Notes: generated by a model from the letters alone, not told the origin. 64,000 nt of DNA from Brevibacterium luteolum (GCF_013004595.1 NZ_JABEMC010000006.1:62001-126000); one strand, 5' to 3'; counted from the first letter of the stretch, positions 1 to 64,000 are shown. Translations and numbers: made by a program.

Positions 1-1
1 G

Positions 2-3000
2 ACCAGCACTTCACCGGTCAGCTGGCCGCGGATCGCCACCGTCGCCCGGCCGCGTGCGCCCTCGTGGCTGATGTACGCAGCACCGATCGCGATCGGTATT
101 GCGCTGGCGGTCTTCACACAGATGTGGATGTTCCTGCTCTTCAGCATCTCCGGGCCCATCACCGCTGGGATCATGTACGTCACCGGTCGGCGCCGCTACC
201 GACGCGACGTGCTGTGCGCCTGCCAGGATTACCGAACAGCGGTCCGGGAGTGCCTGTACCGTCTTGCAGAGTCCAACCGGCTGACGCTCGACGCCGCCCA
301 CCGGCGCAGACTCACCGGCGGGGAGACGACCATCGGAATGGGTCCCGCGCTGCTGCCCGGCGGTATCCGCGACATCCCGATCACTGCCCAGGAGACCACC
401 ACCTCGGCGACGGAGGATCCGCTTGCCCTGGCCGAACGCCAGCAGCTGGACCAGTACCTGTCGACAGGTGCGCAGTTCGGGCAGCGCCACTACTCGGCGG
501 CTGACACCGTGCCGCTCATCATCGACCTCACCTGCCTGCAGCTCCGGGCCGAGGGGTCGCTGGCGCAGGTCTCTGCGGTGCTGCGGGCGGTGCTCTCACA
601 GCTCACCAGCCGAGGGCTCGCGGTCCACGTGACGACTGCGCAGCTGCTGGCCGTCTGCCCGGAGCTCGCAGCACTCCCCCTGTCGTTAGACGGTGGGGAA
701 GCCTCCGTCGAAGTGAGCGGCCGGCCAGCGGCAGATGCTCAGGACGGGCAGTGGGAGGTGCAGATCGGGCCGGGCGGCGATCCGGTTCGCAGCGTCGAGA
801 CTTGGCTGCTGCGCCTCGGCGACGACGGTGCGGCACACCTCCGGGTGCTGGCAGAGGCACCCGAGGACCTCCCCCGTCCGCTCACCGGCGAGATTGAGCC
901 GACGCGGATGCGGCCGGAGCGGTTCCTGACTCTCAACCGGGCGTGGCAGCCTCCGCTGCCTGATTGGCAGCAGGAGTGCACGCTCGGTGAGCTACTCGCC
1001 CAGCAGGAGCTGACCGGCGGCACTGCTGATGCCGCCGCCCGCCGGTCGGCGGTGCCGCTCGGGCGCGGTCCGGGCGGGGCTGCGCTCATCGACCTGTTCG
1101 CCTCCGGCCCGCATGCGCTGCTGGCCGGCACGACCGGCAGCGGCAAGTCTGTGCTGCTCCAGACCTGGATCGCATCGCTGGCGGCCCGGTACAGCAGCGC
1201 CGAGCTGCGCTTCGTGCTCATCGATTTCAAGGGCGGGGCGGCTTTCGCGCCCTTCACCGCGTTCGCCCACACGGATGCGGTGGTGAGCAACCTCGATCCG
1301 GCGGCCGGGATGCGCACGCTGCGCAACCTCGGTGCTGAGATCCTGCGCCGGGAGCGGTTGCTCGCCGACCACGGCGCGGCTGACATCGACGCGTTCAACG
1401 CCGGCGCCGGCACTGGGTCACCGGAGCAGCGTCTGCCGCGTCTGGTCGTCATCATCGATGAGTTCCACGCGCTCATCACCGAGCATCCGGCTGGCACCGA
1501 GGTGCTGGAGTCGCTGACTGCGGTGGGCCGGTCGCTGGGCATCCACGTTGTGCTCGCCACCCAGCGGCCGGCCGGGATCGTCACCCCGCGGATGAAAGCT
1601 AATATCAATCTGCGCATCGCCCTGCGGGTGCGCGACGGCGTCGATTCGCGTGAGGTCATCGAGTGTGAGGACGCTGCCGGCATCCCGCCTGACCAGCCGG
1701 GCCTCGGGTTCCTCAGCGACGGCGGTGCGCCGGTCCCGTTTCGCACCGCGACCATCGATATCGCCGCTGACGAGGCGCGGGCACAGACGGGCGCGCAAGC
1801 TCCCGGTGGCCCGGCGGCTGAGCACTGCGAAGTCCAGTGGACGCGCCTGGGCGACGGGCAGTCAGCGTCAGGAGGTGTGACGGCTGGTTGTGTACGGCTA
1901 CGATTCGTGCCACCACCCGAACCGCCGGCGCTGACCGTCAGTGCGCTTGCCGATGCCTCGCATGAGGCCGCACGCCATCTGCCTGCGCCCCACCGCGTCA
2001 TCCCGCCGCCGCTGCCGGTACGCGTCACTTATGACGGAGAGCCCACGCTGCTCGGCATCCTCGACTTCCCCGACGACGGAGTGACAGAACCGTGGCACTA
2101 CGACCCCGGTCGTGATGGGTCTGTGGTCATCACCGGCGGCAGTGGTGCGGGAGCGACGAGTGCGCTGCTGCGGTGCGGGCAGGCGGCCGCAGCACACGGG
2201 AAGTCAGTGATCATGCTGTCGTCAGGGCCGTCCGGTTCCTCAGAGGCGGCTGGTTCCGGGTTCGTGACGTTCAGCCACAACGAACCGTGGACGCTGGAGT
2301 ATCTGCTGGCACTCTTCGACATCGGCGCCCTCGACCCAGGTGATGTGTGTCTGTGCATCGACGACTATGAGGCGCTGGCAGCCCGGCATGAAGCCTCGCG
2401 ACGACTGGAGAGGCTCACACAGCTGCTGACAGCCGGAGGCACGGCGGCACCGATGTTCGTCGTGGTGGCTGGGCGCCGGTTCCTCCACTCCCCGGTCGCG
2501 GCACGAGCTGCCACCCGGATCGTCTTCCCGACCAATGACGCCCAGGATTCCCTGCACTACGGACTGCCTGCTGGGCGCTTCGCTGGTGTGTGGCCGCCGG
2601 GCCGTGCCGTCGTGCTCGGCCCGGCGGCCCGCAGCCAACCGGCCCCGGCAAACGCGCGAGAGGGTGTTGCCGTCCAGCTCGCACAGCCACGCACCGACCC
2701 ACCAGCCGGCAGCCAGACGGCCCAGGCCGACCGGGCGGACCGTGTTGGTTCAGTCTGGATGGGTGGATGCGGTGACGGAGGGTTCCAGCGAACCGAGACC
2801 GGAGCGGCGTCGTTCCGGCTCGGGCGAGGGCCGCTTGGTGAGGACATCCTGTGGGTCCCCGACGTCGACGGGCCTGTGCTCTGCTTGCGCGGTCCGGCCG
2901 AACTGTGCCATCCGCTGCTGGCGGACCTCGCTCAGCCACCGGCCGATGGTCAGTCCCCGGAGGTCATGGCGCTCATCGATGCGCATGAGGCAGACCCGGC

Positions 3001-3268
3001 TGCCGCCGCGCTCGCCGCCTCGGCAGAGTACTGCGCGATCAGCTATCCCCTGACGGGTCAGCTGCCCTACGGTTCTCCGCTGGCGGCCATCACGAAAACC
3101 GGGCCACAGCTGCTGCTCGGGCTGCGACAACAAGGGGAGCTTGCAGCTTTGGGGATGCGCGACCTGCCGTTGCCGCCTGCGGGCTGGGCGTGGTTCGTCT
3201 CCGGGTCACTCGCCCTGCCTGTCGATATCAGGCCTGCTGCCGGTCAGGACAGTGAGATCGTCTTGTAG
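2..3268 (+). CDS. FtsK/SpoIIIE-domain (EccC-like) membrane ATPase, 5'-truncated by window edge
   Basis: Frame open from position 2; two N-terminal hydrophobic segments; Walker A AGTTGSGKS, Walker B VVIIDEFH, GRSLGIHVVLATQRP; later ATPase-like domains degenerate. Confidence 0.85.
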   Translation, partial: TSTSPVSWPRIATVARPRAPSWLMYAAPIAIGIALAVFTQMWMFLLFSISGPITAGIMYVTGRRRYRRDVLCACQDYRTAVRECLYRLAESNRLTLDAAHRRRLTGGETTIGMGPALLPGGIRDIPITAQETTTSATEDPLALAERQQLDQYLSTGAQFGQRHYSAADTVPLIIDLTCLQLRAEGSLAQVSAVLRAVLSQLTSRGLAVHVTTAQLLAVCPELAALPLSLDGGEASVEVSGRPAADAQDGQWEVQIGPGGDPVRSVETWLLRLGDDGAAHLRVLAEAPEDLPRPLTGEIEPTRMRPERFLTLNRAWQPPLPDWQQECTLGELLAQQELTGGTADAAARRSAVPLGRGPGGAALIDLFASGPHALLAGTTGSGKSVLLQTWIASLAARYSSAELRFVLIDFKGGAAFAPFTAFAHTDAVVSNLDPAAGMRTLRNLGAEILRRERLLADHGAADIDAFNAGAGTGSPEQRLPRLVVIIDEFHALITEHPAGTEVLESLTAVGRSLGIHVVLATQRPAGIVTPRMKANINLRIALRVRDGVDSREVIECEDAAGIPPDQPGLGFLSDGGAPVPFRTATIDIAADEARAQTGAQAPGGPAAEHCEVQWTRLGDGQSASGGVTAGCVRLRFVPPPEPPALTVSALADASHEAARHLPAPHRVIPPPLPVRVTYDGEPTLLGILDFPDDGVTEPWHYDPGRDGSVVITGGSGAGATSALLRCGQAAAAHGKSVIMLSSGPSGSSEAAGSGFVTFSHNEPWTLEYLLALFDIGALDPGDVCLCIDDYEALAARHEASRRLERLTQLLTAGGTAAPMFVVVAGRRFLHSPVAARAATRIVFPTNDAQDSLHYGLPAGRFAGVWPPGRAVVLGPAARSQPAPANAREGVAVQLAQPRTDPPAGSQTAQADRADRVGSVWMGGCGDGGFQRTETGAASFRLGRGPLGEDILWVPDVDGPVLCLRGPAELCHPLLADLAQPPADGQSPEVMALIDAHEADPAAAALAASAEYCAISYPLTGQLPYGSPLAAITKTGPQLLLGLRQQGELAALGMRDLPLPPAGWAWFVSGSLALPVDIRPAAGQDSEIVL

Positions 3269-4203
3269 GTGTAGAGCACCTCGGCCACACCTGCGGAGAT
3301 GAGCCCGTCCATGAGTTCGGAGACCACCGGCATCTCGTCGGTGACCTCGACGACGACCTCACTGTCGGTGGACAGGCGGGCCAGCAGCGCACCGGTGTCC
3401 TCGAGACCTGCCTGGAAGCCAGGGTCGTTGCGGTCGACGGTGAACTCCGCGGCGTTCTCACCACGATTGGCCGCCCCCACCTTGCCGTCATACGCGGCCG
3501 CGAGGGTGAGCTCAGTGGCGCCGTCCTCGTGCGGGTAGGAAACCGCGAATGCCGAGACCTCGCCGTCACGGCGCATGAGGGCAGCACCGTGGGCGCCGGT
3601 CGGTTCGGAGAGGAACCGGCGGTTGACCTCGCCGATCGACATCTCAGCTGCCGGGTCAGCGGCGTTGACGCCTGCATACCAGGCAGCGAACGCCTGGGTC
3701 AGCGCCACCGAACCGGTGGCGGTGACCTCGAAGTCCTCCAGCCGGTCAGCGCCCAGCCCACCGAGTGCCGAGGGCTTGACCTTGATGACCCGGGTCGTGA
3801 ACAGAAGGTCGGCACCCTGGCTTTCGGCAGCGTCCGCACCGACGGAATCAGCGGCCACCCGGCCACGCAGCGGCAGGTCGATCAGATCCGTGCCAGCCAC
3901 CGCCTCGCGCGCGGCCTGCAGCAGAGCTGAACCCACGCCTCGGCGACGTTCGGTCTCTGCGACCTCGACGTGCGCCCACGCACGGTGAGGATGGGCAGGA
4001 GAGGCGGCGATCGCAGCGGCACCAATGAGCACCTCGGCCCCAGGGCCTTCGTCTTCGAGCGAGGCGACAACACAGCGGGAGAGCGGGGACTCGGAGTCGG
4101 CGCGGAAGAGGTTGCGCGCGGCATGCTCGGCGGGGTTCGCGGCGTCGTGCAGGACGTCGTTGAGCCGCAGGTCATCACCGTCGGTGAAGGGGCGGATGTG
4201 CAC
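3244..4203 (-). CDS. GNAT family N-acetyltransferase
   Basis: Motif A HVEVAETERRRGVGSALL; GTG start with AGGAAAGGA-type RBS. Confidence 0.7.
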   Translation of the reverse strand: MHIRPFTDGDDLRLNDVLHDAANPAEHAARNLFRADSESPLSRCVVASLEDEGPGAEVLIGAAAIAASPAHPHRAWAHVEVAETERRRGVGSALLQAAREAVAGTDLIDLPLRGRVAADSVGADAAESQGADLLFTTRVIKVKPSALGGLGADRLEDFEVTATGSVALTQAFAAWYAGVNAADPAAEMSIGEVNRRFLSEPTGAHGAALMRRDGEVSAFAVSYPHEDGATELTLAAAYDGKVGAANRGENAAEFTVDRNDPGFQAGLEDTGALLARLSTDSEVVVEVTDEMPVVSELMDGLISAGVAEVLYTYKTISLS

Positions 4204-4261
4204 GGGCGCGTTCCTTTCCTCAGTTCCGGCAGGCTGCGAGCGCCGCTGATAATCTCAGACC

Positions 4262-5104
4262 ATGAGCGACTCACACATCAGCGATCCTACCGCCGCCGCC
4301 AAGCAGGCAGCCACCGTCCTCAACGACGCTGCCGGCATCGACCACCACGACATCGCCCTCGTCCTGGGCTCGGGCTGGGGTGAGGCCGCCGAGCTCATCG
4401 GTGAGACCATCTCCGAGGTGCTGGCCGCCGAGGTGCCCGGCTTCCACTCCCCCGTCGTCGCCGGCCACGGCGGCACCCTGCGCACCCTGCGCATCGACGA
4501 CCCCGGCTCCGGTGCTGAGGCCAAGCATGCGCTCGTGCTCGGAGCCCGCACCCACTTCTACGAAGACCGCGGCGTGCGTGCAGTCGCCCACGGTGTGCGG
4601 ACCGCAGCTGCCGCCGGCTGCCAAACGCTCGTGCTCACCAACGGCTGCGGCGGGCTCAACCCCGAATGGGGCCCCGGCACCCCGGTGCTCATCTCCGATC
4701 ACATCAACCTCACCGCCGCCTCCCCGCTGGAGGGCGCGACGTTCGTCGACCTGACCGACCTGTACTCCTCGCGGCTGCGTGAGCTCGCCCGCTCGATCGA
4801 CAGCGACCTGCCCGAGGGTGTGTACGCCCAGTTCCGCGGACCCCACTATGAGACTCCGGCCGAGGTGAGGATGGCCGGTGCGCTCGGCGCCGACCTCGTC
4901 GGCATGTCGACCGCACTCGAGGCGATCGCCGCCCGTGAGGCGGGGCTTGAGATCCTCGGCATCTCGCTCGTGACGAACCTCGCCGCCGGTGTGAGCGCCG
5001 AGCCGCTCGACCACTCAGAGGTCATCGCCGCCGGCAAGGCCGCAGGACCGCGGATCTCGCGGCTGCTGGCCGAGATCGTCGGCAAGATCGCCCAGGAGGA
5101 CTGA
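4262..5104 (+). CDS. punA: Purine-nucleoside phosphorylase (trimeric type)
   Basis: ALVLGSGWG, RTHFYE, GPHYETPAE, VGMST, LVTNLAAG motifs. Confidence 0.93.
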   Translation: MSDSHISDPTAAAKQAATVLNDAAGIDHHDIALVLGSGWGEAAELIGETISEVLAAEVPGFHSPVVAGHGGTLRTLRIDDPGSGAEAKHALVLGARTHFYEDRGVRAVAHGVRTAAAAGCQTLVLTNGCGGLNPEWGPGTPVLISDHINLTAASPLEGATFVDLTDLYSSRLRELARSIDSDLPEGVYAQFRGPHYETPAEVRMAGALGADLVGMSTALEAIAAREAGLEILGISLVTNLAAGVSAEPLDHSEVIAAGKAAGPRISRLLAEIVGKIAQED

Positions 5105-6903
5105 TGAGCCCCGCCCAGCCCCCACAGTCGCAGCCCCCACAGCCACCTGCGCCGACGGTCTTCACCGACGGCTTCGATGCCGACATCGTCGAGTCCTGGA
5201 TCGCCGACGACCCAGACGAGCAGACCCGCACGGAACTGGCCGCACTGCTGGAATCTGCAACGGCCGGCGATGCGGCCGCGATCGCGGAGCTGGAGGACCG
5301 GTTCGCCGCTCCCCTGACCTTCGGCACCGCCGGGCTGCGCGGGGCACTCGGCGGCGGGCCGAACCGCATGAACCGGGCCGTCGTCATCCGCGCGGCCGCC
5401 GGTCTGGCCGGGTTCCTGCGCGACACCCTCGGTGAGGGATTCCGGGTTGTCATCGGCTGCGATGCCCGCCACGGCTCAGCTGACTTCGCCCGCGACACCG
5501 CTGCTGTCGTCACCGCCGCCGGTGGGCAGGCGCTGCTGCTGCCCGACAAGCTGCCCACCCCGGTGCTCGCCTTCGCGCTCGGTCATCTCGACTGCGATGC
5601 CGGGGTCATGGTGACCGCCAGCCACAACCCGCCGCAGGACAACGGATACAAGGTCTACCTCGGCGCCCGCCCCCTCCAGGCGGTCCTGGACCGGCAGGGT
5701 GATGCGCAGGCTGCTGCCGCCGCCGAGGCGGGGGCTGGTGCGCAGATCGTCCCGCCCTTCGATGACCTCATCGCCGCCCACATCGCCGGCATCGCCACGG
5801 TCGCTGACACCCCGCGTGCCGAGTCCGGCTGGAAGACGGTCAGTGAGCAGATCGTCGAGGACTATCTCGCCTCGATCGATGCGCTCGGCCAGCGGCTCGG
5901 TGCTGTGCGCACAGCACCGGTGCGGATCGTCATCACGAGCCTGCACGGGGTCGGCGGGGCGACGATGTGCGCGGCACTCGAGCGCGCCGGTTTCGACGAT
6001 GTCCATGCGGTGGCCTCTCAGGAGCAGCCGGACCCGGACTTCCCGACGGTGACTTTCCCCAACCCTGAGGAGGACGGTGCCCTCGATGCCGCGATTGCCC
6101 TGGCCGATGCGGTCGGTGCCGATCTCATCATCGCCAACGACCCGGATGCCGACCGCATGTCGGCAGCTGTGCCGGTGCATCCGGCTGCCGGTGCTGAGGA
6201 AGGTACAAGCGGCTGGCGGCAGCTGACCGGTGACGAGGTCGGTCTGCTGCTCGGTGAGCACATCGCTGCCCGCAGCCCACAGGATGCGGTGCTGGCCAAT
6301 TCGATCGTGTCGTCTCGCGCGCTTGCCGCTGCGGCGAAGTCCCATGGGCTGGAGCATGCGGCCACGCTCACCGGCTTCAAGTGGATCTCCCGTGTTCCGG
6401 GTGTGGCGTTCGGCTATGAGGAGGCGCTGGGCTACTGCGTCGACCCGGATGTCGTGCGCGATAAGGACGGCATCTCGGCCGGCGTCGTGTTCGCCTCGCT
6501 GGTCTCAGCATTGGCCGAGCAGGCCCGCAATGTCGACGATGAGCTGAAGCGCATCCGGACGCGTGATGGCGCGTTCGTCACGCAGCCGCTGACGTTCCGG
6601 CTGACCGACACCTCTCTCATCGGCGAGGCGATGGCCCGCCTGCGAGCTGCGGCGCCTGAGCAGCTGGCCGGCCATGACGTCACCGAGGTCATCGACCTGG
6701 CTGAGGGCTCAGGACAGCTGCCGCCGACTGATGGGATCATGCTGCTGATGGCTGCCGGTGACCGGGTCATCATCCGGCCCTCGGGCACTGAACCGAAGCT
6801 CAAGTGCTACCTCGAAGCAGTCGGGGCGCTCGAGGAGATCGAAGCGGCCCGTGCACGACTGGAGCAGATGCGGGCGGACCTGACATTGTTCTTCGGGCTC
6901 TGA
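5104..6903 (+). CDS. Phosphosugar mutase (alpha-D-phosphohexomutase superfamily; probable phosphopentomutase role)
   Basis: FGTAGLRG, catalytic TASHNP, metal-binding DPDADR, GYEEA, RPSGTEPKLK; TGATG overlap with punA. Confidence 0.9.
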   Translation: MSPAQPPQSQPPQPPAPTVFTDGFDADIVESWIADDPDEQTRTELAALLESATAGDAAAIAELEDRFAAPLTFGTAGLRGALGGGPNRMNRAVVIRAAAGLAGFLRDTLGEGFRVVIGCDARHGSADFARDTAAVVTAAGGQALLLPDKLPTPVLAFALGHLDCDAGVMVTASHNPPQDNGYKVYLGARPLQAVLDRQGDAQAAAAAEAGAGAQIVPPFDDLIAAHIAGIATVADTPRAESGWKTVSEQIVEDYLASIDALGQRLGAVRTAPVRIVITSLHGVGGATMCAALERAGFDDVHAVASQEQPDPDFPTVTFPNPEEDGALDAAIALADAVGADLIIANDPDADRMSAAVPVHPAAGAEEGTSGWRQLTGDEVGLLLGEHIAARSPQDAVLANSIVSSRALAAAAKSHGLEHAATLTGFKWISRVPGVAFGYEEALGYCVDPDVVRDKDGISAGVVFASLVSALAEQARNVDDELKRIRTRDGAFVTQPLTFRLTDTSLIGEAMARLRAAAPEQLAGHDVTEVIDLAEGSGQLPPTDGIMLLMAAGDRVIIRPSGTEPKLKCYLEAVGALEEIEAARARLEQMRADLTLFFGL

Positions 6904-6925
6904 CCTCGGCAAAGCCACCGCGCGC

Positions 6926-6958
6926 GAACGCGCCCGAGGGATTTCCTCGGGCGCGTTC
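6926..6958. terminator. Hairpin between convergent mutase and deoC genes
   Basis: GAACGCGCCCGAGG-GATTT-CCTCGGGCGCGTTC, 14-bp perfect stem. Confidence 0.75.
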
Positions 6959-6983
6959 CGCGATCTGGGCGGAGTGTGGGCGA

Positions 6984-7661
6984 TCAGTTCACGAAGCCGT
7001 CGAGCACGGCCGCGGAACCGGAGAGCCCGAGGCGGGAGGCACCGGCGTCGATCATCTGCTGAGCGGCCTCAGCATCGCGGATGCCACCGGAGGCCTTGAC
7101 ACCGAGGCGGTCGCCCACGGTCTGGCGCATGAGCTTGACCGCATGCGTCGAAGCGCCGCCGGCCGGGTGGAAACCAGTCGAGGTCTTGACGAAGTGGGCG
7201 CCTGCGGTTTCGGCGGCCTTGCAGGCGGCGACGATCTGATCGTCGTTCAGTGCCGCAGATTCGATGATGACCTTGACGATCGCCTCGGAGCCGGTGGCGC
7301 GGCTGGATTCGGCGCAGGCGTTGACGACTTCGCGGATCTCGGCTTCGACTCCCTTGAAGTCACCGGCGAGCGCGAGACCGAGATTGATGACCATGTCGAC
7401 CTCTGCCGCCCCCTGACGCACCGACAGCGCGGCCTCGGCGGCCTTGACCTCACCGTGGTGGGCACCGGAGGGGAAACCGCAGACGGTGGCGACGACGAGA
7501 TCGCCGGTGTTCATCAGCGGCAGCATGTTCGGTGAGACGCACACGGCGAGCACACCGAGCTCCTGGGCTTCAGCGACGAGTGCCGCGACGTCCTCGGCGG
7601 TGCTCTGGGGCTTGAGCAGGGTGTGGTCGATCATGCGGGCAACGTCGGTGCGTGCGGTCAT
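6984..7661 (-). CDS. deoC: Deoxyribose-phosphate aldolase
   Basis: [38 protein letters not shown]. Confidence 0.95.
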
Positions 7662-7726
7662 CGCATCTCCTTCAGGTTCGGGGTCTCGTAACGGATGTCA
7701 GGGGTGGTTCGGGTTGGAGTTCAGGC

Positions 7727-9046
7727 TCAGGCGGTGATGCGGCCGATGACGATCGAACCGGCAGCCGCCTCGGCGTCGGCTCCTTCGGCGGCCGGGGTGA
7801 TCTCGACGGCTTCGGCCAGTGCTTCCTGGGCGCGGGCGAAGAGCGCCGGGTTGTCGGCGTGCAGCGTCATGAGCGGCTGACCGGCGGTGACGGCTTCGCC
7901 GGGCTTGGCGTGGAGTTCGATACCGGCGCCGAGCGAGAGCTCATCGCCCTGCTTGGCACGGCCGGCGCCGAGGCGCCAGGAGGCCACACCGACCGACAGC
8001 GCGTCGAGGCCGGTGAGGACGCCGGCGAATTCGGCGCGCACCACCTCGGTCTCGGCTGCCTGCGGCAGCGCGGCCTCCGGGTCGCCGCCCTGGGCGCGGA
8101 TCATCTGGTTCCACTTGTCCATCGCGCGACCGTCGGCCAGGGCGGCGCGGACGTCGGCGTCGGGCTTGCCGGCCATGCGCAGCATCTCCTCAGCCAGCGC
8201 GACGGTGAGGTCGACGACGTCGGCGGGCCCGCCACCGGCGAGCACCTCAACCGATTCGCGGACTTCCAGCGCATTGCCGACGGTGAGCCCGAGCGGGGTC
8301 GACATGTCGGTCAGCAGCGCGGTGCAGTCGACGCCGGCAGAGGTGCCGAGGCGGACCATCGTCTCAGCCAGTGCGCGGGCGGAGGCTTCGTCCTTCATGA
8401 ACGCTCCTGAGCCGACCTTGACGTCGAGGACGAGGGCGGAGGTGCCCTCGGCGATCTTCTTCGACATGATCGACGAGGCGATGAGCGGCAGGCAGTCGAC
8501 GGTGGCGGTGATGTCGCGCAGCGCGTAGAGCTTCTTATCCGCTGGTGCCAGGCCGGAGCCGGCGGCGCAGATGACGGCGCCGAGGTCCTCGAGCTGGGCG
8601 ACCAGCTCCTCGTTGCTCATATCGGCCTGCCAGCCGGGGATCGATTCGAGTTTGTCGAGGGTGCCGCCGGTGTGGCCGAGGCCGCGGCCGGACAGCTGCG
8701 GGACGGCGACGTCGAAGACGGCGACGAGTGGGGCCAGCGGCAGGGTGATCTTGTCTCCGACACCGCCGGTGGAGTGCTTGTCGACAGTCGGCTTGGACAG
8801 CGAGTCGAAGCTCATCCGCTCACCGGAGTCGATCATCGCCTGCGTCCAGCGGGCGGTCTCAGCATCGCTCATGCCACGCAGGAAGATCGCCATCGCCAGG
8901 GCCGACATCTGCTCATCGGCGACGACACCGCGGGTGTAGGCGTCGATGATCCAGGCGATCTGGTCATCGTTCAGGGTGCCGCCGTCGCGTTTGGTGCGGA
9001 TGATGTCGACGGCGTCGAAGGCTTCCGTGGTGGTCTCTGCGGTCAT
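7727..9046 (-). CDS. deoA: Thymidine/pyrimidine-nucleoside phosphorylase
   Basis: DKHSTGGVGDK, SGRGLGHTGGTLDKLE, SIMSKKIAEG; start reassigned to ATG 9046 (AAAGGA RBS). Confidence 0.93.
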   Translation of the reverse strand: MTAETTTEAFDAVDIIRTKRDGGTLNDDQIAWIIDAYTRGVVADEQMSALAMAIFLRGMSDAETARWTQAMIDSGERMSFDSLSKPTVDKHSTGGVGDKITLPLAPLVAVFDVAVPQLSGRGLGHTGGTLDKLESIPGWQADMSNEELVAQLEDLGAVICAAGSGLAPADKKLYALRDITATVDCLPLIASSIMSKKIAEGTSALVLDVKVGSGAFMKDEASARALAETMVRLGTSAGVDCTALLTDMSTPLGLTVGNALEVRESVEVLAGGGPADVVDLTVALAEEMLRMAGKPDADVRAALADGRAMDKWNQMIRAQGGDPEAALPQAAETEVVRAEFAGVLTGLDALSVGVASWRLGAGRAKQGDELSLGAGIELHAKPGEAVTAGQPLMTLHADNPALFARAQEALAEAVEITPAAEGADAEAAAGSIVIGRITA

Positions 9047-9057
9047 GGGGAGTCCTT

Positions 9058-9465
9058 TCACGAGGTGGTGTCGAGGTGGTCCGGGCCGAACGCCTCGGGC
9101 AGGACGTCTGCCAGCGGCCGGATGCCCGACGGCATGTCGAGGACGAGGTCGGGGCCGCCGAACTCGTAGAGCAGCTGGCGGCAGCGGCCGCATGGCACCA
9201 GCTTGTCACGGTTCTGGTCGACGCAGGCAAATGCGATGAGCCGTCCCCCGCCGGTGCGGGCGAGTTCGCTCACGAGTCCGCATTCGGCGCACAGGCCGAG
9301 CCCGTAGGAGGCGTTCTCGACATTGCAGCCGGAGACGATCCGGCCGTCGTCGACAAGTGCGGCTGCCCCGACGGGGTAGCCGGAGTACGGTGCGTAGGCG
9401 CGCTCCATCGCCACGGTGGCGGCGTCATGCAGCTGCTGCCACACCTCGGCGTCGAACTGTCGCAT
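9058..9465 (-). CDS. cdd: Cytidine deaminase
   Basis: AYAPYS, GCNVENASY, CAE and PCGRCRQ zinc motifs; start ATG 9465 after GGAGG. Confidence 0.93.
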   Translation of the reverse strand: MRQFDAEVWQQLHDAATVAMERAYAPYSGYPVGAAALVDDGRIVSGCNVENASYGLGLCAECGLVSELARTGGGRLIAFACVDQNRDKLVPCGRCRQLLYEFGGPDLVLDMPSGIRPLADVLPEAFGPDHLDTTS

Positions 9466-9494
9466 GTGCAGCCTCCTTCCCTGCCTGGGCAGGG

Positions 9495-10793
9495 TCACTG
9501 GGTGGAGTACGGCTTGCCTTCGGCGGCCGGCGGGCGGACGCGGCCGACGAATCCGGCCACGGCGAGGATCGTGACGATGTAGGGCAGCATGAGCAGCAGC
9601 TCGCTGGGCACCGGGGTGCCGATGGCCGAGAGCGTGTTGCCGAGGTTCTTCGAGAATCCGAACAGCAGTGCCGCTGCCAGTGCGCCCACAGGGTTCCACT
9701 TGCCGAGGATCATCGCAGCCAGGGCGATGTAGCCCTGCCCAGCCGACATCTCCTTGCCGAAGGCCAGGCCGGAGCCGATCGTGAAGAACGCCCCGCCCAA
9801 GCCGGCGATCGCACCGGCGAAGATCGTGTTGGCCACCCGGTTGAGGTTGACGTTGATGCCGACGGTGTCAGCGGCCTTCGGATGCTCGCCGATGGCGCGC
9901 ATCCGCAGGCCCCAGCGGGAGCGGAACACGAAGATCTGCAGCAGGATCACCGTGATGTACATGAGGTAGACGAGGATGTTCTGATTGAACAGCACGTTGC
10001 CGAGCACCGGGATGTCGGACAGCAGCGGGATCGGCAGGTTCGGCAGCTGCTGGCGTGAGTTCCACTTCTCGGCGTTGGCGGTGAGGACGGTGGAGAACAG
10101 GAAGCTGGTGACGCCGATGACGAGCACGTTGAGCACCACGCCGATGATGATCTGGTCGACCCAGTAGCGCACCGCGAAGAACGTCAACACGACCGCGACG
10201 AGCGCGCCGGCGACAGGGGCTGCGATGAGGCCGGCGTACGGGCTGGAGAACAGCGAGGCGACGACGGCGGCGAGGAATGCACCGGCGAGCAGCTGGCCTT
10301 CGATGGCGATGTTGATGATGCCTGAGCGCTCACCGACGAGCCCGCACATCGAACCGAAGATCAGCGGCACTGACAGGGCCAGCGAGCCGGCCAGCAGCGC
10401 GGTGATCGGGATGCGGCCGGTGTCTCCGCCGGCCCAGTTGAGGAAGCTGAGGACGAAGATGATGCCGAAGGACACCATCACCCAGGCGGGGATGCGGCGC
10501 CGGTTTGCGGCCTCGAAAATGGCGTAGGCGGCCAATGCCAGCAGGACCACGCCGAGGACGATGCCGGTGAGCTTCGTCGGGACCGTCACCTCGGGGATGG
10601 CGAAGAAGTCACCGGAGGAGGCGAAGGCGAACGTGGTGTGCTTGCCGGCGGCGGCCAGCAGGCCGAAGAACAGCAGCGCGAGGACGGCGAGGACGCCGAA
10701 GATGATGGGGAACTTCCAGGCGATCGGCGCCCGGACGTCGGCTGCGGCGTGGTCGAGGCTCTCAGCAGCCGCGGTGGCCTTCTTGGCGTTCAT
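9495..10793 (-). CDS. Nucleoside ABC transporter permease 2
   Basis: ERSGIINIAIEG, GLRMRAIGEHPKAADTVGI, GYIALAA; start MNAKK at 10793 overlapping upstream stop (ATGA). Confidence 0.88.
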   Translation of the reverse strand: MNAKKATAAAESLDHAAADVRAPIAWKFPIIFGVLAVLALLFFGLLAAAGKHTTFAFASSGDFFAIPEVTVPTKLTGIVLGVVLLALAAYAIFEAANRRRIPAWVMVSFGIIFVLSFLNWAGGDTGRIPITALLAGSLALSVPLIFGSMCGLVGERSGIINIAIEGQLLAGAFLAAVVASLFSSPYAGLIAAPVAGALVAVVLTFFAVRYWVDQIIIGVVLNVLVIGVTSFLFSTVLTANAEKWNSRQQLPNLPIPLLSDIPVLGNVLFNQNILVYLMYITVILLQIFVFRSRWGLRMRAIGEHPKAADTVGINVNLNRVANTIFAGAIAGLGGAFFTIGSGLAFGKEMSAGQGYIALAAMILGKWNPVGALAAALLFGFSKNLGNTLSAIGTPVPSELLLMLPYIVTILAVAGFVGRVRPPAAEGKPYSTQ

Positions 10794-12082
10794 CGCGCCT
10801 CCTTTGCAAGGGGTGCCGGCAGGCGGAAGATCGTGCGCACCAGCGGAGGTGCGGCGATGAGCAGCACGATCACGGACTGGACGACGAGGACGATGTCGAT
10901 CGGGGTGCCGGTCTGGGACTGCATGAGGTAGCCGCCGGCGCGGAAGGCGCCGAACAGCAGACCGGCGAGCAGGGTGCCCAGCGGCCGGGACCGGCCGAGC
11001 AGGGCGACGGTGATGGCATCGAAGCCGAGCGTGCCGGCGATGCCGCCGGTGAGCTTGGCCTCGGTGCCGAGGATGAGCGAGGCGCCGGCGAGTCCCGACA
11101 GGGCGCCGGCGGTGACCATGACGAGCAGGGTGACCCGGCCGACGGAGATGCCGGCGGTGCGGGCGGCGTTCGGGTTCTCGCCGACGGCGCGGAATTCGAA
11201 GCCGAGGGTGGAGCGCTCCAGCAGCCACCAGACGAACAGCACGGCCAGCAGCGCGACGATGAAGCCGAAGTGCAGGCGGAACGGGTCCGGCAGCAGCTGC
11301 GGGAGGAAGGCGGACTCGTCGATGTTGCGGGTGGCGGGGTTGGCCGAGGTGGTCTGTTTGAACCAGCTCTGCTTGAGCAGATAGGCCAGCAGGTAGCCGG
11401 CGATCATGTTCAGCATGATCGTGACGATGACCTCGTTGGCGCCGGTGCGGGCCTTGAGGAAGCCGGCGATACCGCCCCAGCAGGCGCCGGCGACGGCACC
11501 CATGAGGAGGGCGAAGAGGAAGTGGATGACCGGCGGCAGGCCGACCGCGTAGCCGAAGTAGCCGCCGAGGATCGCGCCGAGGATGAGCTGGCCCTGGGCG
11601 CCGATGTTGAACAGGCCCGACCGGAAGGCCAGGGCGATGCCGAGGCCGGCGAGGATGAGCGGGGTGGCGTTCACCATCGTCTCGGTCAGCGGGCGGATCG
11701 CGCGCACGAAGCTGGAGGCCTGCCAGTCGATGAACGCGCCGCGGAAGAGCGCCAGATAGGCCTCGCTGACGGTGCGGAAGACGGTGACGAAGAAGTCGGT
11801 CGGGCGGGCGAAGAAGTAACCGAGGGTGGCTTGGACCTCGCGGTTGGCAGCGGCGATGAGGATGCCGCCGAGGATGAGGGCGATGACGACCGAGAGCACC
11901 GAGACCATCGCCGAGGACGACAGAATGCGGCGGATGATCGTGCCCTGGGTGGCACCCGGGCCGCTGGCTGCGGTCGAGCCGCCGCCGGAGCCGGGACCGT
12001 CGGGGGTTGCGGGGCTCTTCGGGCCGCTGGGGCCGGTGGCGGTGTCCGTGCCGGTGGCTGCCGCAGTGGGCTGGTCCGTCAT
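10790..12082 (-). CDS. Nucleoside ABC transporter permease 1
   Basis: GLFNIGAQGQ, GANEVIVTIMLN, GFDAITVALLG; many TM segments. Confidence 0.88.
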   Translation of the reverse strand: MTDQPTAAATGTDTATGPSGPKSPATPDGPGSGGGSTAASGPGATQGTIIRRILSSSAMVSVLSVVIALILGGILIAAANREVQATLGYFFARPTDFFVTVFRTVSEAYLALFRGAFIDWQASSFVRAIRPLTETMVNATPLILAGLGIALAFRSGLFNIGAQGQLILGAILGGYFGYAVGLPPVIHFLFALLMGAVAGACWGGIAGFLKARTGANEVIVTIMLNMIAGYLLAYLLKQSWFKQTTSANPATRNIDESAFLPQLLPDPFRLHFGFIVALLAVLFVWWLLERSTLGFEFRAVGENPNAARTAGISVGRVTLLVMVTAGALSGLAGASLILGTEAKLTGGIAGTLGFDAITVALLGRSRPLGTLLAGLLFGAFRAGGYLMQSQTGTPIDIVLVVQSVIVLLIAAPPLVRTIFRLPAPLAKEAR

Positions 12083-13653
12083 CAGAGCTCCTCCTTCGCT
12101 GCTGCAGACACGGCGGTGGCACCTGAGCCGTCGCGGTAGCGGGCAAGGGCTTCATCGGCGGGCACGCCCGCCATCATGAGGCCGAGCACGTCGCGCGGGG
12201 TGTCACCGGGGACGATGCCGATGATCGTGCCGCGGTACATGACCGCGATCCGGTCGGCGAGGTTGAGAGCTTCATCGAGCTCGGTGGAGACGATGATGCA
12301 GGGGGTGCCGGCGTCGCGTTCGGCGATGATGCGCTTGTGCACGAACTCGATCGAACCGACGTCGAGGCCGCGGGTCGGCTGGCTGGCGATGAGCAGGCTG
12401 AGCTTGCGGCCGAGTTCACGGGAGAGCACGACCTTCTGCGCGTTGCCGCCGGACAGGGTTGAGATCGGGTCGTCGATCGAGGTCAGCCGGATGTCGAACT
12501 CCTCGACCTTCTCAGCGGCCTTCTCGCGGATGACTGTCGGGCGCAGCGCCAGGCCCTTGGCGTAGGGCTCGCGGTCGTACTGGTCGAGGATCATGTTCTC
12601 GCGGATGGAGAAGCCGGCGATGACGCCGTCGGTGGAACGGTCCTCGGGCACGAACCCGATCCCGGCGTCGAGGCGCTTCTTCACTGACTTGCCCAGCAGC
12701 GACGTACCCTCGAGGGTGATGGAGCCGGCGTGCGGCTCGTCGAGGCCGATGATCGTTTCGGCGACCTCGGTCTGGCCGTTGCCCTGCACACCTGCGATGA
12801 CGAAGATCTCGCCGCGGGCGACGGAGAAGGAGATGTTGTCGACGGTGACGGTGCCGTTCTTCGACAGCACGGTCAGGTCCTTGACGACGAAGGACTCCTC
12901 ACCGGGGTCGGCAGGGGTCTTCTCGGTGGCGAGCTTGACGTCGCGGCCGACCATGAGGCTGGCGAGCTCCTGTTCCGAGGACGTCGGCTCCGCCTCGCCG
13001 ACGACCGCCCCGCGGCGGATGACGGTGATCTGGTCGGCAACCGCCCGGACTTCGCGCAGCTTGTGGGTGATGAACACGATCGAGGTGCCCTCAGCCTTGA
13101 GCTGGCGCATGATCTCGATGAGCTCGTCGGTCTCCTGCGGGGTCAGCACCGCGGTCGGCTCGTCGAGGATGAGGACCTCGGCATCGCGGGACAGCGCCTT
13201 GATGATCTCGACGCGCTGCTGGGCGCCGACCGGCAGGTCCTCGATGACGGCATCGGGGTCGATGTCGAAGCCGAACCGGGCGGAGATCTCGCGGACCTTC
13301 TCGCGGGCCTGGTTGAGGTCGAGCAGCCCGAGGCCCTTCGTCGGCTCATAGCCCAGAGCGACGGATTCGGCAACGGTGAAGACGGGCACGAGCATGAAGT
13401 GCTGGTGGACCATGCCGATGCCGGCGGCGACTGCATCGCCGGGGCCGGTGAAGCGGCGTTCGGTGCCGTCGATGAGGATCTGGCCGCCGTCTGGGGCGTA
13501 GAGGCCGTAGAGGACGTTCATGAGCGTCGACTTGCCGGCCCCGTTCTCACCGAGCAGGGCGTGGATCTCGCCGGGTTCGATGACGAGGTTGATGTCATCG
13601 TTGGCGACGAGGGATCCGAACACCTTGGTGATCCCGCGGAGCTCGAGTTTCAC
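12082..13653 (-). CDS. Nucleoside/sugar ABC transporter ATP-binding protein (two NBDs)
   Basis: GENGAGKST, VHQHFML, LDEPT, LSGGNAQK, QPTRGLDVG. Confidence 0.92.
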   Translation of the reverse strand: MKLELRGITKVFGSLVANDDINLVIEPGEIHALLGENGAGKSTLMNVLYGLYAPDGGQILIDGTERRFTGPGDAVAAGIGMVHQHFMLVPVFTVAESVALGYEPTKGLGLLDLNQAREKVREISARFGFDIDPDAVIEDLPVGAQQRVEIIKALSRDAEVLILDEPTAVLTPQETDELIEIMRQLKAEGTSIVFITHKLREVRAVADQITVIRRGAVVGEAEPTSSEQELASLMVGRDVKLATEKTPADPGEESFVVKDLTVLSKNGTVTVDNISFSVARGEIFVIAGVQGNGQTEVAETIIGLDEPHAGSITLEGTSLLGKSVKKRLDAGIGFVPEDRSTDGVIAGFSIRENMILDQYDREPYAKGLALRPTVIREKAAEKVEEFDIRLTSIDDPISTLSGGNAQKVVLSRELGRKLSLLIASQPTRGLDVGSIEFVHKRIIAERDAGTPCIIVSTELDEALNLADRIAVMYRGTIIGIVPGDTPRDVLGLMMAGVPADEALARYRDGSGATAVSAAAKEEL

Positions 13654-13676
13654 GTGGACTCTCCTTTATTCCGCAG

Positions 13677-13743
13677 CCGAGGCGGTGCTCACCGTAAGCG
13701 TGTGCGCTGGCGCGCGCACGCGGTCAGGCGAGCACCGCCTCGG
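13677..13743. terminator. Long intra-operon stem-loop downstream of the substrate-binding protein gene
   Basis: CCGAGGCGGTGCTC ... GAGCACCGCCTCGG outer stem with inner GC stem; typical position for an mRNA-stabilising or attenuating hairpin. Confidence 0.65.
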
Positions 13744-13757
13744 GCGTGGGAAGGAAC

Positions 13758-14852
13758 TTACTGCTGCGGGGTCGAGGGCGACTCGACGGTGATCTCGCCG
13801 TCGATGATCTGCTGCTTGAGATCTTCGACTTCCTTCTTCAGGCCGTCGTCGACCTGGTCCTCGAAGTCGTGGTACGGAGCCAGGCTCACACCGTCGTTCT
13901 CCAGGCTGCCGACGTAGGGCTTGGAGTCCCAATTGCCGTCCTTCGCTGACTCCGCAGTCTCATAAACGGCCCGAGCAATTTCCTTCTTCACCGAAGTCAG
14001 CATGAGCTCCTTGTACTCAGGAGCGTACTCGTAGCCGTCGGAGTCGACCCAGATGATCTTGGTGCCATCAGACTTCGATGCGGCCGAGGCGGCGCCGAGG
14101 CCGACCGGTCCGGCGACCGGCATGATGATGTCAGCGCCCTGCGAGATGAACTGCTCGGTCAGTGCCTGGCCCTGTCCCTGGTTCTCGAAGTCACCGGAGA
14201 ACGAGCCCTCCTGCTTCTCCTTGTCCCAGCCCAGGAGCTGGACGTCTTCGCCCTTGTCCTCGTTGTACTTGTCGACACCGTCGGCGAAGCCGTCCATGAA
14301 GATCGACACCGACGGGATCTGCATGCCGCCGAAGGTGGCGACCTTGCCCGATTCGCTCATGCCCGCGGCCAGGTAGCCGGCGAGGTAGGAGGCTTCAGCG
14401 GTGTTGAACACGAGCGGCTTGGCGTTCTCGAGCTCGACCGGCTTGCCGTCAGTGTCGGTGAAGGTGGAGTCGATGAGCGCGAAGTGCATGTCGGTGTTGG
14501 CCTCAGCGGCCTCCTGCAGTGCGTCTTCGAGGAGGAAGCCGACACCGAAGGTCAGGTTGCAGCCCTGCTGGACCATGTTGTCGACGTTCGGACCATAGTC
14601 TGAGTCATCAGTTGACTCGGCAAGAGCCTCTTGAATATTAAAGTCCTCCTTGGCCTTGTCGAGACCCTCGCGGCTCGACTGGTTGAAGGACTTGTCGTCC
14701 CAGCCGCCGGAGTCGGAGACCATGCATGCCTTGAAGTCGCTTGCCTCTCCCCCGCCGTTGGAGGATTCCTCCGGAGCCTCACCACAGGCCGACAGCAGCA
14801 GTGCAGACGCTGCCGCGAAGGCAGTGGCCGGAACCATGATCGATTTCTTCAC
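13758..14852 (-). CDS. BMP-family ABC substrate-binding lipoprotein (nucleosides)
   Basis: Lipobox LSAC; DDKSFNQ, YLAGYLAA, GADII, IWVDSD; GTG start 14852 after GGGAGA. Confidence 0.9.
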   Translation of the reverse strand: MKKSIMVPATAFAAASALLLSACGEAPEESSNGGGEASDFKACMVSDSGGWDDKSFNQSSREGLDKAKEDFNIQEALAESTDDSDYGPNVDNMVQQGCNLTFGVGFLLEDALQEAAEANTDMHFALIDSTFTDTDGKPVELENAKPLVFNTAEASYLAGYLAAGMSESGKVATFGGMQIPSVSIFMDGFADGVDKYNEDKGEDVQLLGWDKEKQEGSFSGDFENQGQGQALTEQFISQGADIIMPVAGPVGLGAASAASKSDGTKIIWVDSDGYEYAPEYKELMLTSVKKEIARAVYETAESAKDGNWDSKPYVGSLENDGVSLAPYHDFEDQVDDGLKKEVEDLKQQIIDGEITVESPSTPQQ

Positions 14853-15117
14853 AGGATGTCTCCCAGTCTCGTGTGTTCTGCAAACAGGTGTACCTGGCCG
14901 TTTCGTGAGAACGGTCTGCACCTATCATGAGTCATTTTTGCACACTTTCATGCTTTCGGAGCGGGTGTCGGGCGGACGTTGCCCAGCCGTAACCTGCGCC
15001 GACGCCCGGCGGCGGCGCCTCGGGTGTGTCAGTCCTGTAACGCCGGGTGCGCAATCCTGCCATAACGGGCGGTCTGCCCTGTCTGCGGCGTCGCGGTGAG
15101 GCTAGTGTGCCCGATAG

Positions 15118-15143
15118 GACCAGTTCCACAAGACCAGTTCCAC
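15118..15143. promoter_or_regulatory. 12-bp direct repeat GACCAGTTCCAC x2, candidate regulator site
   Basis: Exact copies at 15118 and 15132, just after a TAGTGT -10-like hexamer in the divergent BMP/MarR intergenic region. Confidence 0.4.
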
Positions 15144-15188
15144 TCACCCCGTCGTGCAGCTTCGGCTGCCTGTTCGAAAGGCCTGCTG

Positions 15189-15722
15189 ATGACCGCTTCA
15201 CGCCGCACCCGGCGCGTGGCCTCACCGCCGTCTGGGGAGGCCACGCGCAGACTCGCGGCCATCGAGTCGATCGTGCGGGCCAACCAGCGTCAGCTCATCA
15301 GCCTGCGCTCGGCGACCGCCCGGTTCCTGCGCAGCGAGCGGCTGAGCGTGACGGACTTCCACGTCCTCCAGCTCATCTCGATGTCCGCCGCTGAAGCGCG
15401 CCCGGCCCGGCCCCAGGAGATCTGCCGCCAGCTCGACATCTCCGCCTCGACGCTGACGTCGATCACCGAGCGTCTGGCTGCGGCCGGCTTCGTCGACCGG
15501 CAGCGGCAGGCCTCCGACCGGCGGCGCACCGCACTGCGGCCCACTGAGGCGGCCACTGCCCTGCTGCAGCGGCACCACCGGCTGCTCACCCGCTCCTACG
15601 CCGAGGTGCTTGCCGCCCGGTCCGGGCCGGCACTCGCCGCCTGCATCGAGGTCGTCGATGCCCTCGACGCCGGCAATGCCCGCTGCGCGGCCGCACTCAG
15701 CCGCAACGGCAACGGGGCATAG
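15189..15722 (+). CDS. MarR family transcriptional regulator
   Basis: LSVTDFHVL...ISASTLTSITERLAAAGFVDR...DRR winged-helix pattern. Confidence 0.85.
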   Translation: MTASRRTRRVASPPSGEATRRLAAIESIVRANQRQLISLRSATARFLRSERLSVTDFHVLQLISMSAAEARPARPQEICRQLDISASTLTSITERLAAAGFVDRQRQASDRRRTALRPTEAATALLQRHHRLLTRSYAEVLAARSGPALAACIEVVDALDAGNARCAAALSRNGNGA

Positions 15723-15757
15723 ATTCCAGCGCGCCGGGCCACGCGTACCATGGGGCC

Positions 15758-17584
15758 GTGGCACATCTACTCGGCGCGGAAGCGATCGCACTCGAATACC
15801 CGACCCGCACAGTCTTCGACTCCGTCACCCTCGGCATCGACGCCGGTGACCGGATCGGCATCGTCGGCCGCAACGGCGACGGCAAGTCCAGCCTCATGGG
15901 CATGCTCGCCGGCACCATCGCCCCCGATGCCGGGCGGGTGACCCGCCGCGGCGGCACCCGGCTGGGACTCCTCGACCAGACCGACGACCTCGACACCTCG
16001 GCGACGGTGCAGGCCTCCATCGTCGGCGATGCGCCCGAACACGAATGGGCATCAGATCCGCAGATCCGCGATGTGCTCGCCGGGCTGACCGGCGACATCG
16101 ACTTCCAGGCGAGGGTCGGCGCACTCTCCGGCGGGCAGCGCCGCCGGGTGGCGCTGGCGAAGCTGCTGGTGGGCGACTGGGACATCCTCGCCCTCGACGA
16201 GCCGACCAACCACCTCGACGTCGAGGGCATCGCGTGGCTGGCCGAGCACCTCAAGCGGCGCTGGCCGGCTGGGTCCGGGGCGCTGCTCGTCATCACCCAT
16301 GACCGATGGTTCCTTGATGAGGTGTGCACGACGACGTGGGAGGTCCACGATGGGATCGTCGAGCCGTTCGAAGGCGGGTACGCCGCCTACGTCCTCCAGC
16401 GTGTCGAACGCGACCGGCAGGCTGCCGTGGCCGAGGCGAAGCGGCAGAACCTCATGCGCAAGGAGCTCGCCTGGCTGCGCCGCGGGGCACCGGCACGGAC
16501 GTCGAAGCCGAAGTTCCGCATCGATGCGGCCAATGCGCTCATCGCCGATGTGCCGGCGGTGCGCAATCCGATCGAGCTCACCCGCTTAGCGACCGCCCGG
16601 CTGGGCAAGGACGTCATCGATGTCGAGGGCGCCTCGGTGTCCTTCGGCGAGCGCGAGGTCCTGCGCGATGTCACGTGGCGGATCGGCCCCGGTGAGCGGA
16701 CCGGGATCCTCGGCGCGAACGGGGCGGGCAAGTCGACGCTGCTCGGGCTCATCGCCGGCACGATCACACCGAGCGCCGGCCGCATCAAGCGCGGCAAGAC
16801 GGTTAAGCTCGCTGTGCTCGATCAGCAGTTCTCCCAGCTGGCTGAGATCGGAGGCGAGCGGGTGCGCGAGGTGCTCGGCAGGCAGAAGAGCTCGGTCGAA
16901 GTCGAGGGCAAGGAGCTCACGCCTGCGCAGCTGCTCGAACGCCTCGGGTTCTCGAATGCTCACCTTTCCGCCCGGGTCGGGGATCTCTCCGGTGGGCAGC
17001 GCCGGCGCCTGCAGCTGCTGCTCGTGCTGCTCGATGAGCCGAATGTCATGATTCTCGATGAGCCGACCAACGACCTCGATGTCGACATGCTCGCTGCGAT
17101 GGAGGACCTGCTCGATTCGTGGCCGGGCACCCTGCTCGTCGTCTCCCACGACCGCTACCTGCTTGAGCGCGTGACCGACCAGCAGTACGCGATCATCGAC
17201 GGCAAGCTCCGCCACGTCCCCGGCGGAGTCGATGAGTACCTCAAGCTGCAGCGCCAGGCCGGTCCGGCCGAGGCTTCCCGCTCCCGAGGCGGTGCTGGCG
17301 CAGGTGCCGGCGGCGGTGGCGACGGGATCAGGACTGATAGCGCCGAGGAGCCGACGGGACTCACCGGTGCCGAGCGGCGGGCAGCGGAGAAGGAGCTGGC
17401 CTCGCTCGAGCGGCGCTTGGACAAGCTCAGTCAGCAGATCAGCCGGGTGCATGAGCGCATGGCTGATCACGACCAGACGGACTTCGAGGGGCTGCAGTCC
17501 TATACGAATGAGCTGCGGGAGCTGGAAACGGAATCGTCCGAACTCGAAGACCGGTGGCTGGAGCTTTCGGAGGAACTGGGCTGA
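15758..17584 (+). CDS. ABC-F family ATPase (Uup-like, C-terminal coiled coil)
   Basis: Two NBDs (GRNGDGKS, LDEPTNHLD; GANGAGKST, LDEPTNDLD), WLRRGAPARTSK linker, no TM segments. Confidence 0.9.
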   Translation: MAHLLGAEAIALEYPTRTVFDSVTLGIDAGDRIGIVGRNGDGKSSLMGMLAGTIAPDAGRVTRRGGTRLGLLDQTDDLDTSATVQASIVGDAPEHEWASDPQIRDVLAGLTGDIDFQARVGALSGGQRRRVALAKLLVGDWDILALDEPTNHLDVEGIAWLAEHLKRRWPAGSGALLVITHDRWFLDEVCTTTWEVHDGIVEPFEGGYAAYVLQRVERDRQAAVAEAKRQNLMRKELAWLRRGAPARTSKPKFRIDAANALIADVPAVRNPIELTRLATARLGKDVIDVEGASVSFGEREVLRDVTWRIGPGERTGILGANGAGKSTLLGLIAGTITPSAGRIKRGKTVKLAVLDQQFSQLAEIGGERVREVLGRQKSSVEVEGKELTPAQLLERLGFSNAHLSARVGDLSGGQRRRLQLLLVLLDEPNVMILDEPTNDLDVDMLAAMEDLLDSWPGTLLVVSHDRYLLERVTDQQYAIIDGKLRHVPGGVDEYLKLQRQAGPAEASRSRGGAGAGAGGGGDGIRTDSAEEPTGLTGAERRAAEKELASLERRLDKLSQQISRVHERMADHDQTDFEGLQSYTNELRELETESSELEDRWLELSEELG

Positions 17585-17658
17585 CTGAACGCTGAGCTCC
17601 TGCTTTCGGGGCACGGTCGATGCGGCGGCCGCCGCGCTGCCGGGTGGCCTCGACGCGG

Positions 17659-19317
17659 TCAGGATCCGTGCACCGACTGCCCATCTGCATGTGCCGCCGC
17701 AGCCTGACGGACGTTCACGGCGCCGATGAAACCGAGGATGAGGAACATAGTCGCCGTCAGCAGCGTCCACCGGGTGGCGTCGGCGAATCCGGTCGCGAGC
17801 GCGTCGACGACGGCGAAAGTGTGCTCCCCGAACTGACTGCCAGATCCTTCGGCCCGCAGCTGGACGATGGTGCCGCCGGCTGACTGGCGTGTCGCCTCGG
17901 CAAGCGCGTCACCGGCCTGTCCGGGCATGCCGGCAGAGCCGAGGGCGCTCGGCAGGGTGAGGGCCAGCGACAGGGACAGGGCAGCACCGGCGAACGCGGT
18001 GCCGAGTGCCGAGCCGACCTGGCGGACGGTGCTCTGGGTGGCCGAGGCCTGCCCGGAGCTGCCGACCGGGATCTCATTGAGCACGGTGCTGGTCAGCTGC
18101 GCTGATGCCAGGCCGAGGCCGAGTCCATAGGCGACGAGCGGGGCCGCAATGATCCAGGCCGGTGTCTGGCCGCCGATGACGAACGTGAGAACGAGCACGC
18201 CGCTGACTTCGAGTCCGAGGCCGATGAGCACGGTGGCCGGAGCCCCGAGCCGGGCGGCGACGTGCCGCGCAGCAGCCCCGGAGAAGAACGCGCCGAGTGC
18301 CATTGCGGCAAGCACCAGGCCGGCGCTCATGACGCTGAGAGCCAGGGCGTTGATGAGGTAGAGCGGCAGGACGAAGATGATGGCGAACTCGCCGATCGCG
18401 ACCATTGCGGCAGTGACGTTGCCCCACGAGAAGGTCGAGTAGGAGAACAGCCCGAGGTCGAGGATGGCTGACCGGTGCCGGCGCTCGCGGCGCCTCTCCC
18501 AGCGGATGAAGACGATGAAGGCGAGAACGGAGACCGCCAGCGCGACCGGCACGGCAGAGATCGGGGCGCTGGCCGGCCAGGTCCAGCCGAGGATGACGAG
18601 GTCGGCCGTGGGTGTCCACCAGCCGAGGTCGGAGCCTTCGATGACGGCGAAGACGAGGGTGCCGAAGGTGAGGATGCTCAGGATCGCACCGTCGATGTCA
18701 GCACCGGGCAGGCGCTGATCGCTGCGGGTCTCGCGCACCGTGAAGACTGCGGCGAGCGCCACGAGCAGGCCGAGGGGCACATTCACAAGGAAGATCCAAT
18801 GCCAGGACATCCATTGGGTCAGCGCACCGCCGGCCAGCGGGCCGACAGCGGCGGCACCGGAGATCACCGCACCCCAGACGCCGAAGGCCGCGGCTCGGTA
18901 ACGGCCGCGGAAGATGGCGTTGACGCTCGACAGCGTCGAGGGCATGATGAGCGCCGCGCCCACGGCCTGGACAGCGCGCGAGGCGATGAGCGGTCCGGCC
19001 GCTGTCGAGAGCCCGGCGAGGATGCTGCCGGCGATGAAGACAGCCAGGCCGGCGATGAACGTGCGCTTGCGGCCGAATCTGTCAGCGAGCTTGCCAGTTG
19101 GCAGCAGCAGGGCCGCCAGCAGCACCGCATAGAGGCTGTTGACCCACTGCGCCTGTGTCAGGTCGAGGCGGAGGTCGGTGATGATCGCCGGCAGCGCCAC
19201 CCCGACGATCGTGCCGTCGAGGACGATGAGTCCGAGCCCGACCGACAGCGCAGCTAAGGCGAGCCAGTCGCGACGTTCCGGACGCCGACCGGCCCCCTCC
19301 GCCTCGGGAGCAGTCAT
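17659..19317 (-). CDS. MFS drug-efflux transporter (DHA2/14-TM type)
   Basis: LDGTIVGVALP, GKLADRFGRKR, GPLAGG, WHWIFLVNVP; start at 19317 coupled to upstream stop. Confidence 0.88.
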   Translation of the reverse strand: MTAPEAEGAGRRPERRDWLALAALSVGLGLIVLDGTIVGVALPAIITDLRLDLTQAQWVNSLYAVLLAALLLPTGKLADRFGRKRTFIAGLAVFIAGSILAGLSTAAGPLIASRAVQAVGAALIMPSTLSSVNAIFRGRYRAAAFGVWGAVISGAAAVGPLAGGALTQWMSWHWIFLVNVPLGLLVALAAVFTVRETRSDQRLPGADIDGAILSILTFGTLVFAVIEGSDLGWWTPTADLVILGWTWPASAPISAVPVALAVSVLAFIVFIRWERRRERRHRSAILDLGLFSYSTFSWGNVTAAMVAIGEFAIIFVLPLYLINALALSVMSAGLVLAAMALGAFFSGAAARHVAARLGAPATVLIGLGLEVSGVLVLTFVIGGQTPAWIIAAPLVAYGLGLGLASAQLTSTVLNEIPVGSSGQASATQSTVRQVGSALGTAFAGAALSLSLALTLPSALGSAGMPGQAGDALAEATRQSAGGTIVQLRAEGSGSQFGEHTFAVVDALATGFADATRWTLLTATMFLILGFIGAVNVRQAAAAHADGQSVHGS

Positions 19318-19772
19318 CAGGCGCTCACGGCCGTTCCGGATCCGGCAGGAGCGGCGGTGAGCGGGGCGGAGATGGCCCGGCGCAGGGCGATGATGAAGAC
19401 GATGAGTCCGGCAGTGATGAGGATGTGGCCGATGCCGGCGATGCCGGCGATCATGGCGTTGGATTCCCGGCCGAGGACGGTGAGGCTGCCGTGCCAGACC
19501 ATCATCGCCACGGTGGTCAGCACGCCGGCGTTGTAGAGCCAGAAGAACCAGATGAACAGCTTGCGGCTGTGGGAGATCGCGAAGAGCTTCTCGAGGGCGA
19601 GGAAGATGAGGAACATCATGAAGCCCAGCGCCAGCAGGTGGGTGTGGGTGGCCGAGAGCTGGGTGAACTCCCCTGCGGCGAAGTCGTTGGCCTTGGTGAA
19701 TTCGCGGTAATACAGGCCGGAGGCGAGCCCAAGGATGAGGTAGGCGGTTGCGGCTCTGAACAGTGCGGTCAT
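19317..19772 (-). CDS. DUF2871-like 4-TM membrane protein
   Basis: GLYYREFTK, TQLSATHTHLLALG, IAGIAGIGH. Confidence 0.75.
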   Translation of the reverse strand: MTALFRAATAYLILGLASGLYYREFTKANDFAAGEFTQLSATHTHLLALGFMMFLIFLALEKLFAISHSRKLFIWFFWLYNAGVLTTVAMMVWHGSLTVLGRESNAMIAGIAGIGHILITAGLIVFIIALRRAISAPLTAAPAGSGTAVSA

Positions 19773-19850
19773 GGGCATCCCTTCTCTGGTGATCCTGGTG
19801 CGGGTACGGGAGTGTTCGATTCCATTCCACCAGGATGACCGACGCTTGGG

Positions 19851-19879
19851 ATCGTGCAGGAGGTCGAATCCGGTGTCAA
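19851..19879 (-). promoter_or_regulatory. SigA-type promoter of the DUF2871-MFS operon
   Basis: Minus strand TTGACA-17nt-CACGAT. Confidence 0.65.
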
Positions 19880-19957
19880 CCGAACGGTCGATTCTCAGCT
19901 GCAGGCGTACAGCGGTGCTGCCGGTCACGAGGCGGGCGAGCGCTCAGACGCAGGTGC

Positions 19958-20896
19958 TCAGCCATTCACCAGGTGTGCGCCGCCGGCCGGCGCGGTGGTG
20001 CGCACCACGTCACGGACTCCGCGGGTGGCTTCGAGCAGCACGGTGAGGTCAAGGGCATGCGTCGGATCGGCGACGAGGAACCCGACCGTCGGCCCCGAGC
20101 CGGAGACGAGTGCGGCGAGGGCTCCTGCCTGCCGCCCGGATTCCATGACATCGGCGATGCCGGGCAGCAGCTCGATCGCCGCGTCGGTCATGTCGTTGTG
20201 CAGCACGCCGGCCAGAGCGTGCGGGTCACCTGCGGTCAGTGCGGTGACGACGTCATCGGGGTCGCGCAGCGTGTCATCGGTCGCTGTCGAGGTCTCGCGG
20301 CGCAGCTCATCGAGGGTGCGGTACACCTCGGGTGTGGACAGGGACGCCACCGAGGTGGCGAGCACCCAGTGGAATGCACCGGACCCGGCGACGGGAACGA
20401 GTTCGTCGCCGCGGCCAGTGCCGATCGCGGTGCCGCCGGTGAGCGCAAACGGCACGTCGGCGCCGAGTTCCCCGGCGATCCTGGCGAGCAGCTCTGCGTC
20501 ATCGCAGCCGATGAGCTCGGCGTAGGCGACCAGTGCCGCAGCCGCGTCGGCTGACCCGCCGCCCATGCCGCCGGCGACCGGGACCTGTTTGTCGATCGTG
20601 ATGGCGACCGGGATGTGCGTCTCGGTCGCCTCGGACAGTGCCGCGACGGCTTGGACGGCGAGGTTGCGGTCATCGAGTGGGACGGTCGTGTCCGCCCGGG
20701 GGCCGGTGAGCGTCACCGCGGTCTCGGCCGCCGGTGACAGGGTGATCGTCTCGGCCAGGTCGAGGGTCTGGAAGACGCTGACGAGGTCGTGGTAGCCGTC
20801 GGCGCGCTGCGGGCCGACGGAGAGGAAGACGTTGATCTTGCCGTAGGCGCGCGCGGTGACCGAGCGGGCGCCGAGCTGGGAGACTTCTGCGTTCAT
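19958..20896 (-). CDS. ispE: 4-diphosphocytidyl-2-C-methyl-D-erythritol kinase
   Basis: [44 protein letters not shown]. Confidence 0.95.
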
Positions 20897-21843
20897 ACCC
20901 GGTCCTCCTCCCCCGTTCCCGAGGCCGTGGGCGCCGGTCCCGAGGCCGTGGGAGCCGCGCCCGAGGCGGCCGGCGCCTGGACGCTGGTCGTCTCCGCCGC
21001 CTCGGCGATGGCGATGAAGTCGGTGATCGTCAGCGTCTCCCCACGTGCCCGCGGGTCGACGCCGGCTGCGGTGAGGATCTCCTCGGCGCGGGTGGGCGAG
21101 CCGGCCCAGCCGGACAGGGCTGAGCGCAGGGTCTTGCGGCGCTGGGCGAAGGCGGCGTCGATGCAGGAGAACACCGCCTGCTTCTCAGCGGTGTAGGGGT
21201 GTGCGTGACGGGTGATGCGCACGAGCCCGGAGTCAATGTTGGGGGCCGGCCAGAAGACGTTCTTGCCGATGGTGCCGGCCCGGGTGACGGTGCCGTACCA
21301 CTGGGCTTTGGCGCTGGGCACCCCGTAGGTGCGCGAGCCGGGGCCGGCGGCGAGCCGGTCGGCGACTTCGGCCTGGACCATGACGAGGACCGTGTCGATG
21401 GTGGGGAAGGCGGCGAGGAAGTGCAGCAGCACCGGCACGGCGACGTTGTAGGGCAGGTTCGCCACGAGCGCCTGCGGGCCAGGTGCCGCACTCCCGGCGG
21501 CATCGGGCAGGTGAGTGACGTGCAGGGCGTCTGCGGTGACGAGCGCGAAGTCGGCATCGGTGCCGTGGTGGGTCTCGATTGTGGCCGGCAACCGGGCGGC
21601 GAGTGCCGGGTCGACTTCGACGGCGGTGACGGCGTGGCCGGCTTCGAGCAGCGCGAGGGTCAGCGAGCCGAGTCCGGGTCCGATCTCGACGACCCGGCAG
21701 CGCTCGGGCAGCTCGGCGGCTGTGACGATCATGCGCACCGTGTTGGGGTCGATGACGAAGTTCTGCCCGCGCTGCTTGGTGGGGCGCAGGCCGATCTCGA
21801 CGGCGAGTGCCCGGATGTCGCGGGCACTGAGGAGGTTCGTCAC
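20893..21843 (-). CDS. rsmA: 16S rRNA m6,6A1518/1519 dimethyltransferase
   Basis: [35 protein letters not shown] start 21843, 7 nt after a TAGGGT -10. Confidence 0.95.
20913..20975. repeat. 21-bp tandem repeat x3 in the RsmA C-terminal tail
   Basis: CCGnnCCCGAGGCsG-containing units at 20913, 20934 and 20955, encoding [21 protein letters not shown]. Confidence 0.8.
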
Positions 21844-21914
21844 GATTCTTACCCTAAACGACTCAGCGGCACTGTCCACCACCTCGGCCCAGGCCACCCG
21901 ATAGGGTGGCATCT

Positions 21915-23147
21915 ATGGATCCGCAGACGCTGGCCGCCGTGCTCGACCCCGAGGTGTACCGCCTGCTCGATGAGCTGGAGTACTCGCGTGCCGGTGAGCT
22001 CGCCCTCGCTGAGCGACTGCGCAGGCAGGGGCTGAGCGCTGAGGCCGCGACGGCGGTGCTCGCCCAGGCCGAGCTGCGGCAGGAGGCGGAGGCGAAGTTC
22101 GGGCCGTTCGCAGCCGATATGCTCTTCACCCGCCCTGGCCTGGAGCAGGCGACCCGTCTGCCGGTCGCGGCCCATCATGCCGCCCGGATGACCGCCGCGG
22201 GCGCGCAGGTCATCGCCGACCTGGGCTGCGGGATCGGCGCCGATGCGCTGGCCTTCGCTGGTCTCGGCGCCAGCGTTGAGGCTGTCGATGCCGATGAGGT
22301 GACGGCGGCGATCGCGGCATTCAACCTGCGGCACCTCGACACCGTCACCGTCTCCCACGCCCGCGCCGAGGACTACGATCTCTCCCGCGCCGATGCGCTC
22401 TGGCTCGACCCGGCCCGGCGCGACACCGCCTCGGGCAAGGCCAGCGGCGCCTCTCGCCTGAGCGATCCCGAGGCGTTCTCGCCGTCGCTGTCGTGGGCGT
22501 TCAAGGCCGCCGCCGAGGTAGCGGGTGCTGGGATCAAGCTCGGCCCGGCGCTGGATCATGGCCTGGTTCCCGACGGCTGGGAGGCGCAGTGGGTCTCGCA
22601 TGACGGTGATGTGGTCGAGGTGGCGCTGTATCACGGTGCGGTGTGCCAGCGGCCGGGCCGCAGCGCCCTCGTCATGCGCGACGGCGGGACCCTGGCCGTC
22701 CACGAGTCCGAGGTGCCGGCAGACGATGAGGAGGGCATCGGCGAGCTCGGTGCGTACCTCTTCGAACCCGATGGTGCGATCGTGCGCGCCGGTCTCGTGC
22801 GAGCGCTCTGCGCGCCGCTGGATGTGCGGCGGATCTCCGCCCCGATCGCGTATCTGACCGGGGACGCCCTGCCGGATGGAGCTGCCGCCCGGGCGGTGCG
22901 GGCCTGGCGGATCGCCGATGTGCTGCCGGCCGGCATCAAGCCGCTGCGCCGGGCGCTCATCGAACGCGGCATCAGCCGGGTCGTCATCAAGAAGCGCGGT
23001 GCTGATATCGCACCCGATCAGGTGCGCCGCCAGCTCAAGCTGCCCAAGGGCGGTCAGTCCGCCACTCTGTTCTTCACCCGGATCGGTGAGCAGCATGCGG
23101 TGCTGCTGGCCGATGACGTCGAGCTGGGTTCGGCGGCCGAGCCGTGA
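21915..23147 (+). CDS. Class I SAM-dependent methyltransferase with THUMP-like C-terminal domain
   Basis: LEQAT, ADLGCGIGAD, DPARR, IKLGP, EPDGAIVRAGL, IKKRG; ATG 21915. Confidence 0.8.
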   Translation: MDPQTLAAVLDPEVYRLLDELEYSRAGELALAERLRRQGLSAEAATAVLAQAELRQEAEAKFGPFAADMLFTRPGLEQATRLPVAAHHAARMTAAGAQVIADLGCGIGADALAFAGLGASVEAVDADEVTAAIAAFNLRHLDTVTVSHARAEDYDLSRADALWLDPARRDTASGKASGASRLSDPEAFSPSLSWAFKAAAEVAGAGIKLGPALDHGLVPDGWEAQWVSHDGDVVEVALYHGAVCQRPGRSALVMRDGGTLAVHESEVPADDEEGIGELGAYLFEPDGAIVRAGLVRALCAPLDVRRISAPIAYLTGDALPDGAAARAVRAWRIADVLPAGIKPLRRALIERGISRVVIKKRGADIAPDQVRRQLKLPKGGQSATLFFTRIGEQHAVLLADDVELGSAAEP

Positions 23148-23240
23148 CCTGCCCGCCGCACCGAGCCCGCCTGTGTCCTGTGCTCCCCTCCCCTGATCGC
23201 ATGTCCCTGACCAGAACTGTCCCCCAGCGAGAGGAATCCG

Positions 23241-24143
23241 ATGTCCCGCGCCGACCACCTCATCACCGTCGACCAGCTTGCTGCTGAGCGCATGTCCGCC
23301 TCGCCGCCGGTGCTGCTCGATGTCCGATGGAGCCTGCAGCAGCCCGATGGCTCCGGTGCATTCGCCGCCGGCCACATCCCCGGTGCACTCTACGTCTCCC
23401 TTGATGACGATCTGGCCGGGTCCAGCGATGACGCCCGCGAAGGCCGCCATCCGCTGCCGAGCCCGAGCCGGTTCGAGCAGACCGTCCGTTCGTGGGGAAT
23501 CGAGGCCGCCACCCCGGTTGTCGTCTACGACGCCGGCCCTGGCCTGGGTGCCGCCCGCGCCTGGTGGCTGCTGCGCTGGGCAGGTGTCGGCAATGTGCGC
23601 CTGCTCGACGGCGGCTACGCCGCGTGGACGCAAGCCGAGCGCGAGGTCGAGGCCGGGTCTGCTGAGCACGCCGCTGCCGAGGTGCCGGCCTCGGCCTTCG
23701 AGATTCGGCCCGGTCAGCTGCCGGTCACCGATGCCGATGGGATCGCCGAGCTCGCCGCTTCGGGCACGGTCATCGACGCTCGTGCCCCGGAGCGCTATGC
23801 CGGTGAGTCCGAGCCGATGGACTCGCGTGCCGGGCACATTCCCGGCGCCCTGTCAGCACCTGCGCCAGGCAACCTCTCCGATGGGATGTTCTTAGAAGAA
23901 GACGGGCTCAAGCAGCGTTTCGCCGCCCTCGGCATCGATGTCGAGGCCGGCAGCGGCGCCGGCGAGGGCGGTCAAGCGCCGGTGGGCGTGTACTGCGGTT
24001 CGGGTGTGACGGCGTGCCATAACGCACTGGCGCTGGCGACACTCGGCATTGACTCGGTGCTCTACGCACCGAGCTGGTCGGGCTGGTCATCGGATGCCGA
24101 GAGGCCGGCTGCCACCGGATTCGAGGAGCCCGTCGACAGCTGA
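23241..24143 (+). CDS. sseA: Two-domain rhodanese / 3-mercaptopyruvate sulfurtransferase
   Basis: GHIPGA x2, GRHPLP, ARAWWLL, DARAPERY, active site YCGSGVTA. Confidence 0.85.
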   Translation: MSRADHLITVDQLAAERMSASPPVLLDVRWSLQQPDGSGAFAAGHIPGALYVSLDDDLAGSSDDAREGRHPLPSPSRFEQTVRSWGIEAATPVVVYDAGPGLGAARAWWLLRWAGVGNVRLLDGGYAAWTQAEREVEAGSAEHAAAEVPASAFEIRPGQLPVTDADGIAELAASGTVIDARAPERYAGESEPMDSRAGHIPGALSAPAPGNLSDGMFLEEDGLKQRFAALGIDVEAGSGAGEGGQAPVGVYCGSGVTACHNALALATLGIDSVLYAPSWSGWSSDAERPAATGFEEPVDS

Positions 24144-24172
24144 GCGCCGCACTCGTTCGGGCCGACGCTCGT

Positions 24173-24844
24173 TCAGCCCGCTGGAGGCGTTGACTGCCAC
24201 ACGTCGCGCCATTTGGCGGCAAGCGTGTCGATGTTCTCGTGCGCGTTGAGGCCGCTGGGCTGCGGAACCACCCACAGCTGGGTGTCTTTCGGCCACCCGT
24301 CGATGAGTGTTGTGTCCTGTTTCCCGAGCACGGCTTTGGGCTGCCGGAACGCGGTGCGGAAGGCGGTGATCCCGGCGATCGCTGCGGCCTGCGGGCGTAG
24401 CGTCTGGATGCGGGTGACGAGTGTGGTGGCACCGGTTCGAAGCTCGTCTCGGTTCAGCTCATCGGCGCGGGCGGTGGCTCGGCCGACGATGTTCGTGATC
24501 CCGATGCCGCGCTCGATGAGGTGGCGTTCATCAGCGAGGTCGAGTCCGCGTGAGGCGTCGATGAGGTGATCGGTCAGCGCTGCGCGGTGCAGGGAGGGCC
24601 AGAACCGATTGCCGGGCCGGGCGAAGGGGGCGTTGACCGCAGCGGTCCACAGGCCGGGGTTGATGCCGATGATCAGCAGCCGCAGCGGCGGGTCGCCGGG
24701 CCCGGGCAGGACATCGTCGATCGAGTCCGGGTTGTCGGTGGCGAAGGCCGGCAGGTCGTCCTTCGTCGGTTTACGGCCGCCCATCGGTGAGGGTCGCCGT
24801 GACGATGACGCCTGCTGGACGGCCTGAGGATCCGGTCGGCTCAC
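24173..24844 (-). CDS. mug: Mismatch-specific uracil/thymine DNA glycosylase
   Basis: IGINPG, PFARPGNRFW, GITN, PQPSGLN; GTG start overlapping upstream stop (GTGA). Confidence 0.85.
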   Translation of the reverse strand: MSRPDPQAVQQASSSRRPSPMGGRKPTKDDLPAFATDNPDSIDDVLPGPGDPPLRLLIIGINPGLWTAAVNAPFARPGNRFWPSLHRAALTDHLIDASRGLDLADERHLIERGIGITNIVGRATARADELNRDELRTGATTLVTRIQTLRPQAAAIAGITAFRTAFRQPKAVLGKQDTTLIDGWPKDTQLWVVPQPSGLNAHENIDTLAAKWRDVWQSTPPAG

Positions 24845-25167
24845 CGTGGGCTGTCGGCCGGGGTGGGGGTCTGGCGCTGACGGCGCACAGCGTTCTCCTT
24901 CTGCGCATCGCGGTAGAAGGCGTAGAGGACTCCGGCCAGGACGACAGAGCCGAGGACGGCGAGGAAGCCGTAATCCTGCAGATAGGCCATCGTGTCCGGT
25001 GCCATCCATGCGTAGATGCCGGTGATCGCAAAGGAGACTGCGGTCAGGGTCGCCCAGATGAGGATGAAGTCGGACTTGTGACGCGGCCTCTGGGTGAAGA
25101 ACCGGGCGAGGCGACCCTTCTCTTTCGCGGTCTGCTGCCGCTCGGCCGAGTGGTGCGGGGCTGCCAT
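24841..25167 (-). CDS. Small 2-TM hypothetical membrane protein
   Basis: Two hydrophobic helices, GC3-biased codons, coupled to mug. Confidence 0.6.
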   Translation of the reverse strand: MAAPHHSAERQQTAKEKGRLARFFTQRPRHKSDFILIWATLTAVSFAITGIYAWMAPDTMAYLQDYGFLAVLGSVVLAGVLYAFYRDAQKENAVRRQRQTPTPADSPR

Positions 25168-25319
25168 GATGCCGTCACGTCCGTTCGCGGATTCGGGGCT
25201 GATCTGCCCGGGTCAGGCAGATCCTGGGGTTCTCCTCACTGTACTCCCCCGCTCCGTGGCTCTCAATGATTCGCGCTGGTCAGCGCTGCCGCCGGCCGGT
25301 CGTGTGGGCGGCTTTCGGC

Positions 25320-26984
25320 TCAGCTGCAGTCCGGCGGATTCACTCCCTCGACCTTCACCGGCAGGGAGCCAGTGGCCTCAAGGTCACCTGTCAGATAGCG
25401 GGCCACAGCGGTCATGCCCGGCTGCCAGTCGTCGTAGATCGCCAGCTGGGTACCGGATTCGTAGCCGTCGAGCTCCCACGGCCCGGACAGGGCGACGGCG
25501 ACATCGGCCTTCTTCGAGTTGCGAGCCTTGGCCTGCTTGACGGTCTCGGAGCCCAGCAGCGGACCGGGCACGAGCGCGACCGTCGTCTCTGCGCCGTCGG
25601 TGACGTTGAGTCCGGCTTCTTTCGCTGCCTCGGTGAAGGCTTTGACGCCCAGGTCGGAGCCGGTGACCGAGACCTCGTCGACGGGTTCGGCGAACCGGCA
25701 TTCACCGTTCATGACCGTCAGCGCGGCTTCGGCGAGTTGCTGGCGCTGGTCGTCCTCTGACTTTCCGGCATCGTCACCGGCATCGCCAGCTGTTGCGGTC
25801 TGCCACAGCTGGGCGGCCACCACCCGGGTGGCCGATTCCTCCAGGTCCGCACGCTTCAAGGTTCCGTCGCCCAGGGCGGTGCGCACCGCCTCGGCCGCGG
25901 CCGCGCTGTCCGGGGGCAGGAGCGCCAGGTCAGCGCCGGCGGCGAGCGCCTTGACGGTCTCCTGGCCGGGGCTGCCGGCCGTGACCGCGCCCATATTCAG
26001 GGCGTCGGTGACGATGAGCCCCTCGAAGCCGACGTCCTCGCGCAGCGCCTGGTAGGCCTTCGGATTGAGCGAGGCCGGCAGCGTCTCATCACCAGGCAGG
26101 GCAATGTGGCCGACCATCATCGAAGTCGCGACACCGGCCTCGGCGGCATCGGCGAAGGGCGCGAAATCGCGGTCGGCGAGCTCGTCGAGGGACTTCTGTG
26201 ACACCGGGAGCGTCTCGTGGGAGTCCTCGGTCAGCGCCCCGTGGCCGGGGAAGTGCTTGAGCGAGGAGATGATGCCGGCGTCGTCATAACCGGTGACAGC
26301 CGCCTCGACGACGGATGAGACGCGCTGCGGGTCGTCACCGGCGGACCGGACGCTGATGGCCGGATCGCCCTTGCCGACGGTGACGTCGGCGACGGGGGCG
26401 AAGTCGGTGGTGAAACCGAGTTCGATGAGATCACGACCCTGCAGAGCCGTGATCTGGCTGGTCAGCGCCGGATCGTCTGCCGCACCGTGGGCCATGAGCG
26501 GCGGCAGTTCGACGGCCGCGCTGCCAGCACGGGTGACCGGACCGCCCTCTTGGTCGACGCCGATCATCGTCTGCCAGCCGCGCTCACCGGAAGCTGTGCG
26601 GAACTGGTCGGTCATCGTCCTGAGCGTCTGCCGGTCGACGTCCTGCGGGAGGTTGTAGGGCATGACGATGACGCCGGCGAGCTTGTCATCGCGGATCAGC
26701 TTGGCCCCGGCTGCGGCATCGGTGCCGTCATAGGAGCCCATGATGACCGCCCCGGCCAGCGCCGTGTCGTCCATCTCGGCGACGATGCCCTTCGCCTCGT
26801 CGGTGAAGTCGGCAGGCCGGGCGTCGGGCTGGGCACTCGTCGTCGGCGAATTCGCCGCCGGGGTCTCAGCAGCCACAGGGCTGCTCTGCTCCTGGGGTCC
26901 GTCAGTTTCGCCACGGCTGCAGCCGGTGAGTGTGAGGGCGCCGGCGAGCAGTCCGGCGAGGACGATCGAAGAGGTGCGAGCCAT
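25320..26984 (-). CDS. Glycoside hydrolase family 3 lipoprotein (NagZ-like beta-N-acetylhexosaminidase)
   Basis: Lipobox LTGC; DQEGG, FAPVADV, KHFPGHG..DSH, TDALNM. Confidence 0.85.
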   Translation of the reverse strand: MARTSSIVLAGLLAGALTLTGCSRGETDGPQEQSSPVAAETPAANSPTTSAQPDARPADFTDEAKGIVAEMDDTALAGAVIMGSYDGTDAAAGAKLIRDDKLAGVIVMPYNLPQDVDRQTLRTMTDQFRTASGERGWQTMIGVDQEGGPVTRAGSAAVELPPLMAHGAADDPALTSQITALQGRDLIELGFTTDFAPVADVTVGKGDPAISVRSAGDDPQRVSSVVEAAVTGYDDAGIISSLKHFPGHGALTEDSHETLPVSQKSLDELADRDFAPFADAAEAGVATSMMVGHIALPGDETLPASLNPKAYQALREDVGFEGLIVTDALNMGAVTAGSPGQETVKALAAGADLALLPPDSAAAAEAVRTALGDGTLKRADLEESATRVVAAQLWQTATAGDAGDDAGKSEDDQRQQLAEAALTVMNGECRFAEPVDEVSVTGSDLGVKAFTEAAKEAGLNVTDGAETTVALVPGPLLGSETVKQAKARNSKKADVAVALSGPWELDGYESGTQLAIYDDWQPGMTAVARYLTGDLEATGSLPVKVEGVNPPDCS

Positions 26985-27067
26985 GAGGCCATCGTAACGG
27001 GCCCGAGGCGGCGACCGCCTCAGGAGCGGATGGGCAGGAAATGACAAGGGTTCTGTAGGATTTGCGC

Positions 27068-28201
27068 ATGGTTGATTTCGCGCGCTCTCCACGGTCGACC
27101 CTCGGCGTCGAATGGGAACTCGGGCTTGTCGATACGGCCTCGCTCGACCTCGTGCCGCGTGCCGGCGAGGTGCTCGCTGCCGTCGAGGAGCGCGCCGCGC
27201 TGCGTGGGCGGATCGTCGGGGAGATGCTGACGAACACCGTCGAGGCGGTCACCGGCGTGCACCGCACCGTCGCTCAGGCCAGTGCGGAGCTGGCCGAGAC
27301 GATCGGCCAGCTGCACGAGATCACCGAGCCGCTGGGCATCCGGGTGCTCTCAGCCGGCACCCACCCATTCGCCCGCTGGAAGGATCAGCAGGTCACCGAG
27401 GCCGAACGCTACGCCGAGCTCATCAACCGCACCCAGTGGTGGGGCCGGCACATGCTCATCTTCGGGCTGCATACGCATGTCGGGATCGATGACCGGGACA
27501 AGGTGCTGCCGATCCTGAATGCACTGCTGGCCTACGTGCCGCATCTGCAGGCGGTGAGTGCATCTTCGCCGTTCTGGTCCCGGCAGGACACGAGCTACGC
27601 CTCGAACCGGGCGATGATGTTCCAGCAGCTGCCGACGGCCGGGCTGCCGTATCAGTTCGATGCCTGGGCTGATTACGAGGCGTATACGCGCGACATGTTC
27701 ACCACCGGTATCATCGATGAGATCAACGAGATCCGCTGGGACATCCGCCCAGCGCCCAAGTGGGGCACGATCGAGGTGCGGGTCTGCGATGCGATGCCGA
27801 GCCTGCGCGAAGTCGCCGCTGTCACCGCGTTCGTCCAGTGCCTCGTCGATGACTTCTCCGCCCGTCTCGATGCCGGTGAGACGCTGCCGACGATGCCGGA
27901 TTGGTTCCATGTGGAGAACAAGTGGCGGGCGGCGCGCTATGCGATGGAGGCGATCATCATCGAAAACGCCGCCGCCGATGAGCGGCTCGTCACCGATGTC
28001 ATCGCCGATGAGGTCGCGCGCCTGCAGCCGGTGGCTGAGAGGCTCGGCTGTGTCGACGAGCTGGCCGACATGCTGCGGTTCGCTGAGACCGGGGCGAGCT
28101 ACCAGCGCCAGCGCGCGGAGTTCTACCGCACCGGCAAGCTGACCGCTGTGGCCCGCCAGCTGGCTGAGGAATTCGACGCCGGGGTGCACGGCAGGCTCTG
28201 A
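27068..28201 (+). CDS. ybdK: YbdK-family glutamate--cysteine ligase (GCS2)
   Basis: TLGVEWE, AGTHPF, FGLHTHVG, SASSPFW, WDIRP, TIEVRVCD, ENKWRAARY. Confidence 0.88.
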   Translation: MVDFARSPRSTLGVEWELGLVDTASLDLVPRAGEVLAAVEERAALRGRIVGEMLTNTVEAVTGVHRTVAQASAELAETIGQLHEITEPLGIRVLSAGTHPFARWKDQQVTEAERYAELINRTQWWGRHMLIFGLHTHVGIDDRDKVLPILNALLAYVPHLQAVSASSPFWSRQDTSYASNRAMMFQQLPTAGLPYQFDAWADYEAYTRDMFTTGIIDEINEIRWDIRPAPKWGTIEVRVCDAMPSLREVAAVTAFVQCLVDDFSARLDAGETLPTMPDWFHVENKWRAARYAMEAIIIENAAADERLVTDVIADEVARLQPVAERLGCVDELADMLRFAETGASYQRQRAEFYRTGKLTAVARQLAEEFDAGVHGRL

Positions 28202-28233
28202 CCGCGGGGCCGGGTCGCCGTTCCCGAGGCGCT

Positions 28234-28275
28234 CGCCGGCAGGTTTCCGCCCGCCGGCAGGTTTCCGGTCGCCGG
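28234..28275. repeat. 18-bp intergenic tandem repeat (~2.3 copies)
   Basis: CGCCGGCAGGTTTCCGnn at 28234 and 28252, partial copy at 28270. Confidence 0.75.
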
Positions 28276-28285
28276 GTGCCGTGTT

Positions 28286-28867
28286 TCAGTCGTCGAGCAC
28301 TGCGCGCAGCTGCGGCCAGGCGGCCGCGAAACCGGGGTGCAGCGGATAGTCGGCGACCTCGTCAAGGGGCACCCAGCGCAGGTCGAGGCTTTCGATATCG
28401 GCGATGAACGCCTCGAGGTGTTCGGTGGCTTCGGAGATGACGGTGGTGTACGACCAGCCGTCTTTGTCGACGACGTGCGTGTCGAGGATCTTGATGCCTG
28501 AGCCGTCGAGAGCCGGCACACCGGCTTCTTCATGGCATTCGCGGATCGCCCCGGCAGTCGGAGTCTCATCGGCGTCGATCGCCCCGCCGGGGATCCCCCA
28601 CGTGTCGCCGTGGGCTGACCAGGGCACTCGGTGCTGCAGCAGCACACCGCGTTCGCGGTCGTGGATGAGCAGTCCTGCGGCACCGAATCTGCCCCAGAAA
28701 CGTCCCTGCGGGGTTTCGATCCAGCCGTCACCGGACCGGCGGCGGGCGCGCAGCTCGTCGATCGGCGGCATGGACCGGCGCGCCTCGGCTGGGGTTGGCG
28801 CATCGGCTGGGCTCGGGTTGCTGTCTGGCGTCGGGGTCTCGTTGCGGTCAGGGTCGGATGTAGACAT
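28286..28867 (-). CDS. NUDIX hydrolase
   Basis: Nudix box [38 protein letters not shown]; start uncertain (28867 or 28771). Confidence 0.85.
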
Positions 28868-29993
28868 CGCGCACCTCCAGTGAGGAGAAGACTGCGAAGT
28901 CCTCTGGTGAGGGCGGCAGTCCGCGGGTGACGAGTTCGGCGCCGAGGGCGGCGACCATCGCACCGTTGTCGGTGCACAGCTTCAGCGGCGGGATCCGCAG
29001 GGTGACGCCGGCCTCGCTGCAGCGTTCGGCCAGGGTCTCGCGCAGCCGCCGGTTGGCCGCCACTCCCCCGCCGAGCATGACGTGGTCGATGCCGTGATCC
29101 TCACACGCGAGCAGCGTCTTGGTCACGAGCACGTCGACAACGGCTGTCTCGAAGGATGCGGTGACGTCGGCTAAGCGCAGGTCTGTCAACTGCCGGCTGG
29201 TCTCCCGGTTGCCGGCGGCGCGTGCGGCCTCGTAGGCGGTGACGAAGCGCAGGGCTGCGGTTTTGAGCCCGGAGAAGGAGAACGAGTAGCGGCGCTGAGG
29301 GTCGCGGAGGTCCTTGGCGGCGGAGAGTCCGCGCGGGAATTTCACGCTGGCCGGATCGCCCGGCTGGCCGGTGCCGTCGAGGATGCCGGCGGCGGCTTTC
29401 GAGATGTTCGGCCCGCCCGGATAGCTCAGGCCCAGCAGCCGAGCGGTTTTGTCGAAGGCCTCACCGGCGGCGTCGTCGATGGTGGCGCCGAGCAGTTCGA
29501 TGTCGTCGACAAGGTCGCCGATGCGCAGGATCTCGGTGTGCCCGCCGGAGACGAGCAGCGCGATCGACGGGGTCACCGGGCCCGAGGCGGTGGCTGGGTT
29601 CTGCAGATCGTCGGCGACGAGGTCGACGGCGATGTGGGCGGCTAGGTGGTTGATGCCGTAGAGGGGCAGCCTGGTGGCCGCTGCGAGGCCTTTGGCGGCG
29701 GCGACGCCGACCATGAGCGCTCCGGAGAGCCCGGGGCCTGCGGTCACGGCGATCGCATCGATGTCATCGAGGGTGACGCCTGCGTCGGTGAGCGCTTCGT
29801 CGATGGTCGGGCCGATGGCGTGGATGTGGGCGCGGGAGGCGACTTCGGGCACGACGCCGCCGAAGCGCACATGCTCGTCCATCGAGGAGGCGACGGTGTT
29901 CGTCAGCAGGGTGCGCCCGCGCACGATCCCGACGCCGGTTTCGTCGCAGGAGGATTCGATGCCGAGGACGAGCGGGCGGCCAGCAGCGCTCAT
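28848..29993 (-). CDS. tsaD: tRNA t6A37 threonylcarbamoyltransferase
   Basis: [59 protein letters not shown]. Confidence 0.96.
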
Positions 29994-30514
29994 CGGCTCG
30001 CCTCAGCGGCGTTGGCGCGGGCTTCATCTGTTAGGGCGGTGAAGGCCTCGGCGTGGACGTCAGGGTTGCCCTGGCGGTCCATCGGATGGCCGAGCTGTGC
30101 GGCCAGCAGCTCGAGGTGGGAGGGCCACAGTCCTTCGACCTGGCTGTCGATCGAATCGGCGGCGGCCGTGCAGTCGGGGTGTGGGCGGGTGACGATGACC
30201 TCGGTGGTGCTCTCGTCATCCTCGGCGGGCCGGAGGCTGAAGCCGGTGAGCCCGAAGTCGGCGAAGTCGAGCATGACATCGGATTCTTCGGCGCAGTGGA
30301 TGATCTCGGCGGTGAAGGTCTCGCCGTCGCCGGCGTCGAAGGTCAGTGTGTCGCCTGCCCGCGTGTACGGCGCGAACCACGCGCCACAGGCGGCAGGGTC
30401 TGCGATCTGTGCCCACACCTCGGCGGCGGTCACCGGCAGTGTCGTGCGGATGTCGAGGTCGACGCCGTCTTCCCAGGGCACGAGTGAGAAGCGCAGGACA
30501 GGCGAGGATGTCAT
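29990..30514 (-). CDS. SRPBCC/START-like (AHSA1-type) domain protein
   Basis: [26 protein letters not shown]-terminus and C-terminal W..HLELL helix. Confidence 0.6.
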
Positions 30515-30564
30515 GGCTTCAGGCTACCAATTCCGGGCCGCGCAGTTCGGTCAGTTGAGGAGTG

Positions 30565-31164
30565 TCACAGCAGTGCGCGCATGAGCACGGCGTCGGCGTC
30601 GCGGTAGTAGCCGGGGCGGCGGTCGAGTTCTACGAATCCGTCGGCGGCGTACATCGCCTGGGCCGCTATGTTGTCGGCGCGGACGTCGAGGTGGACGGCT
30701 TCGACGCCGTTGGCGCGGGCGTGGTCGAGCAGGGCGTCGAGCAGCCGGCGGCCGATCCCCTGCCGGCGGGCGTCCGGGTGGGAGGCGATCGTGAGGATGT
30801 CGGCCTGCGGGCCGGAAACGCTCAGGCCGGCGAAGCCGAGGAGTCCCGGGCTGGCGGCGTTGCCGGCAGCTGCGGCGTCGAGGACGATGAAGTGCCGGCC
30901 CGGGGCTGCCAGCTCCGACCAGAAGTAGGCCTCTGACCAGGCATCAGCGCCGAAGATCGCGGCGTCGAGGGCGGCGATGGGTGCGATGTCGAACCAGCGC
31001 ATCCGCCGGATCACTCCGGCGTCGGCACCTGTGGCCGCAGCGCCAGCGGCGGGGTTGGTTCCTGCGGCTGGGTCGGCTCCCGTCGCCTCGGCTTGTGCCT
31101 CAGCTTCTGCGGCAGGGCCGGTTCCTGCAGCGGGGTCAGCTCCTGCGGCGGGGTCGTCGCTCAT
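30565..31164 (-). CDS. rimI: RimI-like N-terminal acetyltransferase with repetitive N-extension
   Basis: DAWSE, ILTIASHPDARRQGIG, LDVRADN..AQAMY..GF..RPGYY; position after tsaB. Confidence 0.85.
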   Translation of the reverse strand: MSDDPAAGADPAAGTGPAAEAEAQAEATGADPAAGTNPAAGAAATGADAGVIRRMRWFDIAPIAALDAAIFGADAWSEAYFWSELAAPGRHFIVLDAAAAGNAASPGLLGFAGLSVSGPQADILTIASHPDARRQGIGRRLLDALLDHARANGVEAVHLDVRADNIAAQAMYAADGFVELDRRPGYYRDADAVLMRALL

Positions 31165-31859
31165 CGCAGGCTCGTCTCGCGGCGGGCGGCCGGGGCGGCG
31201 TCGGGGGCGCGCAGGTACAGCGGGGTCGTCGGCCACAGCTCGCCGCCGGATGCCAGGATCCGGGAGGCGGCGATCGCGAGGTCGGCAGCCGCCGGAGGTG
31301 CGGTGTCGAGGATCGGGTCGGCCACCTCGGGCACGGCGAGCAGCTCAGGATAGAGCTCGAACCCGCCTCCGATGCCCGCCGGCGTCTGCTCCCCTGCCGT
31401 CTCGGTCAGACGGGCTGCCAGATCGGCCGGTGCCGACACCTCGGGCCCGGTAGCGATGACGGGCACGCCGTGCTCGTCGAGTCCGGCGAAGCGGGTCCAG
31501 TAGACCTCTCTGCGGCGCGCATCGGTGGCGGCGAGCAGCGCGGCTGCGGGGTCGAGGCTGCGGTAGGCGCGCACGGCGAGCGCGAGGTGGCTGGGCACCC
31601 CGGCAGCGGTGATGCCGGCGCCGAGGCTGTAGCCGATCGCGGTGGCGATGCCGGCGCGCAGGCCGGTGAACGGGCCCGGCCCGACTCCGGTGACGACGAG
31701 TTCAGGGGCCGGCTGGCCGGCGGTGAGTGAGCGGATGGCCGGGCCGGTGAGCTCGGCATGCTTGCCGCCGGCGGCCGCACTCCACTCGGCGAGGACGGTC
31801 TCGCCGTCGGTCAGCGCCGCAGTGGCGGTGGCCGAGGTGTCGATCGCAAGGATGATCAT
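31161..31859 (-). CDS. tsaB: tRNA t6A biosynthesis protein TsaB
   Basis: LAIDTS, HAE, GVGPGPFTGLRAG, DARRREVY, PLYLR. Confidence 0.93.
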   Translation of the reverse strand: MIILAIDTSATATAALTDGETVLAEWSAAAGGKHAELTGPAIRSLTAGQPAPELVVTGVGPGPFTGLRAGIATAIGYSLGAGITAAGVPSHLALAVRAYRSLDPAAALLAATDARRREVYWTRFAGLDEHGVPVIATGPEVSAPADLAARLTETAGEQTPAGIGGGFELYPELLAVPEVADPILDTAPPAAADLAIAASRILASGGELWPTTPLYLRAPDAAPAARRETSLR

Positions 31860-32506
31860 GCGGGCTCCTGCTCTGCGAAGGCGGCGGCGATGGCGCTGAT
31901 GCGCGTCTTCCAGCTCGGCCCGGTCGGGATGAGCCGGATCGTGCGGGTCTCGTCCTCATCAGCCTCGGTGAGGTCGACGGGGCCGGGGGTGTCGCCGAGG
32001 AGATCGGAGACGTCGAGGGACCCGGTGTCGGGGCCGGCAGCCGGGTCGCTGCCGGGGTCGTCTGCGCTCGTGGCTGGGTCGGCGTCCGGTGCCGCCTCGG
32101 GGTCCTCGCCTGCGCGGGTGATGACGATCTCGAGGCGATCGGCCGAGAGTTCTTCGGCCAGGCCGCGGCCCCATTCGATGACGGTGACGGCTTCGTCGTG
32201 ACCGTATTCGAGGTCGAGGTCGGAGAATTCGGCGGCGTCGCCGAGGCGATAGGCGTCGACGTGCACGAGCGGCGGCCGGTCGTCGTGCGGGTTCGCGTGC
32301 GCGCGGGCGATGACGAAGGTCGGTGAGGACACCCGGCCGGTCACCCCGAGGGCGGTGGCGAGGAACTGGGTGAGCGTCGTCTTCCCGGCACCGAGGTTGC
32401 CGGTGAGGATGAGCACGTCACCGGCCTGCAGCTGGGCGGCGAGCAGCGAGGCGAAGCGCTCCATGTCCTCGCGGTCGCCGATGGCAAGGTGGGTGGAGTC
32501 GGTCAC
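31856..32506 (-). CDS. tsaE: tRNA t6A biosynthesis ATPase TsaE
   Basis: GNLGAGKTT, VSSPTF, HVDAYRL, VIEWG. Confidence 0.93.
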   Translation of the reverse strand: MTDSTHLAIGDREDMERFASLLAAQLQAGDVLILTGNLGAGKTTLTQFLATALGVTGRVSSPTFVIARAHANPHDDRPPLVHVDAYRLGDAAEFSDLDLEYGHDEAVTVIEWGRGLAEELSADRLEIVITRAGEDPEAAPDADPATSADDPGSDPAAGPDTGSLDVSDLLGDTPGPVDLTEADEDETRTIRLIPTGPSWKTRISAIAAAFAEQEPA

Positions 32507-33843
32507 CGGTCACCGCCTCGGGCGCGGTCACCGGGCGCGCTGGCGGCATCCGCGCCCACGGCGATGCGGTCGACGCGGGCGCTGATGCAGGTGACGATCT
32601 CGTAGTTGATCGTCTCGCACCAGTCCGCCCACTCTTCAGCGCTCGGGCCGGTGGTGCCGTCACCGATGATGATCACCTCGTCGCCGATCGCCACCTGGCC
32701 GCCGTCGACGGCCGGGCCGATGTCGAGGATCATCTGGTCCATCGCGATGCGCCCGACGATCGGGTAGCGGCGCCCGCCGATGGCGACATCGCCGCGGTTG
32801 CCGGCGATGCGCGGCAGGCCGTCGCCGTAGCCGCCGGCGACGAGTGCGAATCGGGTGTCGCGCTCACACCGGTAGGTCAGGCCGTAGGAGGCGCCGTGAC
32901 CGGCGGGGACGTCCTTGACGTTGAGGACCCGGGAGGTGAGCGTCATGACCGGGGTGAGGCCGAGCTGCGCGGCGGTCTTGTCTTCGAATGGGCTGATGCC
33001 GTAGAGGCTGATGCCGGCGCGCACGTGGCTGCCGGGCACCGGGTCGAGCGAGAGCGCGGCCGGCGAGTTGGCGAGGGTCACCATGAGGTCGTCTGCGCGC
33101 AGGGCGTGCGGCAGTTCGGCCTGCAGGCGGCCGTAGAGGGTGTCGAAGCGGTGCAGCTGGTCGACGGTCGCCGGGTCGCCGGGGATGTCGGCGTTGGCGA
33201 AATGGGTCATGATGCCGGTCACCCGCACCGGCGCCGAGGCGGGCGGTTCGGCGGTTCCGGCAGTTCCGGTGGCGGCCGTCCCGGCGGTTCGGGCAGTTCC
33301 GGCGGTGGCCGTCCCGGTCGTTGCCTGCGCACCGGCGGCGGTGCTGGGCTCGGCGGCAAGCGTGCGCAGTCGTTCGATGACAGTGTCGAGCTGGGACAGG
33401 GAGAGGCCGTTGCGGCCCAGCCCCGTGTCGAGTTTGAGGTGCACGTCCTGAGTGCGCCCGGTCGCCCGGCCTGCGGCGATGGCGGCCTCGAGGGCTTCGG
33501 GGGTGGAGATGCCCAGTTCGATCCCGGCGCGTGTGCAAACAGTGAGGTCGGCAGCCGGGTCGAAGAGCCAGCACAGGATCCGAGCCCCGGAATCCGGGCC
33601 GAGCAGCTGGGACAGGGCCACCGCCTCGGGCACGGTCGCCACGGCGAAGTCCCGCAGTCCGGCGGCATACAGCGCAGGGGCGACGATGTCGGTGGAGTGG
33701 CCGTAGGCGTCGGCCTTGACGACGGCCATGAGCTGGGCGGGAGCGACGCGCGCGGCGACGGTGCGGGCGTTGTCGATGAGTGCCGCGGTGTCGATGCGGG
33801 CGGTCATGACCGATCCGGTCGCTGCCTGCGCCGCTGCTGCCAT
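32503..33843 (-). CDS. alr: Alanine racemase
   Basis: AVVKADAYGH (PLP lysine), HLKLDTGLGRNG, SYG, GYGDG, GRIAMDQ, TINYE; ATG 33843 after AAGGAG. Confidence 0.95.
   Translation of the reverse strand: MAAAAQAATGSVMTARIDTAALIDNARTVAARVAPAQLMAVVKADAYGHSTDIVAPALYAAGLRDFAVATVPEAVALSQLLGPDSGARILCWLFDPAADLTVCTRAGIELGISTPEALEAAIAAGRATGRTQDVHLKLDTGLGRNGLSLSQLDTVIERLRTLAAEPSTAAGAQATTGTATAGTARTAGTAATGTAGTAEPPASAPVRVTGIMTHFANADIPGDPATVDQLHRFDTLYGRLQAELPHALRADDLMVTLANSPAALSLDPVPGSHVRAGISLYGISPFEDKTAAQLGLTPVMTLTSRVLNVKDVPAGHGASYGLTYRCERDTRFALVAGGYGDGLPRIAGNRGDVAIGGRRYPIVGRIAMDQMILDIGPAVDGGQVAIGDEVIIIGDGTTGPSAEEWADWCETINYEIVTCISARVDRIAVGADAASAPGDRARGGDR
33251..33316. repeat. 33-bp tandem duplication within an Alr loop insertion
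   Basis: Two near-identical 33-mers encoding GTATAGTARTA / GTAATGTAGTA. Confidence 0.75.
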
Positions 33844-33931
33844 GGGCTGTCTCCTTCGTTGTCGGTGGGTGGTGCTGCCGGGTGGTGCGGCTGGGTGCAC
33901 GTGGCTGTCGTGGTGCTGCCGGGAGCGTGTC

Positions 33932-35398
33932 TCAGGCCTGGTCGAGCACGGCGAGGACGTCGGCTTCGAGAACAGCCGGCAGATGCGAGGCGTGGGTCGC
34001 GTGCGCGCCTGCGCGTGCGTGCATGAGCACTGCCAGCCCGGCCAAATCGGCCAGATCGACATCGGTTCCCGCGGTGGTGGCCAGCAGGGCTCCTAGGATA
34101 CCGGTGAGCACGTCGCCGGTGCCGGCGGTGGCCAGCGTAGCGGGCCCGGGTTCCGGTGCGACGACGGTGCCGTCGGGCCGGGCGATGATCGTTCGGTTGC
34201 CCTTGAGCAGCACGATCGCTTCGAGCACCTGGGCGGCCCGCACGGCGTGGGTGACCGGTTCGGCTTCGACTTCGCAGCGGTTGGGCGCGCCGGTGCCCAG
34301 CCGGGCGAGCAGCTCGGAGAGCTCACCGGCGTGCGGGGTGAGGATGCAGCTCGTCTCCAGCGGCCGGGTGAGCAGCGACAGGCCGCCGGCGTCGATGACG
34401 AGCGGCAGCTGCTGGGATTCGGCGGCGGTGATCGCGTGCTGCATCGTCAGCCGGTCCGGAGCACCCGGCCCGATCGCCCAGGCCTGCACGCGCCCGGCGT
34501 CGGTGACGACCTCCGGGTAGGTCTGCAGGACGGTCTCGGTCACCTCGGCCGGGGCGAGGAGCCGGAGCATGCCCACACCGGTGGCGACCGCCGCCGAGGC
34601 GGTGAGCACGCCGGCACCCGGGAAGCGGGCGGAGCCGGCGACGAGGCCGAGGACGCCGCGGGAGTACTTGTGGTCGCCTGCCTGCGGGCGCGGCCAGAGG
34701 GTCGCGAGGGCGGCATCGTCGGGGACGTGGACGGCCGGGACATGGGGCGACATGTCGAGGCCGATGTCGACCATTGTCACCTCGCCGGCGGCATCGGCAC
34801 CGCCGGGCAACAGGAGGCCGGCCTTGTCGGCGCCGAAGGTGACGGTGTGGGTAGCGCGCACATGGGTGGGCCCACAGGCCCCGGTCGAAGCGTCGACGCC
34901 GGTGGGCGCGTCGACGGCGACGACGAACTGGGAGGAGGCAGCACTTCCCTGCCAGTCGCGGATGAGAGAAACGAGGTCCTCGGGCAGGCCCGGTTTGGCG
35001 CCGGTGCCGAGCACCCCGTCGATGACGAGATCGGCCCGCCGCAGCTGGGCAGCGATCACGGCAGCGGTTTCGGGGCTGAAGGCCTCGGTCCGCCCACCGG
35101 CTGAGATGAAGGCGGCGCTGCCGGCCGGGTGCTGCTTGCCGAACACGTCGACGGCGGTGACGTGGGCGCCGCGGTCTGCGAGGTTCGCGCCGGCGTAGAG
35201 GGCGTCTCCACCGTTGTTGCCGGCACCGACGAGCATGACGACGCGGCTGCCGGGGATCTGGCCGCGTTCGCTCAGCAGACGGCGGCACACGGAAGCGAGC
35301 CCAGCAGCGGCGGCGCGCATGAGCGCCTCCCCGCGGCCTGCCGCCAGCAGCGGCGCCTCTGCCTCTCGGACGGCGGCAGCGGTGTACCCGAGTCTCAT
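33932..35398 (-). CDS. nnr: Bifunctional NAD(P)H-hydrate epimerase/dehydratase
   Basis: GAGNNGGD, DGVLGTG, VDAPTG, HKYSRG, LTPHAGE, LLKG, AGTGDVLTG. Confidence 0.92.
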   Translation of the reverse strand: MRLGYTAAAVREAEAPLLAAGRGEALMRAAAAGLASVCRRLLSERGQIPGSRVVMLVGAGNNGGDALYAGANLADRGAHVTAVDVFGKQHPAGSAAFISAGGRTEAFSPETAAVIAAQLRRADLVIDGVLGTGAKPGLPEDLVSLIRDWQGSAASSQFVVAVDAPTGVDASTGACGPTHVRATHTVTFGADKAGLLLPGGADAAGEVTMVDIGLDMSPHVPAVHVPDDAALATLWPRPQAGDHKYSRGVLGLVAGSARFPGAGVLTASAAVATGVGMLRLLAPAEVTETVLQTYPEVVTDAGRVQAWAIGPGAPDRLTMQHAITAAESQQLPLVIDAGGLSLLTRPLETSCILTPHAGELSELLARLGTGAPNRCEVEAEPVTHAVRAAQVLEAIVLLKGNRTIIARPDGTVVAPEPGPATLATAGTGDVLTGILGALLATTAGTDVDLADLAGLAVLMHARAGAHATHASHLPAVLEADVLAVLDQA

Positions 35399-36729
35399 GT
35401 CAGGTTCCCTTCGGTCTCAGTCTCCCCCGCCTCGGGATCGGTGCTCCGTGCCCCAGCACCGTCACCGGCAGCTGCTCCCGCATCGACAGCTGCACCGGCA
35501 CCCGGCCAGGCGGGTGCCGCGGCGGCATGCTGGTGGAGTCTGCCGGCGGCGAGCGCTGCGAGGAAGCGGGCGTGGTCGGCGAGTCCCTCATCGGTGTGGC
35601 GGGCGCGCGGTGAGTGGTTCGAATCCTGTTCCTCGGCCACTGTGCCCGGAAGTGCTGCGCCGAGGTGGCCGTAGGTGCCCGGCACCTGTTGGAGGATGCG
35701 CGAGAAGTCCTCGGAGCCCGGTTTCGGCACCGTCACAAGGTGCGTGCGGCTCGGGCCGAACACCTCGGCGGCGGTGTCGAGATAGAACGCGGTCTCGGTC
35801 TCATCGTTGATGACCGGCGGCAGCACCGACCGGTAGTCGACGTCTGCCTCCAAGCCGTGGGCGGATACGAGGGTGGACACGAGGTTCGGCAGCTCAGCTT
35901 CGGTGCGGGCGGTGGTGGCCTGGGAGAAGCAGCGGATCCCGACGGTGAGCTCGGCGGTGTCGGGGATGACATTGGGTGCGGTGCCGGCATGGAACTGGCC
36001 GACGGTGATGATGACCGGGTCGAAGGCATCGAAGCGGCGGGTCGCATACTCCTGCAGCTGGCCCACCAGCATCGCGCCGGCCTGGATCGGGTCGCGGCCG
36101 GTGTGCGGGCGGGAGGCGTGTCCGCCCTTGCCGCGCACAGTGATGTTCATGATCGAGAACGCCGACATGTACGAGCCCGGCCGGCAGTACAGGTTACCGA
36201 GCGGCTGATCAGCTGACACGTGCACCCCGAAGGCGGCGATGACCGGCACTCCGGCGGCCTCGAGGACCCCTTCGCGCAGCATGTGACCGGCACCGTCGTA
36301 GCCCTCCTCGCCGGGCTGGAACATGAAGATGACGTCGCCTGCCAGCTCGTCGCGGACATCGTGGAGCAGCCGCAGCGCTCCGTACAGACCGGTGGTGTGC
36401 AGGTCGTGGCCGCAGGCGTGCATCGCGCCGTTGGTGGAGGCGAAATCGAAGCCGGTCGCCTCAGTCACCGGGAGGGCGTCCATGTCCCCGCGCAGCAGCA
36501 CCGCCACCGGCTTCTCAGGGTCGCGCTTCCCGCCGCGCAGCACGACCGTCAGCGAGCTCAGCGACTGCCCATAGGTGACCTCGACATCGAGGCCGTCGAG
36601 CCCGGCTGCGACCCGGGCCTGGGTCTTGGGCAGGTCGAGGCCGAGTTCGGGTTCGCGATGCAGATCGCGGCGCAGGCGCTGGAGTTCGGGCAGGAGGGTA
36701 GCCGCTGCGGCGGCGCTGATGATTGACAT
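35395..36729 (-). CDS. M20D amidohydrolase (hippurate hydrolase-like)
   Basis: LHREPELG, RGDMDALP, MHACGHDLH, FQPGEEG, GGHAS, GSEDF, NHSP. Confidence 0.88.
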   Translation of the reverse strand: MSIISAAAAATLLPELQRLRRDLHREPELGLDLPKTQARVAAGLDGLDVEVTYGQSLSSLTVVLRGGKRDPEKPVAVLLRGDMDALPVTEATGFDFASTNGAMHACGHDLHTTGLYGALRLLHDVRDELAGDVIFMFQPGEEGYDGAGHMLREGVLEAAGVPVIAAFGVHVSADQPLGNLYCRPGSYMSAFSIMNITVRGKGGHASRPHTGRDPIQAGAMLVGQLQEYATRRFDAFDPVIITVGQFHAGTAPNVIPDTAELTVGIRCFSQATTARTEAELPNLVSTLVSAHGLEADVDYRSVLPPVINDETETAFYLDTAAEVFGPSRTHLVTVPKPGSEDFSRILQQVPGTYGHLGAALPGTVAEEQDSNHSPRARHTDEGLADHARFLAALAAGRLHQHAAAAPAWPGAGAAVDAGAAAGDGAGARSTDPEAGETETEGNLT

Positions 36730-36770
36730 ACTCCCAGCCTAACCCCGCCGCACCCGCGATCCGGAAGCGA

Positions 36771-36792
36771 TGTCAGTGGGTCCCGATAGCCT
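36771..36792 (+). promoter_or_regulatory. RecA-independent DNA-damage (RecA-NDp / PafBC-type) promoter
   Basis: TGTCAGTG-8nt-TAGCCT matches the actinobacterial TGTCRgtg-N8-TAnnnT motif. Confidence 0.7.
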
Positions 36793-36852
36793 GAAACCAC
36801 GACGAAATCAGCAGCCGCTGATCGGCTGCACCCTCACAAGGAGGTGAGAGGA

Positions 36853-38757
36853 ATGGACCCCGATGACGACCCGCAGCTGGCCGTCGAGGTGCCGGCGAGC
36901 CCGGTGTCGCTGCTGGCTGATCATGTGGCCGCCTACAACCGGCAGCTGGGCCGCTATGAGGCGGTGCAGATGTACGGGCTGGCGCAGCTGGCCTTCGCGG
37001 TGCTCAACATCGACGACCGGCTCGCGACCCTGCCGCTGCAGCATCGGCCGGCCGATCCACCGGAGACAGGCGGGCCACCCGGCCCCGAGGCGGTGGCATG
37101 CGCGCCTGCATTCGATCCCGCGCGCATGGTCGGGTTCGTACCCGCGATGCCCGGGGTGACGGCGCCCGAGGCGGTGCTGCCCTCCCCTGCGGACGTCGCC
37201 GCAGGCCTGCGGCAGGTGCGCTTCAGCGGCTCGCTCATGTCGTGGTTCTGCGCCAATGACCGGGCTGAGAACGCGATACGCGTCGTGGTCTCGACGATGC
37301 ACGACTGCTCGCTGCAGAAGGCCTACACCCTGGTCTCGCGGGCGCTTGTAGCGTTCGTCGGCCTACCGCGGCTGACCGCGCTCGTGCTGCGTGGACAGGT
37401 GCCCTTCGAGCGGCTGGACTACACCGCCCGCAAGAGCAGCGACCTCACGCTCGCGCAGCTGGAGGAGATGGACGCGTCTATCTCTGCGATCCCGGCACAC
37501 CGGCCGATGCGCGAGGTGCGCCGGCATGTCGACATGGAGCTGGCGACGATCGAGCCCGAGGACGAGGCCGTTGAGCAGATCCACGAGCAGCGGGCGGTGC
37601 TCTTCGAAGCGCTGCCCGATGGCAGTGCGACGCTGACCCTGCGCGGGCCGCTGGCTCCGCTGACGGCGCTGTACAAGCGCACGCTCGCCTGTGCCCGCGG
37701 GGTCGTGCGCCAGCAGCTCGACGCCTTCGGCCTCGACCGCGGTGACACGGCAGGCAACGATGCGGAGCTGCAGCTGGTGGAGGATCGCACGATCCCGCAG
37801 ACGATGTTCGACATGCTCACCGGGATGGCTCCAGCTACCCAGCTGCGCGTCGAACACGGCGACGGCGGAACGCAGCTTTTGGAGGTGTCGTGTCCCACGA
37901 GTGCCGAATGGTTGCGCCGACAGGCCACCGTCAACGTCACCGTGCCGGTGATGACACTGCTCGGCCGTGCCGAGCTGCCCGGTTCGCTGGAGGGCCAGCA
38001 TCCGATTCCAGCCGTGACGGCCCGGCAGTTCGCTGCCGAGTCCTCGACGCTGTACCGGTTGCTGACCGACCCGCTCACCGGTGAGGTCCTCGATGAGCCC
38101 GCGCAGAAGTACGCGGTGCCGCGGGCGGTGCGCACGACGGTGCAGGCGGCCTGGTCGTGGTGCACGGCACCGGGCTGCAGCCGCCGGGCCTCGACGTCGG
38201 AGACCGATCACATCGAGTCGTTCAACCACCGTGACCCGTCTGCTGGCGGGCTGACGCAGGTGGGGAACATGCAGCCGCTGTGCAAGACCCATCACGACCT
38301 CAAGACGCGCGGGCATCTGCGCGTGGTCAAGGGCGATGATGGTGTGCTGCGGTGGACGATGATGTTCGGGCTCACCGGTGAGGCGCGCAAGCCGCGCAAT
38401 CCGGTCGAGCAGCGACAGGCGCGGATCATCGGTGAGGCACTGCCGGAGCCGATGCGCACCCTGCTGCACGATGACGCCACACCCGGTTCGCACTGGGCGA
38501 CAAGCCCACCGGCCGAAGCCGAGCGGGCAGCCAACGCAAAGACTGCTACCGCGCCGGCAGAGCCTGATGCGGTGTATCTCGATACGGCCACTGAGCTGGC
38601 CCAGTATTACCTGGGCCTGGCACGGGCGGACGAGCTCAGCGATGCCGCCAGGCGCGAAGCACTGCGGGAGGAAACGCAGGAAGAAGGACCGCAGGAGGAC
38701 GGGTCCTCAGAGGAGGGAACCAGCGGAACGCCGTCAGACGACGCTCCCCCGTTCTGA
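36853..38757 (+). CDS. DUF222 (13E12-repeat-like) HNH endonuclease
   Basis: C-terminal CTAPGC...ETDH...G.T...NMQPLCKTHHDLKT; upstream RLLTDPLTG; long helical N-terminal region. Confidence 0.8.
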   Translation: MDPDDDPQLAVEVPASPVSLLADHVAAYNRQLGRYEAVQMYGLAQLAFAVLNIDDRLATLPLQHRPADPPETGGPPGPEAVACAPAFDPARMVGFVPAMPGVTAPEAVLPSPADVAAGLRQVRFSGSLMSWFCANDRAENAIRVVVSTMHDCSLQKAYTLVSRALVAFVGLPRLTALVLRGQVPFERLDYTARKSSDLTLAQLEEMDASISAIPAHRPMREVRRHVDMELATIEPEDEAVEQIHEQRAVLFEALPDGSATLTLRGPLAPLTALYKRTLACARGVVRQQLDAFGLDRGDTAGNDAELQLVEDRTIPQTMFDMLTGMAPATQLRVEHGDGGTQLLEVSCPTSAEWLRRQATVNVTVPVMTLLGRAELPGSLEGQHPIPAVTARQFAAESSTLYRLLTDPLTGEVLDEPAQKYAVPRAVRTTVQAAWSWCTAPGCSRRASTSETDHIESFNHRDPSAGGLTQVGNMQPLCKTHHDLKTRGHLRVVKGDDGVLRWTMMFGLTGEARKPRNPVEQRQARIIGEALPEPMRTLLHDDATPGSHWATSPPAEAERAANAKTATAPAEPDAVYLDTATELAQYYLGLARADELSDAARREALREETQEEGPQEDGSSEEGTSGTPSDDAPPF

Positions 38758-38775
38758 CCAGCAGGCTCAGTCGGC

Positions 38776-39288
38776 TTAGCGCTGGCGCTTCTCTTCGGCT
38801 AGCCGTTCTTTTTCGGCTCGTCGCTGCTTCCGCCGCTCTTCCAACGCGGCGAGTGCCTCCGGGCTGCCCGGCAGCAGCGGAGGCGGCTGGTCGACCGGCG
38901 GTGACAGCGGCGCACCGGAGCCTTCGACGATGACATAGGTCATCGTCACCCGGGCATCATGGGTGATCGACAGGTGGATGTTCTCTCCGCCGATCTTCCG
39001 GAAGTGCTCGAGCACCGGCCCGGAGAGCCGGAACGACGGCGCACCCGAAGGCGCGGAGACGACTTCGGCGTGCTGCCATTCGATGATGCCCGGATACTGC
39101 ATCGCCTTGACGAGCGCTTCCTTCGCGGAGAACCGTGCGGCCAGCGACTCCGGTGTGCGCAGCTTGCCGTTGCGTTTGAGCTGCTCGGCAGGGGTCAGCA
39201 GCCGGTCGAGCAGCTCGGGCACCCGCTCGATGTGCTCAGCGAAGCGCGGCACATCGGCGATGTCGAGGCCGATTCCGATGATCCCCAT
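38776..39288 (-). CDS. acpS: Holo-ACP synthase
   Basis: GIGLDI, LAARFSAKEALVKA, SGAP, LSITHD; directly after glmS. Confidence 0.88.
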   Translation of the reverse strand: MGIIGIGLDIADVPRFAEHIERVPELLDRLLTPAEQLKRNGKLRTPESLAARFSAKEALVKAMQYPGIIEWQHAEVVSAPSGAPSFRLSGPVLEHFRKIGGENIHLSITHDARVTMTYVIVEGSGAPLSPPVDQPPPLLPGSPEALAALEERRKQRRAEKERLAEEKRQR

Positions 39289-39303
39289 AGCTGCCTGCCT
39301 GTC

Positions 39304-41175
39304 TTACTCGACGGTGACGGACTTGGCGAGGTTGCGCGGCTGGTCGACGTCCAGGCCCTTCATCGTCGCCAGTTCCATGGCGAAGAACTGCAGCGGGATC
39401 GTCGTCAGCAGCGGTGCGAGCAGCGTCGGGGTCTGCGGGACGTAGAACACCTCGGAGGCGTACTCCTGCACAGCCTCGTCACCCTCTTCGGCGATGACGA
39501 TCGTGTTCGCTCCGCGGGCACGGACCTCCTGGATGTTGGAGATGACCTTCGCGTGCAGGGAGTCACGGCCTTCCTTGCTCGGCACGATGATGAACACGAG
39601 CTGCCCGTCCTCGATGAGGGCGATCGGCCCGTGCTTGAGCTCGCCGGCAGCGAAGCCCTCAGCGTGGATGTAGGCGAGCTCCTTGAGCTTGAGCGCACCT
39701 TCGAGCGCAACCGGATAGCCAACGTGCCGACCGAGGAACAGCACCGACTGGGTGTCCTGCACACTGCGGGCAAGCTGCTCGACCTGCCCCTTGAGCTGAA
39801 GGACCTTTTCGATCTTCTCCGGGATCTGCTGCAGCTCATCGAGGATGACGCGCACCTCATCGGTGAACTTGTTCCCACGTAGCTGCGCCAGGTACAGGCC
39901 CAGCAGGTAGCAGGCGACGATCTGAGACAGGAACGCCTTCGTCGAGGCGACCGCCACCTCGGGTCCGGCATGGGTGTAGAGCGCCGCATCGGATTCGCGC
40001 GGGATCGTCGAGCCGTAGGTGTTGCAGATCGCGACGACCTTTGCACCCTGCTGGCGGGCGTGGCGCACCGCCATGATCGTGTCCATCGTCTCGCCGGACT
40101 GCGATACGGCGACAACAAGGGTCTTCTCGTTGACGACCGGGTCACGGTAGCGGAACTCGTGGGCGAGTTCGACCTCGACGGGGATGCGGCACCAGTGCTC
40201 GATCGTGTACTTGGCGACCTGGCCGGCGTAGGCGGCGGTGCCGCAGGCGATGACGATCATCTTGTCGATTGACTTGAGGATCGTCTCATCGACGTGGATC
40301 TCATCAAGGGTCAGCTTGCCGTCGGCATCCATCCGGCCGAGCAGGGTGTCGGCCACGGCCTGCGGCTGGTCGTGGATCTCCTTGTCCATGAAGGAGGCGA
40401 AGCCGCCCTTTTCGGCTGCGGCGGTGTCCCAGTCGACGTTGAAGCTCGTACCCTCGACAGGGTTGCCCTCGGCGTCGATGATGGCGACGGAGTCCGGGGT
40501 GATGGTGACGATCTCGTCCTGGCCGATCTCAACAGCCTTGCGGGTGTGGTCGATGAAGGCTGCGACGTCGGAGCCGAGGAAGTTCTCGCCCTCGCCGAGC
40601 CCGATGACCAGCGGCGAGTTGCGGCGGGCAGCCACGACAGTGCCCGGCTTGTCGGCGTGCACGGCCAGCAGCGTGAACGCTCCTTCGAGCTCGCCGGCGG
40701 TCAGGCGCATCGCCTCGGTCAGGTCCTTGGTCGTGGCGTAGTTCTTCGCCAGCTGGTGGCCGGCGACCTCGGTGTCGGTCTCGGAGAGGAACTCGACGCC
40801 ATCGGCCTGCAGCTCGGCCTTGAGGGAGGCGAAGTTCTCGATGATGCCGTTGTGGATGACCGCCAGCTGGCCGCCGTCGGCAAGGTGCGGGTGCGCGTTG
40901 TCGTCGGTCGGCCCGCCGTGTGTGGCCCACCGGGTGTGGCCGATGCCGGTCATCGCCGCCGGCAGCGGGTGGGCTTCGAGCTCCTCGGTCAGCGCCGAGA
41001 GCTTGCCGGCCTTCTTCGCACTGGCGACCTGGCCCTCATCGGTGACGAGCGCGACGCCGGCTGAGTCGTAGCCGCGGTATTCGAGCCGCTTGAGGCCGCC
41101 GAGCACGACGTCAAGGGCGCTGTGGCCCGCTGCTTCGGGGGTTGACGATGAAACGTATCCAACAATTCCGCACAT
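39304..41175 (-). CDS. glmS: Glutamine--fructose-6-phosphate aminotransferase
   Basis: MCGIVG, LEYRGYDSAG, GHTRWATHG, SQSGET, ELKHGP, PRNLAKSVTVE. Confidence 0.98.
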   Translation of the reverse strand: MCGIVGYVSSSTPEAAGHSALDVVLGGLKRLEYRGYDSAGVALVTDEGQVASAKKAGKLSALTEELEAHPLPAAMTGIGHTRWATHGGPTDDNAHPHLADGGQLAVIHNGIIENFASLKAELQADGVEFLSETDTEVAGHQLAKNYATTKDLTEAMRLTAGELEGAFTLLAVHADKPGTVVAARRNSPLVIGLGEGENFLGSDVAAFIDHTRKAVEIGQDEIVTITPDSVAIIDAEGNPVEGTSFNVDWDTAAAEKGGFASFMDKEIHDQPQAVADTLLGRMDADGKLTLDEIHVDETILKSIDKMIVIACGTAAYAGQVAKYTIEHWCRIPVEVELAHEFRYRDPVVNEKTLVVAVSQSGETMDTIMAVRHARQQGAKVVAICNTYGSTIPRESDAALYTHAGPEVAVASTKAFLSQIVACYLLGLYLAQLRGNKFTDEVRVILDELQQIPEKIEKVLQLKGQVEQLARSVQDTQSVLFLGRHVGYPVALEGALKLKELAYIHAEGFAAGELKHGPIALIEDGQLVFIIVPSKEGRDSLHAKVISNIQEVRARGANTIVIAEEGDEAVQEYASEVFYVPQTPTLLAPLLTTIPLQFFAMELATMKGLDVDQPRNLAKSVTVE

Positions 41176-41291
41176 AGATTTCAGTCTAAACCCGCCAGCG
41201 CCCAGCACCTGCACCTTCGCGCCCGCCCGGCGCGTGACGTCTGCGACTCTGCGCCGGCTGGTCGATCCCGCTCCCGAGGCGGTGATTGCGC

Positions 41292-42659
41292 TCAGCTGAG
41301 TGCGTCGCTGACCTCGTTGGCTGCCCGCCGGCCGCTGCGGACTGCCCCGTCCATGTAGCCGTTCCATTCGGTTGCGGTTTCCGCTCCGGCCCAATGCACA
41401 GGGCCGACGGGCCGGCGCAGCTCCTCACCGACGTGCGTCCACAGCCCCGCTCCGAGCCGGCCGCCGTAGCAACCGCGCGTGAACGGCTCAGCACTCCAGT
41501 CACGCTGCAGCACTTCGAGCGGCTTGCGCGCATTTTCACCGAAGAAGTCGGCTAAGCACTCAAGCACTCGCGCGGTGCGCTCATCCTCCGGAACACCGGC
41601 GAAGGCCTTCGCGTGGTGACCCTCGACGAAGGCTACGAGGATCCCGGACTCCTCGCCGGGAATGCAGTTGTCGTAGACGAGCGCTACATCGTGATCAAGG
41701 CTGAGCACCGTGCCCCGCAGGCCTGCATCGCGCCAGAACGGCCTGGCATACCGGAGCTGGAACTTGATGACGTTTCCGCCGGGCATCTGGGAGGTGAGAA
41801 CGTCGCGGTTCGGCGGCATCGGCGGGTCGTACCGCAGCCGACCTGCCAACGTCGGCGGCAAAGTCACGACAGCCCGGCGAGCGCGCACATCATTCGTGGT
41901 GGTGTGCACTGTGACGCCGTCGTCGCCGTATGTCAGTCCTGTGACCTCGGTGCTGAGATGCACACGTTTCCCCAGCCGGCTCGCCAGACGCTCGGAGATC
42001 TGGTGAGTGCCGCCTGACACGCGCGCCTCCTGCGCCCCGCCGATCGTCGCCATCATGCGATGCAGCCCACCGCCAGCGGCAAGGTAGAAGAGACAGTGCA
42101 ACGCGGAATACTCTTCGGATTCGGCTGCGAAGATCGTTGCGAGAAGCACGTCGAGCACGTTTCGAACTTCAGGCGTTGGGACGTTCTCCGTCAGCCATTG
42201 CTGTGTTGTCATGCGATCCAGCTCCATGGCTCTGTCCGACAGCCATGGTCGCTCGATGTCGATACCAGCACAGGTGCGGTCAATCATGTCCACGGTGGAC
42301 TGGAACTCAGCGGCCAGTTCGTCGGTCAGTCCGATCGCGTCGTCGTCGCTGGAGTAGATCTGTCCGCCGATCGCCAGGAGCGTCTTGCCTTCGTCGTAGA
42401 CCGTGAACGTCTCCAAACCGAGGTCGTCGATCAGCTCCAGTACGGCGTCCTGAGTCGGCCCGACCCATTGCCCGCCGAGCTCGATCGAGAGCCCGCCTGA
42501 GAATGTTCCGTTCTCATTTCGGCCGGCGACCCGGTCTCGGGCCTCGAGCACAATGACGTCGTATCCAGCCTCCACGAGCTGTGTCGCAGCGGTGAGGCCG
42601 GAAAGCCCAGCGCCAACGACCACCACGTCGTGGTCCGGCGCGACGTTCTGCGTCTTCAT
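41292..42659 (-). CDS. Flavin monoamine oxidase family protein
   Basis: GAGLSGL, LEARDRVAGR, ELGGQWVGPTQ, GGAQE, TRGCY, GYMDGAVRSG; ATG 42659 after GGAGA. Confidence 0.88.
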   Translation of the reverse strand: MKTQNVAPDHDVVVVGAGLSGLTAATQLVEAGYDVIVLEARDRVAGRNENGTFSGGLSIELGGQWVGPTQDAVLELIDDLGLETFTVYDEGKTLLAIGGQIYSSDDDAIGLTDELAAEFQSTVDMIDRTCAGIDIERPWLSDRAMELDRMTTQQWLTENVPTPEVRNVLDVLLATIFAAESEEYSALHCLFYLAAGGGLHRMMATIGGAQEARVSGGTHQISERLASRLGKRVHLSTEVTGLTYGDDGVTVHTTTNDVRARRAVVTLPPTLAGRLRYDPPMPPNRDVLTSQMPGGNVIKFQLRYARPFWRDAGLRGTVLSLDHDVALVYDNCIPGEESGILVAFVEGHHAKAFAGVPEDERTARVLECLADFFGENARKPLEVLQRDWSAEPFTRGCYGGRLGAGLWTHVGEELRRPVGPVHWAGAETATEWNGYMDGAVRSGRRAANEVSDALS

Positions 42660-42726
42660 AATCTCTGTCTCCGATCTTTGAGATGCCCATTGCATATGCC
42701 CTGAGCGAAAGTCCTGGGGAGGTGTC

Positions 42727-43338
42727 TCAGCTGCACAGGTCTTCGGGAGAGAGACCCAGGCTCTCTCCAATTGCCTTTGCCAGTTGACGTCGCAGAGCCT
42801 CGCGGTCGCGGTACTGGACGAGACCATGCGCGTTGAGGCCATCCGCCACCGCAATGATGTGCCACGCGGTGGCGTCCGGATCTCTGCATTCAACGTCACC
42901 GGCATCGACGGCGGCTTCGATCAGCTGTTGGATGAATGCTTGCCACGCGTCCATATGCGCACGTACTTCTGCGGCGATGGGCAATACCCGTAGGCCGTAA
43001 CTCCACGCGTCGAGCCAGAGTGCTGAGGCCCCTTCGCGGCCCGCTCTCGTGAGCAGCTCGGTCAGCAGTCGCAGCCGGTTGCGCGTGCTCGTCTCTGTCT
43101 CCACCACCTCGCGGAAATCTTCCAGCTCGGCAGTCAGCACGCGACCGACGGTTTCGGCTCGCAGAACGTCCATCGAATCCACGTAGTGGGCGATAAGCCC
43201 CGGCACCACACCCATCCGCTGCGCCAGCGAGCGCACCGTGACCGCAGCAAGACCGTCAGACACCGCAATGGCATCTGCAGCCTCGCGCATCTCGGCGCGA
43301 CGCTGCTCAGCAGACTTGCGCACTCTCGGGCCCGCCAT
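42727..43338 (-). CDS. TetR family regulator (BetI-like C-terminal domain)
   Basis: GLAAVTVRSLAQRMGVVPGLIAHY HTH; LWLDAW, IIAVADGL. Confidence 0.85.
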   Translation of the reverse strand: MAGPRVRKSAEQRRAEMREAADAIAVSDGLAAVTVRSLAQRMGVVPGLIAHYVDSMDVLRAETVGRVLTAELEDFREVVETETSTRNRLRLLTELLTRAGREGASALWLDAWSYGLRVLPIAAEVRAHMDAWQAFIQQLIEAAVDAGDVECRDPDATAWHIIAVADGLNAHGLVQYRDREALRRQLAKAIGESLGLSPEDLCS

Positions 43339-43341
43339 CTC

Positions 43342-43370
43342 TTGACACCGTCCTGTACGTTGCCTAGGTT
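43342..43370 (+). promoter_or_regulatory. SigA-type promoter of the APC permease
   Basis: TTGACA-17nt-TAGGTT. Confidence 0.7.
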
Positions 43371-43381
43371 GTGACACACGC

Positions 43382-43405
43382 CATATTGGTCACCTGACCA
43401 ATATG
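43382..43405. promoter_or_regulatory. Perfect palindromic operator, probably for the adjacent TetR
   Basis: CATATTGGTCA-CC-TGACCAATATG. Confidence 0.75.
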
Positions 43406-43428
43406 ACTGCTCCCGCTTGACGCGTCAA
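43400..43428 (-). promoter_or_regulatory. SigA-type promoter of the tetR-oxidase unit
   Basis: Minus strand TTGACG-17nt-CATATT; -10 lies inside the operator. Confidence 0.55.
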
Positions 43429-43500
43429 CCCGGCAACCACTGCTCACACCGACGTCGAAGCTGGTGCAACGCAGCACCGCACTCGAGAGGAACTCTCCGC

Positions 43501-44838
43501 ATGACACCTGAGAGCACCACCATCCACAGTCCGACGCTGCGCCGCTCGCTCGGCATTCCGACTCTTGTCATGTTCGGCCTTTCGTACATGGTGCCGATGA
43601 CTGTCTTCACCACATACGGCATCGTCAACGAGATCACTCAGGGTCATCTGTCACTGGCCTATGCGGTGACCTTGAGCGCCATGGTCTTCACCGCGGTCAG
43701 CTATGCCGTGCTCAGTCGCGAAGTGCCCGCCGCTGGCGCCGCCTATGACTATGCGCGCGCTGGTTTCGGCGGCCATATCGGCTTCATGACCGGCTGGGTC
43801 ATCATGGTCGACTACATTCTCCTGCCGATGCTCAACTACCTGCTCATCGGCCTCTATCTCCACGAACAGTTCCCCGCCGCACCCGCCTGGATGTTCTCAA
43901 AGGCTGCCCTCCTGCTCGTCCTCGTCCTCAACATCGTCGGCATCAACGCCGTCAAGCATGCCAATGTTGTGCTCGTGTCGCTGCAGGTTCTCTTCTTCAT
44001 CATCTTCGCTGTCATGGCGCTGCGGTCATTCGACCCGAACATCAGCCTTCTCGATCCGTTCATCGGCGGGGATATCGACGCTTCCCTCATCATGGCGGGA
44101 GCAGCGATCCTATGCCTGTCATTCCTCGGGTTCGACGCAGTCTCGACGATGTCGGAGGAGGCCAAGGAGCCACGGCGGACAGTACCCGTCGCCGTCATCC
44201 TCACGACCTTGGCAGGCGGAGGGATCTTCATCGTCATCTCCTGGCTGGCACACGTGGCCCATCCGAACGTCGTCACCGGAGAGAACGCCGACACCGCAGC
44301 CCTCGCCATGCTCATGCACATCGGCGGAAACCTGCTCGTCGCGCTCTTCCTAGCCGCGTATGTCACTGGCGCCCTCGGCTCAGCCCTCGCCTCGCAGGCA
44401 AGCGTCTCACGGATCCTCTACAGCATGGGTCGCGACGGCGTGCTGCCGCGTCGCATCTTCGGTGTCCTGAGCGAGCGGTTCCGCACTCCAGTCGGAGCGA
44501 TTCTCGTCGTCGCGGTCATTTCAGTCTCGGCCGTCTTCGCCAGCGTCGATTTCGTCGCCTCCATCGTGAGCTTCGGCGCGCTCACTGCCTTCACCGTCGT
44601 CAACCTGGCCGTCGTCTCGATCTTCCTCGTGCAGAAACGTCACCGAGGAGCGCCGTCGATCCTTCTCTACGGTCTCGTGCCGGTCGTCGGTTTCGGCCTG
44701 ACGTTGTGGCTGTGGACGAGCCTTTCAGGTTCAACGCTGTTCTTCGGCTTGCTATGGGTCGCGCTTGGCGTCGGATACTTGGCCGTCCTCACCCGCGGGT
44801 TCCGCGAACCGCCCCCATCCCTCAACCTGCGGGAGTAA
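43501..44838 (+). CDS. APC-family amine/amino-acid permease (PuuP-like)
   Basis: FGLSYMVPMTVFTTYG, AGAAYDY, SFLGFDAVST, RILYSMGRDG, FGALTAF; ~12 TM segments. Confidence 0.88.
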   Translation: MTPESTTIHSPTLRRSLGIPTLVMFGLSYMVPMTVFTTYGIVNEITQGHLSLAYAVTLSAMVFTAVSYAVLSREVPAAGAAYDYARAGFGGHIGFMTGWVIMVDYILLPMLNYLLIGLYLHEQFPAAPAWMFSKAALLLVLVLNIVGINAVKHANVVLVSLQVLFFIIFAVMALRSFDPNISLLDPFIGGDIDASLIMAGAAILCLSFLGFDAVSTMSEEAKEPRRTVPVAVILTTLAGGGIFIVISWLAHVAHPNVVTGENADTAALAMLMHIGGNLLVALFLAAYVTGALGSALASQASVSRILYSMGRDGVLPRRIFGVLSERFRTPVGAILVVAVISVSAVFASVDFVASIVSFGALTAFTVVNLAVVSIFLVQKRHRGAPSILLYGLVPVVGFGLTLWLWTSLSGSTLFFGLLWVALGVGYLAVLTRGFREPPPSLNLRE

Positions 44839-44979
44839 CCGCTTCAGCTAGGCCGTCGGTCCCCGTTGCCGAGTCGATAACCGGTGCCTGTGCTGGTATC
44901 GGCAGATCTGCCAGCCTCGCACCCGCCCACCCGAGGAACCGCGCCACAGCTTCTGGGCTGCTCGTGCAACAATGTCGGC

Positions 44980-46083
44980 ATGACCCCAGGCACCCACGCC
45001 CCTGACGATGATGGCAGCACCCGGTTCGACAACTTCTCGACCGCAGCCAGCCCTGCCGGATCGTCCCTCGACGCCGAACGCGAACTCGCCGGCCTGACGT
45101 CGGCGCGCGCCGGTGAGGCTGAGAGCGTCGCCACCCCGTACTGGGAATTCGACCGCGCCTCCTGGTCGCTGCTGGCCGAGAACTCCGAACTGCCGCTGTC
45201 TGCCGCCGATGTCAACCGGCTGCGCGGCCTCGGCGACACCATCGACCTGGCCGAGGTCGAGACGATCTACCTGCCGCTCTCACGCCTGCTCAACCTCTAC
45301 GTCGCCGCCCGCGGCCAGAAGCACCAGCTCACCCGCGAGTTCCTCGCCCCGCTGCGCAACACCGGCAAGGATCCCGCGCCCAAACGCACCCCATTCGTGA
45401 TCGGCGTCGCCGGCTCGGTCGCCGTCGGCAAGTCGACGACTGCGCGCGTGCTGCGTGAGCTTCTCGCCCGCTGGCCCTCGACCCCGCGCGTCGAGCTCAT
45501 CACCACCGACGGATTCCTCTTCCCCAACGCCGAACTCGAACGCCGCGGACTCTCCGGCCGCAAAGGCTTCCCCGAGTCCTACGACCGGCGCGCCCTGCTG
45601 CGGTTCCTCTCAGCGGTCAAGTCAGGCGCTCCCGAAGTGCGGGCCCCGATCTACTCGCACCACACCTACGACATCGTCCCCGGAGCACAGGTCACCGTCC
45701 GCTCCCCCGACGTGCTCATCGTCGAAGGACTCAACGTCCTGCAGCCCCCGCGCCCGCGCTTCGATGGCCGGGTCGGCATGTCCGTCAGCGACTACTTCGA
45801 CTTCTCCGTCTTCGTCGACGCCAACACCGCAGATGTGCGCGACTGGTACATCCGCCGGTTCATGAAGCTCAAAGCCGGTGCCTTCCGCGACCCCGACTCC
45901 TACTTCCACCGCTACTCCACGCTCGGTGACGAGGAGGCTCGCTCGCTGGCCGGCGAGATCTGGGATTCGATCAACGCCCCGAACCTCGCCGAGAACGTGC
46001 TGCCCTCGCGCGGCCGGGCCGACCTCGTCATGCGCAAGGCTCGCGACCACTCGATCCGCCGCATCCGGATGCGCAAGCTCTGA
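44980..46083 (+). CDS. coaA: Type I pantothenate kinase
   Basis: [45 protein letters not shown]. Confidence 0.95.
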
Positions 46084-46100
46084 GCTGAGCAGCCCCGCCG

Positions 46101-46128
46101 GGAACACGTGAGCGCCTCCCCGCAGTTG
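46101..46128 (+). promoter_or_regulatory. Candidate SigH/SigR-type ECF promoter
   Basis: GGAAC-19nt-GTTG upstream of the ABC exporter. Confidence 0.45.
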
Positions 46129-46208
46129 TACCCACTGGGCGTGCCGCCCCTTCACCCCGCCGGCACCAGCGCCCACCCCTGCCCGGCCCGCACCCTTGAG
46201 GAGACTCC

Positions 46209-48089
46209 ATGACGACACCCTCACCCCTGGCGCTCATGCACCGCACGATGGCGTCGCAGCGCCTGCACGGCCAGGGCTCACGCTCCGGCGGGCTCTCCGC
46301 CGACATCCTCAAGCGGATCTGGCGCTTCGCGGCCGGCCACCGCCACCTGCTCATCGGCTTCATCGTCCTGTCCGTCGTCATCTCCGCCATCGGCGTCATC
46401 ACCCCGGTGCTCGCCGGCCGCGTCGTCAACGCCATCACCGACACCCAGGACATCTCCGCGATCATCACGATCGCCCTCATCATGGCCGGCCTGGCACTGG
46501 CCGACGCGGCACTCGGCCTGGCCAGCCGCTACCTGTCCGCCCGCGCCGGCGAAGGCCTCATCTACGACCTGCGCACCGCCGTGTTCGACCACGTGCAGAC
46601 GATGCCGATCGCGTTCTTCAACCGCACCCGCACCGGCGCGCTCGTCTCCCGCCTCAACACCGACGTCATCGGCGCCCAGCGCGCGTTCTCCAACACGCTC
46701 TCAGGCATCGTGTCGAACTTCGTCTCCGTGCTGCTGACCGTCGCCGTCATGGTGACCGTCTCCTGGCAGGTCACGCTGCTGTCGATCCTGCTGCTGCCGA
46801 TCTTCTTCATCCCCGCCCGCATGTTCGCCGGCCGGCTTGCCGCCCTGCAGCACGAGGCCGCCGACTACAACGCCGCGATGTCCACCCGCATGACCGAGCG
46901 CTTCGCTGCCGGAGGCGCGACCCTCGTCAAGCTCTTCGGCAGGCCTGCCCGCGAATCCGAGCAGTTCGCCGCCCGTGCCGCCCGGGTGCGCAACATCGGT
47001 GTGAAGACCGCGATGCTGCAGACGAGCTTCGTCACCGCCCTCACGCTCGTCTCCGCGCTCGCACTCGCCCTTGTCTACGGCCTCGGCGGCGTCCAGGCCG
47101 TGCTCGGCACCCTCAACGCCGGCGCCGTCGTGACACTCGCGATGCTGCTCACCCGCCTCTACGGCCCGCTCACCATGCTCGCCAACGCCCGCATGGACAT
47201 CATGAGCGCCGTCGTGAGCTTCGAGCGCGTCTTCGAAGTCCTCGACCTCAAGCCGATAATCGCCGAAACCGAGCATCCCCGCGCCCTGCCGGCCGGTCCC
47301 CTGCCCGTGGAGTTCGACAGCGTCTCGTTCACCTATCCCTCCGCCGCCGAGGTGTCCCTCGCCAGCCTTGAAGAGGTCTCGATCCTCGATGAGCGCACCG
47401 ATCACGAGGTGCTGCATGACCTCAGCTTCGAGATCTCACCCGGGCAGACGGTCGCCCTCGTCGGCAGCTCGGGTGCCGGTAAGTCGACGATCGCCTCGCT
47501 CGTCCCGCGCCTCTACGACGCCACCGAAGGCAGCGTGCGCATCGGCGGTGTCGACGTCCGCGATCTCAGCTTCGATGACCTCAAGTCCGCTGTCGGCATG
47601 GTCACCCAGGACGGGCACCTGTTCCACGAGTCGATCCGCGACAACCTGCTCATCGTCAAGCCGGAGGCAACCGAAGAGGAGCTGCGCTCGGCGATCTCCC
47701 GGGCCCGGCTCGATGACGTGCTCGCCGAGCTGCCCGACGGGCTCGACACGATCATCGGCGAGCGCGGCTACCGGCTCTCCGGCGGCGAGCGCCAGCGGCT
47801 GACGATCGCCCGGCTGCTGTTGGCCGCCCCGCCGGTCGTGCTGCTCGACGAGGCGACCTCCGCCCTCGACTCGACTTCAGAGGCCCATGTGCAGCATGCG
47901 CTGTCGGAGGCGATGAGCGGACGCACCGCGCTTGTTATCGCCCACCGGCTCTCCACGGTGCGCGGGGCCGATGCGATCCTCGTCGTCGAAGACGGCCGGA
48001 TCGTCGAACGCGGCACACACAGCCAGCTGCTGGCAGCAGGCGGCCGCTACGCTGAGCTGTACCGCACCCAGTTCGCCGACCAGGAATGA
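46209..48089 (+). CDS. Type IV ABC exporter, fused TMD+NBD
   Basis: 6-TM domain (RTRTGALVSRLNTDV); GSSGAGKST, LSGGERQR, LLDEATSALD, IAHRLST. Confidence 0.9.
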   Translation: MTTPSPLALMHRTMASQRLHGQGSRSGGLSADILKRIWRFAAGHRHLLIGFIVLSVVISAIGVITPVLAGRVVNAITDTQDISAIITIALIMAGLALADAALGLASRYLSARAGEGLIYDLRTAVFDHVQTMPIAFFNRTRTGALVSRLNTDVIGAQRAFSNTLSGIVSNFVSVLLTVAVMVTVSWQVTLLSILLLPIFFIPARMFAGRLAALQHEAADYNAAMSTRMTERFAAGGATLVKLFGRPARESEQFAARAARVRNIGVKTAMLQTSFVTALTLVSALALALVYGLGGVQAVLGTLNAGAVVTLAMLLTRLYGPLTMLANARMDIMSAVVSFERVFEVLDLKPIIAETEHPRALPAGPLPVEFDSVSFTYPSAAEVSLASLEEVSILDERTDHEVLHDLSFEISPGQTVALVGSSGAGKSTIASLVPRLYDATEGSVRIGGVDVRDLSFDDLKSAVGMVTQDGHLFHESIRDNLLIVKPEATEEELRSAISRARLDDVLAELPDGLDTIIGERGYRLSGGERQRLTIARLLLAAPPVVLLDEATSALDSTSEAHVQHALSEAMSGRTALVIAHRLSTVRGADAILVVEDGRIVERGTHSQLLAAGGRYAELYRTQFADQE

Positions 48090-48092
48090 GAC

Positions 48093-48755
48093 ATGAGCGC
48101 CGAGACTGCCGACACTGGCACCGCGGAGCCCTCGCCGGCCCCAGCCCCGGCCACGTTCGCGGAGCTGACCGAGGCGAAGCGCGTCGCGTTCCCGCTGCAC
48201 ACTGAGCGGCTGAGCCTGAGCCTGCTGGCGCCATCCGACGCTGAGGGTCTGTGGTCCTACTGGCAGCTGCCGGAGACCTCGGAGTGGACGTCATCGCGAC
48301 CGGCCAGTGCCGAGGAGCTCATGTCCGAGCGGCTGGCTGCCGGCAACACACTCGTCGTGCGCCGCAGAGACGATGAGAGCAGCCACCCTGAGACAGCCCC
48401 GATCCTCGGCGAGGTGCTGGTGAAGATGCAGAATGCCTGGTCCCACCCCGAGGTCGCCCACCTAGCCCGTGGCACCCAGGCTGAGATCGGGTGCGCCTTC
48501 CACCCTGAAGCCACCGGGCACGGCTTCGCCCGCGAAGCGGTCACCGCCGTCCTCGACCTCATCGTCGACCTCGGGATCCGGCGCATCGAGGCGTTCTGCA
48601 TGGCCGACAACACCGCCTCCTGGCGGCTGCTCGACCGGCTGGGCCTGCGCCGCGAAGGCAGCTACATCGGTGAGACCCTCCACCGCGATCACGGCTGGGT
48701 CGATGCCTACTCCTATGCGATCCTCGCCTCCGAATGGCAGGCCAAGCGCAGCTGA
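48093..48755 (+). CDS. RimJ/RimL-type GNAT acetyltransferase
   Basis: LHTERLSL, AEIG, GHGFAREA, DNTASWRLLDRLGLRREG, YAILASEW. Confidence 0.85.
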   Translation: MSAETADTGTAEPSPAPAPATFAELTEAKRVAFPLHTERLSLSLLAPSDAEGLWSYWQLPETSEWTSSRPASAEELMSERLAAGNTLVVRRRDDESSHPETAPILGEVLVKMQNAWSHPEVAHLARGTQAEIGCAFHPEATGHGFAREAVTAVLDLIVDLGIRRIEAFCMADNTASWRLLDRLGLRREGSYIGETLHRDHGWVDAYSYAILASEWQAKRS

Positions 48756-49274
48756 TCAGCGCACGTCGCGCTGACGCGGCCCCAAGGGCAGCCGGGCGAT
48801 GATCGCAAACAGGATGCCTGCCGGGATGCAGATGAGCAGCAGCGACATGAACACGTACAGCGCAGACGGCATCCACACGACGCTGACCATGTAGACGATG
48901 ACAGGGAAGGTCAGCGCGAGAAACACCGCGGTGATGAGGGTGCCCTTGAGACCGCCAGCCGGGTTCTTCCACCGCACGATGCCGATGGCGAAGTTCGCCA
49001 GTGCCGCGACCATGCCCAGCAGCAGGAATGAGTTCATCAGCTCGCCGAAGATCCAGGCGATGCCGCCAGCCGGGCGGCTGGCCTGCACCGCCGCCGAGGT
49101 GCCGGTCACCAGCAGCGTGATGACGGCAGTCGATCCGGCGGCGACGATGCCGGCACGCACCGGCGGGGTCGCCACATTCAGCAAAGGCAGGTGCCGGGGC
49201 GCACTAGTGGCGTGAGCACGATCGCTGCGGTCGGGCTGGTCTGGCGACGCAGAATCAGGAGGGGTCTGAGCCAT
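48756..49274 (-). CDS. Hypothetical 4-TM membrane protein
   Basis: Four hydrophobic segments; TACCGT -10 six nt before the ATG. Confidence 0.65.
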   Translation of the reverse strand: MAQTPPDSASPDQPDRSDRAHATSAPRHLPLLNVATPPVRAGIVAAGSTAVITLLVTGTSAAVQASRPAGGIAWIFGELMNSFLLLGMVAALANFAIGIVRWKNPAGGLKGTLITAVFLALTFPVIVYMVSVVWMPSALYVFMSLLLICIPAGILFAIIARLPLGPRQRDVR

Positions 49275-49325
49275 ACCTCTACGGTAGCGGCTGACAGGCC
49301 GGGTGATGCACAGCGAGCCGCTGTA

Positions 49326-49505
49326 TCAGCGCCGTCGCTCGGACCGGTTGATCCGGTTCCAGAGGAGCCCGACGGCGATGAGCCCAGCCAGTCCGATGCA
49401 GAACAGCACCGCCTCGAGCACACCCCACGATTCGCCGCGCAGCAGCGGCAGCAGCTGGACGAGCATGACGATGGCGAAGACCGCGCCGATGAGGATGCGC
49501 AGCAT
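49326..49505 (-). CDS. 59-aa 2-TM membrane microprotein (not in ORF track)
   Basis: GGAGG RBS; MLRILIGAVFAIVMLVQLLPLLRGESWGVLEAVLFCIGLAGLIAVGLLWNRINRSERRR; GC3-biased codons; fills the intergenic gap. Confidence 0.65.
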   Translation of the reverse strand: MLRILIGAVFAIVMLVQLLPLLRGESWGVLEAVLFCIGLAGLIAVGLLWNRINRSERRR

Positions 49506-49725
49506 CTCAGTGACACCTCCAGTTCAGTGATCAGGGACTCCTGCACCCTAACGCGAGCCACCGGGGCGGTGTCGAAAAACCGCCCTGCATAGCGTGCCCA
49601 CAGCGTCAGATGCGGCCGTAACGATCGTGTCTCATCCCCCACTGTTCGCTCAGCTTCCATGCAGATGCATCACATCTGTGCCCATAATGGATGGCACGCA
49701 CAGCAGCATCGACGGCGATGAAGAG

Positions 49726-51291
49726 ATGACGACTATGACGAGATCCCCAGCACGTGCACCACTCCTGCGTCGCCTGGCCAAGGCGATGACCGCCTCGGCG
49801 GCGGTCGCGATCCTCGCTGTCATCAGCGGCTGCTCGCGTCAGAGCGTCGACCTCGGCACCGCTGACTCGGACGACGTCATCGTCGCCTCGATCTCCGGTG
49901 AGCCCGACCAGCTCGACCCGCACTCCACCACCTCCTACTTCGCCTTCGAGGTCCTCGAGAACGTCTACGACACCCTCGTCGAACCCGATGAGGAGTTCAA
50001 CATGCAGCCGGCACTCGCCGAGTCCTGGGAGGTCAGCGACGACGAGCTGACGTGGACGTTCCACCTGCGCGAGGGCGTCACCTTCCACGACGGCTCCGAC
50101 TTCACCGCCGACGACGTCGTCTACTCATACCGGCGCATCATCGACGGCGAACTCGCCAACGCCTGGAAGCTCACGATGCTCAAAGACGTGCGCGCCGTCG
50201 ACGACCACACTGTCGAGATCGAAGTCGACGCCCCCAGCCCCACCCTGCTCTCAGCGCTCGGCGGGTTCAAGGGCGTGGCGATCGTCGAGGAGGACAACGC
50301 CGAATCCGGTGACATCACCACCGAACCGGTCGGCACCGGCCCGTTCGCAGTCGACTCCGCCCGGCCCGGCGACTCCGTGACGCTCAAAGCCAATGAGGAC
50401 TACTGGGGCGGGGCACCCGAGGTCGCCGGCGTGCAGTTCCGCTACATCACCGAGCACAACACGGCTGTCGCCGCCCTGCGCTCCGGGGAGATCGATTGGA
50501 CCGACTCGATCCCACCCCAGCAGTTCGGCACGCTGGACAAGGACCAGTCGCTGCACATCGAATCGGTCATCTCGAACGACTACTGGTATGTGGCGATGAA
50601 CCAGGCGAAAGAGCCCTTCGGCGACCCGAAGGTCCGCCAGGCGATCGCCTACGCCGTCGACCGCGACTCGATCGCCCAGGCCACCGGCTTCGGCACCTCG
50701 GAGGTCAACCAGACCGCGATCCCGGGATCGAGCCCATGGGCCTACGACTACGCGCCCTTCGAACGCGACACCGACAAGGCCCAGCAGCTGCTCGACGAGG
50801 CCGGTGTCGAAGATCTGTCGATGGAGCTCATGGTCACCAACGAGTACCCCGAGACCGTCACCGCCGCCCAGGTCATCGCCGACAACCTCTCCGACGTCGG
50901 CATCACGGTTTCGATCACCACCCTCGACTTCGGCTCCTGGCTCGACCGGCAGGGCCAGGGCGACTTCGATGCGCTCATGCTCGGCTGGCTGGGCAACATC
51001 GACCCCGATGACTACTACTACGCCCAGCACCACTCCGAGGGCCCGTCGAACTCGCAGGGCTACTCGAACCCCGAGGTCGACGAGCTCCTCGACGCCGGCC
51101 GCGTCGAAATGGACGCAGGCAAGCGGCACGAACTCTACGAGCAGGCCGCCCAGCACATCGTCGACGACGTCTCCTACCTGTACCTGTACAACCCGGCGGT
51201 CATCCAGGCCCACACCTCGCGCCTGGAGGGCTACACGATCCGCTCGGATCGGGCCGTGCGGTTCCGCGACGCGAAGCTGACAGAGGACTGA
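49726..51291 (+). CDS. Peptide/nickel ABC substrate-binding lipoprotein (family 5)
   Basis: Lipobox ISGC; LDP, VYDTLV, PALAESW, LREGVTFHDG, PVGTGPF, VRQAIAYAVDR; exact start uncertain. Confidence 0.9.
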   Translation: MTTMTRSPARAPLLRRLAKAMTASAAVAILAVISGCSRQSVDLGTADSDDVIVASISGEPDQLDPHSTTSYFAFEVLENVYDTLVEPDEEFNMQPALAESWEVSDDELTWTFHLREGVTFHDGSDFTADDVVYSYRRIIDGELANAWKLTMLKDVRAVDDHTVEIEVDAPSPTLLSALGGFKGVAIVEEDNAESGDITTEPVGTGPFAVDSARPGDSVTLKANEDYWGGAPEVAGVQFRYITEHNTAVAALRSGEIDWTDSIPPQQFGTLDKDQSLHIESVISNDYWYVAMNQAKEPFGDPKVRQAIAYAVDRDSIAQATGFGTSEVNQTAIPGSSPWAYDYAPFERDTDKAQQLLDEAGVEDLSMELMVTNEYPETVTAAQVIADNLSDVGITVSITTLDFGSWLDRQGQGDFDALMLGWLGNIDPDDYYYAQHHSEGPSNSQGYSNPEVDELLDAGRVEMDAGKRHELYEQAAQHIVDDVSYLYLYNPAVIQAHTSRLEGYTIRSDRAVRFRDAKLTED

Positions 51292-51296
51292 TAGGC

Positions 51297-52379
51297 ATGA
51301 GCGATCCGAACACCCATGGCAGCAGCACCGCTCCCGAGGCGGAGGACCGGTCTGCAGACACCACGCGTTCTGCAGACGCGAACCAGTCCAGCCAGACCGA
51401 GCAGACGCAGAAGGCGGGCTTCTTCACCCGGCATCCGCTGCTGACCTTCATCCTGCGGCGCATCCTGCTGACCTTCGTCACCCTGCTCGGCGTCATCGTC
51501 GTCGTGTTCTTCCTCATCCAGCTCGTCCCCGGCGACCCGGTGCGCATCGCCTTGGGCACCCGCTACACAGATGAGGCCTACCAGGCCCTGCAGCAGGCAT
51601 CGGGACTCGACAAACCGCTCATCGTCCAGTTCTTCACCTACATCGGCAGTGCGCTGATCGGCGACCTGGGGGTCAGCTTCCGCAACGGCGAGCCGGTCAT
51701 GATGCTGCTGCTCGAACGCCTCCCGGCCACAATCTCCCTGGCTCTGTGCGCCATCTTCGTCGCCCTGCTCATCGCGATCCCGCTGGGCACGATCGCCGGT
51801 CTGCGCGAAGGCGGCGCGGTCGACTCGATCGTCCGCGTCATCAGCCAGTTCGGTGTTTCGATCCCGGACTTCTGGATGGGCATGATGCTCATCAGCATCT
51901 TCGCCCTCGGCTTCGGCTGGCCCTCCTCCGGGTACACGCCGCTGACCGAGGACCCGATCGGCTGGGCCCAGCACATGGTGCTGCCGGCCATCACCGCAGG
52001 TGTTGTCTCGGCGGCGATCCTCACCCGGTTCATCCGCACCGCCGTCATCGACGTCTCGCATGCGACCTTCGTGCGCACGGCGACCTCGAAGGGCCTGAAG
52101 TACTGGACGGTGCTGGCCAAGCACATCGGCCGCAACGCCCTCATCCCGGTGCTGACGATCTCCGGCATCCAGCTGGCCACCCTGCTCGGCGGCGTCATCG
52201 TCGTCGAGGTCGTCTTCGCCTACCCGGGCCTCGGCCGCCTCATCTACGACGCCGTGGCCGCACGCGACTACCCGCTGCTGCAGGGCGCGATCCTGTTGAT
52301 CGCGTTCATCTTCCTCACCATCAACCTGCTCGTCGACGTGCTCTACGCCATCATCGACCCGAGGATCCGGATCTCATGA
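51297..52379 (+). CDS. Peptide ABC permease (DppB-like)
   Basis: PGDP, GDLGVS, RLPAT, TATSKGL, VEVVFAYPGLG, RDYPLLQG. Confidence 0.9.
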   Translation: MSDPNTHGSSTAPEAEDRSADTTRSADANQSSQTEQTQKAGFFTRHPLLTFILRRILLTFVTLLGVIVVVFFLIQLVPGDPVRIALGTRYTDEAYQALQQASGLDKPLIVQFFTYIGSALIGDLGVSFRNGEPVMMLLLERLPATISLALCAIFVALLIAIPLGTIAGLREGGAVDSIVRVISQFGVSIPDFWMGMMLISIFALGFGWPSSGYTPLTEDPIGWAQHMVLPAITAGVVSAAILTRFIRTAVIDVSHATFVRTATSKGLKYWTVLAKHIGRNALIPVLTISGIQLATLLGGVIVVEVVFAYPGLGRLIYDAVAARDYPLLQGAILLIAFIFLTINLLVDVLYAIIDPRIRIS

Positions 52380-53287
52380 GTGCAGAATTGCCGACCCGGC
52401 AGAACTCAGACACCAACGCCACGAAGAACACCCGCGCTTCGACGCTGTCGCTGCTCATGACGAACCCGACAGCCGTGTTCGGCCTCATCGTGCTCGCCGT
52501 CATCGTCGTCCTCGCGCTCTTCGGGCAGTGGATCGCCCCGTACGGCGCCAACGACATCGACGTCCCGCGCGCCCTGCAGGCACCGAGTGGCGCCCACTGG
52601 TTCGGCACCGACGAACTCGGCCGCGACGTCCTCTCCCGCGTCGTCATCGCCGCAGCCACCTCGCTCAAGGTCGCACTCATCTCCGTCGGCATCGCGCTTG
52701 TCGTCGGCGTCGGCGTCGGTGTGCTGTCGGGCTACCTCGGCGGGGTCATCGACTCGATCCTCATGCGCATCGTCGACGTCGCCTTCTCCTTCCCCGTCCT
52801 GCTGCTGGCCCTGGCGATCGTCGCGATCCTCGGCCAGGGCATCGGCTCGGCCATGATCGCCATCGGCATCGTCTACATTCCGATCTTCGCCCGCGTCGCG
52901 CGCGCCTCGACCCTGTCGGTCCGCCAGGAGCCCTACGTCCAGGCCGCCCGCACCATGGGTGTCTCGTCCGGCCGGATCGTGTTCAGCCATGTGCTGCCGA
53001 ACATCTCCGGGCCCGTCATCGTGCAGACCTCGCTGTCACTGGCATTCGCGATCCTGACCGAAGCCGCCCTGTCGTTCCTCGGCCTCGGCGTCCAGCCGCC
53101 GGAGCCCTCGTGGGGCAAGATGCTCTTCGACGCGCAGGGCTTCATGGCCGACGCCTGGTGGATGGCGGTCTTCCCCGGTCTGGCGATCTTCGTCGTCGTG
53201 CTCGCCTTCAACCTGCTCGGCGACGGCCTGCGCGACGTCCTCGACCCCCGCCAGCGCACCATCATGCAGAACCGGAGGAAGAAGTGA
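52376..53287 (+). CDS. Peptide ABC permease (DppC-like)
   Basis: HWFGTDELGRDVLSR, HVLPN, EAALSFLGLG, FNLLGDGLRDVLDP; ATGA overlap. Confidence 0.9.
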   Translation: MSAELPTRQNSDTNATKNTRASTLSLLMTNPTAVFGLIVLAVIVVLALFGQWIAPYGANDIDVPRALQAPSGAHWFGTDELGRDVLSRVVIAAATSLKVALISVGIALVVGVGVGVLSGYLGGVIDSILMRIVDVAFSFPVLLLALAIVAILGQGIGSAMIAIGIVYIPIFARVARASTLSVRQEPYVQAARTMGVSSGRIVFSHVLPNISGPVIVQTSLSLAFAILTEAALSFLGLGVQPPEPSWGKMLFDAQGFMADAWWMAVFPGLAIFVVVLAFNLLGDGLRDVLDPRQRTIMQNRRKK

Positions 53288-54966
53288 GCCACACCCCTGA
53301 TCAGGCTCCCGCTCCCGAGGCGGTGGGCACCAACCGTCGCTCCGCGCCCGAGGCGCCGGTCCTGGAGGTCTCGGACCTCACCGTCGGCGTCGGCCGCAAC
53401 GACATCGTCCACGGCGTCGACTTCGCCGTGGCCAAAGGCCAGACACTCGGCATCGTCGGTGAGTCCGGTTCCGGCAAGTCCCTGTCGGTGCTCTCGGCCA
53501 CCGGCCTGTTCGAAGCCCCCGGTGGTTACGTGCACGGCTCCTCGACCCTTGACGGCGAGCAGATCGTCGGGGCACCGGCCGGGCTGCTGCGCAGCATCCA
53601 CGGCCGCCGCATCGGCTTCGTCTTCCAGGACCCGTCGACGAGCCTCAACCCGCTCATGACCTTGGAGGCGCAGCTGGCCGAGGGCCCGATGAAGCACCTC
53701 GGGATCTCCGCATCCGAGGCCCGCGAGCGGTCGCTGAAGTTACTGACCGAACTCGGGCTGCCCGACCCGGAGCTGCGGCTGGGCTACTATCCGCATCAGC
53801 TCTCCGGCGGGCAGAAGCAGCGCGTCATGATCGCCGTGGCTCTCGCGTGTGAGCCTGAGGTGCTCATCGCCGATGAGCCGACCACCGCTCTCGACGTCAC
53901 CACCCAGGCCGGCATCATCGACCTCGTCGCCGGCCTGCAGCGGTCCCGGGACATGGCCGTCATCTGGATCAGCCACGACCTCGGGGTCACCGGCCAGATC
54001 GCTGATGACGTCGTCGTCATGCGCGAAGGCGAGATCGTCGAACGCGGCAGTGTCGCTGACATCTTCGAGCGCCCGCAGCACGAGTACACGAAGACGCTGC
54101 TGGCCGCCCGCCCGCTGCTGCGCACCCAGCAGGACGCCGGCACTGAGGACACGCACGCCGACCGGGAGGAGACGGGCGAGCCGATGCTGCGGATCGAGGA
54201 TCTGACGGTGGACTTCGAGGTCTCCTCCCCCACCGGCAAACGCACCATCACCGCCGTCAAGGATGTCAGCCTCGATGTCTACCGCGGCCGCACGCTCGGC
54301 ATCGTCGGCGAGTCCGGTTCGGGCAAGTCGACGATCGCCAATGTGCTCACCGGTGTCGTCGAACCGGCCTCCGGTGATGCGCGGATGAGCGGCGACCCGG
54401 TGCTCGGGCTCACGGGTGCCGATCTCAAGACGATGCGCCGGCGCATCGCGATGGTCTTCCAGGATCCGTTCGCCGCGCTCGACCCGCGGATGACGGTGCA
54501 GCGTTCGATCGCCGAACCGCTCATGGCCCACAACCTCGTGCCGCGGCGGCAGCGCCGGCAGCGCTGCGCCGAGCTGCTCGACCAGGTCGGCCTGGATGCG
54601 TCGTTCATCGAACGCTATCCGCATGAGCTCTCCGGCGGGCAGCGGCAGCGTGTGTGCATCGCCCGCGCCCTGGCCGTCGACCCCGAGCTGCTCATCCTCG
54701 ATGAGTCGACCGCCTCGCTCGACGTCTCCATCCAGGCGCAGGTCCTCGATCTGCTCGCTGAGCTACAGGACGAGCACGGCTTCGGCTACATCTTCATCGG
54801 CCACGACCTGGCTGTCGTCGAGCAGGTCAGCGACACCGTCGCGGTGATGAAGGACGGCGAGGTCGTCGAATACGGCACCGCCGAACAGATTCTGCGCGAA
54901 CCCCAGACCGACTACACCCGTCAGCTCATCGACGCTGTCCCACCGGCCGAGCCGGCGCGCGCCTGA
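53284..54966 (+). CDS. Peptide ABC ATP-binding protein, fused DppD/DppF
   Basis: Two GESGSGKS, YPHQLSGGQ/YPHELSGGQ, DEPTTALD; GTGA overlap. Confidence 0.9.
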   Translation: MSHTPDQAPAPEAVGTNRRSAPEAPVLEVSDLTVGVGRNDIVHGVDFAVAKGQTLGIVGESGSGKSLSVLSATGLFEAPGGYVHGSSTLDGEQIVGAPAGLLRSIHGRRIGFVFQDPSTSLNPLMTLEAQLAEGPMKHLGISASEARERSLKLLTELGLPDPELRLGYYPHQLSGGQKQRVMIAVALACEPEVLIADEPTTALDVTTQAGIIDLVAGLQRSRDMAVIWISHDLGVTGQIADDVVVMREGEIVERGSVADIFERPQHEYTKTLLAARPLLRTQQDAGTEDTHADREETGEPMLRIEDLTVDFEVSSPTGKRTITAVKDVSLDVYRGRTLGIVGESGSGKSTIANVLTGVVEPASGDARMSGDPVLGLTGADLKTMRRRIAMVFQDPFAALDPRMTVQRSIAEPLMAHNLVPRRQRRQRCAELLDQVGLDASFIERYPHELSGGQRQRVCIARALAVDPELLILDESTASLDVSIQAQVLDLLAELQDEHGFGYIFIGHDLAVVEQVSDTVAVMKDGEVVEYGTAEQILREPQTDYTRQLIDAVPPAEPARA

Positions 54967-54997
54967 CCCCACGGAGCTCTCTCCCAGAGAACCGGTG

Positions 54998-55045
54998 TTA
55001 CTGCCTTACGGATGCAGCTGGCTAGATCCGGCCCGCCCGCCAGGC
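54998..55045 (-). pseudogene. Remnant 3' end of a second, diverged permease allele
   Basis: Translates AWRAGRI*PAASVRQ* versus AWRAGRIQPAAALRN* at the end of the intact permease, with mostly synonymous differences. Confidence 0.7.
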
Positions 55046-55076
55046 TACGGTCTTCCCACCCGTCTTCCGGCGATCG

Positions 55077-56315
55077 TCAATTGCGCAGCGCGGCTGCAGG
55101 CTGAATGCGTCCGGCCCGCCACGCGGGGATGAACCCGGCCAGCGCAGACACCACAATCGCGGCCATGGGAACCACGATGATGTGCAGCGGAGACACTACG
55201 GGAACCCAGCCCTGCACCAGGCTGACGAGCAGCACAATGGCGGTGCCCAGGATAGTTCCTATGAGCCCCGCGGCTACCCCGAGGAGCGCAGACTCGAAGA
55301 GAATCTGTTTCAGCAGGTCGCGCGGCCGTCCCCCGATCGCGCGGCGCAGCCCGAGCTCACCCGTCCGCGCTGAAACTCCGATGGTGCCGGTGATGGCAAT
55401 GGATGCTGCACCGATTACAGAGGCGAGTGCCGCTACACCGATGCCCAGATTGACGAGGAGTGAATCCACCGAGCGTCGGTTGGCTTCGGTCTCACTCGGA
55501 GGGGTGACGCGAAGCGCATCCGGTGTGGTGGGGAAGACTGCTGTGGGCATCGCCTCGGCAACATTGGCCGCTGCGCCCGGAGCGACAGTCACCAGCATCG
55601 AGGCTCCATCCTGCGGTGGCCCGAAGTGCTTGAGCGCGGTCTCTGCTGGTACGATCACTGCCCCGCCCAGCTGCGGCAGCCGCCCGGAGCCGTGGACGAC
55701 CCCGGCGATGAGCAACGGTTTCCCACTGACGAAAATGTAGCGACTCTCGTTGCTGAGCGTCTCTTCTGAGATTCCGAGGGTCTGAGCTGCGCTTGCGCCA
55801 AGATAGGCGATATCAGCTGATCCGAGTTCGGTTCGAAACTCTGTCCCATGTACGTTCACCTCAGCCGCTTCGAACAGGCCCGGGCCTGCCACCATCACCG
55901 GTGGCGCTGTGGGTGCTGCCGAGTCGGGCAGAATCGACGTGCTGACAAGCAGAGACTGCCCGTAGCTATCAGAGAACACGCCCGCATGACGCACCCCGGA
56001 CAGAGCGCGCACCCGCTCGGCAGACTGCGCTGGGAACGTCGTTCCCTGCACTGGCAGTATTCCTTCGTCAGCGGCGCCCACCGGTTGTGGCGCATCAGTG
56101 TCGACCGGACTGACATGTGCGATTACTTCGGTCGCTTTGCGCACATCGAAATCGTCTGCAACTTGAAAGCGCACTGTGGACACGAGGCTCAGCACAGAGA
56201 TGACTGCAGTGACTGAGATGAGCAGTCCAACACTGCCGAGCAGAGACCGCACGGGCGTCGACATCACGGTCTTCCATGCCTCGCCCAGCAGGAGTCGGTC
56301 AATGCGCCGGTTCAC
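55077..56315 (-). CDS. MacB/FtsX-family ABC permease
   Basis: RSLL..G TM1, large extracytoplasmic domain, RTGELGLRRAIG, LFESALL, PAWRAGRIQP; start 56315 (GTG) or 56330. Confidence 0.85.
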   Translation of the reverse strand: MNRRIDRLLLGEAWKTVMSTPVRSLLGSVGLLISVTAVISVLSLVSTVRFQVADDFDVRKATEVIAHVSPVDTDAPQPVGAADEGILPVQGTTFPAQSAERVRALSGVRHAGVFSDSYGQSLLVSTSILPDSAAPTAPPVMVAGPGLFEAAEVNVHGTEFRTELGSADIAYLGASAAQTLGISEETLSNESRYIFVSGKPLLIAGVVHGSGRLPQLGGAVIVPAETALKHFGPPQDGASMLVTVAPGAAANVAEAMPTAVFPTTPDALRVTPPSETEANRRSVDSLLVNLGIGVAALASVIGAASIAITGTIGVSARTGELGLRRAIGGRPRDLLKQILFESALLGVAAGLIGTILGTAIVLLVSLVQGWVPVVSPLHIIVVPMAAIVVSALAGFIPAWRAGRIQPAAALRN

Positions 56316-57042
56316 AGCGCACGGTCCCATCGAAGACGACGATCGCCCTGTCCATTTGTGCGGCTACATCCTCGTCGTGTGTCACGATCACCTGAGCGCC
56401 TCCGTCCCGGTGGAGAGCCGCAAGGAGCTCAAGCACGCGGGCCGAATTACGGGAGTCCAGGTTTCCCGTCGGCTCATCCGCCATAAGCACCGAGGGTGAG
56501 TGCACAACCGCTCGGGCAATCGCCGCGCGCTGACGCTCGCCGCCGGACAGCAAACGGGCTGGCGTGTGCATCCGATGTGTGAGACCGACACTTTCAAGTG
56601 CCTGAGCTGCACGGTCGTTCCACTCGCGCTGCGGGACCTCGGTGAAGAACAGCCCGAGCTTGACGTTTTCCAGCACGCTGCGCCGATCGAGCAGATGAAA
56701 GGCTTGGAAGATGAACCCGAACGTGGAACTTCGCAGCTGCGCGCGCGTCTTTTCAGACGCGGATGCGGTCGGTTGACCGTCAACCCAGTACTCACCTGCA
56801 GACGGCACTTCGAGCAGGCCCAGGACATTGAGCAGACTCGATTTTCCTGCGCCCGAGGGTCCGATCAGCGCGATCCGTTCGCCGTAGCCTACGGTGAGAT
56901 CGATGTCGGTGAGGGCATGCACCGGTGTGGCACCGTCATATGTCAAGGTGATGCTTTCCGCCCGAAGCAAGGCTGCCGCCTGATCTGCTGCTGTGCGGCT
57001 GTCACTCGAAAGACGACCGAAAACGATGTCATTGAAGGACAA
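56299..57042 (-). CDS. LolD/MacB-type ABC ATP-binding protein
   Basis: GPSGAGKS, GFIFQAFHL, LSGGERQR, ADEPTGNLD, VTHD; TTG start after AAGGAG. Confidence 0.88.
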   Translation of the reverse strand: MSFNDIVFGRLSSDSRTAADQAAALLRAESITLTYDGATPVHALTDIDLTVGYGERIALIGPSGAGKSSLLNVLGLLEVPSAGEYWVDGQPTASASEKTRAQLRSSTFGFIFQAFHLLDRRSVLENVKLGLFFTEVPQREWNDRAAQALESVGLTHRMHTPARLLSGGERQRAAIARAVVHSPSVLMADEPTGNLDSRNSARVLELLAALHRDGGAQVIVTHDEDVAAQMDRAIVVFDGTVRCEPAH

Positions 57043-58240
57043 TGGTGTCTCCTTCGACCACGCCACCGCCGGTGATCTCAGTCCACCCGCCAATTGTCTG
57101 ACCGACTTCGATGTCCTTGCGTGTCGGCCCGTCCTCGGTCTGAACGGTCACGTATGAGCTTCCGTCAGGGTCTGAGCGCACGGCGGTGACCGGGACAGCC
57201 AGTACATCTCCTCTGGACGCTTCGATCTCGACTGCGATGGTCAGCGCTGTGTCTGGCGGCAGCTCATCGCTGTCCGCCGGATCGATGATGATGCGTTTGG
57301 AGCCCTCCTGTTTCGATTCGTCAATGCTCGCTACAGTGCATGCGGACGTGCCCTCGCGCGAGGACGCAGTGATGGTGCACGCCATACCGGGTCGGATCGC
57401 AGAGGCCGTTGTTTCCGGCACCTCAGAGGCGATCTGCACTCCATCAGCCACCAGCGTGAGAACGGTGGCGTCAGCTTCGAGAACTGCCCCAACTCGGGCA
57501 TCGACGCTGCCGACAGTAGCTGGCAGATCCGAGATGAAGGCGAAGACGCCTTCGGGAACCCGAACGGTTTTCGTGTCACCTTGAGGCGCCGTTGCAGTTG
57601 ATTTCTGTCCGGCGTCCGCGTCGTCAATTTCGCTGTCTGCATCGCTAGCTGAGTCTTCATCGCTGTAAAGAATGGACGAGTCGAGTTGACGATTCGCGAA
57701 GAGCTTCACAACTGCACGCGCCGTCGAGCTGCCGAAGACACCGTCCGAGTCGGTGACTGAAAAGCCGAGTTGCTTCAGAGCTGACTGCAACTGACCGACG
57801 TCAACACCTTTGTCGCCTTCACCGACAGATCGGTACATAGGGAACTTGCCCGGAACGGTGACGATGGGGAAGCCGCTGACCTCCGCCACGACCGTTCCAG
57901 CAGAAACCGTGTCTCCGGGTACGACCGAAGTTCCGGTGACGACCAGCTTGCCGTCGGAGGGCAGCGAAGGCACCGCGACCTGGGTGCCGCCGGTCGCTTC
58001 TACGGTTCCCGACAGGGTCGCTTCGACAGCTAGCCTCCGCTGCTCCACTGCCGCCGTGACAACAGGTTTGGGCGGTGGTTGAGCGTCCGCTACGCGTTGC
58101 GCCGGCGACTGCGTCATGCGTAGGAGGATGAAGCCGGCCACGAGCACACCTACGATGACCAAGATGACGCTTCCAGTCAGCAGCACACGATGCCGACTGC
58201 CAGGTTCGTTATTCGAACCGCGGTCACGAAACAGACCCAC
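57029..58240 (-). CDS. Membrane-fusion/adaptor-like protein with peptidoglycan-binding domain
   Basis: N-terminal TM anchor; PG-binding-1-like GDKGVDVGQLQSALKQLGF..DGVFGSSTARAV; C-terminal VLAVPVTAV...EGDTIV. Confidence 0.75.
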   Translation of the reverse strand: MGLFRDRGSNNEPGSRHRVLLTGSVILVIVGVLVAGFILLRMTQSPAQRVADAQPPPKPVVTAAVEQRRLAVEATLSGTVEATGGTQVAVPSLPSDGKLVVTGTSVVPGDTVSAGTVVAEVSGFPIVTVPGKFPMYRSVGEGDKGVDVGQLQSALKQLGFSVTDSDGVFGSSTARAVVKLFANRQLDSSILYSDEDSASDADSEIDDADAGQKSTATAPQGDTKTVRVPEGVFAFISDLPATVGSVDARVGAVLEADATVLTLVADGVQIASEVPETTASAIRPGMACTITASSREGTSACTVASIDESKQEGSKRIIIDPADSDELPPDTALTIAVEIEASRGDVLAVPVTAVRSDPDGSSYVTVQTEDGPTRKDIEVGQTIGGWTEITGGGVVEGDTIVLQ

Positions 58241-58249
58241 AGGATCGCC

Positions 58250-59083
58250 TCACTCGACGGCCTTGCTCAAGTGAGCGAGTTCAGCCGCGTGCTGCTGGAC
58301 AAACCTGTCCTTCGGTTCGTCCAGCGCTTCCTGCCACTGCTTCCACAGCGGCTCTGCACACGTCACCATGAGTTTGCCCGCTTCCTTCGAGTTCTCATCC
58401 GTCATCGCATCGAGGCTCGCCGCACCGAGACTGAATTGGCCCTCCCAGCCGTGCGCGGTTTCACCTGCGTCGTTCTTCCCCACGGTGGCGCCGCCAGCGA
58501 TGAGGCAGTCGTTCACCGTTTGCTTCTCGGTGTTGTACCGCGGATCGTCCAGGACTTTGTCGAGCTCGTCACCCCATGCGTACTGCAGGTTCTCAAACTT
58601 CTGGTAGTCCTCGCTCTGAGGGGATGGGATCTCATCAGACCCAGCATCTGCACAATCCCACAGCACGAGATCACTGTCCTCGACCGTGGCATTGGCTTCG
58701 GGGGCGCGCCGCCAATCAAGCCCAACTTCAGTCAGCATCTTCGGCGAGGGCACGCGGAAGTCTGGAATCTGCAGATGACGCGTCGCAGCTTCATCGGCAC
58801 GCGGCCACAGATCCTTGCGTCCGTTCTGCTCTAGGCAACTGCGAATTCCTTCTACCCGCCAGGAGGACAGGCGCTCACCCACCCATAGCGCATCATAGTG
58901 AGAGTCCGTTCCCGGGATCTGCACAATCGCACTTTCCACGCGTGGGTCAACACTCCCGTGGTCACTCGACCCGCTTGATCCATTCCCTGAACACCCACTG
59001 AGCAATACCGCGCAGCCGAGGAGAACACCGGCCATCAACCGCTTCTCCACGACTGCACGAAGCTCAAGACGCGATCTGTTCAT
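58250..59083 (-). CDS. Cys-rich lipoprotein of unknown function
   Basis: Lipobox LSGC, Ser/Gly linker, four further Cys; TAATG coupling to upstream gene. Confidence 0.7.
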   Translation of the reverse strand: MNRSRLELRAVVEKRLMAGVLLGCAVLLSGCSGNGSSGSSDHGSVDPRVESAIVQIPGTDSHYDALWVGERLSSWRVEGIRSCLEQNGRKDLWPRADEAATRHLQIPDFRVPSPKMLTEVGLDWRRAPEANATVEDSDLVLWDCADAGSDEIPSPQSEDYQKFENLQYAWGDELDKVLDDPRYNTEKQTVNDCLIAGGATVGKNDAGETAHGWEGQFSLGAASLDAMTDENSKEAGKLMVTCAEPLWKQWQEALDEPKDRFVQQHAAELAHLSKAVE

Positions 59084-59451
59084 TAATGCAGAACCTTCAC
59101 CGTTGCGCCGTTGGTGGCCCGAATTCGATAGATGGTCCCTGGCTTCAATCCTCCAATGATCACTTTCGTTCCAACCTTGCCGTTCTTCAACTCAAGCCTG
59201 GCGGATGCCGTCTTCCAACTATTCCCTGACTTGTATTCGCCAAAGTAAACCGATTTTGAAACCTTCTTAGCCTTCACTTCAGTAAGATTAACGTCTTTAC
59301 ATTTGGTGCTCGGCTTAACATGTTGGTGTTTGAGCTCTGTCCAGAAGCTGTGACAAGGACCAGCAGCCGCAACTGGCTGGGCCGCTGCGATCCCCCCGCC
59401 AAGTGCGACGGCGAGAACTGCCGCCAAGGAGGCAGCCTTCGCTGACTTCAT
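59083..59451 (-). CDS. Small cationic secreted protein of unknown function
   Basis: Sec-type signal peptide (~29-30 aa), Lys-rich mature part, two Cys; AAGGGG RBS. Confidence 0.75.
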   Translation of the reverse strand: MKSAKAASLAAVLAVALGGGIAAAQPVAAAGPCHSFWTELKHQHVKPSTKCKDVNLTEVKAKKVSKSVYFGEYKSGNSWKTASARLELKNGKVGTKVIIGGLKPGTIYRIRATNGATVKVLH

Positions 59452-59539
59452 TATAAATACCCCTTACTACATGAGACGACACGCCACTCTAGTGCGATGA
59501 CGCTAAGAACATAGTCCCAATACACCCAGTGCTCATGGA

Positions 59540-59557
59540 ATACGTTGTCTGACGTAT
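59540..59557. promoter_or_regulatory. Inverted repeat ATACGT-N6-ACGTAT upstream of the island operon
   Basis: Lies ~25-45 nt upstream of a minus-strand TATGTT -10-like hexamer that has no good -35. Confidence 0.4.
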
Positions 59558-60260
59558 GTTCTCAATTCCGGTTACGGCGGGAAGGGCAGTTGCCGAGGAC
59601 TCGCTGACCCTCCCCTCAACTCATTGAGCAGGATCGAGAATGCTCGACCGCACACACAGCTGTGGCCCGCCAGCGCATAGCTCACCAGGAGCTGTCTGGT
59701 GGGGTGCCGTCGGGCACGCGCCCAGACGATGCCCCCGTTCAACACGATCGAGCGTCCCGGCCCACCAGTGAACGGTTCATCGGGCTAAGTCTGTCTTGAG
59801 TAGACAGCATCCGCCCACCTGCGCCACCTTCGTAGGTAGCCACCGGCTCGGTGCGCTACCCGGTTCTGAACGAGAGTCTCGCCTACCCGTTCCGTTCTGC
59901 CGGCGGATTCAGGGACTGCTACAGAATCGGAACAGACAAGACTTAACGGAAAGCTCACAGTGCCCCAGGGTCTGAAGAACAGCAATCCGTGAGTCGATCA
60001 CAGACGATGCAGAGCGCTGAACCGAGCAACATCTGCGTACGGCGGAGAAAGGAGACGTCCTCGCGATTCTTGACAATCAGGAATTGTTTCAAGACAGAAG
60101 TCTGCACTTGCGCGCCCGCGACTGCACAAGAGAGCGAGACCCTCACTCCCGCACTCAAGCGCACATTCGATTCCGAAGATGACATCCACGATCGAGTCAA
60201 GTGACGAGATCGTCGCGACGAACGCAACCGAAGCCATAGGGAACCGCGTATCATCTCACC

Positions 60261-61574
60261 ATGGACCCAGTGAATCGCAAGAATGGAGGCCCCAGCAACG
60301 CGCGGGTCGCGCTATTGAGGAACCTGTCCGGAGACAGATTCATCGATCCGGCTGTCAGACTCAGTAGCGTCCTCATCGCTGTCACGTTAGTTTCCTATGG
60401 CGACGCGGGGCCGGATCCATTCGCGCTCGCTATCCAAGCCTTGGCTGCAGGCGCGGTCGTTCTATGTAGCTTCAAGCCGCTGCCGGGCATGGCCCTTGCA
60501 GCCTCCGCCCTAGTTCTTGAACTCGCGACAGGTCTCGACATCGGAGTTCATATCGCAGTGTCCGCCTGTATAGCGATTTCGCTTACGTACCTGCGATGGA
60601 AGGTCGCGACGATCGGCTCCGCATTCATTTGTCTGAGTGTCATATGGAAGCTCTTCATGACGTCCATCAGCCTGACAGCACTCGTTCAGGTGGAAGGCTA
60701 CGTTTTGGTGCTCGCGCTGATTCTAGGGGCAAGTGGAGGGCTCGGCCAGCAGCGCCTCGACGCTGCGATGTTCAAAGCCGAGGTTGCGGGTCGTGACGCA
60801 GAGCGAAAGCGCAGCCAGGAACGAACGGGAATCGCAAGAGACGTTCACGACTTGATCTCATTCAACTTGACGCGCGAGACTCTGATCCTGAACTCGATTC
60901 GGCTTGACACTACGGTGATGACAGATGATCACTTGGCTGAGCTACGAATAGCTAACCACGCTACGCAGAGATCTCTTCGTCAGCTCACCAAAACGTTGAC
61001 CGGACCAGCAGCACTAGGAAAGATCGCACAGACAGATGATCTCCAGACCATCTGCGAGGACGTCGAACACACTTTCAACGGATTGGCAACACCGTTGACC
61101 GTCTCATGTCACATACCAGCACGGTTCTGCTCAGTGCACGCTTTCCGGCACCTGGAGTGCATCATCACCGAAGCGGCCTCGAACATCCTTCGGCATCATG
61201 ACAAGAACCGGCGAGACCCCGCCGCGATCGATATCTATTTTGATGAGCAGACAGCAGAACTAGCAATTCGGACGTCGAACCCATGTAACCCGGCGAGCGA
61301 GAAACGCGAGCCACATTCGCTTGTCAGCAGGGTTGCCGAACTTGGCGGCGCTCACTCTATCCACGTGAACTCAACTTTCAGCCTGGAAGCACACATCCCA
61401 GGGGAGCTTCAATCACTCGCTCACTACTGCGGTGAGCATCTTTCCGATATACGCGATTTAACGGATGCGTCATCATCAGACTTAGTGTTCAGATTCCGGC
61501 ATGAAGATTGTGCTTTCGCTGATCCTCGCCGGATCCGCTTCGATCGCTCTGACGGAGACACCGAATCCCACTGA
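60261..61574 (+). CDS. HisKA_3-type membrane sensor histidine kinase (degenerate ATPase boxes)
   Basis: ~5 TM segments; H-box ERTGIARDVHD; N-box EAASNILRH; RVAELGG; G boxes not recognisable. Confidence 0.75.
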   Translation: MDPVNRKNGGPSNARVALLRNLSGDRFIDPAVRLSSVLIAVTLVSYGDAGPDPFALAIQALAAGAVVLCSFKPLPGMALAASALVLELATGLDIGVHIAVSACIAISLTYLRWKVATIGSAFICLSVIWKLFMTSISLTALVQVEGYVLVLALILGASGGLGQQRLDAAMFKAEVAGRDAERKRSQERTGIARDVHDLISFNLTRETLILNSIRLDTTVMTDDHLAELRIANHATQRSLRQLTKTLTGPAALGKIAQTDDLQTICEDVEHTFNGLATPLTVSCHIPARFCSVHAFRHLECIITEAASNILRHHDKNRRDPAAIDIYFDEQTAELAIRTSNPCNPASEKREPHSLVSRVAELGGAHSIHVNSTFSLEAHIPGELQSLAHYCGEHLSDIRDLTDASSSDLVFRFRHEDCAFADPRRIRFDRSDGDTESH

Positions 61575-61691
61575 TGCAATCCCTCCTAGCGCCTCCCACA
61601 CAATTGTTGATTCCCGTAGCCACCCCAAGCCTGACTTTCTATGTGCATTATGGAAGCGGACAAACCCAAAACTGTACAAGGAACGGTGCAC

Positions 61692-62339
61692 ATGACTCGC
61701 GTAGCAATCATCGATGACGACGCGTGGGCAGTCCGTGGCATTGCCTCTGCGCTCGAAGATGCAACGGGGTTTGATGTCGTCGCCGAGGAATACAACGGAA
61801 GCAACGGCGTAAAAGCGGTGCTCGAGCACCACCCAGATGTCGTCCTGATGGACGTGAATATGCCGGGAGGCACCAACGGCATCGCAGCTACTGCCCAGAT
61901 CCGACAGATGTGCCCGACAGCAAGAGTCATCGTTTTGACGACGCTGTCCCCTGGGCCGGGGCTTGCGAGGGCGCTAGAAGCAGGTGCGATCGGGGTGGTG
62001 ACGAAGTCAGACCCACCGGATGTTCTCGTCGCAGCGATCCGTCAGGTGATGGACGATGATGAACCTGGTGCGCTTAAGAACCTCGCCGAAACCATCTTCA
62101 TCAGCGGCGATCCCATGCCAGATTCGCCAGCAGTCCCGCCGCGTCTCACTTCCGCTGAACAGAGCATCCTTGAGTACATCGCTCGGGGCATGAGCTATGC
62201 AGACATTGCCGAAGAGCTCACGATCTCTCCGGCGACGGTACGGACACACGCGCAACGTCTACGTGAGAAGCTCAATGCCCATTCACTGTCACAGCTGGTC
62301 TATCGGGGCCTGCAGATGAGATTCATCAGCGTCTACTGA
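61692..62339 (+). CDS. NarL/LuxR-family response regulator
   Basis: IIDDD, VLMDVNMP, LTT, K conserved; LT..E...IARGMS..DIAEEL.ISPATVRTH...LREKL HTH. Confidence 0.9.
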   Translation: MTRVAIIDDDAWAVRGIASALEDATGFDVVAEEYNGSNGVKAVLEHHPDVVLMDVNMPGGTNGIAATAQIRQMCPTARVIVLTTLSPGPGLARALEAGAIGVVTKSDPPDVLVAAIRQVMDDDEPGALKNLAETIFISGDPMPDSPAVPPRLTSAEQSILEYIARGMSYADIAEELTISPATVRTHAQRLREKLNAHSLSQLVYRGLQMRFISVY

Positions 62340-62388
62340 CCTGGCTATATCTCTTGCCTCTGTCCAGCTACCGGTGCTGTCGAGAGCG

Positions 62389-62420
62389 GTGGCCCAGAGT
62401 CCCCTGGGGCTCTGGGCCAC
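62389..62420. terminator. Hairpin between convergent response regulator and glmM
   Basis: GTGGCCCAGAG-TCCCCTGGGG-CTCTGGGCCAC. Confidence 0.75.
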
Positions 62421-62449
62421 GACGATGGTCTGCGAAACCGGTCAGGCGC

Positions 62450-63916
62450 TCACAACGCGAGTTCGCGCTTGACGACCTCTGCCAGGCGTTCGGCTTGCTG
62501 CTGGGCGAAGTCGTGTGTCTCTGCTTCGACCATGACGCGGATGACCGGCTCGGTGCCAGACGCGCGCAGCAGCACGCGGCCGGTCTTGCCGAGCTCGGTC
62601 TCCACTGCTTCGACCTCGGAGGCGACGGCGGGGTCGCCGGCCCGGGTCTTGTCCACGCCCTTGACGTTGATGAGCACCTGCGGCAGCCGCGGGATCTCGG
62701 CAGCCAGGTCGGCAAGTGAGCGTTTCGTCTGCGCCATCCGGGCCAGCAGGTGCAGGGCGGTCTGCACGCCGTCGCCGGTGGTGCCGTAGTCGAGCATGAG
62801 CACGTGACCTGACTGCTCACCGCCGAGGGCATAGCCATCGGCGAGCATACGCTCGAGCACATAGCGGTCACCGACCTTCGTCTGCACCGTCGTGATCCCA
62901 GCCTGCTCCATCGCCAGATGCAGGCCGAGGTTCGACATGACCGTGGTGACGAGCGTGTCGTGGGCGAGCTTGCCTGAGTCCTTGAGGCTCAGCGCCAAGA
63001 TGCCCATGATCTGGTCGCCGTCGACCTCGCGGCCGAGTGCGTCGACGGCCAGGCAGCGGTCGGCGTCTCCGTCGAAGGCGACACCGGCATCGGCGGAGTG
63101 CTCCTTGACCGCAGCAACGAGCGAATCGATGTGGGTGGAGCCCACGCCGTCGTTGATGTTGTAGCCGTCCGGGTCAGCGGCAGTGACGATGACGCGGGCG
63201 CCGGCTTGGCGCAGCGCGGCAGGTCCGACGACCGAGGCGGCGCCGTGGGCGCAGTCGACGACGACGGTGAGTCCGGCCAGCGGCGCCCCGATGATCTCCA
63301 GGGCACCGGTGACCGGCGCGACCGGCGCATCCGGGTCGGAACCGGCAGGCTGCTGGCCCTTGAATACGCCCATGACCAACGATTCGACGTATTCGTCGGC
63401 AGCGGACGGAAAGTTGCGGATGCGGCCGACGGCGTCACCGGTCGGGCGATCCCAGTCGGTGCCGATGAGGCCCTCGATCTCGTCTTCGAGAGCGTCGGGC
63501 AGCTTCGTGCCGCCGCGGGCGAAGAATTTGATGCCGTTATCGGGCATCGGGTTATGGGAGGCGGAGAGCACGACGCCGAAGTCGGCGCCGGTGTTCTTCA
63601 CCACGTGGGCGACACCGGGGGTCGGCAGTTCCCCGACGAGCAGCACGTCGACGCCGGCGGCGGCGATGCCGGAGGCGACGGCATGGGTGAGGAACTCACC
63701 GGAGGCGCGGGTGTCGCGGCCGATGACGGCGAAGGGGCGCTGGCCGTTGGCGGCGACGCCGGCACCGGAGGGTCCGGCGACGGCGGCATGCTGGCCGTTG
63801 CTGCCGCGGCGGGCGAGCACACGGGCGCCGGCTTCGGCGATCTGCAGGGCAAGGGTGGCGGTGATGTCGGCGTTGGCGAGTCCGCGCACGCCGTCAGTGC
63901 CGAAGAGTCGTGACAT
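62450..63916 (-). CDS. glmM: Phosphoglucosamine mutase
   Basis: [55 protein letters not shown]. Confidence 0.96.
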
Positions 63917-64000
63917 GGTCGTCCTTGTGGGTGATGTGACAGGTCAGAGGGCCCAGCTGGCCTGGCTGCAGACACTCGAACCCCCGCACCGCGCAGGGCG

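Follow-up and report, generated by a model that had tools for sequence, protein, structure and literature searches.

An island of low-GC DNA in Brevibacterium luteolum, contained in the 64,000-nucleotide stretch analysed here (the window), may be a quorum-controlled bacteriocin locus, in which an auto-inducing peptide activates expression of a bacteriocin-like protein together with envelope-clearing machinery, and we put this reading forward tentatively. It builds on a gene set, a peptide family and its fixed place, and palindromes and their spacing, all of which are directly observed in the DNA sequence. In the proposed scheme, a secreted 64-aa precursor would give rise to a disulfide-looped peptide that would be sensed by the membrane kinase, and the regulator would bind two palindromes and so activate the five-gene operon as well as the transcript shared by the peptide and the regulator itself. 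The 122-aa secreted protein (the cargo) would act as an antibacterial, and its removal from between membrane and wall would fall to the lipoprotein and the MacB-type pump. By analogy with MacB, the pump would not carry the cargo through the membrane but would work outside it, and might thus shield the producer and aid release of the cargo through the wall. Sec export of both small proteins and a disulfide bond in the peptide are what we infer from their sequences.

Gene content and composition of the island

All seven genes listed by the first-pass annotation, five on the minus strand divergent from a kinase/regulator pair, were found in place (Table 1), but that inventory had overlooked an eighth, 64-aa gene on the plus strand. 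The lower GC that it had attributed to the island relative to the flanks was upheld both per kb (0.56-0.65 vs 0.65-0.71 in the left-hand 10 kb and the final kb) and by GC3 (0.57-0.68 for island genes, 0.86-0.92 for flanking genes). The true ATPase start probably lies slightly inside the ORF. For the regulator, 61692 is the most likely start, with its ATG overlapping the peptide stop (ATGA). Neither a sigma-70 consensus promoter nor informative repeats were found in the island, and the 809-bp intergenic stretch matched no repeat or IS.

Table 1 Features of the island, in window coordinates
Feature	Position	Strand	Description
Permease	55077..56330	-	MacB/FtsX-type; Pfam FtsX E 6e-18 and MacB_PCD E 2e-10, both above cut-off
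ATPase	56299..57093	-	LolD/FtsE/MacB-type ABC; ABC_tran E 7e-32, above cut-off
Adaptor	57029..58240	-	Membrane-anchored, MFP/HlyD-like; PG_binding_1 and HlyD_3 above Pfam cut-off
Lipoprotein	58250..59083	-	277 aa, acidic, four conserved Cys, predicted all-helical
Secreted cargo protein	59083..59451	-	122 aa, mature part ~92 aa, net +13, 2 Cys
Palindrome 7-4-7	59540..59557		89-106 bases upstream of cargo start; predicted regulator site
Sensor kinase	60261..61574	+	Membrane protein, HisKA_3 type, 5 predicted helices
Weaker palindrome copy	61449..61466		Within kinase gene tail, 52 bases before peptide start
64-aa peptide gene	61501..61695	+	Between kinase and regulator; C-terminal C-x14-C motif
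Response regulator	61692..62339	+	NarL/LuxR-type; Pfam Response_reg and GerE, both above cut-off
15-bp inverted repeat	62389..62420		Between regulator and convergent glmM; likely terminator

Hydropathy predicted four helices in the permease, one followed by a large outside domain and then three (segments 32-50, 295-313, 349-367 and 376-394). This topology and the MacB_PCD/FtsX match are features of MacB-type (type VII) ABC transporters, as are the adjacent ATPase and membrane-fusion adaptor. The best NCBIfam models for the ATPase were LolD, FtsE and TIGR03608, every one below its cut-off (191 bits against 255 for TIGR03608). The adaptor, which has one N-terminal helix and an inserted PG_binding_1 domain, matched RND_mfp at E 6e-13, below that model's own cut-off.

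RNA contigs were left out of the evidence because they reveal no level, start or strand. Among 4 of the 8 listed runs, two from a single study gave contigs with ends at 59496 and 59497, 8-9 bases off the start at ~59505 predicted from palindrome spacing, which such contigs cannot show, and one from a different study gave a contig ending at 59463. One contig spans 55332-59497 at a depth of 49, and kinase-regulator pieces have depths of 3-5, values that indicate neither level nor strand.

The cargo, its lipoprotein and one transporter lineage

Compared by sequence, the cargo gene is tied to a single transporter lineage, in which cargoes have been swapped and lost. The check proposed earlier, whether a small secreted gene precedes homologous transporter operons, came out in favour of the module in the window's lineage (grade A), where the gene was intact at 30 of 45 scored loci, broken at three and doubtful at two; it occurred at 1/33 and 0/22 scored loci of sister clades B and C. 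A fixed automatic rule for the cargo gene returned 25/45 for grade A, and 0/33 and 1/22 for the sister clades. The 40 cargoes fell into 16 sequence clusters, with Inhibitor_I36, PG_binding_1, Crystall_2 and a weak SH3_3 as named domains. Two loci (L035 and L036) are without a cargo that the near-identical L034 carries, and tandem lipoproteins or repeated cargo-lipoprotein pairs occur at L143-L145, L148, L159 and L162. At L030, flanking proteins are 95-96% identical and those of the module 32-76%, indicating fast divergence at one site.

The 122-aa protein of the window belongs to no Pfam family and, unlike many other cargoes, matches neither PF03995 (Inhibitor_I36) nor a crystallin model. It has a small family of relatives, which in L030 and L156 lie ahead of the same lipoprotein and in L209 ahead of two lipoproteins. 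Its structure model (pLDDT 79.8) is a predicted small jelly-roll beta sandwich that resembled XepA (Z 7.5, rmsd 5.0, 96 aligned) and YomS (Z 7.3) at scores in the generic range. With respect to a crystallin fold, too, the top matches were these generic jelly rolls (Z up to 7.5); Foldseek gave no match at E 0.001, neither a toxin family nor a distinctive fold was recognised, and a PDB profile search with the family yielded nothing credible. An FN3-like reading of the GLKPGT motif, prompted by weak matches to long proteins, was discarded because the structure model disagrees. The description of the small protein as cationic applies to the window's protein (net +13) but not to the family, 12 of 28 cargoes being cationic and 9 acidic. 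Charge complementarity between cargo and lipoprotein found no backing, the two charges being uncorrelated (Spearman -0.15, p 0.44).

Besides its lipobox Cys31, the lipoprotein has four Cys at 83, 144, 193 and 242, and its designation as a four-Cys lipoprotein held across 9 aligned relatives, all four residues being invariant except that two rows start too late to cover Cys83. No Pfam family was found for it. Its model (pLDDT 80.5) is soluble and helical, and a fold search gave a best Z of 4.8 and no Foldseek match, which does not imply a new fold. The lipoprotein might bind the secreted protein or act as its chaperone, and the cargo is probably handled by the lipoprotein and pump together. The 122-aa protein is a candidate bacteriocin-like toxin, and we lean slightly towards an antibacterial role for the cargo.

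MacB-type pumps export dispersin, and the cargo might instead be a harmless Sec-exported surface or wall-binding protein (a coat, lectin or enzyme inhibitor) that is carried across the wall without killing. The named cargo domains are indeed binding or inhibitor folds, the model of the window's cargo resembles carbohydrate-binding jelly rolls, the acidic cargoes would fit, and MacB homologues export proteins of roughly 10 kDa (PMC5985334). An exporter would, however, be expected to decay once its cargo is gone, whereas lipoprotein and pump are intact where the cargo gene is broken (L032, L038 and L158) or missing (L035 and L036); lipoproteins multiply; and the regulatory cassette has a recognised bacteriocin family among its clients at another locus. 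We regard harmless export as unlikely.

A peptide gene, a kinase without G boxes and a shared regulatory cassette

The palindrome pattern was initially spotted by eye, with the window included. When scored with a matrix from six other loci, the site at 59540-59557 reached 17.8 and ranked third of 2,965,404 genome positions, and the pattern was present in 8 of 13 cassette promoters and missing from all 38 control regions upstream of cargo genes. In 7 of 14 peptide loci a palindrome also sits at position -52 relative to the peptide start; five of these score at least 13, a value reached by 0.07% of random windows; the window's own copy at this place is weak (7.2, with 0.67% of random 120-nt windows reaching 7). 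The operon is very likely controlled by the island's regulator. The proposal that the two-component pair controls expression is supported by the shared palindrome, but the pair is not a fixed part of the module, a NarL-type regulator being found near only 5 of the 45 transporter loci of the window's lineage.

The 64-aa product consists of a hydrophobic, signal-like N-terminus, a variable spacer and a C-terminal C-x2-W-x3-[DN]-x3-[YF]-x3-C. Of 52 related regulator loci, 15 carry a peptide gene; these belong to two genera and show the strict motif in 15/15, and the own genome's other 35,718 reading frames contained just three loose look-alikes. Extra strict-motif matches in L030 and on the own contig C18 lay mid-frame, outside the cassette, and were rejected. 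The family is unannotated, with no Pfam or NCBIfam match, and no earlier description turned up in the literature outside subscription journals, so that a prior mention is possible. The N-termini of 14 aligned peptides are all hydrophobic and signal-like, some without a clear cleavage site, and conservation is confined to the last 16 residues, the preceding spacer varying in length and sequence. The peptide gene is absent from L030 (the closest module, at the same chromosomal site) and from L038, and loci L364-L366 carry it without a secreted toxin-like neighbour.

The kinase matched HisKA_3 below the Pfam cut-off (19.8 vs 24 bits). As in canonical HisKA_3 (NarX/DesK-type) kinases, the H-box His (His196) and N-box Asn (Asn308) are present, and both are invariant in 20 relatives; DxG and GxG boxes, in contrast, are missing from the island's kinase and from all 20, which places ordinary autophosphorylation in doubt. 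Two other kinases of the own genome retain the Gly-rich lid. The island thus offers a kinase family without the usual ATP-lid glycines. The subfamily was met in two genera of the order only; a class-wide search of 401 genomes with the kinase yielded nothing beyond weak matches to generic kinases, all lacking the peptide motif, and the regulator alignment, run against metagenomes, picked up 80 loci with ordinary NarL regulators, where the motif was likewise missing. The receiver Asp, Thr and Lys of the regulator are invariant in 10 relatives. Peptide similarity tracked the cytoplasmic part of the kinase (0.34) and the sensor part (0.31) alike in Mantel comparisons, which therefore reveal no specific peptide-sensor co-variation and leave shared ancestry inseparable.

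Among the roles earlier considered for the 122-aa protein, that of a signal is unlikely, the separate peptide gene being the better candidate. The peptide is a candidate auto-inducing pheromone precursor, and we consider signalling by it moderately likely; Actinobacteria would then possess an undescribed type of quorum sensing by peptides. Improbable, in our judgement, is the alternative that it is a membrane-tethered or secreted feedback modulator of a kinase which senses envelope damage or cargo, the remainder of the locus working as in the quorum-controlled bacteriocin reading. A peptide gene under the regulator's palindrome would suit negative feedback equally well, 37 of the 52 regulator loci do without the peptide, and the missing cleavage sites and G boxes point the same way. 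MgrB, the accessory peptide of the kinase PhoQ, offers a precedent in being a small gene under its own regulator, with a hydrophobic N-terminus, an outer Cys pair and a Trp, but lacks the long variable spacer and variable core, and no sequence family match links the two. Against modulation, conservation restricted to the 16 residues behind a variable spacer is as in processed pro-peptides, the core differs between loci (mean identity 44%) while being almost invariant among 15 members of one cluster, and one genome holds two different cores (L354 and L355).

Pln and Spp are three-component inducer systems of Firmicutes bacteriocins; they and Blp combine a double-glycine leader and peptidase-ABC exporter with an AgrC/ComD-type kinase and a LytTR regulator. 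Blp is described as such a system (PMC11796350), and gallocin is another. As in these systems, the peptide gene adjoins those of a multi-pass kinase and a regulator, peptide types vary, and a predicted operator precedes both the peptide and the bacteriocin operon. Unlike Blp, Pln and Spp, the island has a signal-peptide-like leader and a C-terminal Cys pair, no peptidase-ABC exporter of that kind among its genes, a HisKA_3 kinase without G boxes paired with a NarL (GerE/LuxR) regulator, a palindrome in place of direct repeats, and an actinobacterial host.

Elsewhere the cassette faces other genes. At L356 these are a Lactococcin_972 gene (E 3e-17, above cut-off) and the permease and ATPase belonging to it; at L354, L359 and L368 they encode lipoproteins alongside secreted proteins that are Peptidase_C92-like or DUF6973. 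It is conceivable, if somewhat doubtful, that Micrococcales own a peptide quorum sensing of Sec-exported looped 16-residue pheromone, G-box-less kinase and NarL regulator, whose cassette moves between bacteriocin-like loci, one client being a widespread actinobacterial lipoprotein-MacAB machine that takes interchangeable small secreted toxins of many folds. If so, hundreds of 'Inhibitor_I36' and hypothetical secreted genes would form a hidden bacteriocin class.

Relation to known pumps and bacteriocin loci

Bacillus YknWXYZ and Enterococcus As-48EFGH (PMC5985334) resemble the island in combining a peptidoglycan-binding adaptor, an ATPase and a four-helix MacB permease with one extra component. 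YknXYZ and As-48EFGH guard the producer against its own toxins by acting outside the membrane, and similar protection is predicted here by analogy. The extra component is an integral membrane protein in those systems and a soluble four-Cys lipoprotein in the window, whose adaptor, unlike theirs, has a PG_binding_1 domain of its own and whose operon type encodes a folded secreted protein of 90-150 residues and changing family. The operon would lend itself as a natural case for asking what MacAB adaptors transport in Gram-positive bacteria, which have no outer membrane. On the preferred reading, a common gene set so far unexplained (lipoprotein, 'peptidoglycan-binding protein' and ABC transporter) would acquire a function, and the first gene of the operon would be a marker for new antibacterials.

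In clades B and C the lipoprotein, adaptor and pump persist in the absence of a cargo, and the machine therefore has a cargo-independent use. That it is in general an envelope-detoxifying pump (lipoprotein, adaptor and MacB) with the secreted gene as a merely co-transcribed passenger is nevertheless very unlikely: 54 of 55 scored clade B and C loci do carry the pump alone, 15 of 22 clade C loci adjoin OmpR-type regulators and the own genome has a cargo-less copy of the machinery on C2, but the grade A slot is filled, unlike a passenger's, by signal-bearing genes of many unrelated families, and grade A shows faster evolution (median terminal branch of 0.54, vs 0.14 and 0.23 in the sister clades) and lies more often on low-GC DNA (17/43 loci vs 1/33 and 1/19).

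The quorum-controlled bacteriocin reading also has a counterpart in Lactococcin 972 and streptococcin B, where a small secreted antibacterial precedes an ABC system to which immunity is attributed, and transporter-only loci after bacteriocin loss are common (PMC4055356, PMC11796350). Unlike Lactococcin 972, the island adds an adaptor and a lipoprotein, and its proteins miss the corresponding models: neither the 122-aa protein nor its 7 aligned relatives matched PF09683 or TIGR01653, for which the L356 gene served as positive control, the permease did not match TIGR01654, and the ATPase fell short of its model as given above. Cargo loss with the machinery kept parallels the pneumococcal scb loci reduced to scbBC, which make up 27.5% of those loci (PMC11796350).

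Island and cargo gene across transporter lineages

Gene calls and domain searches bore out the positions and named domains of the five genes on the minus strand and of the kinase-regulator pair diverging from them, which the first-pass annotation had read as a toxin/immunity or signalling module, as well as its claim of lower-GC DNA, the block lying below its flanks in both GC and GC3. The nearest named record, Brevibacterium gallinarum Re57, was 99-100% identical across the module, and of 68 further genomes in the genus, two carried a close adaptor (at least 56%). In one of these, L030, whose lipoprotein is assigned by the source to B. otitidis, the module occupies the same chromosomal site, with flanking importer ATPase and GlmM 95-96% identical to the window's; identity to the window was 73% for the permease, 76% for the ATPase, 54% for the adaptor, 50% for the lipoprotein, 64% for the cargo (the small secreted protein), 32% for the kinase and 57% for the regulator. 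The cargo-kinase intergenic stretch measured 809 bp in the window versus ~200 bp in L030, and a search of the window's own genome and the other loci found no match to the extra DNA.

Related loci were sought with an alignment of eight adaptors in two sets of 301 genomes, one from the phylum and one from the order, at most six candidates being scored per genome; the regions taken were the 40 and 60 best of two rankings, plus 13 genus loci, the window and a second copy from its own genome. A tree built from the 105 of 120 adaptor hits having both ATPase and permease (the other 15, six of which also have a small secreted gene, were excluded) yielded three groups: clade C (support 1.0), with short lipoproteins and mostly OmpR regulators; clade B (support 0.98, nested), with long lipoproteins; and grade A, not a clade, which includes the window. 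A small secreted gene proved to be the rule in grade A, with intact cargo in 30 of 45 loci (broken in 3, doubtful in 2, absent in 10), against 1/33 in clade B and 0/22 in clade C; these counts, which omit five loci with <1.5 kb upstream and use a simple hydropathy rule rather than a trained predictor for signal peptides, carry no p value because the scored loci include kin and are not independent. A fixed automatic rule gave 25/45, 0/33 and 1/22 for A, B and C. Brevibacterium accounts for 11 grade-A loci, including all eight seeds; 23 of the remaining 34 carry intact cargo. The window's own genome holds a second lipoprotein-adaptor-ATPase-permease set (L012, L013), a member of clade C; its lipoprotein is short, an OmpR pair accompanies it and cargo is lacking. 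Variant modules with ~100-aa secreted genes and short lipoproteins (L085, L088, L092, L196) stand outside the tree, their adaptors' ATPase or permease having been unmatched by the script.

The cargo slot is swappable: 40 cargoes fell into 16 clusters, of which the biggest (18 members) is chiefly Inhibitor_I36 and the window's has 4 members (its family counts about a dozen), with further matches to PG_binding_1, Crystall_2 and, weakly, SH3_3. A model of the window cargo (pLDDT 79.8) shows a jelly roll of seven strands, with generic fold matches only. Cargoes were cationic in 12/28 cases and acidic in 9/28, which counts against the simple picture of a cationic bacteriocin, and cargo charge did not track lipoprotein charge among these 28. 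Lipoprotein and pump were kept though cargo was broken or gone in five loci (L032, L035, L036, L038, L158), and tandem lipoproteins occur, in some loci as repeated cargo-lipoprotein pairs; pneumococcal scb loci likewise retain transporter genes (PMC11796350). A Streptomyces plasmid (L384) bears a complete module with a weak Inhibitor_I36 cargo, lipoprotein, adaptor, ATPase and permease, upstream of which lies the remnant of a truncated secreted gene. On an S. rochei plasmid (L385), a protein of 963 aa that matches SLT weakly and also matches Golvesin_C, possibly a large wall-acting cargo, directly precedes adaptor, ATPase and permease, a separate lipoprotein being absent from the annotation. 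At L033, a 358-aa secreted protein is followed by two small membrane proteins amid IS elements, near another module copy.

Locations of features in the window and in related loci (G000, the window's own assembly)
Feature	Location	Strand
Peptide gene	61501-61695	plus
Palindrome before cargo	59540-59557	
Weaker palindrome copy	61449-61466	
Cargo-kinase intergenic stretch	59558-60260	
Stronger own-genome palindromes	G000:C7:17868; C16:231256	
Second transporter set (L012, L013)	G000:C2:2792-8236	
Variant module	L196:14553-14870	
Plasmid module (NZ_CP108702.1)	L384:2778-7642	
963-aa protein locus (NZ_CP133099.1)	L385:1398-4289	
358-aa protein locus	L033:13734-15693	
Short signal-bearing ORFs	L234:2576-2722; L236:2415-2606	

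An overlooked peptide gene and a shared palindrome

A 64-codon ORF lies between kinase and regulator, its start overlapping the kinase tail and its stop the regulator start. Searching with the regulator subfamily retrieved 52 loci, 15 of which (eight in Brevibacterium, seven in a single genus of another family) have the ORF at the same junction, the upstream DNA of one locus being too short for scoring. All 15 peptides share a C-terminal C-x2-W-x3-[DN]-x3-[YF]-x3-C and all 14 complete ones an N-terminal hydrophobic stretch; among the other 35,718 frames in the window's genome, just 3 had even the loose motif at their end. No Pfam or NCBIfam model matched the peptide, and its own sequence was absent from the protein collection in which it was looked up; a B. 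ravenspurgense family member is recorded as a hypothetical protein. Peptide-bearing kinases are scattered over the kinase tree, which suggests that the gene was lost repeatedly. The 37 peptide-less loci are mostly top-ranked Brevibacterium hits (28 loci, L317-L346); in those viewed, the pair adjoins an aminotransferase-like gene and has no secreted neighbour. This common copy, found in many Brevibacterium genomes, is possibly an eavesdropping receptor.

By side-by-side promoter reading, a 7-4-7 palindrome, the predicted operator, was present in 8/13 cassette promoters versus 0/38 cargo upstream regions of other loci. The window site ranked third of 2,965,404 positions with a matrix from six loci (window and L030 excluded), whose training sites were chosen by a pattern drawn up in knowledge of the window. 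Two sites in the same genome outscore it; no secreted-protein gene was seen beside either. In 7/14 loci the top-scoring site no more than 120 bases from the peptide start was at exactly -52, five scoring at least 13; the window's copy there is weak (7.2), and L361 has another palindrome in that place. In 4/8 cargo promoters, the window not among them, a TAnnnT hexamer lies 22 bases beyond the site; with this geometry, transcription of the peptide gene would begin at its start codon and the transcript would be leaderless. The starts predicted for the window are about 59505 for the operon and 61501 for the peptide. Loci with an ATACGT half-site (window, L030, L359) have the recognition-helix sequence ATVRTH in common, unlike the remaining loci.

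Flanks were long enough for reading by eye at 13 peptide loci; in 9 of them (L361 not being assignable) the cassette adjoins a small or medium secreted-protein gene plus a lipoprotein, small membrane protein or ABC system. The cassette at L356 lies opposite a gene that scores above the Lactococcin_972 cut-offs of both Pfam and NCBIfam and is accompanied by its permease and ATPase. At L354 and L368 the neighbours are a weak Peptidase_C92 match and a DUF6973 match, respectively, both next to a lipoprotein. L364-L366 lack a secreted or toxin-like neighbour. These varied neighbours argue that cassette and transporter module are separate mobile units joined in the window's island; the window's regulator subfamily occurs in only 3/45 grade-A loci (window, L030, L038). 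At L358, L359 and L372, a secreted Peptidase_C92-like gene (intact in L359, cut short in L358) and lipoproteins lie between kinase and regulator. The L364-L366 cassette sits between rpoC and a gene that resembles a DUF348/G5 cell-wall protein.

Proposed circuit and known systems

Once exported and trimmed, the 64-aa peptide would be recognised by the five-helix kinase, and the regulator would then raise expression of peptide, regulator and five-gene operon; the cargo, exported by Sec, would be cleared from the membrane-wall space by the lipoprotein and adaptor-pump. Taken jointly, we regard this circuit as possible, at somewhat less than an even chance. Its weak links are the absence of DxG and GxG boxes from the kinase family and L030, which keeps operator and cargo and has no peptide. 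Alternatively, the 64-aa product may act in feedback modulation, in the manner of MgrB, instead of as a diffusible signal.

The observation is real, and the locus varies a known design and carries new parts. Its transporter is a MacB family member; such permeases act outside their membrane and carry no substrate across, and in Gram-positive bacteria YknXYZ and As-48EFGH shield producers from toxins of their own making (PMC5985334). Downstream of Lcn972 lies an ABC system to which immunity is attributed (PMC4055356). The locus fell outside YknWXYZ, Lcn972 and Blp/Pln-type systems, although its logic of working is like theirs. No description of the operon type or peptide was found in the literature outside subscription journals and supplements. 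Peptide cassettes of this plan may extend beyond the family studied: at L234 and L236, the kinase and regulator of other HisKA_3/NarL pairs likewise flank a short ORF that bears a signal and a C-terminal Cys pair, with a shorter loop.
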